Part shown: positions 1 to 50,047 of the stretch, piece by piece
How the letters are laid out: the number at the start of each line of letters is the position of its first letter
Position numbering within the stretch: position 1 is the stretch's first letter
Source: a virus
Taxonomy: Duplodnaviria > Caudoviricetes
Reading direction: 5' to 3' (one strand)
DNA: 50,047 nucleotides
Virus record (IMG/VR): IMGVR_UViG_3300032893_000070
Coordinates: 1 to 50,047 of that record
Position numbers and translations under genes: made by a program
The notes under the pieces: model-generated
Seen by the model: the letters and a program-made list of their open reading frames with translations, nothing else
What the model was told of the DNA's origin: nothing
The model's database searches: none

Positions 1-94
1 CTTGGGGAGAAGCATTCGGGTCCGAGACCCAAAGGAGCCCCGCACTGGACGGTGTGGTGATGGTATTCAACCCCGGAATGGTCTGGTTACTCAA
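1..94 (-). CDS. 5' fragment of an alternative allele of the tail fiber gene at 48951-49904 (runs off the contig)
   Basis: Reverse complement reads TTG-SNQTIPGLNTITTPSSAGLLWVSDPNASPQ versus MANQTIPGLNTITSPSSAGLLWVSDPNASPQ at 49811-49904. An RBS GGAGGTGG lies upstream (about 100-107, minus strand). Confidence 0.85.
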   Translation of the reverse strand, partial: MSNQTIPGLNTITTPSSAGLLWVSDPNASPQ

Positions 95-107
95 TCAAAC
101 CACCTCC

Positions 108-136
108 TTGACAGTTTGATTAGCCAAAGCTACACT
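108..136 (+). promoter_or_regulatory. sigma70-type promoter for the HNH gene, probably giving a leaderless mRNA
   Basis: TTGACA(108-113)-17 nt-TACACT(131-136). The ATG is at 143, the expected start-site distance, and there is no SD. Confidence 0.75.
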
Positions 137-142
137 CTCTGT

Positions 143-580
143 ATGACACGAGGACAGAGAAGGTGGAAAGAACTTTCCCCAGAGGAAAAGAAAAAGGTTA
201 TCGAGCAGCACAAGGCTTACAGGAGAGCCAACAAGGAAAAAGTGAACGCATGGGTTAACGCTTACAACGCCTCTCGACCTGAAGAGAAAAGGAGGTCGGC
301 GAGAGAGACCCAAAGAAAGCGACGAAGACAGATATTGGTTCACTATGGAGGCAAATGCGCGTGCTGTGGTGAGAAGCGTTTCGAGTTTCTTCAAATCTCT
401 CACAAGCATCAGAATGGTGTTCCTTCGGCAAGGAGAGTTGGTGGTACTTCCCAAGTAGTCAACATCATTATCAGGACTTGGCCGAAGAATATCCAAGTTC
501 TTTGTGCTAATTGTCATCAGGCTCTCGATCTCTGGGGCTTTTGCCCGCACAAAAAACCTCACAAGACTACCCCTCTATGA
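143..580 (+). CDS. HNH endonuclease (free-standing, putative homing), antisense to the late operon
   Basis: Basic helical N-terminus, then CACCG...L-Q-I-S-H...N-I-Q-V-L-C-A-N-C-H zinc/HNH motif. The real start is likely ATG 143. Confidence 0.8.
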   Translation: MTRGQRRWKELSPEEKKKVIEQHKAYRRANKEKVNAWVNAYNASRPEEKRRSARETQRKRRRQILVHYGGKCACCGEKRFEFLQISHKHQNGVPSARRVGGTSQVVNIIIRTWPKNIQVLCANCHQALDLWGFCPHKKPHKTTPL

Positions 581-1118
581 TCGGAGGAACGATCCGCTCG
601 CGCCCAATCCCGTCGGGTTTGTAGCGTCGAGCACGTTCGGTCTTCAGGATCGACGCAATGTCCTTGTAGTCTCCATTCGGGATGCAGTAGTACTTCCCGC
701 GAAACTTCCGTATGAGCCTCTCGGGAAAACTCTGGTTGCACACCGTGCAGATCCACGATCTCTCGCCCATCTTCGCATCGGTCTGTCCCTGGTTGGCGTA
801 AAGGACATACCCATGGGAGAGCGTGATGGTTCCCCCCGCAGACTCCGGCAGAACGCTTCCATCAATCACGATCATCTTCTTGGGCGCGACGTTCTGGATG
901 ACATACTGTCGCCCATTATTCGCCCCCGAGGAGGTAATCGTGATGAGCATTCCCGCCGCGTAGCCCGAAGTGACGAAGTTCGTGGAAGTGCTGTTGATCG
1001 AGTTGTCGGAAGAAAGGAAAGAGATATCCGTCCCCGAAACAGTGGGGACCCCCGTAGTGGAGGTCCCCGCAAGCACTTGCTCCTTGGTAAAGAACTGGAT
1101 CTGACCCGCGTAGGCCAT
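567..1118 (-). CDS. Virion-associated protein with C-terminal Cys motif (CTVC...YC)
   Basis: S/T/G-rich beta-like N-terminus; lies in the late operon downstream of the capsid genes. Confidence 0.6.
   Translation of the reverse strand: MAYAGQIQFFTKEQVLAGTSTTGVPTVSGTDISFLSSDNSINSTSTNFVTSGYAAGMLITITSSGANNGRQYVIQNVAPKKMIVIDGSVLPESAGGTITLSHGYVLYANQGQTDAKMGERSWICTVCNQSFPERLIRKFRGKYYCIPNGDYKDIASILKTERARRYKPDGIGRERIVPPIIEG
571..705. repeat. Imperfect direct repeat of 49913-50047 (135 nt, 7 mismatches; 619-705 identical to 49961-50047)
   Basis: Direct alignment by eye. Mismatches at 594, 600, 606, 609, 612, 615 and 618 are all third codon positions of the minus-strand gene. Confidence 0.95.
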
Positions 1119-1130
1119 GACCCAAAGTCC

Positions 1131-1535
1131 TTAGTTCTTCGCGCCCATCTTGTCCTGCTGGTCAAAGATGACGAACAGGAACGCAGCCGACCCAATGGCA
1201 CCACCGGTCAGACCGGTGAGCGTCACCTGGTTGTCAGCCGTGATGGAGGCGGTCGCAGTCACGTCCCTCGGCGCCGCCTTGGCGCTTGCCGGCACGAGAA
1301 ACGCGCTCTTGATGACATCCGTATTGGGAAGAGCCGTCCCGTACTGGCTCCCCGTGGGCGGCGTTCCCCCCTTCTTCTGGATGTCCCCGACCATGGTGTA
1401 CGCCCCCGAGGTCCCCGTGGCGTTGATCCCCATGGCCATCTTGGTCCCGGTACCCCTCGCCTTGGGGTTCCCCGAGATGTCAGGCGGCCCGATGAAGCTC
1501 GTCAGGCCCGTCGATACGGTTGAGCCGTACGCCAT
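1131..1535 (-). CDS. Putative virion structural protein
   Basis: G/T/A-rich 134 aa directly after the major capsid gene; SD AGGAGG. Confidence 0.6.
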   Translation of the reverse strand: MAYGSTVSTGLTSFIGPPDISGNPKARGTGTKMAMGINATGTSGAYTMVGDIQKKGGTPPTGSQYGTALPNTDVIKSAFLVPASAKAAPRDVTATASITADNQVTLTGLTGGAIGSAAFLFVIFDQQDKMGAKN

Positions 1536-1550
1536 CCCGTACCTCCTTTC

Positions 1551-2453
1551 CTAACCCGTCGAGCCTACGACGCCCCTCCAGTGGAAGAACGTAGCCAGAG
1601 CCCGCATGTGGGCCTTCCACAGGACGTTTCCCGTGATGAAGTCCATGGCCGGCTCGTACTTGATCTTGCGCCTCCAGACCCAGCGCAGGTCGTGCATCTT
1701 CCTGTCGGCGAGCACCCACGTGGTGGTCGAGGTGAAGAACGGGACCATGCGGAAGGAGAACTTCTCCTTCACCGCGTTGATCGCATTCGAGGCGCTGTCC
1801 GGATCGTACTCGCTTGCCCCGAGGATCTCTGCCATCCACCGGTTGGTCGGATGGATGAGAAGCTCAAACGGAGGCATCGCGTAGATCGGGATGTTGCGCT
1901 CGTTGACGAGCTGGGCGAACTTGTCCATCGCCGCCTGGAGGTTGAGCTTCGAGAGGCTTCCCGTCACGAGGTTTGAGATCGTGCCGCCCTGCGGCCCGTA
2001 CATCGGATGGGAGGCCGAGAAGAGCGCCTGCGAGTCCAGGCCCACGCGAGCCGTGGTGACGAACCCCGAGTTGATGAGGTCCCACCCCTGGAGCTCGATG
2101 GTGTAGGCCATGGCCTTCGCCTGCTCGCTTGCCACCTTCTTCATGATGTCCTGCCGGTCGTCTTCCATCATCACCCGGGTGGCCTGCGCGGCGAACCCGT
2201 ACTCGTTGAAGTAGACGATCTTCTCAGGACCCTGGTAGAACGCGTCGAACGGGAAGGCCTGGCCATCGAAGACCTGGGGCGCCGAGCCGAAGCTCGTCAT
2301 CAAGCCTTCCTTGATGTAGTGGTCCTCTCCGTTGGAAGTGGTATGAAGCACTCCCGTGGCGATTGCCGGCCACCGTTCGTACTCGTCGAAGAACTCCCTT
2401 GTGAGATCCTTTTCCCAAAGCTGCGTAAGTCGCGCAGCAGACATCAGTGCCAT
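1551..2453 (-). CDS. Major capsid protein (Mu gpT-like HK97-fold family)
   Basis: Motifs 'R.MMEDD', 'G.D.QALFSASHP', 'LLIHP' and terminal 'WRGVVGSTG'; SD AAGGAGG; position after scaffold and decoration genes. Confidence 0.88.
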   Translation of the reverse strand: MALMSAARLTQLWEKDLTREFFDEYERWPAIATGVLHTTSNGEDHYIKEGLMTSFGSAPQVFDGQAFPFDAFYQGPEKIVYFNEYGFAAQATRVMMEDDRQDIMKKVASEQAKAMAYTIELQGWDLINSGFVTTARVGLDSQALFSASHPMYGPQGGTISNLVTGSLSKLNLQAAMDKFAQLVNERNIPIYAMPPFELLIHPTNRWMAEILGASEYDPDSASNAINAVKEKFSFRMVPFFTSTTTWVLADRKMHDLRWVWRRKIKYEPAMDFITGNVLWKAHMRALATFFHWRGVVGSTG

Positions 2454-2471
2454 GTTGCTACCTCCTTACGC

Positions 2472-3005
2472 TCAACCAGCACCAAAGAACGCGCCACGGC
2501 GGATGATGACGAGCAACTCCGCGTACGTTCCGAGGGCCGATCCAGGGGCCAGCCCAATCACCCCCAGCACGCCACCGGTGGTCTTCGACAGGTCGATCCC
2601 GATGGACCCCGAGGTCGCATTTCCGATCCGGTAGGCCTTCGATGCCACCCCGATGTAGCCCTGCGTGACGTTCACCGTCCCGATGCTCTGGACCCTCCAG
2701 ATCATCGAGTCATCCGCCGGGATCAACTCGGGGTAATGCTTCTGCGTGGCCGTCTCGTTGAACCCCGGCACCGGAGAGTTGCAGATCCCGTAGATCGCGT
2801 TCGTCCCCGTGGCAAGGTATCCTATGCCAAGGGAACTCTTGATCGGGTCTCCAACCTTCAGCGTCGTGGCCGAAGCGATCGCAAGCGGTCCTGAAGAGGA
2901 CAGCGTGCCGCCCGCAGCAGCGCCCGGAGTGGTCGGGCTTGAGCCCGGTCCTCCTACCCCACGGGTCCACAGCCGGAACCCGTAAGGCGCATTGCTATTT
3001 GCCAT
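2472..3005 (-). CDS. Capsid decoration/cement-like protein
   Basis: Starts 'MAN.NAPYGFR', is Gly-rich, and lies immediately upstream of the major capsid gene. Confidence 0.65.
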   Translation of the reverse strand: MANSNAPYGFRLWTRGVGGPGSSPTTPGAAAGGTLSSSGPLAIASATTLKVGDPIKSSLGIGYLATGTNAIYGICNSPVPGFNETATQKHYPELIPADDSMIWRVQSIGTVNVTQGYIGVASKAYRIGNATSGSIGIDLSKTTGGVLGVIGLAPGSALGTYAELLVIIRRGAFFGAG

Positions 3006-3059
3006 TCCTACAGCATCCTTTCAGGGCTCGTCAGGCCGCCCCACGCCTTGATCGGCGGA

Positions 3060-3893
3060 TCACTTTCGGACCCGTCTCAACTCCTTGATCCCATTATGCT
3101 CCTCCTCGCGGATATCGTCAAGGTCATACTCCGGGGCGATCACCTTCTCCCGGCCCCCCAGCATATCCCTGGAAATGTTCTCCATCCCCTCGCGGAACTG
3201 CATCTTGTTCTGCCGATACCCGTTGTGGCTTGCCATGCTCATCGCCTTGAGGTTGTCGTCCCAGACCTTCCGTCGGATGACGACCATGACGTTTGAGATC
3301 TCGTCTCCCGAGGTCTTGTCCGCTGTCCCGTCGCGGATCTTCCAGATGTCCCCGGTCCAGTCGAAGGGGCTCTTTGCCTTCTCCTCCTCCTCGTCCTTCG
3401 GATGCCGTATGATCTTGAACCCGGCCTCCAGGGCATTCGTGATGTCCCCCTCGCCCCCCTGGACCCTCCACGTGACGTACCAGTCCTTGCCGAGGATCTT
3501 CTGCACCCGCTCCCCGTCCCGTGTCAGCGGATTGCTCCTTCCTCTCGGCCGGTCGAGAATCTTCGAGAGCGGATCGACCCCGCCGTCGATCGAATGAAGG
3601 GCGATGTTCGCCTGCCGAACCCTGCTATCCCACTCACCTTGAGCGATCCAGTACGCCTTCTGGTTCGGCGCCTTCAGCCCCGAGACGAAGTCATCCGAGA
3701 GCTTCTTGAAGTGCACGAAGTCGAACTCGATCCGAACCCCCGGCATCCCGTCGGCTCTCACGATGTCCGCCTCGCTCGTGTCCTCCGACACCTTGAACAC
3801 CTGCTGGAGGTCCATCGTGTCCTTCGGCACGTCCATCACCACGGTGGGAATCGCCTCGGCCTTCGCGGCCTTTGATGCTCCTGCCTTTGCCAT
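3060..3893 (-). CDS. Hypothetical head-module protein
   Basis: 277 aa ORF between scaffold and decoration genes, with SD. Confidence 0.6.
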   Translation of the reverse strand: MAKAGASKAAKAEAIPTVVMDVPKDTMDLQQVFKVSEDTSEADIVRADGMPGVRIEFDFVHFKKLSDDFVSGLKAPNQKAYWIAQGEWDSRVRQANIALHSIDGGVDPLSKILDRPRGRSNPLTRDGERVQKILGKDWYVTWRVQGGEGDITNALEAGFKIIRHPKDEEEEKAKSPFDWTGDIWKIRDGTADKTSGDEISNVMVVIRRKVWDDNLKAMSMASHNGYRQNKMQFREGMENISRDMLGGREKVIAPEYDLDDIREEEHNGIKELRRVRK

Positions 3894-3905
3894 CTGTTCC
3901 TTCCT

Positions 3906-4760
3906 TTACTGGATGTATCCTTTGATCCGCAAGAGGTCGGAAAGCTCCAAGCCCTTGCGTTCCGCCTCGGCCTCAAGTGCTTTCCTCGTCGCCGCATCCG
4001 GGAGTCTTACCGTGACCTTCCGAGTTCCCGTCGAAACCGTCGGCGCGCTCCGTCCCTCGCTATTCACATGCGCGGCGGGACGCCCCGCAGGCTTTCCCGG
4101 CTCAATCCCGTGTTCCTTGAGGACTGCCGCCACGGCTTCCTTCACCTTCGCATCGACGGTTTCCATCTCGATCTCGGAGGAATGCTTTGCCCTCACCGAA
4201 GCCCACGCTCGCTCGTAGATATCCGGCTGCGAGCGGACCTCTGCCGGCTGCTGGGCCACAAGCGCCTCCACCTCGCCCTTCCAGCGCTTGAAGTGCGGGT
4301 CTCGGCTCTCAAGTAGCTCCTTCCTCGTGTTGGCGAGCGAGGAAGAAAGCCCCTGGAGAAGCGGTCCGTACTTCTTCTCCGCCACCATCTCGTTGTACTT
4401 CGCAAGGATCGCCGCGCCCTTCTCCTTGTCGAAGATGTCATCGGCGTGCTTGGCGAAGTACTCCTCGGGCGTCTCGGTGGGCACGTTCGCGGGCGGTGCC
4501 ACGACCGTCGGCTGAGAGAGCCTTGAGCCAAGTCCTTCGATACCCTCGCGGATTGCCTTCGTCGAGTCACTCTGCGCCTTCAGTGCCGCGAACTCCTCGG
4601 GCGTGAGGGTCACCACGTCGGGCTTCTTCTCCTCCTCGGGCCCCACTGCGACCTCAAGCTCCTCCTGCGCCTCTTCCTCGTTCTTGGCGACAGTCTTGAG
4701 GTCCGCCATCGCTGCGTTCTCAGGGTTGTCGGGAGAGAAATCAATCTCCTGCTTTGCCAT
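3906..4760 (-). CDS. Capsid scaffolding protein
   Basis: Acidic, coiled-coil-like sequence with a basic C-terminal helix, between portal and capsid. Start MAKQEID at 4760. Confidence 0.7.
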   Translation of the reverse strand: MAKQEIDFSPDNPENAAMADLKTVAKNEEEAQEELEVAVGPEEEKKPDVVTLTPEEFAALKAQSDSTKAIREGIEGLGSRLSQPTVVAPPANVPTETPEEYFAKHADDIFDKEKGAAILAKYNEMVAEKKYGPLLQGLSSSLANTRKELLESRDPHFKRWKGEVEALVAQQPAEVRSQPDIYERAWASVRAKHSSEIEMETVDAKVKEAVAAVLKEHGIEPGKPAGRPAAHVNSEGRSAPTVSTGTRKVTVRLPDAATRKALEAEAERKGLELSDLLRIKGYIQ

Positions 4761-5088
4761 CTTCCTTCTCCTCGAAGCGCATCTTGGCAAGCTCGATGAG
4801 AGTGTTATACGCCCGGGTGTAGGCTTTCGCCTCTCCCTGTCTCACCCTCAACTCCTTGTCCGATACGGCTTCGCTTTCCAACGCAGCCTTCGCCACTTCC
4901 AGTCCATCGACGATCAAAACCTCTTGGAGCAACTGCCAGTACTCGCTACCCCGCAGGCCCCGAGCCAACTCCGCCAACCTGCGGAGCACCCGCGACTGCT
5001 CCCTGTACTCCGGGCTGGCCAGCTCCTGCGGGTCCAGCGACATTAGGAGCGACAGGGACTCCGGCCTGTCCTCCAGGATTCCCGCCAT
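4741..5088 (-). CDS. Small helical head-assembly protein (Bbp19-like position)
   Basis: SD GGAGGT 4 nt before ATG 5088; 'RQGEAKAY' motif typical of post-portal genes; overlaps the portal 3' end. Confidence 0.65.
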   Translation of the reverse strand: MAGILEDRPESLSLLMSLDPQELASPEYREQSRVLRRLAELARGLRGSEYWQLLQEVLIVDGLEVAKAALESEAVSDKELRVRQGEAKAYTRAYNTLIELAKMRFEEKEDGKAGD

Positions 5089-7024
5089 TTGCACCTCCCA
5101 TTTGATTCCGTGCAGCATCCAGGGCACTCATCTGCTGGGCGTTCACCGCTCTCAACATCTGAATGACTTTCTCCCACTTCTTCACGTCCTGGAGATAGTT
5201 CTCCGTGTCGTCGAAATCCGCGAAGTGATAGCTCTCTTTGAGCAGGTTCACGCTTCCCACGTAGATCTCAAGAAGTTGCGACCAAGCGTCAGGCGCGACT
5301 TGTTTCAACTGCATACCCTGCGGGCCGAACACCGCCTGAGAGAGCTGAACGAGCTGCGGCTGCGCCTGGAAGGTGAGTTCCATGAGCTGGATGAGGGTTT
5401 CCCTCCGCGCTTCGTAGGAGTGCTCGATGTCGGTGGTATAGATGTCGAACTTGAATCTCCTCGGGATGTCACTCACATCCATGTTGAGAATCCGGTCGAG
5501 CTGAGAGATCTCCTCGTCGGTGAGCCTTCCAAGCTGCCTCTCGTTCCAGATCACCCGCTCGCGGTTCCTCACGAGCTGAAAGACCACAAGAAGCCCCACC
5601 CGTGACCAGCTCTCCGACGTGCTCTCGATGGTGGTGGCCATGATGCCCTGGGAGGCCTGCATCCGCATCTCCTGACCCCGAAACGTGTCCCTCGTCCCGA
5701 GGGTCGGGTCGGCAAAGCCCCGGTCGGGACTCGACACTCCCGTGGCCTGAGCGGCGAGAGACCAGACCAAGTTCTCACTCTGGAGAGAGGAAGCGGGGAC
5801 CTCTCCCAGAGCGATCGGCTCCATGTCCTCCTTCGGGTTGTCGGTGATCCAGACCTTTCCCTGGTAGATCGTGTTTTTGTTCTCGCGAAGGACGGCCCGT
5901 CTCACCGCGAGCATCTTTATGGATGCAAGCTTCATCCCATCGTTTCGGAGGCGGTGGGTGCCCGAGGCCTCGTCCTGAAGGCCCTCGCAGATCTGCCCGA
6001 TCCCACGGCTTTCCAGCATGAAGCTCCTCGGGATGTACCCGAACTCCTGGAACTCCCTCGCTGCAATCCCGTTGAAGACCTTCCGAAGGATCGTCCGTGA
6101 GGGCGTATGGACGGTGAAGATCACGTCCTCCCACACCCCGTCGTCATCGATGTCCCAGAAGAAGTGAAACTCCATGAAGTCGATGACTTTCGGGCTCCCC
6201 GGGGCGAGATACCTCAGTTTCGCATTCGCCTGCTCGCTCTCATTCAGGTTCTCCCGCTCCCATGTCTTCGGGTCGATCTCTTTTCCGTCGGCAGTCTTGG
6301 GCTCATCGTAGATTCCCTGCTCGACCTTGTTCTGGAACTCATGGAGAGGGAGGTGGAGTTCATGCGCGATCCACGGCATCCTCTGGATCTCGTCCCAGAA
6401 CGGCGGATAGTAGGTGTCCTCCTGCGAGATCGGGATGATCGCCGGCCCGTCGTGGTAGGTCATCGTTTTCGTCTGCCCGTCATCGCCCTTGAACTTCCAC
6501 TCCAGCGTGTCCCACACGACTTTCACCATGAGCAATCCCATGAACGTCGCCTCGTCGCTTACGATACGCTTGATTTTCGGCATATTGAGGTCCGTCTGCG
6601 AGTAGGCGAGAATCCCGAGGTACTTTGTCATGAACTTCGCGTCATCGTGGCTTTCCTGGGTGTCGGCGTAGCTTTTCAGTTGCCAGAAAAACGGCTTTCC
6701 CGTGTCGTAGTACCCCTTCACCTTCGCGTAGGCCGTCTGCGCGTGGATCTGGGTGAGCGGCGGCATGATTCGAGACGCATTCGAGAGTGCGTGCTCGGCC
6801 GCAGTGGTCTCGGGCTGGGCTTCCCGCTGCTGGCGCCACTTCATCCACTTCTTCACGCGTTCGGCCCTCTCGCTTTTCGACGTTTCAAGCTCCTGAAGAA
6901 GGTAGTTGAGGATCTCGTCTCTCTTCTCATCCGAAAGTTCGATCGTAAGGGGGCTCGGCGAGGGCCGATCTTTCCTTGGGGTGTCATCATCGGTCTCGAT
7001 TTCTATGGTGGTCTGGTCACTCAT
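4946..7024 (-). CDS. Portal protein (P22-like)
   Basis: 692 aa after the terminase; 'G.L.VKVVWD', 'WDIDDDG', 'GIGQICEGLQDE', 'ATGVS' motifs and a Q/G/A-rich tail. Confidence 0.85.
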   Translation of the reverse strand: MSDQTTIEIETDDDTPRKDRPSPSPLTIELSDEKRDEILNYLLQELETSKSERAERVKKWMKWRQQREAQPETTAAEHALSNASRIMPPLTQIHAQTAYAKVKGYYDTGKPFFWQLKSYADTQESHDDAKFMTKYLGILAYSQTDLNMPKIKRIVSDEATFMGLLMVKVVWDTLEWKFKGDDGQTKTMTYHDGPAIIPISQEDTYYPPFWDEIQRMPWIAHELHLPLHEFQNKVEQGIYDEPKTADGKEIDPKTWERENLNESEQANAKLRYLAPGSPKVIDFMEFHFFWDIDDDGVWEDVIFTVHTPSRTILRKVFNGIAAREFQEFGYIPRSFMLESRGIGQICEGLQDEASGTHRLRNDGMKLASIKMLAVRRAVLRENKNTIYQGKVWITDNPKEDMEPIALGEVPASSLQSENLVWSLAAQATGVSSPDRGFADPTLGTRDTFRGQEMRMQASQGIMATTIESTSESWSRVGLLVVFQLVRNRERVIWNERQLGRLTDEEISQLDRILNMDVSDIPRRFKFDIYTTDIEHSYEARRETLIQLMELTFQAQPQLVQLSQAVFGPQGMQLKQVAPDAWSQLLEIYVGSVNLLKESYHFADFDDTENYLQDVKKWEKVIQMLRAVNAQQMSALDAARNQMGGANGGNPGGQAGVPVAPNVAGPAGAGQPGVQGAVAGAPQVGGVGSGPAG

Positions 7025-7040
7025 CTCGTTTCTCCTTGCG

Positions 7041-8903
7041 TCACGCCATTCCTACGGAGTGCAAAAGATGAGACACGACCCACGCTGCACTTCCGAGGGC
7101 CAAAAGGATGCCATAACCGAACAAAGAGTCGTTTTCGACGAGTGAAAGCTCGTGCTCGATGTCGCTTTCCACCGCCATCTCGATCTCCTCGGCGTTCGCC
7201 GGCCGTCTCATCCACGAAAGCGCCTTCTCCGTCTCATCCAGCACGTCCACCCGGCGCGACGGAAAGGCATCTTTCTCCTGTTGAAGCTCGATCACCGCCT
7301 CAGGTGTAGCATAGATGAGGCCTTGCGCGAAATACCACCCCACAACGGCCCGTATCCGCGCGATCTTGTCGCCCTTGGCGGGCGCTTCATGGAGCGCGAT
7401 GTAGATTTTCCTCCGCTCCTGCTCTTTCTCAAGGAGTTGATAGAGCCCTTTCTGCATCGCGTTGGTCTCAAAGAGCGTTGCCTGAAGCAATCCCGGGAAA
7501 AGCTCCCACGCCTCGAAGATCGCATCGAAGGTTTCGTCCATCGTGAGGTACCCGACCTTGTTCCAGACACGGAAAGCGCGGTTTCCATCGTCCATGAACC
7601 ACACGGCGATGGAAGTCCGGGAGGTCAGAGCCGTCACCTCGCGGTCTTTCGAGGCCGCGTCAGTAGAGATCACCCCCGTTAGGGTCGCGCAATTCAAAGT
7701 TTTCACATCATCCGACAGCTCATCACGATATGATAGAAGAAAGAGATTGCTTCGCTTGTCCTCGAAAAGCTTGCAGGGCTTCACGACGTACTTGGTGAAC
7801 TCATTCAGGCCCGACTTCTGCGGCTTGTTCCAGTACTGGAGGGCTGCCGTCCAGGAGTCGAGCTTCGAAAGCTGCTTCTCATCTATCACCTCGGGGGCGA
7901 GCATCTCGCCTTCTTCCTGCACGAGGCGATAGTAGATGCTCCAAGAGCCTCCGGGGACGGGTCCCACGTCCTCGTCCATGGCCCCGACGACCTCTTTCGC
8001 ATCCTTGACGAACGCCGCGTAGCAGTCATCCTGGGAGTAGCGCGTCCCGACAACCCCGATACGCCCACGCTTTGCGCTCCGCAGGAGCGCCGATAGGTTC
8101 GTGTTCATGTACTTCTTGGCGTTCTCCATCATCACCGTGGCTTGGTATTGCCAGTCCACGGCGTCCAGCCCTATCGGGTCGTCGATATCGAGGTCGGTGA
8201 AGTGGTCTCCTTCTCCAGAGGAAGTGATCCCCGAGGCCTTGATGGTCGGCTCGGCGGCGAACCTCACCCGGTTGGGCATCACGATCACCTCGCCGTTCCA
8301 TTCCTTGGAGTTGGGAACGGGAACGCGCGAGGGAATGGGCGAGCCATCCGGGTACGCCCACCCGGGACCATAGAGAGCGGCGTAGAGGGCATTCGAGTCG
8401 ATCGTTTTCTTGGAAAGATTCTTGAATCCTTCCGCGCGCGAGATGACGGCGTTCACGAGGTTGATCGCAACGCTTGAGTCTCTCGTTGCCATCCAGGTGT
8501 TCGCACCGTGGGAGAAGATCGAAGACTTTCCATGTCCGCGCGGCATGAGGGCAAGCCACCTCGACCCGGGTGCCATGCAGGAGTCGCTCTGCCGCCAGTT
8601 GCACATGTCGAGATTCAGCGTGTCGTTGAGCCACTCGTAGGGGCCGAACGCACCGGCAATCACCTTGAGAAAAAACCACAGGTTGACAAGACCGGCCTGT
8701 CGCATGACGTCCATGGTTTGGCGCGATGAGGTCGTGGGATGGGCAGAGGTGATGTCGGCGTAGAGATCGGTGAGGACCTTCTGGCCGGTAGAGAAGTTGG
8801 GAAAGTCCCACGCCTCGGGATGCGGTCGGATGGCGAAGTGCGAGGGGATCTCGAAGGTGAGGAGAGAGCCGTCGTCGGATGCGATGCGCTTGTAGGTTTT
8901 CAC
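7041..8903 (-). CDS. terL: Terminase large subunit
   Basis: Walker A 'MPRGHGKS', Walker B 'GDHFTDLDIDDP', 'VVGTRY' and RNase H-like nuclease motifs ('STDAA', 'FETNAMQ', 'DVLD'). Probable GTG start at 8903 is coupled to the upstream TGA. Confidence 0.92.
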   Translation of the reverse strand: MKTYKRIASDDGSLLTFEIPSHFAIRPHPEAWDFPNFSTGQKVLTDLYADITSAHPTTSSRQTMDVMRQAGLVNLWFFLKVIAGAFGPYEWLNDTLNLDMCNWRQSDSCMAPGSRWLALMPRGHGKSSIFSHGANTWMATRDSSVAINLVNAVISRAEGFKNLSKKTIDSNALYAALYGPGWAYPDGSPIPSRVPVPNSKEWNGEVIVMPNRVRFAAEPTIKASGITSSGEGDHFTDLDIDDPIGLDAVDWQYQATVMMENAKKYMNTNLSALLRSAKRGRIGVVGTRYSQDDCYAAFVKDAKEVVGAMDEDVGPVPGGSWSIYYRLVQEEGEMLAPEVIDEKQLSKLDSWTAALQYWNKPQKSGLNEFTKYVVKPCKLFEDKRSNLFLLSYRDELSDDVKTLNCATLTGVISTDAASKDREVTALTSRTSIAVWFMDDGNRAFRVWNKVGYLTMDETFDAIFEAWELFPGLLQATLFETNAMQKGLYQLLEKEQERRKIYIALHEAPAKGDKIARIRAVVGWYFAQGLIYATPEAVIELQQEKDAFPSRRVDVLDETEKALSWMRRPANAEEIEMAVESDIEHELSLVENDSLFGYGILLALGSAAWVVSHLLHSVGMA

Positions 8904-9085
8904 CGAAGCGTTGCCAGGTCCTCGGCGCTCACGCGGCCGTTTTTGACATAAGGCTCGCGCCATGCGTAGTTGTGCGCCTGGGCGGTCAGCTTAAAGGCCT
9001 CGGGTGAGAGGTAGAAGGACGGAGGGAAGACGGCGAGGATGGAGCCTCCGACGAGCCGTATCCGGGTCCAGCCGAAGGGAATCAT
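8900..9085 (-). CDS. Hypothetical protein
   Basis: 61 aa with ATGA/GTGA coupling at both ends. Confidence 0.5.
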   Translation of the reverse strand: MIPFGWTRIRLVGGSILAVFPPSFYLSPEAFKLTAQAHNYAWREPYVKNGRVSAEDLATLR

Positions 9086-17009: not shown

Positions 17010-17212
17010 AAGAGAAGATCATCCAGCAGATAGGGTACAAGAAGAACGCCGTGCGCTTTCGGGACATATCCAAGGTGTTCAAGCCCGAGGGCTTCAACGG
17101 GCTTCTGCCTGACGAAGCCTACATCGACTCTGTGGGGATAGTGGAAAGAGGAAAAGAAGAACTGGAGTTTCAGGTCATCCGTGTCTATTTCAAGAAGGAG
17201 AAGGCGACATGA
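17006..17212 (+). CDS. Hypothetical protein
   Basis: ATGA-coupled. Confidence 0.5.
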   Translation: MKEKIIQQIGYKKNAVRFRDISKVFKPEGFNGLLPDEAYIDSVGIVERGKEELEFQVIRVYFKKEKAT

Positions 17213-17463
17213 AAATGATCTGGAAACCCGATTGGAGCAGCGCTCCTCACGACACCATCGGTGCATCCTTCAACGCCGACGGCTCGGCGTGGTGGTGGAG
17301 CGTCAAGCCCGAGATCCGTGGAAGCGAGAAGCGTCCCAACGATCTCAAGTTCAGAGGGCCAGTCTATGGAGAAGGCTACACAGACATGGACTACAGGGTT
17401 CCGAACACCATACGGGACTTCTGGAAGGATTCATGGGTGGACGCTCCTAAGAGATCCAAGTGA
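17209..17463 (+). CDS. Hypothetical protein
   Basis: 'DWSSAP...DGSAWWW..KP' Trp-rich phage pattern. Confidence 0.55.
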   Translation: MKMIWKPDWSSAPHDTIGASFNADGSAWWWSVKPEIRGSEKRPNDLKFRGPVYGEGYTDMDYRVPNTIRDFWKDSWVDAPKRSK

Positions 17464-18389
17464 CAGAGCGTTCTGCTTCCCCGGCGGGGATTCACTTTTT
17501 TAACCTGTTCCAATGTTGTCCCCGGAAGGGGTATATCCGCTTCGGCCCCCCGCGCTTGGAGCCGATGTACATTCCCACGCCGCTCCTCCAAGGCAGCGCC
17601 TTCCACGCCGGCAAGGCCGAGTTCTACAAGACCGAAAAGGAAAAGAACGCCCTCGCCCTAATCCGTTCGGAACTGAAAGAGCGAAAGGCCGAGTTCGAGT
17701 CGAGGAAAGAATACCTCTCGACGCTCGAAAGAACTCCCGCCATGCTCGCCTCGTGGATCGCCGAGTTCGGTCGGGATGATCTTCGTCACCTCTCCATCAT
17801 CGACGTGGAGCGCTCCATACGGATTCCCTTCCCCGGCCGCCCTTCCTGGCACTTCACTGCGAGGATCGACATGGTAGCCGAGGATCGTTTCTCCAACACC
17901 CTTATCTACGAGACGAAATCCACCTCGTGGTCGATCAAAGGAACCCTCATCTCCATCCAGCTCGGAGACCAAGCCACCGCGTATCTCTGGGGCGGGGGAA
18001 AACACTACAAGCGGAAGATCACCGCCGTCGTTCCCGACATCACGATGTTTTCCTCAAACGCCAACAGTCCCGCGTCGATCAAAAACTACCGGGGGGATTT
18101 CGTCTACCGCGAGCCCGAGGACTTCACCTTCTTCTCAAACGCAACGCTCCAGCAGGCGTCCGAGATCTCCCAGAAGATGAAGGCCGTCTACGCGGGCCAC
18201 GACCCGGCGATCTTTCCCCGGAATCCCTTCTACTGCTCGGCCTACGGGCGCCCCTGCGAGTTTGCCGACATCTGCCGTCAAAACCTCACCGCGAAGTCCA
18301 AGGTTCCGACCGGCTTCAGGAAACGCCCGGGCAAGTTCTCAACCCCCGAGATCTTTGAGCCCACAGAAGATCTTCTCTCAGGAGGATGA
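17460..18389 (+). CDS. PD-(D/E)XK Cas4/RecB-like exonuclease
   Basis: 'FQCCPRK', 'GSAFH', 'VE', 'ARID', 'YETKST', 'Q...Y' and C-terminal 'C....PCEF...C'. Confidence 0.85.
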   Translation: MTERSASPAGIHFFNLFQCCPRKGYIRFGPPRLEPMYIPTPLLQGSAFHAGKAEFYKTEKEKNALALIRSELKERKAEFESRKEYLSTLERTPAMLASWIAEFGRDDLRHLSIIDVERSIRIPFPGRPSWHFTARIDMVAEDRFSNTLIYETKSTSWSIKGTLISIQLGDQATAYLWGGGKHYKRKITAVVPDITMFSSNANSPASIKNYRGDFVYREPEDFTFFSNATLQQASEISQKMKAVYAGHDPAIFPRNPFYCSAYGRPCEFADICRQNLTAKSKVPTGFRKRPGKFSTPEIFEPTEDLLSGG

Positions 18390-18390
18390 C

Positions 18391-18804
18391 ATGCAGCGCT
18401 ACCAAAGCGTAGGACCAGATGATATGTTGTACCCATATCCATACAAAGAAGGTGAATGGGTTCGCTTTTCCGACGCCGAGGCCGAGATCGAGAAGGCGTG
18501 GAAGCAGGGCCAAATGGAGTGTGCCGACGAAGTATATCGCAATGGCGTTGACATCCGCGCCGACGAGCGGGAGCGCTTGAGGAAAGCAATCTTCGACGGG
18601 ATAGAACGGGAAGGACTCTCAATCACTCACTACATGGAGAACATCCTGAAGGAGGCGTTCTTCCCCAAGCCCCCCGCGCCGAAGCCGCTGGAGAAGCTGA
18701 CGATACCCGAACAGGAAAGGGGGATAACTCTCACCCATTCCTCGTTGCGTAAAATCAACGCTGCCATCGAAGCCCTGAACGAACACCTCGGGAGGAAGTC
18801 TTGA
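18391..18804 (+). CDS. Hypothetical protein
   Basis: SD GGAGG; 'GEWVRFSDA' motif. Confidence 0.55.
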   Translation: MQRYQSVGPDDMLYPYPYKEGEWVRFSDAEAEIEKAWKQGQMECADEVYRNGVDIRADERERLRKAIFDGIEREGLSITHYMENILKEAFFPKPPAPKPLEKLTIPEQERGITLTHSSLRKINAAIEALNEHLGRKS

Positions 18805-19130
18805 CCCCTACCCCGGAAGAGAACGTTCTCAAAGATGCCTTCCTTCGAGAGATGGGTTTCTCGGAAAGCGAGATCCCGAAGGTCTCATCCATACGTAACC
18901 GCGAGAAACGTCGTAGCCAGTGGGGATGGAAGTCCTATGGAGGGTCCTTTCGCTACGACGAGGAGGGAAAGATCATCGAGGATCACTCACGGCTTCCCTC
19001 CGCCGACCTCAAAGACAACGCCACGCGGCTTTCCCAAATCTCGAACCCTTTCTACTGGCGCGACTGGATCCGCTTGAACCTCGGAGACAGTGGAAAGCGC
19101 CGCGTAGCCTTCTCGAAAAGGAGCACCTGA
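18801..19130 (+). CDS. Hypothetical protein
   Basis: Coupled TTG start with SD GGAGG. Confidence 0.5.
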   Translation: MTPTPEENVLKDAFLREMGFSESEIPKVSSIRNREKRRSQWGWKSYGGSFRYDEEGKIIEDHSRLPSADLKDNATRLSQISNPFYWRDWIRLNLGDSGKRRVAFSKRST

Positions 19131-19319
19131 ATGCCTACCACATGGCTCATCGTGGTCCTCATCTTGTCCTACATTCTCGTGTACTTCGCAGGTCTTTTCT
19201 GCGGCTGGTACACGACCCTTCGACGGAATTGGTTTCTCTGGAAGACCGGCTCCCCCGAGCATGACCAGATGACTCTCATGGAGTTCCGCCGTCGAAACCT
19301 GGAGAAGTACCAAAAATGA
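19131..19319 (+). CDS. Small membrane protein
   Basis: N-terminal TM segment. Confidence 0.5.
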   Translation: MPTTWLIVVLILSYILVYFAGLFCGWYTTLRRNWFLWKTGSPEHDQMTLMEFRRRNLEKYQK

Positions 19320-19504
19320 GCATCCACGACGGCCCCCAGACGCGCCAGCTCAAATGGCTTCGCCTCCAGGCCTTTTGGAGGAAAGCCCGCGATGTCCTTT
19401 TCGCCATCGCACTCCTCATCGGGATCATCCTGATCCTGCCGGTGACCCTTCCGATCGCTCTCCTCAAACCCTACAAAGGAGATGACTTCGATGGATATTG
19501 TTGA
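19316..19504 (+). CDS. Small membrane protein
   Basis: Single long hydrophobic segment. Confidence 0.5.
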   Translation: MSIHDGPQTRQLKWLRLQAFWRKARDVLFAIALLIGIILILPVTLPIALLKPYKGDDFDGYC

Positions 19505-20135
19505 GTATCTCAAAAAGAAAGCCCTCGATATCCCCTCACAGTTTGTCGGCGGGTCGTGGTCTCGGAGGCTTGGAGAGATCCGCGAGAAGATCGCCAAGGG
19601 CGACTTCGATTACCTTTCTTGGGACTTCACCAAGAAATATCTCCTCGTCACCGCCACCGAGGAGGTGATGCGGCGGCAGCTTTCCCTCTACGGTGACCAG
19701 TATTTCAACAACGTCTACGAGTTCGGTGCAGGTCTCCTTACCCGCCGCTCCTGGGTTCGCCACATGAACTACACCGTCTACGACCTCCCCGAGATGACCC
19801 TCCTTCAGCGCTACATCTCCCAGACGGTGAACATCACCTCGGACCTCTCGACGTTCCTCTCTTTCCTTCGGGACAATTCCTTCGGCCCCACGGCGTTCTT
19901 CGCCACATGGAGCCTCTCGGAGTGCCCCATCTCCATCCGAGACATCGTGCTTGAAACCGTGGCCGAGTGCTGTGATACGATCTTCCTCGCCTACCAGCCG
20001 GTGTTCGATTTCATCGACAACGAGGCGTACTTTTCGACTTTAACGTTCAAGCACAAGGAGTTCCAGTGGACATGGTACGAGGCCAAGCCCCTTGACGGCT
20101 CGTATCTCATAGGAAGGAGAAACCGATGGACGTAG
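19482..20135 (+). CDS. Putative sugar O-methyltransferase (class I SAM-dependent)
   Basis: 'VYEFGAG', 'YTVYDLPEM..LQRY' and 'FATWSLSECP...R' are characteristic of the putative sugar O-methyltransferase family. Confidence 0.75.
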   Translation: MTSMDIVEYLKKKALDIPSQFVGGSWSRRLGEIREKIAKGDFDYLSWDFTKKYLLVTATEEVMRRQLSLYGDQYFNNVYEFGAGLLTRRSWVRHMNYTVYDLPEMTLLQRYISQTVNITSDLSTFLSFLRDNSFGPTAFFATWSLSECPISIRDIVLETVAECCDTIFLAYQPVFDFIDNEAYFSTLTFKHKEFQWTWYEAKPLDGSYLIGRRNRWT

Positions 20136-20902
20136 AGAACTTCAAGGACCGCGTGACCCTCATCATGACGACATTCAACAACATCGACTTTACCCGAAGC
20201 GCCCTGTGGGCTTTCAAGCGTTTCTACCCCGAGGTCCGGGTGGTCTTTGCCGACGGTGGGAGCGACTTCGAAGATCTTGAAGACTTGAGAAACCTTGTCG
20301 GAGAAGTTGTCGTAGCGTACGAGAAGACATCCGAGGAGTGCTGCAACGTCGCTTCGGCTCTCGTGGACACTCCCTACATCCTTTTCATGGACAACGACTG
20401 CAAGGTGATCGGTCCCACGGCCCTTCCCCTCCTCGTCCGCGAACTCGAAGAGGACGCAGGGGTGGCGTGCACAGGTGCCTACGCGGTGAAGGTAGTGGAC
20501 TGGACCCGTCACGTCGCCTACACGGGAACCGTCTTCACCGACCACATGCGGGTGGATGCAACGGCTCGGTACTTCCAGCTCCACCGTACCGAGATGTTCC
20601 GCCGGGTGGGGATGTTCCCCACCGACGAGTGGTTCTACCGTGACCAAGGAGAGGTCTTCGACCCGAAGGCCTATCCCCAAGGGTGCCAGGGAGACATGGT
20701 GATCTCTCGTCGCTACGAGGCCAAGGGCTGGTGGACCATCACCCCGAGATCGACGGTCCCGGTGATACATTGGGGCGCGGCGAAGGTGACGGCACAGGAC
20801 GGAGACCGTCAGCGAGAACCCGAACGCTGGTACGCCGCCCATACCAATCACACACGGCTTGATCCCAAGCCTCTGAATGAATGGGAGAAGCACCTTGGCT
20901 AA
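20126..20902 (+). CDS. Glycosyltransferase family 2
   Basis: 'VTLIMTTFN', 'VFADGGS' and 'YILFMDNDC' (DxD motif). Confidence 0.85.
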   Translation: MDVENFKDRVTLIMTTFNNIDFTRSALWAFKRFYPEVRVVFADGGSDFEDLEDLRNLVGEVVVAYEKTSEECCNVASALVDTPYILFMDNDCKVIGPTALPLLVRELEEDAGVACTGAYAVKVVDWTRHVAYTGTVFTDHMRVDATARYFQLHRTEMFRRVGMFPTDEWFYRDQGEVFDPKAYPQGCQGDMVISRRYEAKGWWTITPRSTVPVIHWGAAKVTAQDGDRQREPERWYAAHTNHTRLDPKPLNEWEKHLG

Positions 20903-21707
20903 AACCACCGCGAAGAAGAAGTACTCTCAGGGACTCTCGGACATCGCCTCGGCCTACGTCCGTGGTCTCTCGGTGGGATACTCGAAGGTCGGGAAGACCC
21001 ATTTTGCCCTGACCTTCCCGAACCCGGTCATCGCGAACGCCGACGCGGGCCTTGCCACTGACATCCCGGTGAACTGCAAGACCGACCCTTGCGTGTTTCC
21101 CTTCGTCCGCTGGACCGAGGACGTGGGAGAGAACGAGCTGTGGTCTTGGCGGGATCTTCACCAGCTTGTCCTGGAGCTGAAGTACCGAAAGGGAAACCTC
21201 TGGGACGAGGTGAAGTCCTACGGATACGAGCCCGAGACCCTCATCATCGACTCGGGCACGACGTTCTGCGACATCTTCGCCCACGAGATCACCGTGGACA
21301 AGGCCCACACGGACAAGAGCGGAACCCACATGGAGACCCTCCAGCTCCAGGACTACAACCTCGTCATGCAGAGGTTCTTCAACATTCTCGACGCCGTGAA
21401 GACCCTCCCTATGCACGTCTGGATGACCGCAGAACTCGCCGACAAGCAGGATGACATGCAAAGGAGATACCAGCAGCCGGCGATGACCGGGCAGGCCCTC
21501 GGGAACCGACTCCCGCATTTCTTCGACGAGATCTACTACCACTACACCGAGGTGGACAAGGAGGGCGGGATGAAGTTCTACCTCACCCCCCTCCAGTCCC
21601 GGGGGATCGAGTTCACCGGGTCCCGCAAGGGCATTCCCCTCGATGTCCACGAGAATCCGTCGTTCAAGAAGTTCGAGAAGTACTACGTGAAGAAAGGGAA
21701 AGCGTGA
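20895..21707 (+). CDS. AAA_24 / Sak4-like P-loop recombination protein
   Basis: Walker A 'GYSKVGKT', 'TLIIDSGT', 'LQ..DY' and 'FDEIYY'. Confidence 0.8.
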   Translation: MAKTTAKKKYSQGLSDIASAYVRGLSVGYSKVGKTHFALTFPNPVIANADAGLATDIPVNCKTDPCVFPFVRWTEDVGENELWSWRDLHQLVLELKYRKGNLWDEVKSYGYEPETLIIDSGTTFCDIFAHEITVDKAHTDKSGTHMETLQLQDYNLVMQRFFNILDAVKTLPMHVWMTAELADKQDDMQRRYQQPAMTGQALGNRLPHFFDEIYYHYTEVDKEGGMKFYLTPLQSRGIEFTGSRKGIPLDVHENPSFKKFEKYYVKKGKA

Positions 21708-22012
21708 AGCGCGAACCGTGGCTCAACTTCACTCTCATGGCCGCATCCGTCAACCCTGACCTCACCATGGCCGCCACGATGTGCCTGTGGAACCGCGCAC
21801 AGGAGTGCATGGCATGCGGCCCTTGGATGGAGTACCATGAGGACTTGGAAATGGAACCCGATTGGTACCTCTGTCACATCGTAAACATGGCAAAGACTCC
21901 AGGGAATCCGTGGACCGACGGCTTCGAGGTGCTCCACCTTCCGCCCCGGGACTACCACTACGCCCCCGCCATTCGGATCGCCCATTACGCGCAGATACGG
22001 AGGCCCGAATGA
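21704..22012 (+). CDS. Hypothetical protein
   Basis: GTGA-coupled. Confidence 0.5.
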   Translation: MKREPWLNFTLMAASVNPDLTMAATMCLWNRAQECMACGPWMEYHEDLEMEPDWYLCHIVNMAKTPGNPWTDGFEVLHLPPRDYHYAPAIRIAHYAQIRRPE

Positions 22013-22239
22013 AGTTCCTCAACATCATCGAGGTCAGGGACGAAGGAAATGGCGCGGGAAAGGCAAGCTTCTGCGAGCAGGTGGGGTACTTCATCTCCCA
22101 CCACGAGGTGGTTGAAATGAAGTTCCAGCGAAATGTTTTCTACTCTCTGGCCGGAAGCGATGAGACCGAGGGAGCCGAGAAGATCAAGCGGCTCGTCCAG
22201 GAGTACGTGGCCTTTATGGTTTACGAGGTGACGCCATGA
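22009..22239 (+). CDS. Hypothetical protein
   Basis: SD GGAGG; ATGA-coupled. Confidence 0.5.
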   Translation: MKFLNIIEVRDEGNGAGKASFCEQVGYFISHHEVVEMKFQRNVFYSLAGSDETEGAEKIKRLVQEYVAFMVYEVTP

Positions 22240-22520
22240 GCCTTCTTTCTAAGACCAGAGACGAGGTTGCCAAAGCTCGCGATCTCTTTGCCATGGCCGA
22301 TCTCTCCTACTGCGACGAGGCCTTCAGGACCGAGGTGAAGGGTCGGGTGGATGGATTCGACCTTGCCTTGGAGATTCTCGACAAGACCATCGCAGTGAAT
22401 GAGGCGAGATTCGTGAGACCCCTCGGCCAGCTCAACGGGGCGCAGATCCCCAATGTCGTTCACTACAAGATCGACGAGATCATCGAAACCCTCAACTATC
22501 TCCTCGGGAAGGAAGGATAA
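22236..22520 (+). CDS. Hypothetical protein
   Basis: ATGA-coupled; C-terminal 'KIDEIIETLN' motif. Confidence 0.55.
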   Translation: MSLLSKTRDEVAKARDLFAMADLSYCDEAFRTEVKGRVDGFDLALEILDKTIAVNEARFVRPLGQLNGAQIPNVVHYKIDEIIETLNYLLGKEG

Positions 22521-22521
22521 C

Positions 22522-22848
22522 ATGGCCTTCATCGAGTTCTTCCAGTTTCTCGGGTTCCACGCGCCCGCACTCGGTGCCTTTCTCCTCACCCTCCTCGTGG
22601 TCGCGGGGATCCTGTGGCTTTCCTACCACCTCGGGAAACGAGAGGCCAACCGCCGCTGGACCTGGGACGTCGAACACATGCCCAACGTCATCGGGCAGGA
22701 CATACGAGAGCGTTACCAGAGGAAGATCGCAGAGCTTTCCAAGGCCGTCGAGATGTACAAGGAGCGCGAGCAACGCCTGGGACCGGCCGTGGCGGGAGCC
22801 ACCGAGCTTCTCGCGAGAGTCAATCCTTCTATCGGATCGAAGCTTTAG
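22522..22848 (+). CDS. Membrane-anchored coiled-coil protein
   Basis: TM segment followed by a coiled coil. Confidence 0.55.
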   Translation: MAFIEFFQFLGFHAPALGAFLLTLLVVAGILWLSYHLGKREANRRWTWDVEHMPNVIGQDIRERYQRKIAELSKAVEMYKEREQRLGPAVAGATELLARVNPSIGSKL

Positions 22849-22858
22849 GAGGCAAACC

Positions 22859-23221
22859 ATGACCGCAAGTGAGCACAGGGCCCGGTGTGAGGCGCTTAGG
22901 GGCGGGGTGACCGAGAGTGAGCAGGCCATCCTCGCCGACCTTGAAGCCTGCGAGAAGGAACGGGACGACGCAATAGAACGCGCTGAGTTTGCAGAGCGTG
23001 CCAAGTTTGGAACGCCATGTAAGTGCCAATCGTGGATAGACACTTGTGGAAAGGCCGAGGACCGTGCCGAACGCGCCGAGGCGCTGCTCCGGGAGGCACG
23101 GGACCTGATCTGTAATGCTGGGCCTCTTGCATGGATAGCGAACACGGATGAAGACGGAGCGAAGGTGTGGGAGATTAAAGCAGTCGCCCTGCTCGCCCGC
23201 ATAGGAGAGGTAGTGAAATGA
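22859..23221 (+). CDS. Hypothetical protein (Ea22-like coiled coil)
   Basis: SD AGGAGG; 'RAERAEA' coiled-coil repeats. Confidence 0.5.
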   Translation: MTASEHRARCEALRGGVTESEQAILADLEACEKERDDAIERAEFAERAKFGTPCKCQSWIDTCGKAEDRAERAEALLREARDLICNAGPLAWIANTDEDGAKVWEIKAVALLARIGEVVK

Positions 23222-23541
23222 GCCAGACGGATGAACTGAGGCAGGCGCTGGAGGAGTTGAACACGTCCGAGACCAACATGGCGTTTCGGTCGGGTTTCTA
23301 CACCGCAAAAAGGGAGGCGCTGGACGCAATAGCTTCCCACCCGCCCGAGCCTGCCGAGGGGACGTGGCTTAGGGAATATGCTGAGCACAAGCCGGGGTGC
23401 GCCAAGTACATCAACTGGACTGAGACGAACTGTGCCCCCCGACATTCGGTGGTGCAATTCGAGTATGACGACAATCAGCAATGCTCGTGCGGCCTCGACG
23501 CAGTCCTCCGCGCCCAGCCGCCAAAGGAGACGAAGGGATGA
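23218..23541 (+). CDS. Hypothetical protein
   Basis: 'H.PGC...CSCGLD' motif. Confidence 0.55.
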   Translation: MSQTDELRQALEELNTSETNMAFRSGFYTAKREALDAIASHPPEPAEGTWLREYAEHKPGCAKYINWTETNCAPRHSVVQFEYDDNQQCSCGLDAVLRAQPPKETKG

Positions 23542-23690
23542 GCATTTGTCAGAACTGCGGATGCACCAAGCCGTGCGCTTGCGACAACTACACGCCGAGC
23601 CACCAGAGCACCTGTGTCCGTTGCGGCTGCACAAAGCCTTGCGGATGCGACCAGTACACGAGACGGGACGACGAGCGGAGGAAGCCATGA
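23538..23690 (+). CDS. Metallothionein-like Cys-rich peptide (50 aa, 10 Cys)
   Basis: Two copies of CxxCGCTKPCxCDxYT; ATGA-coupled on both sides. Confidence 0.65.
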   Translation: MSICQNCGCTKPCACDNYTPSHQSTCVRCGCTKPCGCDQYTRRDDERRKP

Positions 23691-24439
23691 GTCAGAAAGA
23701 GCGTGATGCGTTTGTGGCGTTTGTGCAAAGCGATCCGTGCTTCGATGAGTTGCAGGCATTCTGCATGCGGACCGACGCCGAGAAGTACGGACGGCTTTCG
23801 CCCGTTCGCTTCGCGGAGATCATCGTCGATCTGTTGAAGAGCAGGGCAGAGGCGGTAGCACTCCGCCGCTACCCCGACGAGACGCCCGATTCGGCATGGC
23901 TCGTGGAGTTGTCGCTCCCTGTAGATCACGCATGGTGGGATGGAGCGGGATTCACGATCGATGCTTGGAAAGCACGTCGCTTTGCTACTCGGGAAGAGGC
24001 GGTACAGGCGGCTCGATCTTTCCACCGTGCTCACGCAACCGAGCATGTTTTCCTCAAACCCGACGAGACGCCCGATGAGGATGAGTTCGGCCCCGTAACG
24101 GAGGCGGAGCTTGATGCGGCGCGTGGTCCTATCTACGGAATGGATAGGATGACCGCCGGAGACATCCTGCGCGAGACGCCAGCCCCCGCCGGGCCGATTG
24201 GAGTCGCTCCCTGCACCTGCATAAGGAATGTTCACTGCTCCGTTCATGGCGAGGAGAAGCCCGCCCCTCCCGAGGCAGCGAGGCGGTGCACGCGTTGCGG
24301 CGAAGTGGTCAAGGCGACTGACCTCAGCAAGCAGGGAGGGAAGTGGTACCACCCGGGCCACCAAAAGGCGAAGGGTGAACGGTGGATCTTGTGGTGCGGC
24401 CCCGTCATGGAGGACCCAAGCGCAGGAGGCGGGAAGTGA
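23687..24439 (+). CDS. Mosaic hypothetical protein
   Basis: Start MSQKERD; modules separated by PDETPD; C-terminal Cys motifs. Confidence 0.55.
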   Translation: MSQKERDAFVAFVQSDPCFDELQAFCMRTDAEKYGRLSPVRFAEIIVDLLKSRAEAVALRRYPDETPDSAWLVELSLPVDHAWWDGAGFTIDAWKARRFATREEAVQAARSFHRAHATEHVFLKPDETPDEDEFGPVTEAELDAARGPIYGMDRMTAGDILRETPAPAGPIGVAPCTCIRNVHCSVHGEEKPAPPEAARRCTRCGEVVKATDLSKQGGKWYHPGHQKAKGERWILWCGPVMEDPSAGGGK

Positions 24440-24548
24440 GTGACCTCCTTCTTTCTATAGTCCTCGCTGCCATAGTCTACGTGATCCTCATGGCAACTGC
24501 GTGGGTGGCATGGATGTGCTTGAAGTCGGACTACCCGGAGGGGCATGA

Positions 24549-24749
24549 ATGATCGCGAAGTGCAGGGCCTGCGGGTGGGAGTGGGAACTTCTCTACGCCC
24601 ACGTGATTGCGCGATGTAACGGCCGTCGGGTATGTCAGTGCCCGAAGTGCGGCAAACAAGGATGGGTGGATGGAGCCTCGTGTCAGGAAGAAGAGAAGGC
24701 TTTGCCTGAAGTGCCGAAAGCCCCTGTCCTATACCCTTCCGTGGGTTGA
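24549..24749 (+). CDS. Zinc-ribbon protein
   Basis: CRACG...CPKCG motif. Confidence 0.55.
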   Translation: MIAKCRACGWEWELLYAHVIARCNGRRVCQCPKCGKQGWVDGASCQEEEKALPEVPKAPVLYPSVG

Positions 24750-25143
24750 AAGCATGGGAGTGGCGATGCACACGGGGTGTCTCTTTCACGACGATTTCCC
24801 TTCCCACCGTGAGGGCTTTGTGTGCTACACTTCCCTCGGATCGGCACTTGTGTCCGGCGAACCGGTGCCTTCCCTGGGCCTTTCGCATGCAACCTCCTCC
24901 GAAGGATCTTCTTCAGAAGCTTGGGAGCCCTCGCCGGAAGGGCTCCCTTTTCATTTCAAGGAAAGGAGGTGAGGCCAACTGACATGTCTTGAATGTGGAG
25001 GAGTGCATCGTCGCGGGGAACCGCACGAAGAACACCCTCTACAGAGACTTCCGGAGTGAGCGCGCCGGGGAACAGAAAGACGCTCTTCGATTGAGACCTA
25101 CCAAACTGGGAGTGATGCTGTTGGAAGCGATGAGGAGTTTTTC

Positions 25144-25710
25144 ATGAAGGTAAAGGTTCCAGGGGCCGAGAGTTCCACGGGAGTGAAGCCGCTTGACTTC
25201 ACCCTTCCCAAGGGCGACTACGTGCTGGAGCTGGGCGCGGCGTCCATCAAGGAGTGGGGAAAGTCCCCGGGGCAGAGCCACAACTTCCCCGGCGTGGTGA
25301 TCGACGGCCCCGAGTTCACCGAAGGACCGAACAAGGGCAAGAGCACGCAGGGTCGGAAGTACACCCACCGGATCTCCGAGATGTTCCCCGAGCACGAAAG
25401 CTTCTCCGAGGCATCGAAGCAGCGAACGGCCGACGAGATCGCCGACATCTGCAAGGCCGCAGGCGTGGAGTACGATCCCGAGGAGGGCTACGAGACGGAG
25501 GACTTCGCGGGAAAGCGCATCCGCGTTCGCCTGGGCATCCGCCAGGGCAAGGACGAGGCAGGAGAACCGCGCCCCGAGAACGTGGTCCAGCAGCAGCGCG
25601 ACGAAGATGGCCACGTCCACCTGTTTCTCTCCGACGACGGAAAGCCCATCGGGGGGTCCTCGAAGGCTCCCTCCAAGAAGGCCTCTTCCTCCTCCTCGCG
25701 CCGCAGGTAG
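25144..25710 (+). CDS. DUF669-like single-stranded DNA-binding protein
   Basis: 'LPKGDY' and 'GKRIRVRLG' OB-fold pattern; co-occurs with AAA_24 and the exonuclease. Confidence 0.65.
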   Translation: MKVKVPGAESSTGVKPLDFTLPKGDYVLELGAASIKEWGKSPGQSHNFPGVVIDGPEFTEGPNKGKSTQGRKYTHRISEMFPEHESFSEASKQRTADEIADICKAAGVEYDPEEGYETEDFAGKRIRVRLGIRQGKDEAGEPRPENVVQQQRDEDGHVHLFLSDDGKPIGGSSKAPSKKASSSSSRRR

Positions 25711-25716
25711 ACCGTC

Positions 25717-25935
25717 ATGGTAACCTTCAAGAAAGGGGACAAGGTGGCGTGGAAGGCAGGAGGTCGCGGGGGAAGTCACTCGGTCGAAGGAACGATCGTG
25801 GCCGTGGTGGCACCCGGGGCGCTTCCGAAACTTGCCGTATCTGGAACGACGCGCCCCCACAAGAGCTTCATCGTCGAGGACGCGAACAAGAGGCTCTACT
25901 GGCCCCGCGTGACAAGTCTGGTGAAGGTGGCCTGA
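25717..25935 (+). CDS. Small SH3/KOW-like protein
   Basis: 'FKKGDKVAW...G.IVAVV...LYWPR' pattern. Confidence 0.6.
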   Translation: MVTFKKGDKVAWKAGGRGGSHSVEGTIVAVVAPGALPKLAVSGTTRPHKSFIVEDANKRLYWPRVTSLVKVA

Positions 25936-25936
25936 C

Positions 25937-26503
25937 ATGCGCGTAACCTCGATTCGCTACCAACCGATCGAGGGTGGGGGACAGGGCGGCTACTTCGCCC
26001 TTCATGTGACCCTTGGGGCCGGCGACGGCCCCGGGGTCGTTTTCTCTCCCACCGCTCTCTCCACAAAACTTCATGAGGCCTTCGAAAGCCTCTCGCTGAA
26101 ATCCCCCGTTCGTGGCGTCCTCCTGGACTGCCGCGAAGCGGTGGGCACGAACGAGGAGATGTCTTCCCTTATCGGCTCCCTCAAAGACTGGAAGTACATC
26201 GTGATCCTCTGGGTGGGGGAATCCACCCGCTACCCGTGGTTCGAGGGTTGCTTCGTCACAGCTTTCGTCACCTCGCAACATTGGCCGAACTTCAAGGCCA
26301 CCGAGATCCGCTACGTCCTTCCCACCACCGAGGACTGGATCGAGCCCGATGTCTACGAGGTGAATGCCACCACCCCATGTTTCCTTGTCGCGGGCGAGGC
26401 GAAGGGAAAGGACATCCTTTCCTTCGTCACCGACTGCAAGCGCCTGTGGGGGGTGATCTTCGAATGCCGGGGAGTGGCCGCGATCGACTTCCCTCTTCTC
26501 TAA
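25937..26503 (+). CDS. Hypothetical protein with weak QueE-like resemblance, lacking the radical SAM cysteines
   Basis: N-terminus 'MRVTSIRYQPIEGGG..G..ALHVTLG'. Confidence 0.4.
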   Translation: MRVTSIRYQPIEGGGQGGYFALHVTLGAGDGPGVVFSPTALSTKLHEAFESLSLKSPVRGVLLDCREAVGTNEEMSSLIGSLKDWKYIVILWVGESTRYPWFEGCFVTAFVTSQHWPNFKATEIRYVLPTTEDWIEPDVYEVNATTPCFLVAGEAKGKDILSFVTDCKRLWGVIFECRGVAAIDFPLL

Positions 26504-26513
26504 GGACAAGGCC

Positions 26514-26690
26514 ATGAAACAAGCCTCGGTGGAACTTCCAAGAGGTGGAAGGAAAGTGAGACTCATTCCAGGAGGAGACCCCGAACGACGTGTTCGGCAC
26601 GCGATCTATCGTCCTTCGGGTAGATATTGGTGGACAAAAGGTGGTACGTGGGAGCTTAACCCAAAAGACGAATGGGAGTATGAAGAGTGA
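26514..26690 (+). CDS. Small hypothetical protein (58 aa)
   Basis: Open frame MKQASVELP...WEYEE, GTGA-coupled to the polymerase gene. Confidence 0.5.
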   Translation: MKQASVELPRGGRKVRLIPGGDPERRVRHAIYRPSGRYWWTKGGTWELNPKDEWEYEE

Positions 26691-28534
26691 AGCTCTTCCG
26701 AATCACCCGTACGAAGTCCAAGTGCTCGGTGTGTCCTCTGGACGGATACTGCACGAAAGTGAGGGGGGAAAGTGTCACAGAGACGCCAAAGATCGCCTTC
26801 ATCGGTGAGGCACCGGGCGAAGAGGAAGACCGATTTGGGCATCCCTTCGTTGGAAGTGCGGGTAAAGAGCTTGATCGAGTGCTTGCAAAAGGTGGAATCC
26901 ACCGACACAATGCTTATCTCCTCAATCTTATCAACTGTCGCCCACCTGCGAACGACCTTGACTCTCCTGAAGGAACGGAAGCAATGGTGGCGTGTCGGAC
27001 CGGACTCGAACAAGAGCTTGGCGAACTCCACAAACTCGGTGTACGGACGCTGGTTACTTTGGGAAATGACCCGACACATGCCCTCGGCATTGAAGGAACA
27101 ATTGGAAAAGTACGTGGCTCAGTTTACGAAGTCACAGTTGCGGGTCTGAACTTCTGGGCCGTCCCGACCTTCCATCCCTCCTACATCATAAGGGGCCAGT
27201 GGTCGGAGGAACCCACCATGGTCTCCGACGTGGCGAAGGCCGTCGATATCGCCCTGAAAGGGTACAGCCCGCCGAAGGAGAACTTCCTCCTCTTCCCTAC
27301 GGTGAAAGACATCGAGATAAGGACAAAGGACCTTCTCAAACGAAAGCCTCTCCTCGGCGTGGACATCGAGACCACGAGCCTCAAACCCTGGGACGGGGAG
27401 ATTTTCGTGGTGGCACTCGCCGTGTCGGGCGAGGAGGCGTTTTCCATCCCCTTCTTTTCCCAGGGCTACAAGCCCTACTGGAAGAACGGAGACCTCCATG
27501 TGGTCCAGGATTGTCTCAAGGAGATTCTCTTCGAGTGTCCGACTATGTATCAGAACGCTCCATTCGATGTGGGCTATCTGGAGCACCACGGATACCCCGT
27601 CGGGCGAATCGCTCACGATGTTCTTCTCATACACCACGCGATCCATCCTGAGCTTCCGCATCGGCTTGCTTACATCGTTTCAATTTACGGCGCCACCCCG
27701 TACTGGAAAGACGTCAAGTTTCCTGGGCAGAAGATGGGTGAGGTGGATGATGAGAAACTCAGGACCTACAATGCCCGGGATGCCGTGGTCCTCCATCAGG
27801 TGCTCCCGCCTCTCCTTGAGGATCTTAAGGACACGGGAACCGAGCACATCTACTACAACTACTCCCTGAGGCTCATCCGCCCCATCCTTTCCATCCAGAG
27901 GAACGGAATGCTGCTCGACCGAAACCGACTTTCCAAGTGGAAGAAGGAACTCGAACATGATCTCTCAGAGACCGAACGCAGTCTACGAAGTACCGCCGAA
28001 CTACCGGTGGGGTTCAACTTCCAGTCTCCTCATCATCTCTCATGGTGGTTCTACGGAGAGGCACCCTCAAGTCTTCCGAAGTGGAAGGCGGAGCTTGCAA
28101 GCTATGAGGAAGAAGGCACGCGAAAGAAGAAGGCTTCGGCCAAGTACAAGGATCTCACAGAGCGCGTTGCGATCTTCGAGAAGATCACGCCCTTGGCCCG
28201 GTCCCGTTCCAAGACCAAGCGGACGAAGACCGGGTTTGCGAAGGATGAGAAGGCACTCCTTCTGGCAAAGCTTGCGGCGACTACTGAGATTGATCTCATC
28301 TCTCGGTTTCGCCGTCCGACGCCCGAGCACCTCGCACGGTTCGACGAGCTGAATCATCTCCGAGATTGCCTTACTCTCTTTCAGAAACGGCAAAAGCTGG
28401 CCAAACTTCTTTCTACCTATACCGACTTCGAGACCGCACCCGACGGCCGCGTCCACGCCGGGTTCAAGATCCACGGGACGGCCACGGGGCGCCTCTCATC
28501 GGGTGAGGGCCAGGAAGAGAGTGAGAGCGTATGA
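26687..28534 (+). CDS. polA: DNA polymerase A, N-terminal part: family-4 uracil-DNA glycosylase + 3'-5' exonuclease + thumb
   Basis: UDG: 'C..C', 'IGEAPG.EED..G.PFVG.AG', 'NCRPP.N', 'TFHPSY'. Exo: 'DIET', 'QNAPFD', 'YNARD'. Ends 'TATGRLSS'. Confidence 0.92.
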   Translation: MKLFRITRTKSKCSVCPLDGYCTKVRGESVTETPKIAFIGEAPGEEEDRFGHPFVGSAGKELDRVLAKGGIHRHNAYLLNLINCRPPANDLDSPEGTEAMVACRTGLEQELGELHKLGVRTLVTLGNDPTHALGIEGTIGKVRGSVYEVTVAGLNFWAVPTFHPSYIIRGQWSEEPTMVSDVAKAVDIALKGYSPPKENFLLFPTVKDIEIRTKDLLKRKPLLGVDIETTSLKPWDGEIFVVALAVSGEEAFSIPFFSQGYKPYWKNGDLHVVQDCLKEILFECPTMYQNAPFDVGYLEHHGYPVGRIAHDVLLIHHAIHPELPHRLAYIVSIYGATPYWKDVKFPGQKMGEVDDEKLRTYNARDAVVLHQVLPPLLEDLKDTGTEHIYYNYSLRLIRPILSIQRNGMLLDRNRLSKWKKELEHDLSETERSLRSTAELPVGFNFQSPHHLSWWFYGEAPSSLPKWKAELASYEEEGTRKKKASAKYKDLTERVAIFEKITPLARSRSKTKRTKTGFAKDEKALLLAKLAATTEIDLISRFRRPTPEHLARFDELNHLRDCLTLFQKRQKLAKLLSTYTDFETAPDGRVHAGFKIHGTATGRLSSGEGQEESESV

Positions 28535-28866
28535 AAGAAATCATTCTGCACAAGATCCGTTTTGGATTGTCTACTATGGTTTCTCGAAAAGTAATCGAAT
28601 CCGCAAAGATTGAAGAGTACGATGACTTGTTGTCTGGCTCTGTAGTGAGAGCTTTCAAAGGATGGCTCTATGGGCAATGGATGGACCCTATTATCATAGA
28701 GACTCCTACATCTTGGTGGCAGATGTTCAAACGAGACGTTCTTCACACGAAGTACAGGAAGCACATAACTGAATACAAGCCAAGCGTTGTCTATCCGAAG
28801 ATAGACCTCCCGAGCGAGGAACACTACATCCATATCAGCAAGCTTGAGTACGGAGACAAAAAGTGA
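28531..28866 (+). CDS. Unrelated 111-aa gene inserted within polA
   Basis: AT-richer than its flanks and in a different frame; 'PTSWWQMFK' motif; no HNH, GIY-YIG or LAGLIDADG motif. Confidence 0.75.
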   Translation: MKEIILHKIRFGLSTMVSRKVIESAKIEEYDDLLSGSVVRAFKGWLYGQWMDPIIIETPTSWWQMFKRDVLHTKYRKHITEYKPSVVYPKIDLPSEEHYIHISKLEYGDKK

Positions 28867-29735
28867 ACGCCCAGAATCTACCGGAGGACGCCCGAAAGGT
28901 TTTCGTCCCCGCCCCGGGAAATGCCTTTGTCTCAGGCGATTTCTCCAACCTTGAGCTTCGCGTCATGGCTTATGACTTCGACGACGAAGTGCTTCAGAAG
29001 ATGTTCGACGAAGGGAAAAACATTCACGATGAAAACACGAAAGCGATGTTCGGCATCACCCCGTCCCATCCCGACTGGAAGCACATCCGAAAGGCAGCGA
29101 AGATTGCGGTCTTTGGAAGATCGTATGGCGGCGGAGTGCGTGGTATCTTTGAACGTGTCAGTGCAAAAGTCCCCGAGTTCAACTTTACCATGGCAATGTT
29201 CCGAGATGCGGATAGAAAGTATTTCGACTTTCATCCAAAGCTTGCAAAGGGTTTTGAACAGGCATCGGAAGCTGCACGGAATACTCGTGTCTGTACAACT
29301 GCGACGGGACGAAAGCGCTTCTTCCTCGGCACCCCAGATGAGGTCTCGCGCGAAGGGATAAACACCCGCATCCAGTCTCCCGCTGGGGACATCGAAAACG
29401 AGTCGCTCATCGGGCTGTGGGAAGAGTGCGAGCGACACCCGGGGTGGCTCCTCCTGTGGCCGATCCATGACTCCAACACGATCGAGTGCCCGATTTCCGA
29501 CATCCCGCTTTGCGCCTCTACCATGAAGGCGATCATGGAAAAGCCTCGAAAGCTCTGGGGAAAGACCGTCGTCTTTCCTGCCGACATCAGTGTGTCTACG
29601 ACTTCCTGGGGAGAGATGAAAGCCTATGAAGAGTGGCTCAAGGACCAAAGCACCACCGGCAGCAAAACCTCACTCCCACAACGGAAGCGAAAGCCTCTCT
29701 CCCCCAAAGGCCGAGTACCTTCCCGTCGCGTATGA
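28863..29735 (+). CDS. polA: DNA polymerase A, C-terminal catalytic part (palm/fingers)
   Basis: 'NAQNLP', motif A 'DFSNLELR', motif B 'RKAAKIAVFGRSYG', 'NTRIQS' and motif C 'IHDS'. SD GGAG before the GTG start. Confidence 0.92.
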   Translation: MNAQNLPEDARKVFVPAPGNAFVSGDFSNLELRVMAYDFDDEVLQKMFDEGKNIHDENTKAMFGITPSHPDWKHIRKAAKIAVFGRSYGGGVRGIFERVSAKVPEFNFTMAMFRDADRKYFDFHPKLAKGFEQASEAARNTRVCTTATGRKRFFLGTPDEVSREGINTRIQSPAGDIENESLIGLWEECERHPGWLLLWPIHDSNTIECPISDIPLCASTMKAIMEKPRKLWGKTVVFPADISVSTTSWGEMKAYEEWLKDQSTTGSKTSLPQRKRKPLSPKGRVPSRRV

Positions 29736-31146
29736 TGAAGAGCGGGCAAAGAATCACTTCTGGAAGGCCGACCCTGGGGACGAGGTACTCCCAAAGCGAA
29801 AGGGCTTCATCACCGACTGCGTGGCGCGTCATCGTGGAAAGCAGGTCTCAACCCTCTACACCGTGTGGAGTACCCTTTTCATCCTCTCTACCGCCGTCAA
29901 GCGCGAGGCGTGGCTTCGGTTCGGTGAGAACCACCTGTGGTCGAACTTCTACTGCATCCTCGTGGGGCCTGCCGGGATCGCCCATAAGGGCGAGGCGATC
30001 AACGATGCGGTCTCGATCCTCGAAGGTTTCCGCGACTACATCGAAAGTCCTGAGTTCTCCGTGATGAAAACCATCAACATCGTAGAGGACAAGGCCTCAC
30101 CCGAGGCGCTCTTGGAGAGCATCCACCCGAGAAACAAGCGTGCGCTCCTTCCCGGGATGTTCCGTGGGGCTTCGGGCTGTTACCTCAAGGACTCAAAAGG
30201 AAACCGCCTGAAGAACCCTGCGACGGGAAGAGACGCATGGTACTCCCTCACCTCCGAGGTCGGGATCGTTGCGGGAGAGTTCGCAACCCTCGCAGGCCAG
30301 CAGCGCTACAACACCGGTCTCATCGACAACCTCCTTCGACTCTATGACTGTGACCGGCCCTTCATCTGGCGCACCGTCAAGCGCGGCCGTGCCATGGTCC
30401 TGAAGAACCTTCACACGACCCTTCTCGCAGGAACGACGATGACCGGGTTCCGTAGCTCGCTTTCCGACGCCGTACGGACAGATGGTTTCCTCTCTCGCTC
30501 TGCGATCGTCTACTGCCCGAAGACTCCCTATCGTCGGTTCTCCCGCCCGCGTATCGTGGAGGAGGCCCCGTCGAAGAAGGAACTTCAAAGGAGACTTGCC
30601 TGGATCACCGAGCACGCGGTGGGCGAGTTCGACCTCACCCCTGAGGCCGACAAGTACTATGAGAAGTGGTACAACAAGTGGTGGGATGATCTCGAGGAAG
30701 ACACGCAGTACCAGGGCCTCAAGAGCCGCATCCACGTCCTGGTCCTTAAGATCGCGATGCTCCTTCGAATCCAGCGCTACGAGATCGGGCCGAAACTCGT
30801 GGACAAGGATGACATCAAGGATGCGATCCACCTCATCCAGCGGACGTGGTTTGAGGCTCTTCCCGTCATGAAAGGCTTTGAGGCCGGGGATGAGAAGCCG
30901 TATCTTGGCCGTATGGAAGAGTACTTAAGAGAGCGCGGCGAGGTCTCCCGGCAGAAGCTCCTTCGTCAGGGCCACTTCACCACCCAGGAAGCGAAGGACG
31001 GGATCACGATGCTTGTAGACGAGGGGAAGGTCGAGATCCGCCGGGGTGAGAAGGTCTTTCCCTATCCCTCATCCGATGGAAAGGAAATATATCGATGGAC
31101 GGGCGAGAAGTGGCTGGGCTACCAGGACGTGGAGGAAACGAAATGA
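29626..31146 (+). CDS. DUF3987/YfjI-like replicative ATPase (helicase-like)
   Basis: 'NFYCILVGPAG..K', 'ASPEAL', 'LLRLYD', 'LLAGTT' and 'DGFLSR', with a C-terminal winged helix. Confidence 0.75.
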   Translation: MKSGSRTKAPPAAKPHSHNGSESLSPPKAEYLPVAYDEERAKNHFWKADPGDEVLPKRKGFITDCVARHRGKQVSTLYTVWSTLFILSTAVKREAWLRFGENHLWSNFYCILVGPAGIAHKGEAINDAVSILEGFRDYIESPEFSVMKTINIVEDKASPEALLESIHPRNKRALLPGMFRGASGCYLKDSKGNRLKNPATGRDAWYSLTSEVGIVAGEFATLAGQQRYNTGLIDNLLRLYDCDRPFIWRTVKRGRAMVLKNLHTTLLAGTTMTGFRSSLSDAVRTDGFLSRSAIVYCPKTPYRRFSRPRIVEEAPSKKELQRRLAWITEHAVGEFDLTPEADKYYEKWYNKWWDDLEEDTQYQGLKSRIHVLVLKIAMLLRIQRYEIGPKLVDKDDIKDAIHLIQRTWFEALPVMKGFEAGDEKPYLGRMEEYLRERGEVSRQKLLRQGHFTTQEAKDGITMLVDEGKVEIRRGEKVFPYPSSDGKEIYRWTGEKWLGYQDVEETK

Positions 31147-31475
31147 GAGAGATCAAGTTCAGGGCGTGGAACCCTCACGAGAAAATAATGGACTTCGACG
31201 AATTGATTCCGGCGCAGGAGGTATGGTTCGATGAAGGAACCATCCTTATGCAGTACACTGGCTTGAAGGACAAGAACGGCCGAGAGATCTACGAGGGCGA
31301 CGTCGTCGAGGTCGTGGGTCATGCATGGCGCGACGATTGGGGAGGAATTGAAGAAGTCGTTTCCTGGAGGGAAGACGGTCACTTCTTTCCGTTCGGAGAC
31401 GACGACTATGCCTTCACCGGAGAGAATGTGAAGGTCATCGGCAACATCTATGAGAACCCGGAGTTGTTGAAGTGA
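31143..31475 (+). CDS. YopX family protein
   Basis: 'MREIKFRAW...MQYTGLKDKNGREIYEGD...VIGNIYENPELL'. Confidence 0.95.
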   Translation: MREIKFRAWNPHEKIMDFDELIPAQEVWFDEGTILMQYTGLKDKNGREIYEGDVVEVVGHAWRDDWGGIEEVVSWREDGHFFPFGDDDYAFTGENVKVIGNIYENPELLK

Positions 31476-32020
31476 TCGCAAAGGAAGTCTCAACCTCGAA
31501 ACTGATTGCCGCGTATCGTCACTTCGGGTCACTCCGTCCTGCCGCCCGATCCTGCGGGATCTCGAAAGATCTTGCCCGAAAGATCCTCATGGCAAACGGA
31601 GTGGAGAAGCCCAAGGCCTTCTTCCCCAAGAAGCCCTCCTACAATCCCAAGCGGAGGTACTCCGACTTCGCGAAATGGCACAAGGACCACGCCTCCGATC
31701 CGAACCTCCCGTTCTCTCTCAAAGAGATCGCCTCTCTCGCCGGGGTCTCGGAGAACGTCGCAAGGTGCTACTTCTACCGCCGACGGAAGCAGGCACGGGT
31801 GATCCTCTCGGATCTTCCCGACCTTCGAAAGGTCAACCTCGTCCTCGAAGACATCGAGGGAAAGAAGTTCTCCTCCCGAACCCTTGGCCCCTACCACTAC
31901 GCGATCCATCGTTACAGCGAGCGGGCGGCGATCCAGGGAAGCGTTGAGGGAAAAGAGGTGACCGTCGTGATCGCCTCGATAGATCAATTCGCCTCTCGCG
32001 TGAGAAAGGCTTCAGCATGA
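31472..32020 (+). CDS. HTH DNA-binding protein (possible transcription regulator)
   Basis: Two HTH-like segments, 'SLRPAARSCGIS' and 'SLKEIASLAGVSENVAR'. Confidence 0.65.
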   Translation: MIAKEVSTSKLIAAYRHFGSLRPAARSCGISKDLARKILMANGVEKPKAFFPKKPSYNPKRRYSDFAKWHKDHASDPNLPFSLKEIASLAGVSENVARCYFYRRRKQARVILSDLPDLRKVNLVLEDIEGKKFSSRTLGPYHYAIHRYSERAAIQGSVEGKEVTVVIASIDQFASRVRKASA

Positions 32021-32178
32021 GAAGAAAAGACGGAAAAGTGGAATGTCCTGTCTGTGGTGCAATATTTCCTTCGGACGCTCCTGACATTGAGGACCCTGAA
32101 GGTCTTCACACAGTCCACACTACCGCTTGGTATATAGCAAAATATCTACTTGGGCGCTCGGAGGTCAGGCCGCACTGA
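32017..32178 (+). CDS. Small zinc-finger peptide (53 aa)
   Basis: CPVCG...H..H; ATGA-coupled; overlaps the convergent gene end. Confidence 0.45.
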   Translation: MRRKDGKVECPVCGAIFPSDAPDIEDPEGLHTVHTTAWYIAKYLLGRSEVRPH

Positions 32179-35100
32179 GAACCCGCCTGCAGTGAGAAAC
32201 GCCGCGTAGGGTCTTCCCGCCTCGATCTGTTTGATGACCTCGACGGCTTGGGTAACTTGGGAGCCCATGGGAGCGAGGGCCGTCACTTCCTTCATCGCCG
32301 TCTGAAGCTCTCTCTTTCCCGGCTGGCTCGATGAGAGGTTCACCATTGCCTGCCAAAGCGGGCCACCCCTCAGCGTCACCACCCGCCACGGCATGAGGTT
32401 TCCGCCCGAGAGCCCCGCCATACGGTTCGCCCCGTAGAACGCGGCGGTGTTCTTCGCAAAAGTCGCCAGCGCGGCCGTCCGATCGAAGAACCCTCCCGAC
32501 CCGGCGAGCCTCGTGAGCGCTGCCATGTAGTGCATGGGAACGACGGTGAGCTGGCCGAACATCTTTCCAAGGATGCCGGTATTCAGTGCCCTCCCCTGGT
32601 CCTCGGGTCGGAAGCCGAAGGCGATCTGGTCAGTCATGTTCTGCGCGTACGCGTGCTTCGCCCCCTCGTAGTCTCCCTGGGAGAGAAGCGTTTCGACCTG
32701 ATCCAACGCGCCCGGGTCAAGCCTGAAGGCCTTGATGGCTTTCGCCTTCTGGGTCCAGTCCCCGACCTTCCCGCGATCGAACCACGCTCTCAGGTGCTTG
32801 TCGAAAAGCCACGAGGCGGCGTCGTAGACCCCGGCCCTCCCAAGAATATGCCCGTTCTGGACGAAGTAGCCCGAGGCTTTCCCCAGGCGGTTGAAGAGCG
32901 ATGCCAGTGTCCCTCCGCCTCCCGCCGCCTCGTTGAACCCGTACATCGGAACCTTGCCCGTGAACACGCCCTTCTGGAAGAGATCCTTGAGATGATCGAG
33001 CCCTCCGTCGGAGGCCATCTTGAACCCCCGGTTCATCGCCTCGGTCCCGAGGAAGCCCGACCCGAGGAGGTAGTTGTGTTCCAGGATCGTGAGCGCACTG
33101 GAAGGCTTGAACCCGTACGCGCCCATTCCCGCTGCCGTCTGGAGGTAGGAAAGAATGATCTTCTGGGGACCTTCGCCTTCCTTTCCGAGAGCCTTCAAGA
33201 CATCGAGTGCTTCGCTCCTCGATCCATTCAGCGCCTCGTCGATGTAGTGCTGCCCAAGGATCTGTACGTGCTTGGGAACGTCGGGCTGCGCCAAGCGCTC
33301 GGCAAACGCCTTGAAGTTCTCCCCTGCCAGCGCCCACCGGTTTGCCATGTGGGAATAGGCGATGAACTTGGAAATTGCGTTCTGGTCCTTGAGAATCCCA
33401 TCCACGTCAGCCACACGCTCGTACTGAGACATGAACCCGAGGTCTTCGGGAACCCTTCCCCCGTAGACCCTTTGCACAAGCTGTTGCATCCCGTCGGGTC
33501 CTGAGAGTTCCATCTCCTGGTAGGCCTGTGGATTTGCCTGCTTCCAGTCATGAACCTTTCGAGCGAAGTCGATGAGCATGATGTCGGGGTTCTGGCCCGT
33601 ACGGGTGTAGGAGGCGTTGTAGAGCGTTCGCATCCGAGAAGCCGCATCCTGAATCTGTGCTCGTTTCGGTGAGCCCTCGGTGTACCCGAGGTCTTCGAGA
33701 GTCCGCTGTCGGTCCTCTTCCCCGAGGGCCTGCATCACCTTGTCTACGGCGATCCAGTCCTTGTTTGAGAGATTGTAGAGTCGCTCGATGGAAAACGCCT
33801 TCTGCGCGTCCACGTAGCTCTGGTTACTCGCGGCCTTGATCCCCTCACCAACTTTGGAGAACGCCTGACCCAATCCCTTGATCCCGTATTCCACTTCGGC
33901 CCGTGCCATCGAGGTCCTCGCCGGTGCGAGCCAGTCGGAGATCACCGACTTCGCGCGTGAGATTGCCTGTCCGAGTGGTCCTCGTCCTGCGTACTTCCCA
34001 AGCGGGATCACGTCCGAGGCGAGCTTGGGTACGTCGGCGCTGTTCTTAAGCGTCACCCCCGCGTCGAACTGCCCACCGGGAGCCCACCTCGGGTCAGGAG
34101 TCTTCGCGAGGATCTTCCCTACCTCATCCATGGAGTGAACGGTGTAGGTTCCCGTCGCATCCGAGAGGACATACCCACGCTTGGGGTCATAGGTGAAGGC
34201 AAAGCCCCTCTCATTCGCAAGCCTTTCGGCGTTGTCGTACTCCTTGTACTTGCCGTCCAGGTACTCGTGCGCTTCTGCCGATGAGGCAAAGCGCTCGCGG
34301 ATTCCCCACCCGGGGATCTCAACCGTGTACGCCCCGTCATGATCGGCAGTGAGCTTGCCATCTCCCGTGGAAGCAACCGTTTTCCTTCCTTCCTCTGCCG
34401 CGACATCCATGAACTGCGAGGCAAGCTTGTAGACATCCCGAAGGCTTCCGCTCACCCCATCGCCTGAGTAGCGAAACCGAGAGCCCTCGGGAAGGATCTC
34501 GATGTTTCGAGGCCCGAACCGACCGTCCAGAAGCTTCGGGCGGTACTTGGCTTCCCACATCGCCTGGGCCACGTTGGCTCCCGACCCCAGCACCTTCCCG
34601 TCCGTGTCGAGGATCGAGTACTGACCACCCTCCTGTCGAAGGGACATCCCTTCGCTCTCAAGGCTTGCACGGAGATGCGAGGGTGTGGTCGAGCGAAGAA
34701 GGAACGCATCCGTCACCTCATCGAGTGAGCCTTGGAACGGCGGGTATCCCTTCATGGAAAGGGCGTAGTTGTCAGTGCCGAACTTGGCGATGTTCCCGGT
34801 GCCTTCTCGTGCCACCGCGTTCATGAACCACTCGGCCCGCTCCTGAGGACCCAGACCCTCCGGTGCCCGGTACATTGTCGGACGCTCGGGGCTCATCACC
34901 GAGGCCCCGCCAACGGTGGGAAGCTCTTCTGGAGCGGTGTATTCCCTCGACCACTTGTTCACGAACTCAGTGACGTGCTTGATCTGCTCCCTGGGGTAGA
35001 GTGCGGTCACCGACCCGTCGGCGTGCTCAACCGCGTCATATCCTCCATCCCGAAGCTTCCAGAAGGCAAGGTCCTCACGCGTTCCCTCGGCTCCCTTTTT

Positions 35101-37005
35101 GAGCGCCTGGTCGGCCCACGAGAGAGAGGCCTGCCACACCCCATCGGGTGCGGCCTTCGCATACACGATCGCCCCGTTGTAATCTCCCGAGGAGACGGTC
35201 TGGAGGTTCGTCGGGCGGTCGGTGGGAAAGAGCGATCCCTGCTTCTCGATGTTGGAAAGGCCTTCCCTCGGTACGTCCACGGAGATCCGAGCCACTTTCA
35301 TCCCGTTGGCCCGAAGCTGCCCCACCTCGCCGTAGGAGAGCATCGGGCCTTCGGAAAGCCCCTTCGCCGCCCCTTCAGGCCGAAGCCTCTCCATGTTTCC
35401 CTCGATGATGGTGAGGGAGTCACGGATCATTCGGTCGTGAGGGAACGCATCTTGGAGGGCATTCAGGTGCATGTCGTGGGACTGGATCTGTCGAAGGTCC
35501 TCCTTGCCGCCTTTCTCCTCCCACGCGGCCTGCCACTTCGCAGTCTGCGCCCGCTCCTGCTCGATGGCATCGCTCCACTGCCCGTGCGAGACCATCTCGG
35601 CCTCGGGAAGAGTGAGGTGTTCTCCAAGGAGTTCTCCGCCCCGTCCGAGGCTCGTTCGCATCCGCCACGTGTTCGGACCGTCGGAGACCATCGAAACACC
35701 GAGAGGCCTCTGGCTGTCGGAAAGGATGAAGGTATTCGCAACCTTCATCGCGGCCACCGGGTTGTCCATGAGGGCCATGGGATTCTCTCGCGAGTAGTCC
35801 AGTGCCTCGGAGTAGTTCTGCGACCAGTCCTTCGCCGTGGCCCCAAGCTGGCTCCGTGCGGCGGGATCGACGTTCCCTTTGAAGAACTGGTCTTGGAGTC
35901 GCGCAGCCTCCGGGGTGTACTCCCCCCCAGCGGTCTTCTCGAACATCTCCGCATGGGGAAGCGCCTTCCCTCCCTGTCCGAGGAGCGCCCGTCCAAAGGT
36001 CTTTCCGATCCGAGCGACCCCTTCGGCCGCTCCCTGTCCCAGCATCCCGAAAGCGGCATCCTGTGCGGCCCACTGGCCCCAAAGGAGCCCGATGCTCTTC
36101 ACCGTCTCCACGATCCCGTGAGAGGTGTCGGTAGCCCCCTCAATCGGTGCCACCCCGGGACGGGCCGCATTCACCGCCTCTGCCACTTCGCCACGGATCA
36201 CCCCGAGGGTTCCGGTCACCGCAGCTCTCGCTCCCACCTTCGCAAGAGCAGAGGCGCCCGCGGCCCCCGGGACCGCCTCTGCCACTCCCTTCATCGCAAG
36301 GAGGTCCGTCCCGTAGCCCAGAGCCGACCCGAGAAGCTGCGTGGGAGTCTGCCCACCGATGAGCGGGATGTTCGGGTTCACCGGGTGCTCGTACTTCCTC
36401 TGGAGATAAGAGGCGAGCTTCACCCCATCCTTGTCTCCCGCGATGGCTCTCGCCATGAGTTCGTCGGGAGACGCATTCTGGAAGTACTCGAAGGCGTTCA
36501 CACGCTGACCGGTCTCAGGTGTCCTTCCCTCCGCTTGAAGGAGACGAAGATCGAGGTCCGAGTACGTAGACGGGTGAACCGTTTGCCGCGCTCCCCCTGT
36601 AAAGAACCTCCCTACGCTGTCCACCGCACCCGAGAGCGCCCGTCCCGCGTTCACCACTCCACGCGTGAGAAGCCCCGTCGAGCCCATCTGCGTGTCCATG
36701 TCGTAGAGGAACCGAAGGGTCTTCCCCTGTCCCGTGGGGCTCTCGAGGACTTGACGCAGGTTCTCATACCGGGTGTCGGCAAAAGCGGGCGGATAGAGGT
36801 CTTTCACGCGCTTGAGCGCTGCGATCTTCATGTCATCCGGGGCCTGTTGCCACGCAGGACTCGATGCCGCCTTGGACGCAAAGAGCCTCATCCGCTCCCG
36901 CTGCTGGTCCTCGTAGGAGAGGTCACGAAACTTCGGGTCCATCATCTGGACAGCGAACGGGCTGGGTGCCTGCTTTCCCGGCTGCTGCGCATAGGGGTCG
37001 GACAT
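32146..37005 (-). CDS. Large internal virion / DNA ejection protein (1619 aa)
   Basis: Size, Ala/Gly-rich helical composition, and position as the last gene of the podoviral ejection block. Confidence 0.7.
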   Translation of the reverse strand: MSDPYAQQPGKQAPSPFAVQMMDPKFRDLSYEDQQRERMRLFASKAASSPAWQQAPDDMKIAALKRVKDLYPPAFADTRYENLRQVLESPTGQGKTLRFLYDMDTQMGSTGLLTRGVVNAGRALSGAVDSVGRFFTGGARQTVHPSTYSDLDLRLLQAEGRTPETGQRVNAFEYFQNASPDELMARAIAGDKDGVKLASYLQRKYEHPVNPNIPLIGGQTPTQLLGSALGYGTDLLAMKGVAEAVPGAAGASALAKVGARAAVTGTLGVIRGEVAEAVNAARPGVAPIEGATDTSHGIVETVKSIGLLWGQWAAQDAAFGMLGQGAAEGVARIGKTFGRALLGQGGKALPHAEMFEKTAGGEYTPEAARLQDQFFKGNVDPAARSQLGATAKDWSQNYSEALDYSRENPMALMDNPVAAMKVANTFILSDSQRPLGVSMVSDGPNTWRMRTSLGRGGELLGEHLTLPEAEMVSHGQWSDAIEQERAQTAKWQAAWEEKGGKEDLRQIQSHDMHLNALQDAFPHDRMIRDSLTIIEGNMERLRPEGAAKGLSEGPMLSYGEVGQLRANGMKVARISVDVPREGLSNIEKQGSLFPTDRPTNLQTVSSGDYNGAIVYAKAAPDGVWQASLSWADQALKKGAEGTREDLAFWKLRDGGYDAVEHADGSVTALYPREQIKHVTEFVNKWSREYTAPEELPTVGGASVMSPERPTMYRAPEGLGPQERAEWFMNAVAREGTGNIAKFGTDNYALSMKGYPPFQGSLDEVTDAFLLRSTTPSHLRASLESEGMSLRQEGGQYSILDTDGKVLGSGANVAQAMWEAKYRPKLLDGRFGPRNIEILPEGSRFRYSGDGVSGSLRDVYKLASQFMDVAAEEGRKTVASTGDGKLTADHDGAYTVEIPGWGIRERFASSAEAHEYLDGKYKEYDNAERLANERGFAFTYDPKRGYVLSDATGTYTVHSMDEVGKILAKTPDPRWAPGGQFDAGVTLKNSADVPKLASDVIPLGKYAGRGPLGQAISRAKSVISDWLAPARTSMARAEVEYGIKGLGQAFSKVGEGIKAASNQSYVDAQKAFSIERLYNLSNKDWIAVDKVMQALGEEDRQRTLEDLGYTEGSPKRAQIQDAASRMRTLYNASYTRTGQNPDIMLIDFARKVHDWKQANPQAYQEMELSGPDGMQQLVQRVYGGRVPEDLGFMSQYERVADVDGILKDQNAISKFIAYSHMANRWALAGENFKAFAERLAQPDVPKHVQILGQHYIDEALNGSRSEALDVLKALGKEGEGPQKIILSYLQTAAGMGAYGFKPSSALTILEHNYLLGSGFLGTEAMNRGFKMASDGGLDHLKDLFQKGVFTGKVPMYGFNEAAGGGGTLASLFNRLGKASGYFVQNGHILGRAGVYDAASWLFDKHLRAWFDRGKVGDWTQKAKAIKAFRLDPGALDQVETLLSQGDYEGAKHAYAQNMTDQIAFGFRPEDQGRALNTGILGKMFGQLTVVPMHYMAALTRLAGSGGFFDRTAALATFAKNTAAFYGANRMAGLSGGNLMPWRVVTLRGGPLWQAMVNLSSSQPGKRELQTAMKEVTALAPMGSQVTQAVEVIKQIEAGRPYAAFLTAGGFSVRPDLRAPK

Positions 37006-37015
37006 GATTCCCCCT

Positions 37016-38674
37016 TTACTTCATGGCTTGGTCGATGAGGTCATCGACGCTTGACTGCTTCTGCTGCGCCGTGGGTTGGGTGGGAGTTCCTCCCGTCCTC
37101 GGCTTGGGCGCGGGCTGCGCACCCGGGGAGGTCTGGGGATTCGGGATCTGGGGCACCGTCCCCGACTGCGCGGGTCTCGTCTCGGGAAGAAAGGGGATGC
37201 CTGCGAAGTACTGAGCCTTGAGCTGGATCTCTGCTGTCGGGATGTCGCTGTAGCCAAGGGCATTTCCCCAGAGCTTCGCCGCCACCGAGAGCGCGGAGGA
37301 CAATCCGCTGTTCGTTCGGATCATCTCCTGCCCGAGGTAGTCGTTCACCTCTTCCTCACTCGCACCCTTGTGGTCCTTGAGGTACTGGTCCCGAACCTTG
37401 TCCGCCACCGCGTCGTAGTTCTTCACCGCCGCCAGGGCGGCGTTGTACGCGTTGAGTTCTTCCTGCGCCTGCTTGTTCTTCCCGTTGGCCGCCTCGATCT
37501 GAAGCCTCTGGACCGCCGTAGCATACTTCAGTTGATCCCCGAAAGCCTGCGTGGCCACGGCCATGTTCCGCTGGTTGGTTGCGCGGTCCTGTGCTTGGAC
37601 GCGGGCGAGTGCCGCCTGGAGTCGGTTGTCGTTTGCCACGAAGGTGTCGTAGGCCGTCGTGTCCTTGTCGTTGAAGATGTTCGCCGTCTTGATGAACTCG
37701 GCAAACTGCGGGTTCTGCATCGCCTCGTTGAGCTGGTCGGCCCCGCGCTGAAGCGCCTCTTGAGTCCCTCCCGCATCCAGAAACGCCTGGGTCCTTCCAT
37801 TCTTCAACACCTGAATCGTGGGCTTCACCGCCTGATCGATCGCGCGGTTCTCCTTCGGGGTGACCGCCGTCGAGGGATCGACATTCCCCATCGCGATCCC
37901 CGCGATCTTCGACAGGCCCGAGTTGGCCGCCTGCGTTACCGCGTTGTTTGCCAGCCCCTTCGTCATCTCGGTAATCGAAACCGAGGCACCCGGTCCCGTG
38001 GGAGCCAGCGCGATTCCCTGCTTTCCCTCGATCGCATCGGGAAGTCTCTGGAACGCTACTCCGGGAGCAGCACTCGGAGCAGGAGCAGCCGGAGCCATCC
38101 CCGGCGAGGGGTTGGCCGCTGTGCCCGAGGGAAACGGCATCCGGGGGGCGCTCATCGCGGGATTGGGCGGAAGCGCCGGGTTCGCAGGCTGGGGCGTCGG
38201 GGCTGCGGCCGCAGGAGACCCTCCGGGAGCCGTTCCGATGAGCCCCTGGGAGAGCATCTGGGAAGCTGACATCTTGTTCAGTGCCGCAGCCCCTCCCTCG
38301 TACATCGTCCGCGCGAGGTCCTTGTCCCCTCCCGCGAGAAAGCCGAAAAGCTGCGTCCACTCGGCCTTCCGATCCACGTAGCTCATCGCGCCGTTCTCGG
38401 TGAGATCCTTCTGGAGATCATTCGCAAGAAGGCTCATCTTCAGCCGGTCGCTCTCGGTCTGGGCGTTCTTCGCCTGAGTGTTCGCCTCCTGCTGGGCAAC
38501 CCCAATCTTCTGCTGCTCCAAGCCAAGCTGCTTCTGCTGAATGTAATTCGTTGCCGCGTCCTGCACGCCCTTTTGGAAAATTGCTGCCTGCCGCGTGGCG
38601 TTGTCCGCCGCTTGGATCTGTACCTCCGCAGGTGCCGGTCCCACAAACTGAGGCTGGGGAATACGGGTTACCAT
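37016..38674 (-). CDS. Internal virion / ejection protein
   Basis: Q/A/P-rich with coiled coils; second gene of the ejection triad. Confidence 0.65.
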   Translation of the reverse strand: MVTRIPQPQFVGPAPAEVQIQAADNATRQAAIFQKGVQDAATNYIQQKQLGLEQQKIGVAQQEANTQAKNAQTESDRLKMSLLANDLQKDLTENGAMSYVDRKAEWTQLFGFLAGGDKDLARTMYEGGAAALNKMSASQMLSQGLIGTAPGGSPAAAAPTPQPANPALPPNPAMSAPRMPFPSGTAANPSPGMAPAAPAPSAAPGVAFQRLPDAIEGKQGIALAPTGPGASVSITEMTKGLANNAVTQAANSGLSKIAGIAMGNVDPSTAVTPKENRAIDQAVKPTIQVLKNGRTQAFLDAGGTQEALQRGADQLNEAMQNPQFAEFIKTANIFNDKDTTAYDTFVANDNRLQAALARVQAQDRATNQRNMAVATQAFGDQLKYATAVQRLQIEAANGKNKQAQEELNAYNAALAAVKNYDAVADKVRDQYLKDHKGASEEEVNDYLGQEMIRTNSGLSSALSVAAKLWGNALGYSDIPTAEIQLKAQYFAGIPFLPETRPAQSGTVPQIPNPQTSPGAQPAPKPRTGGTPTQPTAQQKQSSVDDLIDQAMK

Positions 38675-38683
38675 TTCATTCTC

Positions 38684-39400
38684 CTATGCGAACGTGGCAA
38701 GAGCCGCCGCATCACCCAGAGCACTCGTTCCGCCTGCGGCCGTCGCCGCACCCTTTCCCGCGCCCCCAAGGCCCAGCGCGTTTGCGATCTGACTTCCCCC
38801 TCCTGCGATCGAGGGGGAGAGAAGCGACCCTCCAAGCTGGGTCCCGAGAGCCGTGCCGGTCTGCTTTCCCTGCTGGGAGGCGGTGTAGGCGGGGTTGGTG
38901 TAGTACGTGGGTGCCACGAGGCCTGAGGCGTGCTCCATGTAGTTTCCCGCCTGGTTGAGCCCGGTGTTGTACGCCGAACTTGAAATGTTCATGAGGTTCC
39001 CGAGGGCGGAGCTTCCCGCCTGGAGCTGCCCCTGCTGAAGCTGCGCCTGCGCCTGTGCGAAGGGGTTGGCAATCGCCTGCCCGAAGGCCTGGGCAGCCGC
39101 GCCCGAACCGAGCCCTCCTTGGTTTGCAAAGTTCGACGCAACGGAGTTCAAGGCGTTGTTTGCCTGATAGTTCGCAAGGCCCGAGAGCGTCTGCTGAAGC
39201 GGCCCCGACAGCCCTGCCACCTGTCCGAGGACCGGGTTGACGTTGGAGTTGTAGGTCCCAAGCGGTCCACCCGTGACCGCGCCACCTGTGCCGTAGAGGG
39301 CGTTTCCAATCGAAGCGCTCGCCCCCGAGGGATCCACGAAGCCGTAGTTCTGTGCCCCGCTCTGGCCCGAAACTGTCGATATAGGGTTTGGTGTAGACAT
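38684..39400 (-). CDS. DNA transfer/pilot protein (P22 gp7-like composition)
   Basis: G/A/Q/S-rich, 'GGLGSGAAAQA', with a hydrophobic Gly-rich C-terminus. Confidence 0.6.
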   Translation of the reverse strand: MSTPNPISTVSGQSGAQNYGFVDPSGASASIGNALYGTGGAVTGGPLGTYNSNVNPVLGQVAGLSGPLQQTLSGLANYQANNALNSVASNFANQGGLGSGAAAQAFGQAIANPFAQAQAQLQQGQLQAGSSALGNLMNISSSAYNTGLNQAGNYMEHASGLVAPTYYTNPAYTASQQGKQTGTALGTQLGGSLLSPSIAGGGSQIANALGLGGAGKGAATAAGGTSALGDAAALATFA

Positions 39401-39403
39401 CTC

Positions 39404-39832
39404 TTACCTCCACACTCCGCACGGTATCATCACGCCCGAGAGGTTACGCTCCACGCACCCGCGAAGGATCATCCCCGCCGATCGTGCGAGCAACCTTGCC
39501 CCTCTCATTCTGTTAGGGATGATACAGCAAATCGGCCTTCGGTCAAAGGACTTCGCCGACACCTCGATGAGTTCATTCAGCATCTCGTTCGTATGGCGAA
39601 AGGCCGACGGCCCTAGCACGATCGGGTGAATCTCAAGGTAGTCGTGGTAGGCCTCAAGCCTCACCACCATCCCCTCGCCCCGAAAGACCTTCTCGCTTCG
39701 AAAGAGGACGCTTCGAAAGTGCTCTTTCGAGTATCCATCTCCAATCGAGTAGAAGCTTCCGCAGTGCTTCACCCGCTCCCACAGCTCATCGACCAAGCCG
39801 TCATCGACTGCGATCTCACTAAGGTAGTGCAT
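39404..39832 (-). CDS. GNAT-like tail/core assembly protein
   Basis: 'EIHP', 'IP...GARLLARSAGM..RG' pattern, in the typical position between tail tube and ejection genes. Confidence 0.55.
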   Translation of the reverse strand: MHYLSEIAVDDGLVDELWERVKHCGSFYSIGDGYSKEHFRSVLFRSEKVFRGEGMVVRLEAYHDYLEIHPIVLGPSAFRHTNEMLNELIEVSAKSFDRRPICCIIPNRMRGARLLARSAGMILRGCVERNLSGVMIPCGVWR

Positions 39833-41750
39833 GCTGCTGTCTCGCCGACACTTGGGTTCCCCTCACGCTTGCCAACCGCGTCGCCTCCACGATGTAGTAC
39901 GGGGTCACCGCTGTCACCGAGGAGAACATGAAGCGGATATGGGGGCCGGTCGCTCGAAAGTTCACCCACCCCTCGGTCTCACCTTGGCGCACGGTGAGGT
40001 TCCCGACACTCCTCCACGTCTGACCGAGATCGAGTGAGATGGAAACCGCGATCACGATGTTCGAAGCCGGTGCGGTGTCCCATGCGATCTTCAAGCGAAG
40101 CATCCGCCAGAACTTCACCATCCCGGGGGCGCCCTCGTCGTAGTCCTGGGTTTGGACCGAGATGACGTTGGCCGTCCCATCGGGGTTCGTGGCGTTCTCT
40201 GCTCCCAGGTACGCCCACAGCGCCCCGCTCTGTTCCATGTAGATCCCACGGGCTTGAACCGCCTGATTGGAAAAGTTCACGAGCATGAGAGTCGAGCTTC
40301 CAAGAAGAGCCATCGCATTCCCGGTTACCGTGTAGATGCTCTGGGCGGAAAGGGACTGCGTGAGAAACGGGTCCCCGAGCATCCATGTCTTCCTCGGCTC
40401 ATAGGCCCATTCGTGGGTCTCCCAATCGTAGTCGTAGATGTTCTCGATGTAGGTATTGGATCGAGGGAACCCAAAACGGACACGACGCGTCTGCCAGTCC
40501 ACGACGGTCTGAATACGCTCGGGGTTCTGGCACTTCTGCACGCTATCCCGTACGATCTTCGACCCAACCGGTTGGAGGGTAAGAGAAGAGGCGGAGAGGA
40601 AGTAGATGTTATCCTGCCCGACGAAGAAGTGCCCCGAGATGTTCAATCCCCAGAGGTTCTGCTCATCGCGCGGGAGTACCACCGAGGCCACTGCCCTCGG
40701 CCCCGCAATCCCGATCCCTCCCGACGGTACCTGCTGGAACGCAAGGGGAAGGTTCGGCGTGTTGCTCGCCGTCCCCACGATGAGCGCATCATCGAGATAG
40801 GCGATCGCCGTGGCCCCCATCGGGACCATCCTTCTCACCGCCCCCGAGAACGCGCTCCCTTGGCCCAAAAGATTGATGTACGCCGTGGGGTCGGAGAAGT
40901 CCGTTAGGTCCGTGGCCTTGCTCCACCGAACGACCTGACGAGATTCTCCGTTCGTCCCGTCGTTGAGATGCGCCGCGAAGATCCTTCCCAGGAAGTACAT
41001 CACGCACTCGGCGGTGAATCCTCCCGTGGACGGCTGCTTCGCGGTGGCCGCCGTAAGGTTTGTGATCGCCGCCGTCGCCGGGTTGATGTAGATGAGTTGG
41101 TTGTTGTACGTGGCCACGACCAGCATCGGCCCGAGGGTAACGTCCGTCGCGTTACATGCATCGACCATCCACGGGTTTCCCGCGTGCATTCCCCGCGTGA
41201 TGCTGTAGGTCTTGTTCGACTGCGAGCCTGCCGACGATGCCAACGTGATCGAGCTGTCACTGTTCACCGAGGCGATCGTGTAGATGACGCTGTTCACCGT
41301 GAGGGTGTCACCTGCAAGGATTCCAAGGGTCTTCCACAACGGCGTCGATCCCGAGTGCGGCGTTACCGCCGTCCCGCTCGTGTCGATGTTTCCTACCGCG
41401 TAGCTCCACGTCTGCTGGGTGTAGCCGGCGAGAGAGAGGAGAAAGATGTAGTTCTCCGTGAACAGATACGGGTACTGGATTCCGTTCGTTCCCCACGTTC
41501 CCACGAGGAGAAGCGGGTTGTCCGCCGGGCTCCACGTGGCCCCTCCGAACGACGAGACATACGTCGAGTTTCGATACAGTCCCCTCGGCCGGATCGTCAC
41601 CCCCTGCGCGTCAAGGAGGCTCCCGGGCTTGAGATTGAGTGGTGAGTCCATCCAGTCGATCCCAAGGAACGGCCGTGTCACGAGTGCCTGAGGAGTCGGC
41701 AATCCCATCGAGAAGAATGGAGCGGGTGCGCCCGGTTTCGGTCCTGCCAT
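39819..41750 (-). CDS. Tail nozzle / packaged-DNA stabilization protein (P22 gp10 / T7 gp12-like beta-propeller)
   Basis: 'GRIFAA', 'VRWS...D.TDF', 'GIGIAGP', 'FFVGQDNIY' and 'YDYDWET.EW'. Confidence 0.75.
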   Translation of the reverse strand: MAGPKPGAPAPFFSMGLPTPQALVTRPFLGIDWMDSPLNLKPGSLLDAQGVTIRPRGLYRNSTYVSSFGGATWSPADNPLLLVGTWGTNGIQYPYLFTENYIFLLSLAGYTQQTWSYAVGNIDTSGTAVTPHSGSTPLWKTLGILAGDTLTVNSVIYTIASVNSDSSITLASSAGSQSNKTYSITRGMHAGNPWMVDACNATDVTLGPMLVVATYNNQLIYINPATAAITNLTAATAKQPSTGGFTAECVMYFLGRIFAAHLNDGTNGESRQVVRWSKATDLTDFSDPTAYINLLGQGSAFSGAVRRMVPMGATAIAYLDDALIVGTASNTPNLPLAFQQVPSGGIGIAGPRAVASVVLPRDEQNLWGLNISGHFFVGQDNIYFLSASSLTLQPVGSKIVRDSVQKCQNPERIQTVVDWQTRRVRFGFPRSNTYIENIYDYDWETHEWAYEPRKTWMLGDPFLTQSLSAQSIYTVTGNAMALLGSSTLMLVNFSNQAVQARGIYMEQSGALWAYLGAENATNPDGTANVISVQTQDYDEGAPGMVKFWRMLRLKIAWDTAPASNIVIAVSISLDLGQTWRSVGNLTVRQGETEGWVNFRATGPHIRFMFSSVTAVTPYYIVEATRLASVRGTQVSARQQHALP

Positions 41751-42071
41751 TTAGTTACCCGCCGCCTTCCATGCCGCTTTCCATGCCTGGATGAATGTAG
41801 CCCCGAAGGCTGTCGCGTTCGCCGGCACCGCCACAAGGTTATTGATCGCTTGGAGGGTCATCTGGGCAAGTGTCGCGTTGGCCTGCGCCACGGGGTCCGG
41901 CGGCGGGGCCACAGGAACGGGCTCGGTCTGTGTTACCCCGCCCTGCGAGAGCCACGCTTGCACCTGCGCCATGAGAGGGTCGGAGGGGAGAACCTGATAT
42001 GGAAGACCGTTGAAAGTGACTACGTAGGAGCCGTCCGCGCGGGCGTAGACCGGTTGGGTGAAGTCGATCAT
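41751..42071 (-). CDS. Tail fiber assembly chaperone-like protein
   Basis: Start MIDFTQP (SD GGAGG); 'RADGSYVV..NGLPYQV...VQAWL' directly after a fiber gene. Confidence 0.55.
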   Translation of the reverse strand: MIDFTQPVYARADGSYVVTFNGLPYQVLPSDPLMAQVQAWLSQGGVTQTEPVPVAPPPDPVAQANATLAQMTLQAINNLVAVPANATAFGATFIQAWKAAWKAAGN

Positions 42072-42670
42072 GCGATCCTCCAAGCAAGAGCGACACCGGT
42101 GTTCGATGGGGAGGCCGCCTGGATTTGCGTCCCACCCGCCGCGATACCAGCGTTCCATCCCCCCGAGGTCCCCGTGCTCAAGTTGGAAATCCATGAAAAG
42201 TAAGCCCACGTTCCTCCGGCGGGAAGGTTCAACGCGGTATTGGGGGCGCCTCCGTTGAAGACCTCCCACTGCCCCACTCCCGAAGCCGACTGCGGAAGGG
42301 GGGCCTTCGTCGACGGATCCACGTAGGGCGCTTTCCACTGGTAGGAAAGGCTATTGTACGCGGTGCTCCCATCCCCGATCTTGAAGTACTTCGTGTCCGT
42401 CTCGTAGCCGATCTGACCCTTCAGGAGTACGGGGTTGGAACTTGCAAGGTTCGCTGCCGTGTCACAGACCGCATTCGTGAGACCCGTCCCCGTTCCCGAG
42501 AACGTTCCCGAAGCCTTCATAAGCCATGGAGAAGAAAGCGTCAGCGTCGGCGGGTTCGTGACATTCGGGTCGTCGAACTGAAACGCCTTGAACGGAAAGA
42601 ACTGCTTCTGGTACTGCTGGCTCTGGTCCTGGGGGTTGGTCTGGGGGAAGTTCGGCGAGTCACCGGGCAT
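42068..42670 (-). CDS. Short tail fiber with Mtd-N/hyaluronidase-like domain
   Basis: 'NPVLLKGQIGYETDT.YFKIGDG.TAYNSL.Y'; C-terminal 'LPAGGTWAY...WRIA'. Confidence 0.8.
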   Translation of the reverse strand: MPGDSPNFPQTNPQDQSQQYQKQFFPFKAFQFDDPNVTNPPTLTLSSPWLMKASGTFSGTGTGLTNAVCDTAANLASSNPVLLKGQIGYETDTKYFKIGDGSTAYNSLSYQWKAPYVDPSTKAPLPQSASGVGQWEVFNGGAPNTALNLPAGGTWAYFSWISNLSTGTSGGWNAGIAAGGTQIQAASPSNTGVALAWRIA

Positions 42671-42673
42671 CTT

Positions 42674-43678
42674 CTACCGGTCCTCTTCGATCCAAAGGCT
42701 GGGGAAGTCGTACTCAAACCGAAGCGCCCCGTCTTGGATCGCCGTCTGCATGTCGCTTTCGAACTCTTTTCTCAGGGCGTACGCCCCGTCCCACTCACGA
42801 TCCCGGAGCATCCCGGTCTTCGTGGCCCACTTCACGATCATCTCGGAGAACTGATCCGGGACAAGCGGCAACTGACTCGTGGTCAATAGCGCCTCACTCA
42901 ACCCGTAGTAATGAAGCTCGAAGACCATCGAGTTGACCGGAGCCACGTCGAACTCGATCCCCCCGCCGATCCCCGACGCATACCACCCGCCCGCAGGGGT
43001 CTCAAGGTCCCAGAACATCGCCGGGTACAGGTTCGTCAAAACTTGCTTGTAGAGGGGAGTTCGCTCGTCATACCTCCGTATGTCCTTCTGCATCTGCACG
43101 TCGTAGATCCACAGAGCCGATGCAAAATCCTCCTTCGGATCGACAGGGATGAACTCATTCGTGTGGTAGCCCGTTCCCGAGTTGAGCGAACAGGCCCACC
43201 ACTTCTTATAGATGTTCACGGTGGTCCCCACCGTCGGCGTGGAAAGAAGGTTGTCCGCAAGCGTCAGGACCGGAGATGTGGAGTTGTCACTCGCGATGAC
43301 GAGGTGCTGCTCCGAGCCCTGAGAGCTTGCGTTGGCCGCGCCGATGTCCACGATCCAGTTGACGTACTTGTTGGTCATCGCGATGAGCCCCGTGATCGCC
43401 ACCTGGTTCGTTCCCGGGACCGACGCCACCGTTCCCGTCACGACCGAGTTCTGGAAGAAGCTCCGGCGCTCCAGCGATCGAAACCGTACGAATGTCCCGT
43501 CGGAAAGTTGAGTTGAGCATACCTTCCGATACGCACGACCAAGCCATTTGAGAATCTTTTGTGCCCCTGCTGTCGTGAGATCTACTGTACCGTAGGTAGC
43601 TCCATACGGATACAAGTCCGTGCTCTCTCCAAGATTTTCGTAGACCTCAGTTATCATGTCTCCGACGCTGTACGACAT
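42674..43678 (-). CDS. Head-tail adaptor / tail tubular protein A-like
   Basis: 'MITEVYENLG', 'KWLGRAYRKV' and 'PLVPDQFSEMIVKWA' adaptor pattern. Confidence 0.65.
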   Translation of the reverse strand: MSYSVGDMITEVYENLGESTDLYPYGATYGTVDLTTAGAQKILKWLGRAYRKVCSTQLSDGTFVRFRSLERRSFFQNSVVTGTVASVPGTNQVAITGLIAMTNKYVNWIVDIGAANASSQGSEQHLVIASDNSTSPVLTLADNLLSTPTVGTTVNIYKKWWACSLNSGTGYHTNEFIPVDPKEDFASALWIYDVQMQKDIRRYDERTPLYKQVLTNLYPAMFWDLETPAGGWYASGIGGGIEFDVAPVNSMVFELHYYGLSEALLTTSQLPLVPDQFSEMIVKWATKTGMLRDREWDGAYALRKEFESDMQTAIQDGALRFEYDFPSLWIEEDR

Positions 43679-44157
43679 TACAGTAGCCCTGCCATTTTGT
43701 TCGTGTACGCGAACTCTCCAAAGACTTCTATCGCTGCCTCATCATAGGCCCTTGCAGCTTCTTCTTCATCCTTGTAGGAACCCAAGCCTACGAACCTACC
43801 ATCCTTTCGATAGTAGGCCAGCCATCGGTTTCTCGACCTTCTCCAGCTTACTCCTTTGAACTTGGAAGAGCATCCCTCACGGAATCTTCTGGTATTGGCT
43901 GTGTTCTGTGATGCAGTACAAATACGGAGATTTTCCCTTCGATTATCAAGTCCGTCTCCATTGATATGGTCCACAGAATCTTTTCTTGAAGGGTTCAAGA
44001 TCAATCTGTGCATGGAAACAGAGTGGCCGTCTATCCAAGAGAAGGCGTAGAATGCCTTGTGGTTGGGGCGACAATTCCACTTGAAGTGGGACAACCATTC
44101 GAAGTCCGCATCGTCTACGAGAGCAACCTTGCCTCGGGTCAGGGGTATCTCTTTCAT
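43678..44157 (-). CDS. HNH-AP2 domain endonuclease
   Basis: 'MHRLIL...VDHINGDGLDNRRENLR' plus AP2 'SKFKGVSW...LGSY..EEEAARAYD'; AT-richer than its flanks. Confidence 0.93.
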   Translation of the reverse strand: MKEIPLTRGKVALVDDADFEWLSHFKWNCRPNHKAFYAFSWIDGHSVSMHRLILNPSRKDSVDHINGDGLDNRRENLRICTASQNTANTRRFREGCSSKFKGVSWRRSRNRWLAYYRKDGRFVGLGSYKDEEEAARAYDEAAIEVFGEFAYTNKMAGLL

Positions 44158-44284
44158 TTCTCGTCTCTCTTCCAGCGGTCAAACGGCGGGTGCCCTGCGT
44201 AGTCGTGATGCTTGTCCTGGTAGTCGATGAGATCCCGAAGAATCCACGCGAGCACCGCCACGGCTACCATTTCCAGCCACACCC

Positions 44285-44473
44285 TTATCCGCGACGTTTC
44301 TTCTTCCTTTTTCCCTGCCCGCTCTCGGAAAGCGAGATGGCTACCGCCTGTTTCCGCGAGGTGACCTTCTGCCCACTGGAGGACTTGAGGGTTCCGTGGG
44401 CAAACTTGTGCATCTCTTCTCGCACTCGCTCTCTCTTGGCCTTCTTGCTGGCAGACTTACCGAGTCTCGGCAT
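44285..44473 (-). CDS. DUF6496-like small basic protein
   Basis: 'MHKF..GTLKSSSGQKVTSRKQAVAISLSE'. Confidence 0.75.
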   Translation of the reverse strand: MPRLGKSASKKAKRERVREEMHKFAHGTLKSSSGQKVTSRKQAVAISLSESGQGKRKKKRRG

Positions 44474-44542
44474 GTCACTTCTTCCCGCTCATCGGAGGCT
44501 TGGGCATCGGCTTCTTCCCCCCGCATTTCTTTGCTCCCACCA

Positions 44543-50047: not shown

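Follow-up and report, generated by a model that had tools for sequence, protein, structure and literature searches.

Why should a single contig from an uncultured phage carry two different versions of the same locus at its two ends? The window analyzed here is a whole viral record of 50,047 nt, classed as linear and 100% complete, whose source is an uncultured tailed phage lineage, 49-kb and not T4-like. A base-for-base comparison shows that the locus at 49811–50047 recurs as a second version in the left 705 nt. The contig very probably wraps around a circular genome occurring in two versions, one with and one without an HNH gene. The full best explanation, in which this wrap-around of two haplotypes is combined with a homing mechanism, was given a probability of roughly 0.65. 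The features involved are the following.

1–94, minus strand: fiber-like gene, allele A, 5′ end (31 codons, TTG start at 92–94), with the contig stopping inside it; translation MSNQTIPGLNTITTPSSAGLLWVSDPNASPQ, versus MANQ...ITSPSS... in allele B.
95–570, no strand: segment exclusive to allele A, HNH cassette, ~470 nt, GC 47%, without counterpart in allele B or in the circular relative G001.
101–109, minus strand: Shine-Dalgarno-like AAGGAGGTG within the insert, separated by 6 nt from the downstream TTG of fiber allele A (sequence inspection; putative role).
108–136, plus strand: match to a sigma-70-like promoter, TTGACA-17-TACACT, with its end 6 nt upstream of the HNH start codon (10/12 consensus, a consensus match only).
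143–580, plus strand: free-standing gene for an HNH-type endonuclease of 145 aa, antisense to the structural genes and with a stop codon that falls within the shared flank.
567–1118, minus strand: gene X, allele A, encoding a 183-aa protein of the virion module whose C-terminal part is Cys-rich (from the ORF list).
594–618, minus strand: tract with seven third-position A/B differences (base comparison), also variable among relatives.
619–705 = 49961–50047, minus strand: identical stretch of 87 nt, the overlap joining both ends (base comparison).
48951–49904, minus strand: fiber/spike-like gene, allele B, 317 aa, with a conserved 45-aa N-terminus, a tailspike-like middle domain and a jelly-roll tip.
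49906–50047, minus strand: gene X, allele B, 3′ end (46 codons and the TGA stop), cut off by the contig end and 1 nt from the fiber start.

Within-record BLAST of the end repeats gave E values of 4.6e-57 and 3.2e-20, far beyond chance, with spacings of 49,342 and 49,810 nt. Between 571–705 and 49913–50047, 7 of the 135 bases differ (594, 600, 606, 609, 612, 615 and 618), all within 594–618, and 87 identical nucleotides follow. The seven differences all fall in third codon positions, which by our own arithmetic has a chance of (1/3)^7, about 5e-4, and indicates that both copies of gene X were functional while they diverged, as expected of alleles; one of the changes, at 609, is non-synonymous (D/E). 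Gene X, 183 aa long in allele A and 184 aa in allele B, gave no Pfam or PHROG match, and its orthologues are present in related records. Between 1–94 and 49811–49904, 21 of 94 bases differ, 14 of them in third, five in first and two in second codon positions. Fifteen of the 31 codons are affected: 12 synonymously, including a TCT/AGC switch at Ser codon 29, two with residue changes (S2A and T14S), and the start codon, TTG in A versus ATG in B. The distance from the gene X stop to the fiber start is 1 nt at the right end (49905) versus 472 nt at the left end (95–566), where the antisense HNH gene lies. A preliminary description of the locus had reported both repeats, their mismatches and residue changes, and the two spacings of the genes, and all of this was reproduced base for base. 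It had also proposed genome units of about 49,342 and 49,810 nt; the repeat spacings agree with these numbers, but a 49,810-nt unit presumes that fiber gene A is as long as B, and the contig includes just 31 codons of A.

The overlap of the ends is imperfect (95% identity over 135 nt, a 468-nt length difference and 78% identity over 94 nt), which explains why the record was classed as linear. A true direct terminal repeat of a linear phage genome was rejected as its origin on account of these same values, since true terminal repeats are copied from one template and hence identical. Two relatives, of 47.1 and 49.4 kb, were assembled as complete circles, and each contains the locus once. The smaller (G003; 47,077 nt) has end repeats; the larger (G001; 49,429 nt) has an exact 127-nt end repeat and is collinear with the window around the whole circle at ~85% identity. 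Both window ends map to one place in G001, with window 27–91, 571 onward and 49803–50047 matching G001 24293–24540 and beyond. The window thus resembles the assembler-made end repeats of circular viral genomes, its ends overlapping as those of G001 do and its unit being of similar length (49,342 versus 49,302 nt), although its overlap is imperfect and that of G001 exact. The contig would then run once around a genome that closes into a circle and measures 49,342 nt without the HNH gene, and a further 705 bases at its left end would show the locus a second time, in another haplotype from the same sample. On the sequence comparisons, the best reading of the source of both versions is a mixed population or two co-occurring relatives. 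As a side observation, the exact overlap measures 87 nt, versus a clean word-length repeat of 127 nt in G001, and assembler logic does not account for the end positions. An attempt to derive the assembler word length from the 87-nt overlap was abandoned as undecidable, the end position being compatible with several graph scenarios.

The right-end version has the arrangement of the relatives: gene X, 1 nt, and a fiber-like gene of receptor-binding type. In all six related viral records that cover the junction (L020, which ends before it, was left out of the count), the HNH gene is absent and gene X and the fiber gene are less than 15 nt apart, so that at one and the same site the HNH gene is present in allele A and absent from allele B and the six records. 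The matches to G001 break off at window position 91 and restart at 571. In haplotype A an insert of ~470 nt would have entered gene X at its last sense codon, and 95–100 (TCAAAC) looks, by its sequence, like a relic of the old gene X stop and last codon (TCAACT in B). The HNH region has a GC content of 0.47 versus 0.589 for the window, and the GC3 of the HNH gene is 0.49 versus 0.64–0.87 for the neighbouring genes. The gene is an ORF of its own between conserved genes, outside any intron or intein, and is remote from the terminase genes (TerL at 7041–8963). The last 14 nt of the HNH ORF overlap the end of gene X, whose C-terminus reads ...IIEG* (TAG) at the left versus ...IIEGS* (TGA) at the right, and the TAG stop comes from the insert. 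An in-frame TGA at 95–97 stands directly upstream of the start of fiber allele A. The neighbours of the insert thus still have a stop and a start codon as well as a ribosome-binding site; the insert would give gene X a new stop and the fiber gene a strong ribosome-binding site, leaving both expressible. Sigma-70-like sites number three in 1–1300, where 0.4 would be expected. The window holds a second free-standing HNH gene (43678–44157), and the same site is occupied in G003 and empty in G001, which means that this lineage gains and loses HNH genes.

Concerning the fiber-like gene, the N-terminal region of allele B was used as the query and retrieved 12 non-self proteins in which residues 1–45 are 61–88% identical, but which carry at least four unrelated C-terminal types. 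The 317-aa gene has, in this respect, the conserved N-terminal anchor and exchangeable distal modules of receptor-binding proteins. In structure comparisons based on a low-confidence model (pLDDT 62.6), VIA alignment of residues 58–163 with a phage tailspike gave Z 12.2, rmsd 2.4 and 92 aligned residues; residues 58–165 matched tailspike domains with Z 10–12 and also a capsid spike with Z 10.1; and residues 171–314 matched the C-terminus (tip) of the Bd2133 fibre with Z 9.4. The model suggests a fiber/spike-like protein, the matches to both tailspikes and a capsid spike allowing a location in either tail or head. The protein had no Pfam or PHROG match and no match among cultured phages. The diagnostic residues of fiber allele A (ITTPSS) recur in P0011 and P0020, both with an unrelated 222-aa module, and, judged from these residues, the fiber start of allele A is of a different type from allele B. 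A scan of the contigs with P0011 gave one weak partial match, which was uninformative. A TerL search returned one match, at 29%, from a metagenomic virus, and the major capsid protein had no host or prophage relatives in the genomes of 185,579 species. Together with the fiber search, these results point to a phage lineage without cultured relatives.

Is the product of the insert a nuclease? Against the PHROG HNH endonuclease families it scored a best E of 6e-9, and by this match and its motif it is assigned to a recognised family of homing endonucleases. The only Pfam match was to Endonuclease_7, at 16.9 bits and under the cut-off of 23.6, so that neither Pfam HNH nor Endonuclease_7 was matched above the gathering score; PF01844 matched three of seven homologues, with E 0.012 at best. 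Homologues amounted to 16,090 representatives at E ≤ 1e-3. The motif CxxC...H...CxxC, G.CPH is invariant in the seven homologues aligned, and the protein has H87, C72/C75, C121/C124, N123 and H125. The Asp before the catalytic His is replaced by Ser, both here and in the one close relative P0002, which is the best non-self homologue (57% identity). TPL forms the C-terminus of both proteins, and in the window the shared flank encodes these residues; the common end is a hint that P0002 may occupy the same site. The structure model of the HNH protein (pLDDT 76) gave nothing significant in Foldseek (best E 0.38) and weak VIA matches (Z ≤ 4.0), the top rows being mostly HNH domains (Cap5, Cas5-HNH, Gme, SciA, Endo VII). 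A search of the PDB with a sequence profile of the HNH family returned no match with E up to 1. Considering the replacement of Asp by Ser, the sub-threshold Pfam match and the weak structure comparison, the putative nuclease activity is not assured.

The preliminary description had attributed the flank differences to recoding that protects a homing gene from its own cleavage, and this attribution did not hold. In the fiber start, A and B are 77.7% identical, versus 74.7% for each of them against G001; in a 48-nt tract of gene X, A is closer to G001 (93.8%) than to B (85.4%). As the divergence of A from B is about that of either from G001, the flanks are not specially recoded, and deliberate recoding of the seven-mismatch tract was likewise rejected, the same third positions being variable in all relatives. 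By sequence, the differences are the ordinary divergence of a segment with a different ancestry. The flanks of the insert are 15–22% diverged, nearly all of it synonymous, and switch abruptly to identity at 618/619. A conversion tract would fit this pattern, as would a second lineage or a chimeric join; the HNH gene would in any case lie in DNA of different ancestry, as expected from co-conversion or from a second lineage. The option of a polymorphism in a circularly permuted population, raised in the same description, was accordingly retained in part: the single-copy circles and the six HNH-less relatives favour the wrap-around, while the self-protective recoding was dropped.

The identity values just given are also the starting point for an unlikely alternative, a chimeric end. 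Bases 1–618 would come from a distinct, species-level related phage of the same sample, with the HNH gene and another fiber, joined by the assembler to the main genome through the conserved 87 nt, and the "alleles" would be orthologous loci of two phages instead of a polymorphism within one population. The A–B identity in the fiber start, no higher than that of either to G001, and the closeness of the 48-nt tract of A to G001 agree with this. The left end of the contig dead-ends inside the fiber-like gene, like a low-coverage side branch. Moreover, 619–705 is unusually conserved, 85 of its 87 positions being shared with G001 at an overall identity of ~85%, which makes a join between two related phages possible, and its stretch 628–695 (68 nt) ties ninth among the exact runs common to both. 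However, only two exact runs of at least 87 nt were found in the ~40 kb aligned with this relative, so that an 87-nt identity beside a tract diverged by 15% fits a recombination boundary better than chance conservation. Furthermore, the scans of contigs with the HNH protein and with exact patterns found no separate contig of a second phage and no independent contig with allele A: the protein scans of viral and metagenome contigs retrieved nothing closer than relatives with 39% and 37% identity, which lie in unrelated contexts, and the exact DNA patterns of the A-specific fiber start and gene X tract had no match in the viral contigs, in collections that may lack records close to the window. 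A true duplication within one genome, in the order gene X, HNH gene, fiber A, partial end of gene X and fiber B, with the assembler breaking at the repeat and the remainder of fiber A missing from the contig, is very improbable. Assemblies are indeed interrupted at repeats, and the end of the exact repeat coincides with the right end of the contig; a fiber family with many interchangeable C-terminal modules would make two fibers in a genome not strange. But the six relatives have one gene X and one fiber gene at the locus, the circular relatives match the single-copy unit of 49.3 kb, and the right-end piece of gene X, with its seven third-position differences, is unlike a decaying fragment. 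The duplicated cassette, the other option of the preliminary description, also requires unseen sequence between the ends and finds no support in the relatives.

As to how the wrap-around of two haplotypes arose, we lean, by a small measure, towards "intronless homing" by a free-standing endonuclease as the most likely mechanism. In co-infected cells the enzyme would cut genomes lacking the HNH gene, at the gene X/fiber junction or close to it. Repair with the HNH-bearing genome as template would then copy in the gene and adjacent donor sequence, which might take in the fiber start or a different fiber module. The simplest candidate for the putative cut site is the junction itself, which the insert disrupts. 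It is doubtful that the HNH gene, real and variable as it is, does not home, being a decayed or domesticated nuclease that came by illegitimate recombination and no longer spreads itself, with a role such as helper of packaging or of inter-phage competition. The Ser in place of the metal-binding Asp of the D-H pair and the weak Pfam matches would agree with this, as would the distant homologues found elsewhere (in L009, adjoining ParB-like and terminase-like genes; in L008, upstream of a polymerase-like gene). Nevertheless, the ORF is intact and retains the zinc and His motif residues, and the Ser shared with the 57% identical P0002 looks like a conserved variant. Absence from the six relatives speaks against a core function, and the low GC, the position away from the terminase genes and the antisense, intergenic, non-disruptive placement argue in the same direction.

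The features of the locus can be compared with those of known systems. Free-standing phage endonucleases are described in one account as lying between conserved genes, cutting endonuclease-less relatives and co-converting flanks (PMC2988022), and MobE is given as an HNH-family example among those of T-even phages (PMC2790892). Like the T-even seg/mob genes, as that first account presents their intronless homing and marker exclusion, the gene studied here is a lone small nuclease gene between conserved genes, whose presence at a precise site varies among close relatives and whose flanking DNA may likewise be of donor type (PMC2988022). Unlike them, it is known from sequence only, is distant (no PDB sequence match; best homologue 57%), runs antisense and ends inside a neighbouring gene, in a phage that is not T4-like. 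With F-CphI and the Endo VII-motif (DHHRN) proteins, as described in PMC6083498, it shares the sole, sub-threshold Pfam match to Endonuclease_7 and the layout CxxC – (D)H.H – R – CxxC. It differs in having SHKH for DHDH, although Arg residues follow, and His for Asn after the second CxxC, and T4 Endo VII gave only Z 2.8 against the model. The protein was not filed in that family, where Asp and Asn are said to be conserved in "most", not all, members (PMC6083498). A third likeness is to the Markadamsvirinae of the BASEL collection and the lactococcal Skunavirus, for which variable HNH genes at fixed places beside diverse receptor-binding genes are described (PMC8594841, PMC12724721). Those cases come from separately sequenced isolates, whereas here both states stand at the two ends of one metagenomic contig.

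The presence or absence of the HNH gene at this locus is thus a familiar kind of phage polymorphism and not a new system. For the record itself, the wrap-around reading means that a contig classed as linear would be a complete circle of ~49.3 kb with 705 redundant bases, partly from another haplotype; unless reads support it, the left 618 bases should not be taken as part of the same molecule, and the record counts the locus twice. The HNH gene lies precisely at the point where the hypervariable fiber gene starts. It is conceivable, if improbable, that cutting and co-conversion there carry a different receptor-binding module into HNH-less genomes, with a selfish nuclease driving the exchange of a host-range cassette; the contig ends would then, just as tentatively, be a snapshot of a sweep in progress. 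Alleles A and B provide a concrete substrate pair for locating the target of the enzyme. The locus adds a natural example, from an uncultured lineage of phages, of a free-standing HNH gene that is either present or absent, with a placement that harms neither neighbour and adjoins a modular fiber-like gene.

The two ends of the record carry the same locus, in which gene X, a minus-strand gene of the virion module, adjoins a fiber-like gene; the left-end version (A) contains an HNH gene and the right-end version (B) does not. Positions 1-94 differ from 49811-49904 at 21 of 94 bases, with two residues changed, a start codon of TTG versus ATG and a serine codon switched (TCT/AGC), just as the preliminary description had reported; 14 of the 21 fall at third codon positions. 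The preliminary description was also right about the spacing between gene X and the fiber-like gene (1 nt at the right end, 472 nt at the left end) and about the 7 mismatches in 135 bases between 571-705 and 49913-50047, every one at a third codon position within 594-618, with 87 identical bases directly after them. These changes are not silent throughout, however, as the difference at base 609 is a D/E change. Gene X ends in ...IIEG(TAG) at the left and ...IIEGS(TGA) at the right. The similarity of the end repeats (E 4.6e-57 and 3.2e-20) is far above chance.

The window, 50,047 nt long, is an entire viral record with a completeness estimate of 100%; it is classed as linear (no end repeats) and encodes a gene set of the tailed-phage type, with DNA polymerase, primase/helicase, exonuclease and a Sak4-like annealing protein in addition to the following:
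1551-2453: major capsid protein
4946-7024: portal
7041-8963: large terminase (TerL)
47119-47538: holin
No cultured relatives of the phage were found. The TerL search gave a single match (29%, in a metagenomic virus), the fiber-like protein had no match in 50,697 phage records, and the capsid protein had no prophage match in one genome per species of 185,579 prokaryotic species. With gene X and the capsid protein as queries, the junction was found covered in six related viral records, namely G001, G002, G003 and those of loci L018, L019 and L021; one more locus, L020, was left out because it stops short of the junction.

In all six relatives, the gene that follows gene X, at most 15 nt on, shares the conserved N-terminus of the fiber-like gene, and the HNH found no match in the stretches or records searched. 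Both ends of the window map to one single place in G001 (49,429 nt, with an exact 127-nt end repeat), which is collinear with the window all the way round (identity about 85%); the HNH-less repeat unit of the window, 49,342 nt, is in line with the 49,302 nt of G001. End repeats are present in G003 (47,077 nt) as well. Since the locus is single in the relatives, G001 is a collinear circle and the unit lengths agree, the window ends are best read, on sequence comparison, as one locus in two versions, met twice in going once round a circle. In part, then, the duplication of the ends is an effect of assembly. Terminal repeats of a linear genome are identical at both ends, so that the differing ends of the window are ruled out as such a repeat. 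The proposal of two alleles met by wrap-around is supported in outline, and its homing component is plausible. The other proposal, a cassette really duplicated within one genome, is not supported: it requires sequence unseen between the ends, it has no parallel in the relatives, and all 7 differences in the gene X piece are at third positions, as if both copies had evolved as working genes.

Bases 95-570 are found at the left end only, with a GC content of 0.47 versus 0.589 for the window, and hold the following features:
143-580, plus strand: HNH ORF (145 aa), antisense to all adjoining genes
ending 6 nt 5' of the HNH ATG, plus strand: sigma-70-like site TTGACA-17-TACACT, a consensus match only
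The stop codon of the ORF falls within the shared flank, with 14 nt of overlap with the end of gene X. In the minus-strand reading, the TAG stop of gene X comes from the insert, directly after the Gly codon, and so does AAGGAGGTG, which stands 6 nt ahead of the TTG that starts the fiber gene; 95-100, TCAAAC, resembles the TCAACT of B (the old Ser codon and stop). It seems reasonable to interpret from this that the final sense codon of gene X was the point of entry and that both neighbours could still be expressed.

Concerning the 145-aa protein, its assignment as a putative HNH nuclease is reasonable. Eleven PHROG families matched, namely eight of HNH endonucleases (best E 6e-9), two of endonuclease VII and one of terminase small subunit, and the sole Pfam match was Endonuclease_7, at 16.9 bits versus a cut-off of 23.6; PF01844 matched weakly in 3 of 7 homologues. 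The motifs invariant in the 7-homologue alignment (GGKC.CC.E..FL...H....G, LC.NC and G.CPH) indicate two CxxC pairs, a catalytic His and an Asn/His, and Ser replaces the usual Asp before His in the window protein and in its closest relative, P0002. A sequence search of the PDB gave 0 matches, and the predicted structure (pLDDT 76) had no significant PDB match by Foldseek (best E 0.38) or VIA (Z at most 4.0), the top rows being mostly HNH domains. The family is large, with a sparse branch around the window protein: 16,090 representatives at E ≤ 1e-3, 4,011 at ≤ 1e-10, and only 6, the window's own protein included, at ≤ 1e-30. P0002 is the best non-self match (57% identity). Both proteins end in ...TPL, and as the TPL codons and stop of the window gene sit in flanking gene X sequence, this hints that the gene for P0002 may sit at this very site in a different phage. 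On a metagenome contig (L008), a long polymerase-like ORF (8405-10372, plus strand) downstream of a 37% HNH homologue seems to harbour an intein-like insert bearing a motif of LAGLIDADG type.

The flanks had been called recoded, which the relatives do not bear out. Over the fiber start, A and B are 77.7% identical and each is 74.7% identical to G001; over the 48 nt adjoining the insert, identities are 93.8% (A-G001), 89.6% (B-G001) and 85.4% (A-B). The A-B divergence is therefore no more than that of any diverged orthologue, and the third positions that differ between A and B also vary in all relatives. With this divergence on a par with the G001 comparisons, the HNH lies in DNA whose ancestry differs from that of the main genome and which changes to identity with it at 618/619. 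Co-conversion from a diverged donor would leave such an abrupt switch as its expected trace. Chimeric assembly with DNA of a second, related phage would give the same picture, and the 87-nt identical stretch is indeed 85/87 identical in G001, although only 2 exact runs of at least 87 nt exist between window and G001. This stretch of gene X (619-705 = 49961-50047) is conserved in a relative of about 85% identity with third codon positions included, and its 68-nt portion 628-695 ranks joint ninth among the exact matches between the two genomes; DNA- or RNA-level constraint or recent exchange are possible causes.

The 317-aa fiber-like protein (48951-49904) has no Pfam or PHROG match. Its first 45 residues (MANQTI.GL..I.SPSS.G.LW..DPNASPQDRS in the family formed with P0008-P0020) are common to 12 non-self proteins at 61-88% identity, after which at least four unrelated C-terminal types follow in these 12. 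Whole C-terminal modules are swapped (GYYMGD-ending, ARRIG/ARRVG-ending, glycine-rich and others); G001 has yet another type, glycine-rich, and in P0013 and in P0019 two types seem to be fused. In a low-confidence model (pLDDT 62.6), residues 58-165 resemble phage tailspike domains (Z 12.2, rmsd 2.4, 92 aligned), CBA120 TSP4 (Z 11.1) and a capsid spike (Z 10.1), and residues 171-314 a bacterial fibre tip (Z 9.4). A modular, fiber/spike-like protein, which may be of tail or head, is supported. Diagnostic residues of allele A recur in P0011 and P0020, both with a different 222-aa module, a hint that the tip of the A fiber may well differ from that of B. Elsewhere, 42068-42670 (minus strand) encodes a protein of 200 aa. 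Many tail fiber/tail spike families of PHROG match its residues 70-111 with their N-terminal segment (best E 1e-11), and the protein is probably a further fiber, or an adaptor, in the tail module.

A second free-standing HNH gene is flanked by a structural gene (334 aa) and a gene of 62 aa:
43678-44157, minus strand: HNH gene, 159 aa, phrog_99 (E 2e-37)
Its tail is AP2-like. G003 has the gene at this site too (73% identity), and G001 lacks it there, with a 14-nt spacer instead; this supports mobility of HNH genes in this phage lineage. G001 has a paralogue (42%) elsewhere, at a site after its DNA polymerase gene (G001 2429-2913, window 28537-28865). At this site the window carries a 111-aa ORF (28531-28866) that is unrelated and matches no PHROG family. 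The slot is another variable site between conserved genes.

Among known systems, the free-standing homing endonucleases of T-even phages come closest. Passages of PMC2988022 place such genes between conserved genes and describe cleavage of endonuclease-less relatives, at times far from the insertion site, and inheritance with co-converted flanks that leads to marker exclusion. Parts of other sources report HNH presence/absence at fixed sites in phages (PMC12724721), a homing family with an Endo VII motif (PMC6083498) and genes for homing endonucleases near tail-fiber loci (PMC8594841). The window HNH shows three features of free-standing homing endonucleases: the nuclease family match, the stand-alone intergenic placement and the presence/absence polymorphism. 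By a plausible homing mechanism, a free-standing HNH endonuclease would spread at the gene X/fiber junction, and the HNH-less junction, being disrupted by the insert, is the simplest candidate target. The HNH polymorphism of the window adds another example to a known kind.

Follow-up and report, generated by a model that had tools for sequence, protein, structure and literature searches.

The window analysed here, a stretch of 50,047 nucleotides from a virus of the Caudoviricetes, carries a UDG-exonuclease-PolA gene that is split into two open reading frames (ORFs) with a third ORF between them, all on the plus strand. As given by the ORF list, PolA part 1 (26687–28534) encodes 615 amino acids, the insert ORF (28531–28866) 111 amino acids, and PolA part 2 (28863–29735) 290 amino acids. 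Part 1 ends (28484–28534) with the half-motif TGRLSS, a tail of the sequence GEGQEESESV, and a TGA stop; its C-terminus reads ...TATGRLSSGEGQEESESV, followed by GTA (28529–28531) and TGA (28532–28534). The ATG of the insert (28531–28533) overlaps this stop as ATGA, and the GTG of part 2 (28863–28865) overlaps the TGA of the insert (28864–28866) as GTGA, the insert ORF occupying the entire gap between the halves. The N-terminus of part 2 is (M/V)NAQNLPEDARKVF, its GTG standing immediately before NAQNLP, and a Shine-Dalgarno-like (SD-like) run, GGAGA (28852–28856), lies 6 nt upstream of this GTG. The three ORFs use three different frames (start coordinates modulo 3 of 2, 1, and 0 for part 1, insert, and part 2), and the insert is lower in GC, with 0.42–0.47 at 28550–28849 compared to 0.54–0.60 on either side in the GC profile (150-nt windows). 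The two overlapping junctions in three frames, the AT-richer insert, and the separate SD of part 2 had all been described in an earlier sequence-only reading of this DNA, and all were confirmed. In addition, the purine-rich codons of the part 1 tail adjoin the start of the next gene and could play an SD-like role. That removal of the insert restores a single frame, as was also claimed, depends simply on which deletion end points are chosen, and relatives without an insert are still split.

Part 1 comprises a family-4 UDG (Pfam E 1.7e-24), a 3'-5' exonuclease (Pfam E 0.008, below the cut-off), the N-terminal portion of the polymerase domain up to TGRLSS, and the 10-residue Gly/Glu/Ser-rich tail. 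Its residues 560–606 match positions 74–124 of the Pfam DNA_pol_A profile with 26.3 bits, below the 34.3 cut-off, and it matches phrog_17 at positions 476–979 (E 1.2e-48). Residues 7–250 of part 2 match positions 132–380 of the 381 in DNA_pol_A (PF00476; E 5.8e-30), and the score of 104.9 bits against the same cut-off of 34.3 places this half in family A; part 2 further matches phrog_17 at positions 981–1243 and aligns to residues 300–517 of the Taq large fragment, and Klenow chains also align. Since the profile positions of the two halves abut in phrog_17 (979|981; in DNA_pol_A one half ends at 124 and the other starts at 132, of 381), no polymerase sequence is missing at the cut.

Part 2 includes the stretches that we take to be motif A (GDFSNLELRV), motif B (RKAAKIAVFGRSYGG), and motif C (IHDS). 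Motifs A and B are present, all three having been claimed to be intact, but motif C reads HDS where Taq, in the alignment, has HDE. This is a family-wide feature, with H202, D203, and S204 invariant in 15 of 15 sequences and HDS found in unsplit relatives as well. A motif C without the second carboxylate, in a gene that is interrupted, might suggest a decaying pseudogene in a phage relying on the polymerase of its host. However, HDS is common to the unsplit relatives, both frames are intact in 8 of 8 loci, and the split is kept throughout a clade in which identity falls to about 62%. Moreover, comparing the window with its closest relative (L002; 93% amino acid identity in part 1) yields dN/dS values of 0.079 (part 1) and 0.073 (part 2), which indicate purifying selection on both halves; in more distant pairs, synonymous sites are saturated. 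We therefore consider the pseudogene reading extremely unlikely.

The break is found at the identical point in all seven related split loci available as DNA. Among the 120 part-1 homologues listed, 45 end 4–13 residues past TGRL[SA]S, each with a tail that consists of a G and then a stretch rich in D, E, G, N, or S, and 72 run uninterrupted through the motif; P0066 is a further single chain, with an intein there. Among the listed homologues with at least 60% identity, 39 of 41 end just after TGRL[SA]S, and 36 of the 52 part-2 homologues listed start with M, V, or L followed by N-x-Q-N. Uninterrupted homologues, which the sequence-only reading had proposed to look for, are thus among those listed, and the DNA of locus L023 likewise shows an unsplit gene. 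In 8 of 8 loci, part 2 has an SD-like run and a start codon that immediately precedes the N of NxQNxP, the G-rich runs lying 4–14 nt upstream of the part 2 start. The start codon of part 2 is ATA in L002 and L019, and ATT in L009; ATA and ATT are rare starts, and initiation of part 2 in these three loci is putative.

In unsplit relatives (e.g., P0074, P0100, P0108, and P0079), the length of the loop at the cut site varies greatly, so the site tolerates insertions. The cut falls in this loop of variable length, with the half-motif TGRLSS on one side and NxQNxP on the other. This corrects the earlier description of a gene split within a conserved motif, as the cut is not inside an invariant motif. 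In a tree built from 57 part-1 rows, one clade (SH-aLRT 100) unites 37 split rows with 2 unsplit ones. Overall, at least five changes between the split and unsplit states are needed, and none of 500 label shuffles gave so low a number. The two unsplit rows, P0034 and P0041, nest within the split clade, so that the history would include fusion of the halves anew, more than one splitting event, or an exchange of alleles. A scan for relatives of P0060, aimed at an element at the break of P0060, returned only the unsplit L025 and a remote match.

What lies between the halves differs from relative to relative. The closest relative, L002, has a gene of 163 amino acids with HNH_3 and AP2 domains (HNH_3 E 1.6e-11), and L019 has a different HNH_3 gene of 149 amino acids (E 5.4e-14), the two proteins being alike only around the HNH motif (E 0.002). 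In L003, the slot holds a 191-amino-acid ORF with a DPPF motif and a weak N6_N4_Mtase match (E 0.0028, below the cut-off), and in L018 it spans 1691 nt with three ORFs. The remaining three slots are empty: in L009, TAA overlaps ATT; in L010, TAA is followed by an ATG in frame; and L020 reads TAA-c-ATG. The seven related split loci therefore comprise three empty slots, two unrelated HNH endonucleases, one methylase-like gene, and one three-ORF cassette. Further, a contig from another sequencing run joins 28536 to 28866 with 485 different nucleotides in between, which shows that cassettes have been exchanged at exactly the two slot borders of the window. Taken together, the junction between the halves is best read as an exchangeable cargo slot.

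This variability revises several points of the sequence-only reading. A passenger gene locked in by translational coupling is not supported, given the three empty relatives, the other genes found in four, and the 485-nt alternative filling. Nor did the insert cause the split, which predates it, as relatives without the insert are split at the same point. Finally, the class of homing endonucleases had been thought absent; no such gene is seen in the insert of the window, but the slots of L002 and L019 do hold HNH endonucleases, and these point to a homing-endonuclease origin of the split.

An exchangeable slot also bears on whether the insert might have been joined into polA by the assembler. 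In the sequencing run with the best match to this region, 95% of the sampled words of 28200–29200 are present; no RNA run was among the sequencing runs listed. The Logan contigs of this run, about 58% of which was read for placement, end at 28534 and resume at 28850, with no contig crossing 28534 or 28863, a gap that, at this partial coverage of the run, proves nothing. The insert has no cover in four runs, each of which was read only in part, making them uninformative, and the window's own filling rests on the original assembly and on two protein homologues from other contigs. Although contigs that break exactly at the junctions are what a misassembly would produce, they would break at the slot borders as well if strains with different fillings co-occur. 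The junctions are also codon-precise overlaps, the 5' junction is identical to that of L002 through ATGAAA, and four further assemblies, independent of this one, also have a gene-filled slot. Misassembly accordingly retains very little probability in our judgment.

Based on its sequence matches, the 111-amino-acid insert protein is a distant member of a small phage protein family. Two homologues from other contigs have 97% and 71% identity to it, and the family numbers 65 representatives at E ≤ 0.001. In an alignment of 59 sequences found by phmmer at E ≤ 0.001 from the insert, 46 members match phrog_26218 (best E 2.6e-13); the insert ORF itself has neither a Pfam nor a PHROG match (E ≤ 0.01). 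None of the 59 members matches in Pfam or in PADLOC, and NCBIfam gives just two single, unrelated weak matches for the family. Within the family, L, P, W, K, and P occupy the near-invariant columns, and neither acidic residues nor His are conserved there. A single-sequence fold of the insert was unusable (pLDDT 39.7), and an alignment-based AF2 model reached a pLDDT of 74.9; Foldseek searches with the latter returned no match at E ≤ 0.001 in the PDB (167 at E ≤ 10) or in BFVD (333 at E ≤ 10), and a profile search of the PDB found nothing significant (best E 0.41). The ESM Atlas had no usable match by features, and its structure rows, which rest on the Atlas's own poor model, all had TM below 0.5 by query. 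No match was obtained by tblastn of the insert against 50,697 phage records, and a scan of viral contigs with the insert protein alone gave 15 pattern matches, of which none was confirmed. By using a six-row alignment for the scan, family members were located in five other viral contigs, in all of which they are free-standing small genes that do not lie between PolA halves.

The earlier observation that the insert shows no nuclease signature is therefore upheld across Pfam, the fold searches, and the PDB profile search. This matters for the possibility that the 111-amino-acid ORF is itself the mobile agent, i.e., a homing endonuclease with a fold not seen before, or what is left of such an enzyme, by which the split allele would home into unsplit polA. 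It would be in keeping with the bona fide HNH endonucleases in the slots of L002 and L019, with an insert GC below that of its flanks, with the position of unsplit alleles inside the split clade, which horizontal movement of the split allele would predict, and with the intein that the same motif hosts in P0066. However, the absence of Pfam matches in the 59 family members and of significant matches in the PDB profile and Foldseek searches, the lack of conserved acidic or His residues in its near-invariant columns, and the ordinary small genes away from polA that its members are in the other contigs make this quite improbable.

A further alternative is that a single chain is restored through splicing, of either the RNA or the protein, or through ribosomes bypassing the insert from GTA to GTG. 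In phage polA genes, inteins and group I introns are frequent, the relative P0066 carries an intein a few residues upstream, at GRL|SS, and the insert is flanked by Val codons. With regard to splicing of RNA, there were no Rfam matches at the gathering threshold in the whole window and none at E ≤ 10 within 28200–29200, and the region folds no better than its shuffles (z-score +0.22; 58 of 100 shuffles fold as well). Moreover, the ORF fills the insert, and a stop codon or a frame change separates the halves even in relatives where there is nothing to splice out. The intein of P0066 is a true one, with C as first residue, HN and then S at the end, and a match to Pfam PF14890. By contrast, the insert in the window is in a frame different from those of the halves and is bounded by stops, and the halves bear no intein pieces, the tail being 4–13 residues long and part 2 beginning at NxQN. 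Bypass of the T4 gene 60 type relies on matched take-off and landing codons across a short gap; here, 331 nt have to be crossed, and the flanking codons, GTA and GTG, are unlike each other and vary between relatives. We thus agree with the sequence-only reading that intron, intein, and bypass are unlikely, and give a restored single chain hardly any credence.

The remaining reading, that of a PolA made of two subunits, is supported by the shared break point in all seven loci and in 39 of the 41 close homologues listed, by purifying selection on both halves, and by the SD-like run and start of part 2 found in every locus. As the sequence-only reading had suggested, the complex of the halves was also modelled. 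With residues 385–615 of part 1 and 1–265 of part 2, the prediction scored 0.80, compared to 0.59 for the best of three controls; this mark is reached by 58 of the 80 solved complexes and by 2 among 110 mismatched pairs. The runs agreed in at least 81% of contacts, with a pLDDT of the partner of at least 89. The prediction used alignments made for this analysis, and solved structures of single-chain PolA exist, so that its success may reflect only likeness to these.

We propose that the phage's only family A polymerase would be an inherited, two-gene UDG-exonuclease-PolA enzyme, cut in a surface loop of variable length between TGRLSS and NxQNxP. Part 1 would supply the UDG, the exonuclease, the thumb, and part of the palm, ending in the short Gly/acidic tail, and part 2 the fingers and the remainder of the palm, including motifs A, B, and C. 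Part 2 would be translated separately from the start before the N of NxQNxP, behind its SD-like run, and the two chains would join non-covalently. The split itself, its conservation, the variable slot, and selection on both halves are shown by the data; that the chains assemble in trans into one polymerase, that the 111-amino-acid gene is a cargo dispensable for it, and that an endonuclease caused the split, we infer. The cargo would be translated in step with the polymerase genes via the ATGA and GTGA overlaps. Most likely, a free-standing homing endonuclease first opened the gene by inserting at the motif, and recombination in the conserved flanks of the polymerase may afterwards have removed or exchanged the cargo. 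We regard this explanation as a whole, from the inherited two-gene PolA assembling in trans to the swappable cargo slot and its homing-endonuclease origin, as highly probable.

A more far-reaching version is that the junction is a dedicated cassette site in an essential gene, that the split allele spreads or heals horizontally, and that the 111-amino-acid family is a new kind of selfish or host-takeover cargo. We consider this rather unlikely; if true, an inserted gene would gain translation coupled to that of the replicase, the conserved flanks would let cargo recombine freely between co-infecting phages, and horizontal spread or healing would account for the unsplit alleles that sit within the split clade.

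Split phage polymerases are already known, namely the T4-type gp43A/gp43B and the PolA of OM43 phages. According to the available text of Petrov et al. (2010; PMC2988022), the T4-related polymerase of Aeromonas phages 25 and 44RR is split into gp43A and gp43B, with a seg-type homing endonuclease in the gap in one phage and an untranslated spacer in its relative; the gene may have been split before the endonuclease entered it, and the halves, which are active, purify together. As in our loci, a replicative polymerase is thus encoded by two cistrons with a gap that is endonuclease-filled or empty among relatives. However, that enzyme belongs to family B and is cut at another site, whereas ours belongs to family A, and the methylase-like, three-ORF, and small-protein fillings and the coupling by codon overlap seen here are not described for gp43A/gp43B in that text. 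In the accounts available of Aeromonas phage Aeh1 'genes in pieces' (nrdA-a / mobE / nrdA-b; Friedrich et al., 2007; Crona et al., 2011; PMC2988022, PMC3045599), a free-standing homing endonuclease interrupts an essential enzyme in a region critical to its function, and the two parts come together again. As expected of genes in pieces, our polymerase gene is contiguous in relatives, and both of its pieces are conserved and separately translatable. The Aeh1 enzyme, however, is a ribonucleotide reductase, and the filling in the window is not a recognisable endonuclease.

The OM43 phages MEP401 and MEP402 grow in culture, and their PolA is encoded by ORF13 and ORF15 with the small ORF14 between them (PMC10580990; OP830906). 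In the available portions of that report, the split is shared by most related metagenomic genomes, an intron is considered possible, and no empty or alternative fillings are described. As in the window, the family A polymerase of these phages is interrupted within the polymerase domain and a small ORF occupies the gap, but they represent a different clade without the UDG domain, and their cut is about 17 residues further downstream, ORF13 retaining TGRLSSSSPNLQN and ORF15 starting just before motif A (OP830906). For the T7-like cyanophages S-TIP37 and S-SBP1 and the LUZ24-like phages, a PolA split between exonuclease and polymerase is reported in the available text of the respective papers, in LUZ24-like phages with about ten small ORFs between the parts (PMC10201439, PMC12695635, PMC3890496). 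PolA would again be formed by two gene products predicted to associate; however, the cut in these phages, as described there, is at a domain boundary, while ours is inside the polymerase domain, beside conserved residues of a DNA-binding motif. Lastly, the fractured genes of Dassa et al. (2009; PMC2677866), as far as the accessible text describes them, share with our loci a two-piece gene, an endonuclease gene between the pieces, and an origin in environmental phage-like DNA, but there split-intein halves flank the free-standing homing endonuclease, whereas here the tail of 4–13 residues and the NxQN start of part 2 contain no intein pieces.

We found no description in the literature of a PolA split at the TGRLSS|NxQNxP loop or of a polymorphic slot between PolA halves, and tblastn of part 2 against deposited phages gave 375 records, all below 60% identity, with no close relative among them. 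The case is one of a family A polymerase cut inside its polymerase domain, beside a DNA-binding motif, and yet kept by selection throughout a clade. The alleles at this one site form a natural set (unsplit alleles, an intein-bearing one, and split ones whose slot is empty or filled by an endonuclease or by other cargo), which lays out a possible path from a wound made by a homing endonuclease to a permanent subunit boundary and on to a slot for other genes. The cut also provides a natural split point that could be tried for two-piece laboratory polymerases. As for annotation, sources often label part 1 of such enzymes just 'uracil-DNA glycosylase', and caution is warranted where a split enzyme carries this name only.

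The polymerase gene is divided between a 615-aa part 1 (26687..28534), which joins UDG and exonuclease domains to the first section of the polymerase domain and ends in ...TATGRLSSGEGQEESESV followed by TGA, and a 290-aa part 2 (28863..29735), which carries the remainder of the polymerase domain. The 111-aa ORF between them (28531..28866) starts within an ATGA and ends within a GTGA, the GTG of which is also the start codon of part 2, with NAQNLP directly after the start residue and GGAGA 6 nt upstream. Each of the three ORFs lies in a different frame, and the GC content of the insert is 0.42-0.47 vs. 0.54-0.60 in both flanks. The sequence-only reading, which had described a split PolA with an overlapping ORF in the gap, was correct, because, by the profile coordinates (Pfam 124|132, phrog_17 979|981), the cut removes none of the polymerase sequence. 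The record itself, of 50,047 bases, looks complete (CheckV completeness estimate 100%), and encodes a portal protein and the large terminase subunit.

The two pieces represent a real, inherited two-piece polymerase, as that reading had mainly inferred. The break point is identical in 7/7 related split loci, which were gathered from three collections, and dN/dS between the window and one of these, L002, is 0.079 for part 1 and 0.073 for part 2; in more distant pairs synonymous sites are saturated, yet amino-acid identity is 67-78%. Motifs A, B, and C were said to be intact, which holds for A and B, both present in part 2, but motif C (29466-29477, part 2 residues 202-205) is HDS, vs. HDE in the Taq alignment. 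This form is family-wide, being invariant in 15/15 relatives and found in unsplit members too. Further, a complex prediction that paired residues 385-615 of part 1 with residues 1-265 of part 2, run with our own alignments, gave 0.80, the highest of three controls being 0.59, and passed a mark attained by 58 of 80 solved complexes and by 2 of 110 mismatched pairs. Agreement among runs was at least 81% of contacts, partner pLDDT was at least 89, and the predicted interface includes both new chain ends, although the pass may reflect only likeness to solved single-chain PolA structures.

What fills the gap varies among these loci, and the split is independent of the insert. L002, whose halves share 93% and 90% amino-acid identity with those of the window and whose 5' junction is identical to the window's through ATGAAA, contains a 163-aa HNH_3 + AP2 endonuclease gene. 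L019 contains a different HNH_3 gene (149 aa), whose similarity to that of L002 is confined to the surroundings of the HNH motif (E 0.002); L003 a 191-aa ORF that has a DPPF motif and weakly matches N6_N4 methylase (E 0.0028, under the cut-off); and L018 1691 nt with three ORFs. No gene is present in the other three: the stop overlaps ATT in L009, TAA is followed by ATG in the same frame in L010, and TAA and ATG are one base apart in L020. In another sequencing run, one contig connects window position 28536 to 28866 across 485 other letters, the size of an L002-type filling; therefore, whole fillings are exchanged at exactly the borders of the window's slot. In the sequencing run that matches this region best, contigs break off at 28534 in two variants and resume at 28850 in two, a pattern expected from a sample in which strains with different fillings coexist. 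The insert seen here is one among several interchangeable fillings, and the idea of a passenger gene locked in by coupling is not supported, since the slot is empty or otherwise filled in relatives; nor does the supposed absence of endonucleases from this split extend to L002 and L019. The window encodes a 159-aa HNH endonuclease elsewhere (43678-44157, minus strand; HNH_3 over the cut-off; phrog_99, E 2.3e-37), AP2-like in its C-terminal part; it shares 42% identity with the HNH protein of the L002 slot, so such endonucleases move about in this group of phages.

Alternatively, the halves might be rejoined by RNA splicing or ribosomal bypass, as had also been considered. An intron, intein, or bypass is ruled out, however: the insert is wholly filled by its ORF, Rfam searches were negative for the whole window at gathering thresholds and for 28200-29200 at E ≤ 10, RNA folding is no better than in shuffles (z +0.22), no intein pieces were found on the polymerase halves, and relatives with nothing to remove remain split.

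The 111-aa protein is probably cargo from an early or replication gene pool rather than a part of the polymerase, and a nuclease role is unlikely, given the null family and fold searches and its ordinary-gene contexts in five contigs. Homologues on other contigs share 97% and 71% identity with it, and an exhaustive phmmer search returned 65 representatives at E ≤ 0.001, mostly of 115-150 aa. Aligning 58 of these with the window protein (59 sequences; the longer or multi-stretch P0131, P0138, P0155, P0157, P0166, P0169, and P0173 omitted) reveals nearly invariant L, P, W, K, and P columns and a core of P-x-x-W-W-Q-x-F-K, with no conserved acidic or histidine residues. Neither Pfam nor PADLOC matched any aligned member (0/59 each), while phrog_26218, a family of unknown function, was matched by 46/59, the window's own protein having no match to it at E 0.01. 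An AlphaFold2 model built from the alignment (pLDDT 74.9, pTM 0.49) shows a small sheet with a helix and has no fold match at E ≤ 0.001 in PDB or BFVD, and a profile search of PDB sequences with the family returned nothing significant, in agreement with the earlier description of an insert without a nuclease motif. In the five other viral contigs, members are ordinary small genes, none (0/5) between PolA halves, with neighbors including a DnaB-like helicase, a PolA 3' end about 2.3 kb away, a C5 methylase, and a phosphoesterase.

The cut had been placed inside a conserved motif. Instead, it falls between two conserved half-motifs, TGRLSS and NxQNxP, because in unsplit relatives these are joined by a loop of very variable length, from a canonical two residues plus Pro up to about 15 charged residues (P0074, P0100, P0108, and P0112). 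The site attracts other selfish elements too: in the homologue P0066, a mini-intein (about 155 aa; PF14890) lies between GRL and SS, with Cys first and His-Asn then Ser at its end. In P0079, an intein lies in the exonuclease domain, and the loop at the split site is lengthened and unsplit. Two distant split relatives, P0060 and P0119, read through the canonical linker to Pro and then have similar 8-residue tails (KRHWGLVA and KQHWAIAG), which suggests one same inserted element at the Pro/Asn border in two lineages.

Among the listed homologues, 45 of 120 part-1 proteins end 4-13 residues past TGRL[SA]S, including 39 of the 41 with at least 60% identity, and six further split forms are scattered among relatives of 40-46% identity; 36 of 52 part-2 proteins have the start residue and N-x-Q-N at the N-terminus. 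Many of the split part-1 proteins are named just "uracil-DNA glycosylase" at source, a name under which the polymerase half is easily missed in annotation. In a quick maximum-likelihood tree, built from 57 part-1 rows (P0003-P0062 truncated at the motif, minus the partial P0042 and P0044, and P0055, in which the pattern found no motif), 37 split and 2 unsplit rows make up one clade (SH-aLRT 100), and at least five changes of state are required overall, with none of 500 label shuffles as low. Uninterrupted homologues, proposed earlier as a check, do exist, e.g., P0034 and P0041. These two have a short canonical linker, confirmed at the DNA level for P0041 by the unsplit locus L023, and are nested within the split clade; therefore, the history includes re-fusion, repeated splitting, or allele exchange.

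In all eight split loci, the window included, the N of NxQNxP is immediately preceded by a table-11 start codon (GTG, ATA, ATG, ATT, ATG, TTG, ATA, and ATG), with a G-rich SD-like run upstream. Where the slot is empty, this run consists of Gly/Glu codons of part 1's own tail, which may be Gly- and acid-rich for this reason. ATA directly before NAQN overlaps the TAA of the endonuclease gene (ATAA) in L002 (2911-2916) and L019 (3501-3506), and in L009 (1890-1895) ATT overlaps the TAA of part 1; the only other in-frame start in L002 part 2 is a TTG four codons downstream. Since ATA and ATT are rare start codons, part 2 may be made by termination-reinitiation in these three loci.

The nearest described case is gp43 of T4-related Aeromonas phages, which, unlike the family A enzyme of the window, is a family B polymerase. 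It comes as two pieces, 43A and 43B, separated by a seg endonuclease in one phage and by only a spacer in another; the two products co-purify and show activity, and according to the reviewers, the endonuclease may have entered a gene that was split beforehand (PMC2988022). The same review treats Aeh1 nrdA/mobE as the textbook "genes in pieces" (PMC2988022). For PolA, splits between the exonuclease and polymerase domains were reported as the first in a 2023 survey, which also describes UDG-PolA fusions (PMC10201439), and in LUZ24-like phages, where the split likewise follows a domain boundary, about ten small ORFs separate the two parts (PMC3890496). In the literature, supplementary files aside, we found no published account of a PolA cut at this site or of a slot with varying contents between its halves. 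In the cultured OM43 phages MEP401 and MEP402, the cut in PolA also falls within the polymerase domain, and a small ORF of unknown function separates the pieces, a split that the passage concerned notes without analysis (PMC10580990); comparison with the sequence record places that cut about 17 residues downstream of the window's.

The last 110 nt of part 2 (29626-29735) are shared with the beginning of the gene that follows (DUF3987, primase/helicase-like; longest-ORF calls), and the overlap is 113 nt in L002. Directly upstream of polA, L003 (2076-2600) has an MT-A70 methyltransferase gene (E 2.4e-20), where the window (26503-26690) has only a 58-aa ORF; this spot is a second variable place adjoining the polymerase gene. 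The N-terminal UDG domain of part 1 (26687-27260) matches solved family-4 uracil-DNA glycosylases (E 3.5e-25) and may be active, because it retains the N-terminal cysteines and the GEAPG and FHPS stretches, which we take to be motifs of such enzymes.
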